DNA of 64,000 nt from Ylistrum balloti (lineage: Eukaryota): NCBI RefSeq assembly GCF_031769215.1, contig NW_026782207.1:620001-684000 (forward strand), read 5' to 3'. Position 1 is the stretch's first letter. Each line of letters opens with the position of its first letter. The notes below the pieces were generated by a model that did no database searches, was not told where the DNA came from, and saw only the letters and a program-made list of their open reading frames with translations. The position numbers and the translations under genes are program-made. Shown here piece after piece: positions 1-64,000 of this stretch.

Positions 1-931
1 TGTGTACTAACAAGTATTCCTGTATTGACAACGTGCATTGCAATTTTCAACAAATTGATTTTTCTGAAATTTTCTTCAAACATATTAATAATAAGATTAT
101 ATGTATTATGGAGATGAATGAAAATTAGTTTTGAGTGAAAGTTCGATAGTATTCCTTGTTAAATATATGTATGAATTCGTATTAAGCTGGTAAGACTAGG
201 TATACTTTCAGCTCGACCATCAGTGGCGTTCATACATGTCGAATTACTGTGTGTTAACTGGAATCAATAATTCACTAGTATATACATACGGCCTTTCATG
301 CCTCTCTAATGATACGTGCTACAATCATCACTACCCCTACAATAGATGTGAACTATTCGCCTATGAATAAGTAATTCTATGAAGTATAAATGTTCACGCA
401 ACATTCATAAAGGTGTGAACACCATATCATAAAAGCAGAAAGCAATTTCAATATCAGTTGTAAAAACGGTACACAGTTTGACTATGGCCTTATGTAAATA
501 TAGCGGTAGCAATTTGTCATCTATCATTTCGTGTTATTTAACTTCCAATTTTTTTAACAACATGATTTTTTTTTTAAATTCGAGTACCCTAGAACAATTT
601 TAACTCCATGCATGTGTTCATGAACAAATATTGTATAGTATTGTCTAAATAAATGTATAACCAGCAAAATAAATTATTCCAGATTTAATTGTTATATATT
701 AACTGTCAGATATTTTTATTTGTACTTTATGTAATCAATGTCTTATTCCGATTTTATATCAAATTATAACATAAGTATGTACAAAAACATTTCAAAAAGA
801 GGAAAGAAAAGTGTAAAAAAGAATATTCATTGGTTAAGGTAAGCAAATTGTACAAAAAACACACAAGTGAATAGCACATCTTACTACAATTTCATAGTTA
901 GATACAGTAGAGCTAAACAACGACTGAAACT

Positions 932-975
932 GCACCATACAGCTGTTTCGTCCTTATAGAACTCGTCAGTGATAC
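932..975 (-). ncRNA. Minimal type I hammerhead ribozyme (Penelope/retrozyme type)
   Basis: Minus strand reads GTATCA-CTGACGA-GTTCT(ATA)AGGAC-GAAA-CAGCTG-TA-TGGTGC. It has an intact CUGANGA and GAAA core, a 5-bp stem II, a palindromic stem III (ACAGCUGU), a GUA cleavage triplet and a 6-bp stem I (2 wobbles). Confidence 0.8.
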
Positions 976-1570
976 TACGGGCCTTAATTTTGAAGTACAT
1001 CTATAGTAGGCACCCAAAGTAATCACAAGGAAAGTCAAACCCTAGATTTGGAGGTGCACTAGACTTTCTGATACTACATGTGTTGTTATAGTACAAATAT
1101 ATACTATACCCTATCTCTTTTCTCGTCTGCAAGCCTTTGTTTTTCTTTGAGAAGCTCCGGAGTCAGTATAGGCATATTCAGGGGTTCTAATCGCTGAAAC
1201 AGATGTCGACAGAAACATCAAAAGCAAATAAAAACATAAACGGGAAAAGGGAAAAAAAGACAGCATTAATAAATTCATATTTTCTATTAATTATAAAAAT
1301 AAAATTCATATGAGGAAACATATGCTAATGCATTGCCAGGCACGTTGTAAGGCAGCATCTGTGAACTCATATTTGAAGACAATAAAAAACAATGGTGAAC
1401 ATTAAATGCATTAAATGGAATGCCCTTACTATCACCAAGTAATCGGAGTGTACGTCATGATTAGATTTAATGCAATTTTATTGTGGGAAAATAAAAGATT
1501 TTTACTCAAAGCTACCAATTCAATAAAACCAGGGTAAATGTGATCAAAAGAAAGACGGAGACACCTGGAA

Positions 1571-1657
1571 AAGTACAAGGAGAATAAGACCAGGTGTTCC
1601 TGAAGTGTCAGTGTTTTCTGCTTCATCAACGACACTCGTCATGTAAACTTTGGTCAA
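1571..1657. repeat. Dispersed repeat copy 1 (Penelope-associated family, inferred)
   Basis: GTACAAGGAGAATAAG..CAGGTG..GAAG..TTCTGCTTCATCAAC..CATGTA..TTGGTCAA is shared with 19515-19602. Confidence 0.65.
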
Positions 1658-1926
1658 TTCACGTAATAAAGTCACGTTCTCAAGCGCGAACATGGTTTAT
1701 AAAAATGGGACCAAGTGGCAAAATATGGAGCACCATATATCTTAAGCTTCATATCGCACAAAAACAAATTCTCAATGAGATCACTATGACGACGGTAAAA
1801 CCTCCCGATAATTTTCATCAACATGCATCTTTTGAAACTCTGTGTTATGAGTTTGCCTGTCAATTGACGACACCTTGTATATAAAATTAGAGTAAGATGG
1901 AGCAGAGCCTAAACCTGAGTTAAACT

Positions 1927-1970
1927 TAATCATACAGCTGTTTTGTCCTTCTAGGACTCATTAGTGATGT
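1927..1970 (-). ncRNA. Degenerate (probably inactive) hammerhead paralogue
   Basis: ACATCA-CTAATGA-GTCCT(AGA)AGGAC-AAAA-CAGCTG-TA-TGATTA. Same architecture as 932-975, plus ~45 bp of shared flank, but core G5 and G12 are mutated to A. Confidence 0.65.
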
Positions 1971-3642
1971 AAAGGTGAAAAATAGGACTCGACAGAGAGC
2001 GAACCAAAATGGTCGAAATGATATTCTATTCTGTTACCTTTAGCTTCATAGGAGGGTGCTTGGCGATGAGGCTCGGTTTCTCCTCCCCGTCCATTCCCAC
2101 AGAAAAACTGATAGACTTGGGAAGAGCTGAAAATATATCAAAACCCGATTTTTACTTAATCATCGTCATGAAAATGCACATATTGAGTGACGTGAACAAT
2201 GAATACATATTTATTGTATCTTCAAATATCAAAAGAGATATGATATCGAGGAATAAATGTTTGTGATTTATTTAACGCTACGATGGACTATATAAACGTA
2301 ATCATTGTACACACGAACATATGTCTAATGTTCAATTTTCTTAACAGAAAAGAGAACTTCAGCCCTTTCTATGTCATGTAAGTAGCTACGAGTCAAATTT
2401 GGAACCGTTATCCTAAGAATAAATAAACTTGTATCGGCAAGGTGAAAGACCGAAAAGTCAAAATTGAAAAATATACCACCTCACTAATGCACATGGGTTT
2501 ATCTGAACTCCAACGATTAAAACGGAAACTAAGGAACCGATAAAATAAATTACTCACTCCTAATATTACAATCAGAGGTGAAACCAGAAATCAGGTTTGG
2601 TCTGAGAACAAGATTCCCGATTTGACACAAATATCGCTTGTTAACTAAGTATATAATTAGATAAGCACCTGTTCATCTTTTCTGCATCCAAAAAGTAGCA
2701 ACCCTATTGGTATATGTCAGACGATGGTGGTAAATTATATTTAATGTAATGAAGTATCACCTGTTGTTTTTGATTGATTTTTCTTTTTTAATTATTCATT
2801 TATTCTTCGTTAATGTGAGCCTTCTCTGATATTGCGTTACCTCACACCAGCGTATAATCAAAATTAACTGTGAGAAAAGGTGTTATGGAAACTAACAAAA
2901 GATGATAAAGTTAGGTCTAGTAACTTCAATTTATATATAACCCTAAGACAAATTAGAAATTATCAATAAGTTTCACACACCGTACCAGTAATCATCTGTT
3001 TAGATTTGAAATTTGGCGTTGAATTCACAGTAATTTGGTTTTATCAGAGCATCTAGGATAGTGTTGAATAAGTCTGAACATAGGTTGATATTGCACTTAA
3101 TTTGGCTGTGCGTTTTACTACAGTGCTTAAGAGCATTATATGCCGATAATATCAAATGCCACGTGGTGAACCAAAACCCTGGCACAGGATCGTTGTCGTG
3201 TTACAAACGATTTAAAGAGTAATGTATGCAGATTTTATTGGGCTACTGCCACACACATGTCAAACTTTCACTGTGCTGTTGATTATTGAGAGTTGTGTGA
3301 AACACATGCTGTAGTATTGGCATGTGTCCTTTCTTCCCCATACCGAGTTTGTCGACCGAATTATCTAAAATATCCCCAAGCAAAATGATTCACTTGTTGT
3401 GCAAGGTGTAAGGTTTGACCATAAGTGATAGAGGTTAGGTTTCACAAGCATTTTGTTTTTTAATTTCTACAATAGACTAGTAAAAAACTATATGAGTAAT
3501 AAAATGCAAATGAATCAACTCTGGAACTTTGAATTATTTTCATAAAGAGAATTAATGTCATTGAGTCTAAGTTTAAGATCTGTGAAGAATGGTGAGAACA
3601 AACCTATGCATGCGGTTAATTGAGTTCGTTATTAATTCAACA

Positions 3643-3875
3643 NNNNNNNNNNNNNNNNNNNNNNNNNNNNNNNNNNNNNNNNNNNNNNNNNNNNNNNNNN
3701 NNNNNNNNNNNNNNNNNNNNNNNNNNNNNNNNNNNNNNNNNNNNNNNNNNNNNNNNNNNNNNNNNNNNNNNNNNNNNNNNNNNNNNNNNNNNNNNNNNNN
3801 NNNNNNNNNNNNNNNNNNNNNNNNNNNNNNNNNNNNNNNNNNNNNNNNNNNNNNNNNNNNNNNNNNNNNNNNNNN
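3643..3875. other. Assembly gap
   Basis: Run of 233 N. Confidence 1.
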
Positions 3876-5107
3876 TTACGACTAGTTTTTGCACGTGTAA
3901 ATGCGTACCTGGAATCTTACTCTAGTTTCTCTTTGCCTTGTATCTGCGTTGTCCAAATTTCTTGAAAACTTTACCAAACTTGGTGTTGCTTTGATATACA
4001 TTACTTCGTATTTTTATATATCTTTTTATTTTTCTAATTTTCATGATTTTTGAAAGTAGCCAAAAACATCTTTGACTTCTCTGTCATTGCTTTCAACACA
4101 GTTACATTTTTAAATGGTTGTTCTTCATCGATATTTTTATGGAATCTGAGTTGATATTGGGTTAAGTTGCCATGTTGGTATTTTCTTGACGTTTCTTGAA
4201 TACTTCAGAATATTTTATAATCGCTTTTGGTCCTCTGAATAAATAATGACAAAATTTTCAATAAACAAATGGTGGGTCTCAGGAACACATTATTCCTCAT
4301 CCCCAGACCGACCTTAACTGTTGTCAGTGATGTAGATTACTACAAGGTGTTATATAGAGCAGTTGCACGTGATAATCGTCTCCAATTACATGTTTTAATA
4401 ACACCCATCAGGCTATACATGTCTGCCAATCTCTTACTTTTTTGAGTAGTTATTCATGTATGTCAAATAGTGTCATTAATTTGACACATGCCTTAAAATA
4501 TGTGACGGCAATATGGAATCAATACACACAGATGCATTTGTGGTGCTAGAAAACTAACACAATGTGTCACATTGTCTCTATGGCATCAAAAATTGAGGAA
4601 AAATCTATATCTTTATTGACATCTATTCATTTAGTGTCTGCATTGTCATCTAAGACAGAGCAATTACAATGACTGTTCCAGATAAACAGCAATAAATATC
4701 TATATGTACATAAAATTGCAATCCTTACTCCAAATCGATAACACTACTGATGCGTCATACAAACAAATGAAATATTTACATTAAATCATATGGAAAATTT
4801 ACAATGCGAATTAGAAATGTAACAGAAAATTAGCATACCGTGATACAATGCGTAAAAGCTAAGCGTCAATATTAGCATAGAACGGTAACATTGATTTGTC
4901 AATATCAACATAAAGTTTCGTTAACACATAACGGCTACAACGATTGGTCAATATTAACATTTAAGTTTCTTCGGCACGTAACGACAACAACGATTGGTTA
5001 ATATTAGCTTTAAATGCTGTTTAATACACATGTACATCATTACAATGATTGGTTGAGATTAACCAATGGTAGGGGAGGACAGTGATTTGAATGATATCAT
5101 TACTTAC

Positions 5108-5312
5108 CAGGAGCATTGTTTGTGATAACATCGTCTCGGTTGGCGTTTGTGTCTGTGGTTTTTCGTATTTCTTTATTCTTTGCGTTGTTTTCCTTCACTG
5201 CTACTGGGTGGCCATTGGACACGATTTTGGTCTCTTGAGGTTTGGGCTTATCACGTGGTGTATTAGCGGCTCCTCCCTCTTCGTGAACAAGGTGGGACGG
5301 TCCACACCCCAT
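5108..5312 (-). CDS. First coding exon of an unidentified protein with N-terminal myristoylation/palmitoylation motif (MGCGPS)
   Basis: The ORF starts ATG GGG TGT GGA CCG TCC in a locally GC-rich segment, runs 68 hydrophilic codons and ends at a perfect donor CCTG|gtaagta (phase 1, intron starts 5107). Downstream exons are uncertain: one candidate is 3364-3243, and the gap at 3643-3875 may hide others. Confidence 0.65.
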
Positions 5313-6461
5313 ACCGAGGCTCTGGTTTCAGGCGGTTGATAATGTGATGGATGTTAGAATCTGGTGAAGATGGAAATCTACGTAGCGTATCCCCAGAGCG
5401 ATACTAAGCGTGACATTATGATCTGTGATTCTGGTTTTAACCGTAAACGATCTGGAAAAAACAACAAAACGTGATCTAAACTAAATCTGCAATAACATAC
5501 ATGGGCAGTTCTAAATACCAGTTTCCAGCCTCAAAGGATAAGGAAAGCACGAAACTGAGATATCAGTATATACATAAAGGGACTAAAAAGTGACCTGTAA
5601 CAGCTACAAATTGCTGGCATCATGTGATACCTTGCATTAGTCTTAGGAAAACACCTATAAGCATTAAAGCGTAGAGTGCAGCCTCTCCGGCCTCTCTCAG
5701 TCTCCCATGCTTGACTGAGAGGTGTATCGATCACTGAATCACGGCAAATCAGTACAGCTTTAATTAAGATATTAAAATCATTAGTAAATGATATAGAAAA
5801 TGATAATCATTTTCTTCTGGTTGGTAAGTAAATCTGTCAAAAGACTTTTATATATCACAATCAGTTAGAAAATTCTAAAAGACAAATAATCTAATCATGG
5901 GACACAGAAAAGAATTTTGTTTCATCTTTATTTCGTTTAAATCATAGCATATTGGAATATTGTCCTTCTATTACAATTCACATGAAAGCAACAGGCGATA
6001 TCAGATATGGAATCGATGTTATTTAACCAAATTCTTTGAATTATCTACTCAGAGAAAAAATCTTTCAGAAAAAAAAGAAATTATACCTTTTAAGCAACAA
6101 CTGTACTCAGGGCTAGAGCGCTTTATTAAATCTAGTTCAAACACAATTATTGATGACCTACGTGAAACATTATATTTCAAATCAATAGCGTAACAATCAT
6201 AGGAAAACATCAAACGAAACTTATTTTAGTACAAGTCATTAAGTATTGGATTTTCAACTAGACACTCCCTAAGTTAACTAAATGGTTGACGTAATGAGAC
6301 TAAAAACCTGGATCTATCAAACCAAAATACTAGTATAAATCATTCGTGTATATTATAACCCAGTAACAATGTCAATGAGACTTGACAGTCCATAAACCAT
6401 ACATAGAACGGCGTTCGTATAACTACAAATGAAAACTGAATTGGAATAACTTTATCCAATG

Positions 6462-9268
6462 ACATCTAGTGTTTTGGTACCGTCTAGTGTCTGTAGGACT
6501 ATTCATAGTAACATATAGTGTCTGTAGGACTATTCATAGTAACATCTAGTGTCTGTAGGACAATACATAGTAACATCTAGTGTTTGTAGGACTATTCATA
6601 GTAACATCTAGTGTCTGTAGGACTATTCATAGTAACATCTAGTGTCTATAGGACTGTACACAGTAACAACTGAGGTCTGTAGGACTGTACACAGTAACAT
6701 CTAGTGTCTATAGGACTGTACACAGTAACATCTATTATCTGTAGGACTGTATACAGTATCATCTAGTGTCTGTATGACTGTACACAGTAACATATAGTGT
6801 CTGTAGAACTGTACACAGTATCATCTAGTGTCTGTAGGACTGTACACAGTTATATGCAGTGTCTGTAGGACTGTACACATAGTAACATATAATGTCTATA
6901 GAACTGTACACAGTATCATCTAGTGTCTGTAGGACTGTACACAGTAACATATAGTGTCTGTAGAACTGTACACAGTAACATCTAGTGTCTGTAGGAATAT
7001 ACACAGTAGCATGCAGTGTCTGTAGGACTGTACACAGTAACATATAGTGTCTGTAGAACTGTACACAGTAACATCTTATGTCTTTAGGAATATACACAGT
7101 AGCATGCAGTGTCTGTAGGACTGTACACAGAAACTGTGTTATATAGTGTAGGACTGTACACATAGTAACATATAATGTCTATAGAACTGTACACAGTATA
7201 CACAGTAACATAACATATTGTCTGTAGAACTGTACACAGTAACATCTTATGTCTTTAGGAATATACACAGTAGCACATCGTGTAGTGTCTGCAGGACTAT
7301 ACACAGTAACATCTATTGTCTGTATGACTGAACACAGTAACATCTAGTGTCTGTAGGACTGTACACTGTAACATCTAAGGTCTGTAAGACTGTACACAGT
7401 AACATCTAGTGTCTATAGGAATGTACATAGTAACATCTAGTGTCTGTAGGACTGTACACAGTAACATATAGTGTCTGTAGGACTGTACACAGTAACATCT
7501 ATTATCTGTAGGACTGTATACAGTATCATCTAGTGTCTGTAGGACTGTATACTGTAACATCTAAGGTCTGTAAGACTGTACACAGTAACATCTAGTGTCT
7601 ATAGGAATGTACATAGTAACATCTAGTGTCTGTAGGACTGTACACAGTAACATATAGTGTCTGTAGGACTGTACACAGTAACATCTATTATCTGTAGGAC
7701 TGTATACAGTAACATATAGTGTCTGTAGAACTGTACACAGTATCATCTAGTGTCTGTAGGACTGTACACAGTTATATGCAGTGTCTGTAGGACTGTACAC
7801 ATAGTAACATATAATGTCTATAGAACTGTACACAGTATCATCTAGTGTCTGTAGGACTGTACACATTAACATATAGTGTCTGTAGAACTGTACACAGTAA
7901 CATCTAGTGTCTGTAGGAATATACACAGTAGCATGCAGTGTCTGTAGGACTGTACACAGTAACATATAGTGTCTGTAGAACTGTACACAGTAACATCTTA
8001 TGTCTTTAGGAATATACACAGTAGCATGCAGTGTCTGTAGGACTGTACACAGAAACGTGTAGTGTCTGCAGGACTATACACAGTAACATCTATTGTCTGT
8101 ATGACTGAACACAGTAACATCTAGTGTCTGTAGGACTGTACACTGTAACATCTAAGGTCTGTAAGACTGTACACAGTAACATCTAGTGTCTATAGGAATG
8201 TACATAGTAACATCTAGTGTCTGTAGGACTGTACACAGTAACATATAGTGTCTGTAGGACTGTACACAGTAACATCTATTATCTGTAGGACTGTATACAG
8301 TATCATCTAGTGTCTGTAGGACTGTACACTGTAACATCTAAGGTCTGTAAGACTGTACACAGTAACATCTAGTGTCTATAGGAATGTACATAGTAACATC
8401 TAGTGTCTGTAGGACTGTACACAGTAACATATAGTGTCTGTAGGACTGTACACAGTAACATCTATTATCTGTAGGACTGTATACAGTAACATATAGTGTC
8501 TGTAGAACTGTACACAGTATCATCTAGTGTCTGTAGGACTGTACACAGTTATATGCAGTGTCTGTAGGACTGTACACAGTAACATATAGTGTCTGTAGGA
8601 CTGTACACAGTAACATCTATTATCTGTAGGACTGTACACAGTAACATATAGTGTCTGTAGAACTGTACACAGTATCATCTAGTGTCTGTAGGACTGTACA
8701 CAGTTATATGCAGTGTCTGTAGGACTGTACACATAGTAACATATAATGTCGATAGAACTGTACACAGTATCATCTAGTGTCTGTAGGACTGTACACATTA
8801 ACATATAGTGTCTGTAGAACTGTACACAGTAACATCTAGTGTCTGTAGGAATATACACAGTTGCATGCAGTGTCTGTAGGACTGTACACAGTAACATATA
8901 GTGTCTGTAGAACTGTACACAGTAACATCTTATGTCTTTAGGAATATACACAGTAGCATGCAGTGTCTGTAGGACTGTACACAGAAACGTGTAGTGTCTG
9001 CAGGACTATACACAGTAACATCTATTGTCTGTATGACTGAACACAGTAACATCTAGTGTCTGTAGGACTGTACACTGTAACATCTAAGGTCTGTAAGACT
9101 GTACACAGTAACATCTAGTGTCTATAGGAATGTACATAGTAACATCTAGTGTCTGTAGGACTGTACACAGTAACATATAGTGTCTGTAGGACTGTACACA
9201 GTAACATCTAGTGTCTGTAGGACTGTATACAGTAACAGCTAGTGTCTGTAGGAATATACACCGTAACA
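6462..9268. repeat. 31-bp minisatellite (~90 copies) with higher-order structure
   Basis: Consensus TAGTGTCTGTAGGACTGTACACAGTAACATC. Variant blocks recur at offsets of 186, 777 and ~930 bp. Confidence 0.97.
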
Positions 9269-9817
9269 TTTACTATTAGGTTGATCTTGGTTACATTTAG
9301 TGTCACAAATCAGGATCAGTGACTTTGATGTTAGATGATGGAAACTGAAATACCGTACTGATTGTTTACGTATCACATGGCAACTGTTGTCAGTAGATAC
9401 ATGACTAAACTACAGACAAATATTTTCAGTTTGCTATTTAAATCAATATCGAATAAAATAAACACCAGACATAATATTGTACTAATAGAACACAAGGTAG
9501 CAATTACAGACAAAACATCTTTCAGTGCGTTTCGATAGATTTTGCTCCCTATTGAACTACAATAACCAGTGGGATATTCGGGTCTTGGTTTCAGAAAAAC
9601 ACTTTGCGTGTAATTATGGATATTGGATACATTGTGCTTTACGACTATAAAAATCATAAAACGTGTCGTTCCCTTTCTGTATGGTTCAATTCCTGGTACG
9701 TGACTACAGTTATTTACGTTTGACAAAGCTTTCACAATAGGTAGAATTAATTACTTTTCATAAAAAGCTAGAAGCACGCTCTGGTAGTCAGGCTTCGTTA
9801 CACTGTGCATACCTCGA

Positions 9818-10570
9818 CATGGTCGGATATTGTGGGGATATCATGAGAAAGCCAGGTATTGTTGGATATTGTGGGGATATCATGAGAAAGCTAGATGTGG
9901 TCGGATGTGGTCGGATATGGTTGGGATATCATGAGAAAGCTAGATATTGTTGGATATTGTTGGGATATCATGAGAAAGCAAGATGTGGTCGGATATGGTT
10001 GGGATATCGTGAGAAGGCTAGATATTGGTGAATGTTTTCGGAATACTCTGACATGTCATGAGAAAGCTAACAATAGCAGCATGTTGTTGAAATATCATAA
10101 GAAGGCTAGATGTATTTGGATGTTGTGGAGATGTCATGCGAAGGCTAGATAAAGTAAGATGTTGTTGGGATATCAAAGAGGGTCTAAAGAGATATCATGA
10201 GGAGGTAGGATGTTGTGGAGATCTCTTAGCAAGGCTAGATATGGTCGGATAGTGTGGGGATATCATAGGAAAGCTAGATATGATCAGGTGTTATAGTGAT
10301 ATCATATAAAGGCTAGATATGGTCGGATAGTGTGGAGATATCAAAGGAACCGTGGATAAGGTAGGAATATCATAAAAATGCTAAATGTGTTGGAATATTG
10401 TGTGGATATCATAAAAATTCTGAATATGGTTGATTATTGCGGGGATATCATGAGAAGGCTAGATATTGTTGAATTTTAGGGATATCATAAGAAGGCTAAA
10501 AATGGTTGGATATTTCGGGGATATCATGAGAATGTCGAATGTATGTTGTGGGGTATCATGCGGGGATACC
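9818..10570. repeat. Degenerate 39-bp tandem repeat (~19 copies)
   Basis: Consensus GGTCGGATATTGTGGGGATATCATGAGAAAGCTAGATGT, decaying toward the right. Confidence 0.9.
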
Positions 10571-25600: not shown

Positions 25601-28600
25601 ATATACAGATCTGTGAAATCTTCATTTAAAACCATTTAAATTGTTTGGCAAGCTTCATCTGCATACTGGGAAGGTCTTCAGGTGCTGTTCAGAAGTTCTG
25701 TTTTAGACAGCCAGGCCAATATCTGAGGGAAAAAAATCAAATTTTATAAATATGATGAATATTTATAAAGGTTTCTTAAAGGTTTCTATAACAAAATTGT
25801 TTGGTAATAATTCATGAGAAAAATAAGATCAAATTGAAAGCAAATTGAACATTGAAATATGCTGGTCTTGTGAAACAAAGGGACTTGATTGTAACTTCTG
25901 TCCAAACATGTGCTGTTGTATATCTGTCCACAAGAGGTTATAGTCCGTTGTGATTTTTATCATTTACACATGTTTAAAGCTGCTGTATGTAAGTCTTCAA
26001 ACATCGTATATTAAATGTACGATATGTGATTTTTCTTCCAGGTTGATCTGGCAAAGAAATATGATTTACCTGTGTAAGTTTTGACTAGACTGTGTGAATT
26101 CTTTTTAATTATTTTAAAAATCTTTCGATGATATTTTCAAACTATCAAGCTTTCAAATGACTGTTGATTTGTAAGTAGATCTTGTTGACATACCAAATAT
26201 ATGATGCATTATACCACCAAAAATTATCAAATGTGATTCCTTTGTTTATGTCAGTTTCATTTCTTTTGTGTATATTGATGCAGGAATGTACATTCAAGAT
26301 CTGCAGGTAGACCAACCATTGCTGCTTTAAGAGAATTTGGTAAGTTTGATATTTTTTTAGGTTTAATTTTTAGAGTTGGATTCAGTGAAAAGGAAATAAT
26401 AAAAAAAAAAACCTAAGAAAAACTGAAACCTTGATCCTATAATCAGATACTTATAATACTTTGGTCTCTGATTCAAAATAATAAATAGTGAAATGCACCA
26501 TGTCATTGATATACAGATTTTTAATTCTGAACATGTTCCAGGTGCTGATAAAGTATTGTTACACGCCTTTGATGGTAAGCCAGCAGTGGCTATGACAGGT
26601 GTGGAGGCTGGGTACTTTTTCTCTATACCGCCATCTTGTGTCAGGAATCCAGAGGTTTGTGAATTTAGTCTAAAATTAGGCATTTTATAATTACATGTAC
26701 AAGGTACTGACAGGAAAAAAATATTTTTAAGGGAATTGATTCAAACAAAATGTTCATTTACTCTTAACATGAGGCTAAGGTTATTGTTTATGCTTGTAGA
26801 GTGAGGATACCGATTGTGCAGGTCATCGTTTCAAACTTCAAGGTTATTCTTCATTAATTTTTAACATCAAAAGTTGAACCCCAGTTGCTCTTCAATTCTA
26901 TTGTGTTTGGTTTAGGTTTAACCAATAAATAGAGAGGATTTCAGTTAATGACCTATCAGCTAATGGTGTGCACTCCTTCCTACCGTTACATTTATGTGTA
27001 CTGGAAACAGGTTTAGGGTACATTGCCTTTAGTAATGTAGCCATGTCGATTATTTTGCATTTGCTTTGATGCCAATTATATTCCCTTTTAACATATTTCT
27101 TTGTTCTTCTGTCCAAATTACTGAGTACCGGTCCTAAAGAATACAGCATTATTATACTCCACCAACCCCTTGCAACAAGTTAGAGAGGGAATACTGGAAT
27201 CGGCTTGTATGGCCATCCATCAGTCCATAAAAAAATTTCATCCAGACAACTCTTATATTTTTGGAGCAAATTTTGTTGAAACTACACAGGAATATTGGCC
27301 ACCATGTGTAGGTTTTTTAGCAGAAATTATGGTTACCATGGTTACCATATACACAGGTTTTAATGGAAAAAAAATTGTTCTGACATCTCCTCCTAAACCT
27401 ACAAATTGATTTCAATGAAATTACATAGGACTTTTAGGTACCATGTATAGACGTACATGCAGGTTGTTTTAGCAGAAATTTCGGCTGCTATGGTAAACAA
27501 GTCACTATACACAGGTTTTTATGTATGGGCGTTAACCCATCAATCCTTTGACTAATTTTATCTAAATTTGATTAGGTGGTGTAACTTGATCAATGCTTGT
27601 AGGTTTCTGATTGGTTGAATGGAGATATCGTCTAATTTGTGCTGAAAAAAAAAAACAAGGGTTTTGAAGGAAGGCAATTACAATAGTACCATTTCCAAAA
27701 ACATCTGATGTCATTTGGATGCTTTCGTAAACATATAAGACCCATAAGACTGCTCTTTACCAGTCCTCTCCAAGTGTTTTCCTATACACATTTTCATACA
27801 AAGTACCATAACTCTAAGCACCTCCATTGATTTTATTTTAAACTTGATATAGATAATTATAGCCTATAATTTGACATATTAAGTGTTTTGTTACCATGGA
27901 AACATATTGGAGGCTTCTTATTGGTTGTAATTAAGATATTATCTGATTAAGTTGAATATTTAAATAAAAAGGTGTAGGGAGATAACAAATACAATGATTC
28001 ATTTTTAGTGAAAAAAATGGCTGCCATTTGGTTGCCATGGTGACCAAATTGGAGAGCATTGGTACGTGTGGTGGGGGTTATTAAGTGATAATTTGTATGT
28101 TACATTGAAGTTGTGATTATTATTCTCTTGTTAATTTGATTTGGAGTGGAGTGAGCCTAAGTTATTATTACAGTGTGTTTATTTTTTTCAGAGCAAACTA
28201 GTTCAGCGGTTACCAGTTACAAATATTCTGCTTGAATCTGATTCGCCAGCTCTTGGACCAGAAAAAGATGTTGGTATTTTTTAAAAATATTATTTACAAA
28301 ACAACCATTTTACATGTTTCAAAGGGATATTCTGAACAAGTGTTTTGTTTTTTACCTCTCTAGAACTCTTTCTTATTATATTTAAAAGTATTTAAAAAAA
28401 ATACCTCCTGCCAATATTGATTGGGGAATTCGGATACAGTCACTCACTTGATCATATGTTTTATGCAAAGAATTAATACTGGTTTACAGGTGTGCATGTT
28501 GTTCAGGTATAATTTCTGCTGGCACATGTATCAGAATTCCATTGTTTCATTTGGCTAATTTCTTGACGAATTTGAAATATACAGATATTTCACACTCTTT

Positions 28601-29234
28601 CGTTAATAAAAAGGAAATCTGAAATGGCTTAATCATGGTCGAGCTGATGTTTGTAAATCAATCTAGCTAGATCTATATGCAATTTTCACATTTGGAATAT
28701 TGTATGTTTGTGCTGAATATCCTTATTAACAATATTTATAATTGCGTGGATTTACAAAATTTCAATGACTTTGTAAAAGCTATGTGTTTTATGATGCTAA
28801 AGATAAAATCATATTGATAAAAGATAAAATTATATTAATTTCAACTGGAGGAAATTATCACAATTACAGGATTGTATGCAATTTATTTCCATTGCAAGTA
28901 TGAATATGAACACTGAAGATATTAAATGTGATTTCATGGGACTGTGAAATCAATTGAATCAAGACCTTGGATGATGTGGATTACTGATATATAGTTTACT
29001 TACCTCAGAAATGTTTGTATATAGATGTTATTGGTTTAATTTATTTTTTCTATCATGTTTGAGACTTAAAGTAGCTTGATTTTGTCATTACAGGTGAGAA
29101 ATGAACCAAAAAATATTTTGTTATCTTGTGATTACATCGCTACAAGGAAGAAGTTAGACGTCCATGAACTGAGCAGAATCACCACAATGAATGCCTTAAA
29201 ACTATTTCCTAAACTTGCAAGAGTAATAAAATGA
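16634..29234 (+). CDS. TATDN3: TatD DNase domain-containing protein 3 (12 coding exons, 281 aa)
   Basis: Manually spliced GT-AG exons: 16634-16726, 17319-17351, 17798-17871, 19166-19211, 20082-20120, 21900-21962, 24140-24217, 26042-26073, 26284-26339, 26542-26654, 28192-28269, 29094-29234 (846 nt, phases consistent). Translation: [51 protein letters not shown]...CLGVHPVQ...AIGEIGLDF...[10 protein letters not shown]...LLHAFDG...GYFFSIPP...[11 protein letters not shown]...RNEP...NALKLFPKL. All TatD metal-binding motifs are present (HxH, GE-GLD, HSR, HAF, ESD) and match TATDN3 as I recall it. Confidence 0.96.
17580..17695 (+). mobile_element. 5'-truncated SINE (body/tail) in TATDN3 intron 2
   Basis: GGTCAGTGGTTCTTCTCTGGAACTCAGCTTTATTCCACCATCCAAACCTGGC...TAAATGGCCCTGACTGTT...AATAAA resembles a common bivalve SINE body (recognition from memory). 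Confidence 0.6.
18604..18787. mobile_element. MITE with hAT-like terminal inverted repeats in TATDN3 intron 3
   Basis: Ends CAGGGCTTTC ... GAGAGCCCTG (9/10 inverted match). The 184-bp interior is more GC-rich than the flanks. No clean TSD. Confidence 0.6.
19515..19602. repeat. Dispersed repeat copy 2 in TATDN3 intron 4
   Basis: Homologous to 1571-1657 and lies next to an A-rich tract at 19362-19400. Confidence 0.65.
20363..21725. repeat. 40-bp minisatellite in TATDN3 intron 5
   Basis: Consensus AAATTTCTCCTATATACCAAACCTCAAAGTAACATGGTTT, ~33 copies. Confidence 0.97.
22200..24148 (+). repeat. 47/34-bp minisatellite in TATDN3 intron 6, derived from the exon 7 splice acceptor
   Basis: Unit GTACATGTGTGTTGATTGTGTTGGTTGTTTGTCACAG|ATAGGTCTGT, with a 34-bp variant. 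The last unit is the true acceptor TTGACACAG|ATAGGTCTAGAC at 24140. Confidence 0.97.
27150..28110 (+). mobile_element. Probable non-autonomous Helentron/HINE-type repeat in TATDN3 intron 10
   Basis: Starts TTATACTCCACCAACCCCTTG...GGGAATACTGGAATCGGCTTGT...GTCC. Contains internal repeated GTTACCATGG/GTTGCCATGG and TTTTAGCAGAAATT blocks, typical of such mollusc elements (pattern recognition only). Confidence 0.4.
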
Positions 29235-30388
29235 TCACCAGTATCTATATTTTACTTGGTTTATGTTAACAATATGAGCTTGTCAACCATGTAAGCGATC
29301 CCTGTCTTATTTGACACCCTGTGGATTCCAACGAACTGACAGCTTAGATACATTATCAGAAAAATCAACATTCTATCTGGGATTTCATTTAAAAAATACC
29401 TGGTAGGACTATAGTATTTTACCTATGACAAGTTTTAAAAACACTTGGGGATGTCAGGTACTAGAGGATGGATTGAGCAGGCCTCATTATACAAATGTAC
29501 TGTATTGACATACAAATGGATAATCTCAGATTCTGACATCAAAGAAATTTGGGCTGCATTATGTGTTATACTCTTACCTGTATTAAATTAACCATTCCAA
29601 TGGATACCCAAGAGGTTGAACGGTCAATAATTACATGCACAAGTTTACTTTGTTTTAAATCAAATTTATTTGAACACCCACAATGCGGCGCACATTGCAC
29701 TTGAGCAAATGTTTAAAATGAACATAAATCCATAGATATAGAATAGTAATGACATTCTGACTCTCTCTGTATACCATGTACATAATACTGACAAGTAACA
29801 GGTAATAATGATAGAAAACCTACTAAAATCTGACTAAATATATATAAGCTTTATAAAAAAATTCATGATAAAATTCTGTAACAGAAATGTAAAAGTTAAC
29901 ACTAAACCTACATAAATATGAAAATACAGACATAGATACAAAGAAAAATTAATACTGATGTGTTTCTACAATAAATACACTGCATGCATGATGTAATACT
30001 GATTTCAAACTTGCATAACAAATAGATTTCAGATTTAAACAGATTCAATATATCAACAATACATCAACAGTTTTTTAATACTGATATCCACACACATATA
30101 TTTGACTTCCATGGTAACAGGGTGAATTTCCTTTCTTTTTCATATTGGTAAATAGATAGATGTCATATTTCTCTTTTCTCTTCACACTTTCAGGAAAGCA
30201 AAAATTCTACATATATTGACAAAGATTCCTTTTTTTCATTTTTTGTCTAATTTCAATTGTTAAAAAATGTTTACATCTGTTTGTTTGATTTATAAATTCC
30301 AATCTTCACACAGCTTGATTTTGTGATGATGAATATTTTTGGAAACCATCATGAAATCTTCATTTTCATTTCTGCATGGGTGGTCGGA

Positions 30389-32154
30389 TCAAATCTTCAT
30401 TTGACAGTTATCTGCAACATATTAAAAGACAAAGCACACTGCATGAAACAAAAAGCCCCATCACCAAAGCAAAGCAAAATAGTTGAATATATATTGCTAT
30501 AATATGTGTCACAATATTGTAATTGGGAAGCTAACATATCATATTGACCTTTTAGCATGGAAAAGCAACTTAGTTCAATCTTGTTAAGTCTTGTTAATTC
30601 AGCCTCAATTTACCATCTTGTACATGTCCCACTATTACAATTGTATTTGGAGATAGGGATTATCAACTTTTTTCTCCCAATAAGAATTTCTCTATTTTTT
30701 CCATTAGTTAACACACTATAACCTTCACCATGATCAGTTACTGTATACATCACATATTCTGTTAGTTATATCATTTTAGTTTTTGTTATGCCGAAAATAT
30801 TTTGCCACAATATGATAACACCTCTGTTTGTTGTTTATATAGTGTGATATAAGAGTGATAATGTTCACAGTATGGGGAAAAAAACTTCTGAGTATTAATC
30901 TTGACTTGAAATGGTCAAAAGGTGCAAAGCTAGATACAGTAGGCCTCCCTTTGATGTACAGCTAGATATAGTAGGCCTACCCTTGACTTACAGCTAGATA
31001 TAGTAGGCCTCCCTTTGATGTACAGCTAGATACAGTAGGCCTACCCTTGACTTATAGCTAGATATAGTAGGCCTACCCTTGACACAGCTAGATGTAGTAG
31101 GCCTCCCTTTGATGTACAGCTAGATACAGTAGGCCTACCCTTGATTTATAGCTAGATATAGTAGGCCTACCCTTGACACAGCTAGATGTAGTAGGCCTCC
31201 CTTTGATGTACAGCTAGATACAGTAGGCCTACCCTTGACTTATAGCTAGATATAGTAGGCCTACCCTTGACACAGCTAGATGTAGTAGGTATCCCTTTGA
31301 TGTACAGCTAGATATAGTAGACCTACACTTGGCATACAGCTAGATATAGTTGGCCTCCGTTTGATGTACAGCTAGATATAGTAGGCCTCCCTTTGATGTA
31401 CAGCTAGATAAAGTAGACCTTCCCTTGATATACAGCTAGATATAGTAGGCCTACCCTTGACATACAGCTAGATATAGCAAGCCTACCCTTGACTTACAGC
31501 TAGATATAGTAGGCCTACCCTTGACATACAGCTAGATACAGTTGGCCTACCCTTGACATACAACCAGATATAGTAGGCCTACCCTTGACATACAATTAGA
31601 TATAGTAGGCCTACTCTAATATACAACAATATATAGTAGGCCAATCCTTGACATACAACTATATAAAGTAGTCTTACAATTGGCATACAACTAGACATAG
31701 TAGGACTTCCCTTGATGTACAACTAGACAAAGTAGGCCTATACTTGATGTACAAGTAGATACAGTAGGCCTGCCCTTGATGGAAATAATAGAAATGAAGA
31801 AGCACGTCATGCGTTGTGATACGTGTACAAAATATGGAAGCAGTTTAAGCTTACACAATGTACATCCACTCATCAACAGCAAGAAACTCCGTTGTAAACC
31901 CAATACTTACAGTGATCTGGAAAATGTCTCCGCTCTAAGTGTGTAGGTGCATCTACTGTGAAGGTACACCTTGGTTCGTAACCCGGTCGGTGTTTATCGA
32001 AAACGGAGCTACTGAACTGTTGGGGGTCGTGTCTTCGTTCCTTTCGACACCAGCTTTCTTCCTTTTTCGATTCAACAGCACACCAGGACTCTCTCGCTAG
32101 TCCCAAGCTATGTGCTGCAGCAGCTGACAGTTTTCTTCCGTTCGCATCAGCCAT
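30389..32154 (-). CDS. SPATA45: SPATA45-like small protein (88 aa, 2 coding exons)
   Basis: Exon 1 is 32154-31911 (aatATGG start, strong CACT|gtaagt donor, phase 1). Exon 2 is 30411-30389 (pyrimidine-rich ttgcag acceptor, phase 1, TGA), followed by a UTR-like stretch to AATAAA at 29670-29665. Protein: MADANGRKLSAAAAHSLGLARESWCAVESKKEESWCRKERRHDPQQFSSSVFDKHRPGYEPRCTFTVDAPTHLERRHFPDHYNCQMKI. RESxCxVE...RxxRRHxP and HLERRHFP match human SPATA45 motifs (RESNCLVE...KRHFP; HMERKHFP) as recalled from memory. Confidence 0.75.
30925..31780. repeat. 30-32-bp minisatellite in the SPATA45-like intron
   Basis: Consensus AGCTAGATATAGTAGGCCTACCCTTGACATAC, ~27 copies, with a partial 94-bp higher-order unit. 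Confidence 0.95.
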
Positions 32155-32234
32155 ATTGGCAAATTATTTCACTAGGAAAAAAATAGTCTTGTTGAAGAAA
32201 ACCAAAAAAGCCTTATCACATACACTGAGACGCT

Positions 32235-32262
32235 CTACGCGTCCGCTGTTGCTATGACCTCA
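32235..32262. promoter_or_regulatory. Candidate RFX X-box half-site in the SPATA45-like promoter
   Basis: GTTGCTATGAC at 32248-32258, ~95 bp upstream of the ATG, inside a small CpG-rich patch (ACGCGT). Only the first half matches the X-box consensus. Confidence 0.4.
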
Positions 32263-32626
32263 CTGTAATGGAAGTTTTCAAATTTGTAGCAATTAATCAA
32301 TGATTAGAAAAAACTGTCATCTATTTTAATTGGATTAAATATACGATTAAAAACAAAATAACGTCACACATTAAAGATGAGTATCGTAAATTACGCAGAA
32401 CTATCTCGCAAGGAAGTGCGGAAGGATATATTCTCAAAAGAAGTCCTCTTTAGGTAGCACACCACTAAATCATGACCTCTGTAGTTCATTTGATTTTGTA
32501 TTCCTTCTTTCTTTATTTCCCCGTTTCCATCACATAACTGATAATTATGACGCTTTTTTCTTATAGAAATTAGAGTCAGGGACATGTAAAAGGGATGACA
32601 TACAATGGTGTTCTATACATTAATAG

Positions 32627-33374
32627 CAGAGCTGTGTATCGTCAGGTGGGTGTGATACACGGGTCAGGATACGATACGTATCGCGATATTTCAGAAACAA
32701 GTATTTATCTTATAACCAACTTTTGATAACTAGGAAAATGATTTCTGCAGCTTGATGGCACCTTTAGATTTGAATACTATTTGTGTATATGAATATGTAA
32801 TAATTATCATTGAATAAAAATCAACACTGTTTATTCATTTCATAGAAAATTAGTGTCCACATGTTTAGATTCCAGTGTGCTCCTCTGAGCTGTAATTATG
32901 TCTCCCACACAGGGAAATGTGCATTCCTTTTCTACCATTGAAATTTATTTTCTTTAATATTTATGCAAGGAACTTTCTTATATATCGCTACTTCTCCGAA
33001 AGCCATTTCCAATTTAGACTTGTGACCGTTTTCCTCATGAACAACATAAACATCTCCCAATAAGTCACTGAAAGCACAATTAGTACTACTTGTATCCTCA
33101 GCCATAATTTTGGTTTTAATGGACGACTCCTCAGAGCAAGAACATGAGGAGTCCGCTACCAAAAGCTGAGGAAGTTTTGAACCCCACCGGAGCAGCAACG
33201 AATTTGTATAAGCGTATTACGTATCATGAACGTTGATCAAGGGAGTTAAATACGGTTGTTTTTCAAAAAAAAAAAAAAAATAGGTTTCGTGACACATTTC
33301 AAGGATGGACGATGCATTGATGCATCACCTCTTGGTGCAATGCATTGATGCATCAGTGAATTGTTACACATATA
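32627..33374 (-). mobile_element. Internally deleted hAT (Ac/ZBED1-like) DNA transposon with transposase C-terminal remnant
   Basis: 8-bp TSD ATTAATAG (32619-32626) / ATTAATAT (33375-33382). hAT-like ends CAGAGCTGTGTATCG and degenerate TATATGTGTAAC, with subterminal CGATA/GATGCATC repeats. The minus strand encodes ...FSDLLGDVYV...EVAIYKKVPCINIKENKFQW*KRNAHF and, after a frameshift, VGDIITAQRSTLESKHVDT, resembling the hAT C-terminal dimerisation domain. Confidence 0.8.
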
Positions 33375-33431
33375 ATTAATATATATTCTACATGCAGGAA
33401 CTGCATCTCTTGTTCACGTTCTAAAGGACAG

Positions 33432-33623
33432 CTTATTATCAATCACTCTTGTTGGCCCAGAGGGAAGCGCGCAAGGGGTCTTACTGTGGGAGGTAAACCG
33501 GAGTACCCAGGGAAAATTCATATGGTCGGGCAGGTGACCCCATACCTTTTCACATCCATTCTGGGGATCAAACCTCAGATGGCTAGGTGAAAGGCGAGTG
33601 CGTTACCACTGTGCCACCCGACC
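33432..33623 (-). mobile_element. tRNA-derived SINE, near full length
   Basis: The head GGTCGGGTGGCACAGTGGTAACGC carries an A-box and GGTTTGATCCC is a B-box-like motif. The central CTGGGTACTCCGGTTTACCTCCCAC block is typical of metazoan SINE conserved domains. Confidence 0.75.
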
Positions 33624-34204
33624 ATCCTAAAGAACATCTCTGGGATTTATTGTACACAGAACAACAGGTTTCCGACGATAAATGCAAGCTTTTTAAATTC
33701 AAGAGCGAAAATGAAAAACTTACAAAGTAATGAAGTGAACTGCGTTACTTTGTAGGCCATAAAAATTGTAATCACATGTACTACCAGGAGACATAATAAG
33801 ACATTATCAAAGAAACCATTTCCTCCAAAGGTTAACCTGAGTATTAGCATTGCCATTAACTGGATTAGTGTTTGGTGACAATTGTAAATTAAAAAACAGA
33901 CTAAATACATATTTAGGTAGAGTGTAGATGTCTGCTTGGTTATTGCGCTATGAACAGCCACAGTCATTTCGAGGTGTGGTAGTTGTGGCGACCTCACTGA
34001 ACCAGAAAATTAGGCAAACAGATAGTCAAATGTGTTTTTATCATGATGTATACTTTTTTAAACAAGATTTTGCCACTACAGGTTTCAATTAACCGGGGTA
34101 TTAATGTGTATATTAAGAATCTTAAAATTATTTTAAACTCTTAGCATGATTTCATTTTCACAAGAATGCTTGTGGGTATAATATGACGGTAAGGTAAACT
34201 CTTC

Positions 34205-34442
34205 AACCAGTTGGAAAATAAAAAAGAGTTAGTGGAGTCCAACGTCCTGCGAGTGGTACTAGTTGGTAGATGTATCGGTAGAGGAATCCTAGGTGGATCC
34301 AAAGGATTCTAGCAGAGCTCCATAGACGATAAGTTTTAGAACTGACGAGGGCTAGTCTTGCTAGCTGAAACATGTCAACCTAATAAAACTACCGATCACA
34401 GAATCCTTGGTGTTGATGCTCCATCCTTTATTTAACCAGTTG
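34205..34442 (+). mobile_element. 220-bp Penelope-like pLTR relic with hammerhead-like motif, flanked by 9-bp direct repeats
   Basis: AACCAGTTG direct repeats at 34205-34213 and 34434-34442. Internal CTGACGA-G-GGCTAG(TCTTG)CTAGCT-GAAA-CATG-TC at 34342-34376. Imperfect inverted termini (aaataaa...tggag..caac). Confidence 0.55.
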
Positions 34443-37400
34443 ATAGGTCAGAAGCTCATGGTCCATTTTGGGAAAATGATCTAGCAAGCCAGTTGTCCAA
34501 GACGGATTACATATGGAGTTGGTTTCTATTTTTGACCACTTTTAATTCCTATACACAGTAACATAATTCCATATGTTTGATAGCTTTTCAGAAAGAGTCA
34601 ACCGTGACCTTTGACTCTTTAACACTGACAAGTACCATCTTGATATGACCCAGTGTAGAACTTGATGTTACAGGGTTAATATGAACCAACCCTGTTGAGA
34701 AGTTCTCAAAATATCCAGTACACAATATACTATAAACACAGAGATAAATTTTCCGCTATTTTATTGATCATCTGTAACAGTGAAGCAGCAAATCATTACA
34801 ACTACTAGCATTGTAATGGAAGCTCGGCACCAATCATCTTACAAACAGAACTGGGGTCCTACTGACTAAAACATCTCGCAGACAGGAATAGGGTCATTTT
34901 ACAGATTCTATAGGGTAATAAAGTTCTGTAGCTCTACTGACAAATAACGAAATCAATTTAAGTATCATTTGCTTTGAGCAATCAGTTTCTAAATAAGGAT
35001 TGATTTACACAATGATTTTCTGTTTACTATTATCAAGAATATGGTTACTACTATTTTAAATAAAATAATCTATCTTATACATTATTGATCTGTCTTCAAA
35101 TTAGTCTCACTAATTTCCATTCAAATTGATTAGAGGTTGCATGGATTCGAAAATAACAGGATTAATACACATGTTTATAGCTGAGAAGCATTTCATTGCC
35201 AATTCTTGCTTTTATTTAGCAAACTGAAGTTGTTAATCTTCTCTCTCCAAAAGCAGAACACAACCATTCTTAGTATGTTGTATGTAAGTGTTGTTAAGTT
35301 CCTGAAGTTAGATACCCTGTAAAGATTTTCTAGTCTGTTGATGGGAAAGTGTTAATCCCCTTTAAGACTTTAAGAAATGCAAAATTAAGTCAAATTTAAT
35401 CAACATCATTTACATATAAATATTTCAAAAATATTTCAAAATTACATTTCCTTTACTAGTTAAAACATTGCACAATTCCTCGGTTTGAATAATGAAATTT
35501 GTATGCAAATGAAAGTTTATCACTTATGTGTTAATGAAAGTTAATCACAACTTTAATTACCTGCTAGTGACCAATACTACAAACTCAGTATTGGTTCCAA
35601 GTGTATTTAATAAACAAATCTAGGTATAAATAAACATTATGTTGTATGCCTCTCTATAATAGGTAATTTTATACTGAATATATACAATAAAAAATAAGTA
35701 GGTTTTCCCACTTTAAGTGGTTAAAAAGTACATGATACACAATGCCCTAACTAAATAACTACTGACGGGTAGAAACTCTAAAATGAAATGGGGGATAGGG
35801 GGCTGAAATGAATCTATATATATATATGTAGCAGATCTCAAGTACCGTACAAACAACAGTGACAAACAAGCAACAGTGACATGTATGGAATGCAGAGCAA
35901 ATGGCATCATATGGAAAACACCGAGCAATCACAAACAATATTTAATTGGTATGTAAAATAGTGCAAGACGGGCTAACTTTGGCTTCAGAATATAAACAAT
36001 GGGTGAATACAGCACTCTCCAGATTAAAAACATCAATAATATAGTAGTAATCATCGTCATCGTTGCACCACACTCACAATCTCATTATCTCAACAACTAT
36101 CAATGTCTTCAACACTTGTACAGAACAGTTCACTTCACCATTGTTAGAACAGCCGTATCCATTTTCATCTGTACTCTTGTATAGTTTCCTGTAAATCTAT
36201 AATATTTTGTAATAGACTTTTGCATAGTGGAAATGGAATGAAAAAAAAACCTGAAAATATTAACAAATCCCCTGAACTTCGACTTCTCTCTTTTTTTTTA
36301 TTTTACTACTGAACCCGTCTACAAAGCCATACATCAACCTTTCATTTATTTTCTGTTTTTACAGAATATGAATAAATACAATGCCACTAAACCCTTAGAT
36401 CTTTCTTGTATAAAAGGCTTTACCATATGAGAAACACTTTCAGCATTAAAACAATACATTCCATGGTAGCCAAGGTTTTGCTTCATTTTATTTTGGAAAT
36501 GTGTATTGATCAGAACCAGGTATCGAAGAGAAACACTGACCTGTACCAGGCCAAGACCAAACAAGTCACAACTCTGACGTGAATACAACCTCTGAAATTT
36601 AATTTCTATTTCACAATTCTGTAAAATAACGTATCCTATGATGGTTTTGTATGGATATTTGCAGAAAACAAATCTAATATTCCAGAATGATTTCAATATT
36701 TGAATGTATAGTAAGTGAAAGGAACCAGTGTAACCTTTTCCATAAATAGATGATTGTGCTTATACATAAACTGTTCTATTTAACTCCATTTTCAATAACA
36801 TAATAATTATTTTACAAGCTGGTTAACAAATGAAAACAAAATTTTTCTCTTCTAATTATGAATGAGGAACAAATTTTACAAAAAAGGTGATGGAATATAA
36901 AACATAGCAAAGCAAGTAGATTCAAAATATCAAAGATTTACAGATACCATCACGCTGTGGCCACAAACATGTTTACAAATAAATGAAAGACCACGTGGGT
37001 GTTAGTAGTTACCTCCCCTGATACTAGAGCATTTCTCTGCCAGGCAAGTCAACATTGCGAAGTAAGTAAAATGCTAATACTTGACCTTCATCCCAAACAT
37101 TTTACCTCCCGAAACTATTTCTTAAATAATCTCATGGTATGTTAACTATCTAGATGGATCAATACACAAGACATATGGGTATGCATGCATTTCAAAAAGT
37201 GGAGTTACACTACATGTGTTCATATGGTGACCTGGCAGTATAAAAGTACAATTAATGCAAAATTTTTAAAATATTTGAATGGATAGTTACAACAACTATT
37301 TAAAGTTCAATTTCAAAAATACTATTCATATCAATCTGTCTTTTGTATTACAAATGGTAGGTACAAAACACAAGGTACAATGAATTCAGGATGATATGTG

Positions 37401-37709
37401 AATGCACTATTTTACAAAATTCATACAGATTTCAGTTTTGATCATCTTAACAAGGAAACATGAGTTCTATACACTAACAGTCTTGAGCCTCCCATACAAA
37501 CTGTACATCAACAACTAGTTATGAGTGTAAAGCCCCGCTATATTCTGTACATATATGAGCTATACACTGCTATATAAAATATATCAATAGTTCAACAGTA
37601 ACAGTTAGCCCCTATGCCTGACACAGGAGACCCATCATTTCTTACTATATCACAGATTAAGTTAAATATATATAAATTGCCTCCTTGAAAAATCAATGCC
37701 TCTTTTTTT

Positions 37710-62966
<25,257 letters not shown>

Positions 62967-63704
62967 CTACAAACACAAACACAGGAATACAGCGTAAAAA
63001 TAAAGGGCTCAATACCTTCTGAATTACATTGCTTACAAGCTTATGCATTATACACTCAAAACTAGCATTAAAAGATTTGAGAGAAACAAAACTGAGCTAT
63101 TTCATTAACAGTACTTCTATGGAATAAGGATGGAAATGAAAAGAGACAATATAAAATTCATTCATTATGCCTTGTTGTGTACACTTCCTCCAAAATAATC
63201 ATACATCATTACAAAGATTGATTGAACGAAAAAATAATTAAGAAGTAGAATTTGAAAATACAGGAAAAATCAAACATTTGAAGGTAAACCTAATCTTTAT
63301 GCCAAGGTCAGAATCATCAACTTCTTGATTAAGGCACAAATGTATAGACAACTTTAGCTTATTATGTTAACAACAAAATTACTATTACGTCATTGCCTAC
63401 TGCGGTGTCAATTAGGACTGTGATAATGGCCTAACACTGTAATGAGACAATGAGTTACTCAGCACCTGTACCATCTCGGTAAAGCATGATCACAGAATGT
63501 AGTCAACACTTACAGGCTAACTGTACATATACTAATTTATAGCTTAGAAATAGAGCCCAATTTTACCTCTGTACTTTGTCATCCTTGAGTAATCACTAAT
63601 TAACTAATTGAATTAAAAGCTGCACCTGTGTTATGTGTTTGTTGCTATCCTATTCAATGATTCACTGGAAATAGTAGGGAAAATGATGTTGGGGGAGGAG
63701 GGGG

Positions 63705-64000
63705 ATTTACCTACCTAGAGGAATTAACCAAGAGAGGGAGGGGCTTCCTACCTAGAGGGTAAATTGGAGGGGACACACTGTCTACCACAAGAATGTAAAC
63801 AGGAGGGGACACACTGTCTACCAAGAGAATGTAACCAGGAGGGGACACACTGTCTACCAAGAGAATGTAACCAGGAGGGGTTCAGGCTGACTACCAAGAG
63901 AATGTAACCAGTAGGGGACACACTGTCTACCAAGAGAATGTAACCAGGAGGGGTTCAGGCTGTCTACCAAGAGAATGTAACCAGGAGAGGTTCAGGCTGT
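63705..64000. repeat. 36-bp tandem repeat running off the window end
   Basis: ACCAAGAGAATGTAACCAGGAGGGGACACACTGTCT, with a GGTTCAGGCTGTCT variant. Confidence 0.9.

What the first reader, a model, noticed from the sequence alone, without database searches (positions are those of the whole stretch)
932..975. Apparently intact minimal hammerhead ribozyme on the minus strand
Seen: all conserved core nucleotides (CUGACGA, GAAA, GUA triplet) and stems I-III are present, and stem III is the palindrome ACAGCUGU. Established: such minimal type I hammerheads occur in Penelope-like elements and retrozymes and often cleave as dimers through the palindrome. Inference: it lies on the same strand as, and downstream of, the MGCGPS gene, so it could cut that gene's intron or read-through RNA, acting like a co-transcriptional cleavage element.
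Basis: partly seen in the sequence, partly recalled or inferred. Interest (0 to 1): 0.7.

Follow-up and report, generated by a model that had tools for sequence, protein, structure and literature searches.

The report
Lone hammerhead ribozyme from mobile element
The 44-base hammerhead ribozyme motif is really there and looks intact, but it is one worn, shortened copy of a small mobile element that carries about 20,000 such motifs in this bivalve genome, and nothing indicates that it regulates the neighbouring gene.

Summary
Observation confirmed. Window 975..932 (minus strand) is a full-length type I hammerhead: the CUGACGA, GAAA and GUA core is intact, helix I has 6 bp, helix II 4 bp, and helix III is 2 bp plus an AGCU loop (palindrome ACAGCUGU). 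It matches Rfam Hammerhead_1 end to end at 27.5 bits, below the gathering score of 34.

It is not a free-standing gene element. It lies inside a 216-bp, 5'-truncated copy (window 1062..847) of a dispersed, non-coding repeat with a unit of about 350-400 bp. That repeat has a sharp 3' end, variable 5' ends and occasional tail-to-head junctions. The genome (648 Mb, a scallop according to earlier scan notes) holds 19,716 near-typical hammerhead units of this family.

The family resembles the non-LTR retrozymes described in mussels, which are thought to be mobilised by Penelope-like elements. The window copy differs from the family majority at 19% of positions. About half of the sampled dispersed copies still have an intact core, so intactness here is unremarkable. 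Folding predicts that the lone monomer is disfavoured, and the only nearby partner has a dead core.

The idea that it cleaves the host gene's RNA has no support, but could not be tested with RNA data. The scan has met this family repeatedly elsewhere in this genome. Ordinary; low interest.

The parts
932..975 (-). Type I hammerhead ribozyme motif, 44 nt, core intact. The predicted self-cleavage site is 3' of A938, between 938 and 937.
   Evidence: Sequence read. Rfam RF00163 full-length match at 27.5 bits. Core and stem check.
939..946 (-). Helix III palindrome ACAGCUGU. In a monomer it gives 2 bp plus an AGCU loop. Between two copies it gives an 8-bp intermolecular helix.
   Evidence: The cofold of two copies gives the double hammerhead at -22.3 kcal/mol.
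847..1062 (-). The whole repeat copy that carries the ribozyme. It is a 216-bp, 5'-truncated, solitary copy of a non-coding element with a unit of about 350-400 bp. GC is 38%. No target-site duplication was detected.
   Evidence: Genome matches. Alignments. BLAST extents 1058..847. Boundaries, GC and duplication check.
1871..1975 (-). A second, older fragment of the same family on the same strand. Its hammerhead remnant at 1970..1927 has CUAAUGA and AAAA (G5->A, G12->A), so the core is dead, but the helix III palindrome is kept.
5100..5312 (-). The 70-aa ORF beginning MGCGPS. It runs into a consensus 5' splice site G|GTAAGT (exon end 5108, GT at 5107-5106), so it may be a first coding exon whose intron contains both repeat copies.
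   Evidence: No Pfam family and only weak Atlas leads. Gene status and intron extent are inferred, not shown.

Best explanation
The motif is the ribozyme of a small non-coding mobile element. It is not a device of the host gene.

The family has a unit of about 350-400 bp and about 38% GC. It carries one canonical type I hammerhead, which in many copies is expanded into arrays of 45-bp units. The hammerhead lies roughly 90 nt upstream of a sharply defined 3' end.

Copies have variable 5' ends. A few extend beyond one unit length, so that a tail is followed directly by a head. This is the pattern expected if a reverse transcriptase starts at a fixed internal site on a multimeric or circular RNA and stops at variable distances. 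That is how non-LTR retrozymes and Penelope-like elements are thought to spread (inference from the literature).

In the family's life cycle, paired hammerheads of neighbouring units would cut the multimeric transcript into unit-length RNAs (inferred, not shown here).

The window copy is a dead-end product. It is truncated to 216 bp, solitary, and differs from the family majority at about 19% of positions. It lies in sense orientation about 4.1 kb downstream of a possible first exon. Its ribozyme sequence has survived, as it has in about half of the sampled copies. As a lone monomer with a 2-bp helix III it should cleave poorly or not at all.
For: - Full-length Hammerhead_1 match. Family-typical copies score from 34.1 bits up to 41.6; 27 matches are over Rfam's cut-off in the genome scan.
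- The flanks are homologous to dozens of loci at 76-86% identity.
- 3,245 and 19,716 family units genome-wide, with 0 in the reversed controls.
- Sharp 3' end: homology runs only a few bases past it in nearly all comparisons. 5' ends are variable, with up to about 285 bp of extra upstream homology.
- Tail-to-tail spacing of 398, about 400 and 349 bp, and tail-to-head junctions.
- A tail-only 86-bp copy exists.
- No tRNA-like head and no other Rfam family in the element.
- RT plus GIY-YIG ORFs are present in the genome.
- The window copy differs from the majority at 40 of 213 positions.
- Conservation is 0.93 in the ribozyme against 0.90 in the flanks.
- 16 of 30 sampled copies have an intact core, and 7 of 30 also have all stems paired.
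- The monomer fold is disfavoured and the dimer fold is favoured.
- Published description of 350-390 bp hammerhead repeats expressed as circular RNAs in the mussel (PMC7229834).
- Published accounts of retrozyme 'monomer derivatives' spread evenly along chromosomes, 44% of them intronic in Xenopus (bioRxiv 10.64898/2026.07.22.740005).
- Published account of internal initiation giving Penelope-like elements a fixed 3' end (PMC11167929).
Against: - No RNA data could be obtained, so neither family expression, circular RNAs nor cleavage is shown.
- No sequence link to a Penelope-like element was found. None of 30 GIY-YIG loci shares the family's tail, and the family fragments near three of them look like separate insertions. 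Rfam finds no hammerhead within 1.5 kb in the 20 of those loci that were scanned.
- No target-site duplication flanks the window copy.
- Within-family covariation is nearly absent, with only the terminal helix I pair alternating G-C, G.U and A-U. The ribozyme assignment therefore rests on the match to the known consensus, not on covariation found here.
- Secondary-structure energies ignore tertiary contacts and protein help.
Confidence: 0.85

Rival explanations
1. Exapted intronic ribozyme. The sense-oriented hammerhead cuts the MGCGPS gene's pre-mRNA or read-through transcript co-transcriptionally and so tunes expression or termination. This is the first reader's idea, and it is analogous to the intronic HH9/HH10 hammerheads of amniotes.
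For: - Core and all stems are intact.
- The motif is on the same strand as the ORF and 4.1 kb downstream of it, and the ORF ends in a consensus splice donor.
- All three stem differences from the family-typical unit keep pairing through G.U.
Against: - The motif is embedded in an ordinary decaying repeat copy.
- The ribozyme differs from the majority at 4 of 44 positions and the tail at 11 of 82, so it is not clearly better preserved.
- Half of the sampled copies keep the core by chance.
- Three wobble-preserving changes out of three has about a 1 in 8 chance if they are random transitions (my arithmetic).
- The monomer fold is disfavoured, and in native context it has about zero probability.
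- The in-cis partner has a dead core, and in the predicted heterodimer it is this dead core that faces the window's cleavage strand.
- In Xenopus such elements are depleted from introns rather than recruited.
Confidence: 0.05
2. Occasional, functionless cleavage in trans. The lone copy pairs through its helix III palindrome and helix I with abundant RNAs of the same family made elsewhere. It is then sometimes cut, as a neutral side effect.
For: - Two units are predicted to form the double hammerhead with intermolecular helices I and III at -22.3 kcal/mol.
- About 20,000 units exist in the genome.
- In the mussel, related RNAs are reported to reach very high levels.
Against: - Expression of the family in this species is not shown.
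- Helix I of the window copy differs from the typical unit at two positions, which weakens trans pairing.
- Nuclear concentration and timing are unknown.
Confidence: 0.08
3. Chance resemblance. The 44 bases match the hammerhead consensus by accident and have no ribozyme ancestry.
For: The Rfam score is below the gathering threshold. At 27.5 bits, on the order of a hundred chance hits would be expected in 648 Mb (my scaling of the E-value).
Against: - Homology of the motif plus its flanks to dozens of copies at E down to 1e-39.
- Family counts of 3,245 and 19,716 against 0 in the controls.
- Family-typical copies pass Rfam's threshold.
Confidence: 0.01

Closest known systems
Non-LTR retrozymes of metazoans, especially the 350-390 bp hammerhead repeats of the mussel Mytilus galloprovincialis (Cervera & de la Pena 2020, PMC7229834)
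   Same: - Canonical type I hammerhead with a short helix III and a palindromic loop.
- Non-coding unit of about 350-400 bp with low GC (38%).
- Bivalve host.
- Thousands of copies.
- Tail-to-head (tandem) junctions.
- Coexistence with Penelope-like elements in the genome.
   Different: - The window copy is a solitary, 5'-truncated fragment, not a tandem repeat.
- Most sampled copies of the family are dispersed and truncated with a fixed 3' end.
- The ribozyme itself is often expanded into 45-bp arrays inside the element.
- Circular RNAs are not shown.
- Sequence similarity to the mussel repeats could not be tested, because no mollusc sequences are on hand.
Minimal hammerheads in the terminal repeats (pLTRs) of Penelope-like elements (Cervera & De la Pena 2014, PMC4209133; Frangieh et al. 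2024, PMC11167929)
   Same: - The ribozyme is expected to work as a dimer.
- Insertions have a fixed 3' end, variable 5' truncation and partial tandem structure.
   Different: - No RT/GIY-YIG ORF is next to the window copy.
- No shared sequence with 30 GIY-YIG loci.
- The architecture is the 'canonical' type I (helix I 6 bp, helix II 4 bp), not the min-HHR with long helix II and short helix I.
Intronic hammerheads of amniotes, HH9 and HH10 (Rfam RF02275, RF02277; from my own knowledge of de la Pena & Garcia-Robles 2010)
   Same: A hammerhead in sense orientation inside a probable intron.
   Different: - Those are single-copy and deeply conserved at orthologous sites.
- This one is a member of a 20,000-unit repeat family with neutral-looking decay.
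- Rfam's best match here is Hammerhead_1, not HH9 or HH10.
Schistosoma Sm-alpha repeats and newt satellite 2 (cited in PMC4209133 and PMC7229834)
   Same: Repeats of about 330 bp, each carrying one type I hammerhead that needs a partner copy for efficient cleavage.
   Different: Different phyla and sequences. Sm-alpha is described as SINE-like, whereas no Pol III-type head was found here.

Membership tests
Hammerhead ribozyme, type I (Rfam RF00163) | Conserved core: C3 U4 G5 A6 N7 G8 A9, G12 A13 A14, the A15.1-U16.1 pair, and H17 not G | tested here: met
   CUGACGA, GAAA and U-A at the expected places.
Hammerhead ribozyme, type I (Rfam RF00163) | Three helices around the core, with helix I open (type I topology) | tested here: met
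   Helix I 6/6, helix II 4/4, helix III 2 bp plus a 4-nt loop. The cmscan alignment covers model positions 1-45.
Hammerhead ribozyme, type I (Rfam RF00163) | Score at or above Rfam's gathering threshold (34 bits) | tested here: not met
   The window copy scores 27.5 bits. Family-typical relatives score 34.1 to 41.6 bits. The shortfall comes from three G.U pairs and loop differences.
Hammerhead ribozyme, type I (Rfam RF00163) | Self-cleavage at the predicted site | not testable with these tools
   This needs in vitro transcription or RNA-end mapping.
Hammerhead ribozyme, type I (Rfam RF00163) | Covariation supporting the helices | tested here: inconclusive
   198 distinct units were compared. 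Only the terminal helix I pair alternates G-C, G.U and A-U. Other pairs vary mostly by single disruptive changes, because the family is too young and too uniform.
Non-LTR retrozyme (metazoan) | Canonical type I hammerhead inside a short non-coding unit (about 170-400 bp) of low GC (under 45%) | tested here: met
   Unit of 349-400 bp, GC 0.38, and no long ORF or other RNA family in the element.
Non-LTR retrozyme (metazoan) | Head-to-tail tandem arrangement, so that two ribozymes flank a unit | tested here: not met
   This row applies to the window copy, which is solitary, 216 bp long and has one ribozyme. For the family the result is partial: there are tail-to-head junctions in L032, L034, L051, L054 and L057, and a dimer in L054, but most sampled copies are single and truncated.
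Non-LTR retrozyme (metazoan) | Expression as unit-length circular RNA | not testable with these tools
   No RNA data are available.
Non-LTR retrozyme (metazoan) | Autonomous Penelope-like elements present in the same genome | tested here: met
   51 GIY-YIG matches. The ORF L066:121-1974 carries RVT_1 followed by GIY-YIG.
Penelope-like element terminal repeat (pLTR) | The ribozyme-bearing repeat flanks an RT plus GIY-YIG ORF | tested here: not met
   There is no sizeable ORF near the window copy. No family tail is shared with 30 GIY-YIG loci within 1.5 kb, and Rfam finds no hammerhead in the 20 of them that were scanned.
tRNA-derived SINE | tRNA-like, Pol III-promoter head | tested here: not met
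   ARAGORN and Rfam find nothing tRNA-like in five long copies.

The most novel reading that the evidence does not exclude
The lone, sense-oriented, sequence-intact hammerhead in the probable first intron has been recruited by the host. It would be cut co-transcriptionally, perhaps only after pairing in trans with abundant RNAs of its own repeat family. That would couple the gene's output to the activity of the mobile element. It would be an invertebrate counterpart of the conserved intronic hammerheads of amniotes.
Probability: 0.04. Interest if true: 0.6.

Novelty: new member of a known kind. Interest (0 to 1): 0.13.

Why it matters
In itself it matters little. It is one of about 20,000 hammerhead units of a repeat family in this genome, and the kind is already described: type I hammerheads in small non-autonomous retroelements of bivalves and other animals.

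Its main use is as a caution. An intact-looking ribozyme next to a gene in such a genome is expected by chance. In this sample about half of the decaying copies keep the core.

At family level the anatomy is a tidy genomic signature of internally primed reverse transcription of a multimeric or circular RNA: a fixed 3' end about 90 nt downstream of the cleavage site, variable 5' ends, and some copies longer than one unit. It would be worth testing with RNA data from this species.

Tried and rejected
- Rfam at gathering threshold on the whole window gave nothing. The motif only appears with the E-value threshold.
- Link to Penelope-like elements: I compared long family copies with 30 GIY-YIG loci and scanned 20 of them with Rfam. 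No shared tail and no hammerhead turned up. Family fragments 0.5-1.1 kb downstream of three loci sit at inconsistent positions and look like separate insertions.
- tRNA- or SINE-type head: none found.
- Target-site duplication at the window copy: only 5-mers, which is chance level.
- Identity of the MGCGPS ORF: Pfam gave nothing significant, and the Atlas gave only weak leads of 0.82 and 0.80. I ran no further search on it.
- Subfamily check: the window's exact 44-mer is unique, and there is no copy within one mismatch. Its variant positions recur singly in other copies, so I cannot tell inherited changes from local ones.
- Covariation within the family: too little variation to be informative.
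- Literature search for scallop hammerheads returned only hammerhead sharks.
- The masked N stretch at about 3640-3890 was left alone.

Full report
**What is there**

Read on the minus strand, window 975..932 has these parts:
- helix I 5' strand GUAUCA
- core CUGACGA
- helix II GUUC / GGAC, closed by the loop UAUAA
- GAAA
- the palindrome ACAGCUGU, which in a monomer gives the A15.1-U16.1 pair, a C-G pair and an AGCU loop
- A938 as the cleavage-site nucleotide
- helix I 3' strand UGGUGC

Every invariant core position is present. Helix I is 6/6 paired with two G.U pairs, and helix II is 4/4 paired with one G.U pair.

Rfam's Hammerhead_1 model aligns over all 45 positions at 27.5 bits (E 5e-5 for the 211 bases searched). 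That is under the curated threshold of 34, which is why a gathering-threshold scan of the window reports nothing. By score alone such a hit would be expected on the order of a hundred times in a 648-Mb genome (my scaling). The motif is validated by its relatives, not by its score.

In the vocabulary of Cervera & De la Pena 2014 this is the canonical metazoan type I hammerhead, not the 'min-HHR' of Penelope-like elements.

**It belongs to a repeat family**

- A 601-base query around the motif matches dozens of other loci of the same assembly at 76-86% identity, with E down to 4e-39.
- The matched stretch corresponds to window 1062..847, or 995..847 in shorter copies, so the ribozyme sits in the middle of a repeat.
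- The genome-wide Rfam scan finds 100 Hammerhead_1 matches among only 73 scored candidates, 27 of them over the cut-off. Many lie in arrays with a 45-bp period.
- A core-intact degenerate 32-nt pattern of the family occurs 3,245 times. The typical 32-mer with up to three mismatches occurs 19,716 times. Both give zero hits for the reversed control.
- Earlier notes of this scan describe the same 45-nt hammerhead arrays on other pieces of this genome, which they take for a scallop. The scan has therefore met this family before.

**Anatomy of the family**

- Alignment of 29 dispersed copies with the window copy shows a sharp common 3' end. Homology stops within a few bases in nearly every comparison. 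The 5' ends are variable.
- The longest copies share up to about 285 further bases upstream.
- In several copies the element's tail is followed directly by its head (L051, L054, L057), or the head is preceded by a tail (L032, L034, L051).
- Tail-to-tail spacing is 398, about 400 and 349 bp. This sets the unit at roughly 350-400 bp with 38% GC.
- Between head and tail there may be one hammerhead, as in the window, or many tandem 45-bp units.
- A tail-only copy of 86 bp also exists.
- The element has no tRNA-like head and no other Rfam family.
- The 3' end lies about 90 nt downstream of the cleavage site. The copied RNA was therefore not a ribozyme-cut linear monomer primed at its end. I infer that reverse transcription started at a fixed internal site on a multimeric or circular RNA.
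- This agrees with the internal initiation shown for a Penelope-like element (PMC11167929) and with the retrozyme model (PMC7229834).

**The window copy**

- It is 216 bp long, 5'-truncated and solitary, without a recognisable target-site duplication.
- It differs from the majority of the sampled copies at 40 of 213 positions: 4 of 44 in the ribozyme, 11 of 82 in the tail and 25 of 87 in the poorly aligned 5' part.
- Across copies, the ribozyme columns are hardly more conserved than the rest (0.93 against 0.90).
- 16 of 30 copies retain the whole core, and 7 of 30 also retain all stem pairs. An intact-looking ribozyme is thus what a decaying copy often looks like.
- The exact 44-mer is unique in the genome, and no copy lies within one mismatch.
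- A second, older fragment of the family lies about 1 kb upstream on the same strand (window 1975..1871). Its ribozyme has G5->A and G12->A.
- No other copy is present in the 64-kb window.

**Would it cut?**

- With nearest-neighbour energies, the hammerhead fold of the window unit is -2.3 kcal/mol, against -8.1 for a competing fold.
- The family-typical unit behaves the same way (-7.8 against -13.6).
- In 204 nt of native context the hammerhead helices have essentially zero pairing probability.
- Two units together are predicted to form exactly the double hammerhead, with intermolecular helices I and an 8-bp helix III, at -22.3 kcal/mol.
- This matches the published view that such ribozymes work as dimers of neighbouring copies.
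- Paired with the decayed upstream copy, the predicted complex puts the window's cleavage strand against the dead core. The only partner available in cis would therefore not help.
- These energies ignore tertiary contacts and proteins, so they are indicative only.

**Gene context**

The 70-aa ORF starting MGCGPS (5312..5100, minus strand) runs into G|GTAAGT at 5108|5107. It may be a first coding exon followed by an intron that holds both repeat copies in sense orientation. This is inference:
- Pfam and the Atlas give no reliable family.
- No downstream exon was identified.
- Sequence beyond the window start could not be fetched.
- RNA evidence was unavailable.

In Xenopus, retrozyme-derived monomers are spread evenly along chromosomes. 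44% of them overlap introns, with a modest depletion from introns after normalising for size. An intronic monomer is therefore commonplace.

**Relation to known systems**

- The family works like, and probably is, a bivalve non-LTR retrozyme. It has the canonical type I hammerhead, a non-coding unit of about 350-400 bp with low GC, thousands of copies and tail-to-head junctions.
- Reverse-transcriptase plus GIY-YIG ORFs exist in the same genome.
- Two defining features remain open: circular RNA expression could not be tested, and regular tandem organisation is only partly met.
- A direct sequence link to a Penelope-like element was sought and not found.
- Within-family covariation is too sparse to add independent support for the fold.

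**Verdict**

Placing it among retrozyme/Penelope-type hammerheads is correct. The proposed role in cutting the neighbouring gene's RNA has no support and several indications against it, though it is not formally excluded. It is an ordinary, truncated member of an abundant family of a known kind.

Noticed in passing
L005:1252-2647, L003:856-1864, L001:823-1710 and other loci: Inside many copies of the same element the single hammerhead is expanded into arrays of 45-bp units, with about 28 matches in L005. The arrays lie between the same head and tail sequences. Earlier notes of this scan describe such arrays on other pieces of this genome.
   Followed up: partly
window 1871-1975 (-): A second, older fragment of the family lies about 1 kb upstream of the first on the same strand. 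Its hammerhead core is inactivated (G5->A, G12->A), but the helix III palindrome is intact.
   Followed up: yes
G000:C422:240415-261997 (L072-L075, L089): Five GIY-YIG matches are spaced about 5.36 kb apart on one strand, four of them in 755-aa open frames. This looks like a tandem array of Penelope-like elements. A related ORF (L066:121-1974) has RVT_1 followed by GIY-YIG.
   Followed up: partly
L084 (reverse-complemented) 2392-2475: An 86-bp tail-only copy of the hammerhead family lies about 600 bp downstream of a GIY-YIG ORF on the same strand. The region between them is not shared with other GIY-YIG loci, so it looks like a separate insertion rather than a shared 3' end.
   Followed up: yes
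window 6825-8120 (-): The ORF list shows the same peptide blocks repeated many times (for example ...CYCVQSYRHYMLLCTVLQTL...). This indicates a tandem DNA repeat of roughly 190 bp.
   Followed up: no
window about 3640-3890: A run of N (masked or gap) lies between the ORF and the ribozyme.
   Followed up: no
L064:440-526: A near-perfect long hairpin (inverted repeat) gave weak mir-15-like Rfam hits on both strands (E 0.07 and 0.15). Most likely it is just a palindrome next to a Penelope-like element.
   Followed up: no
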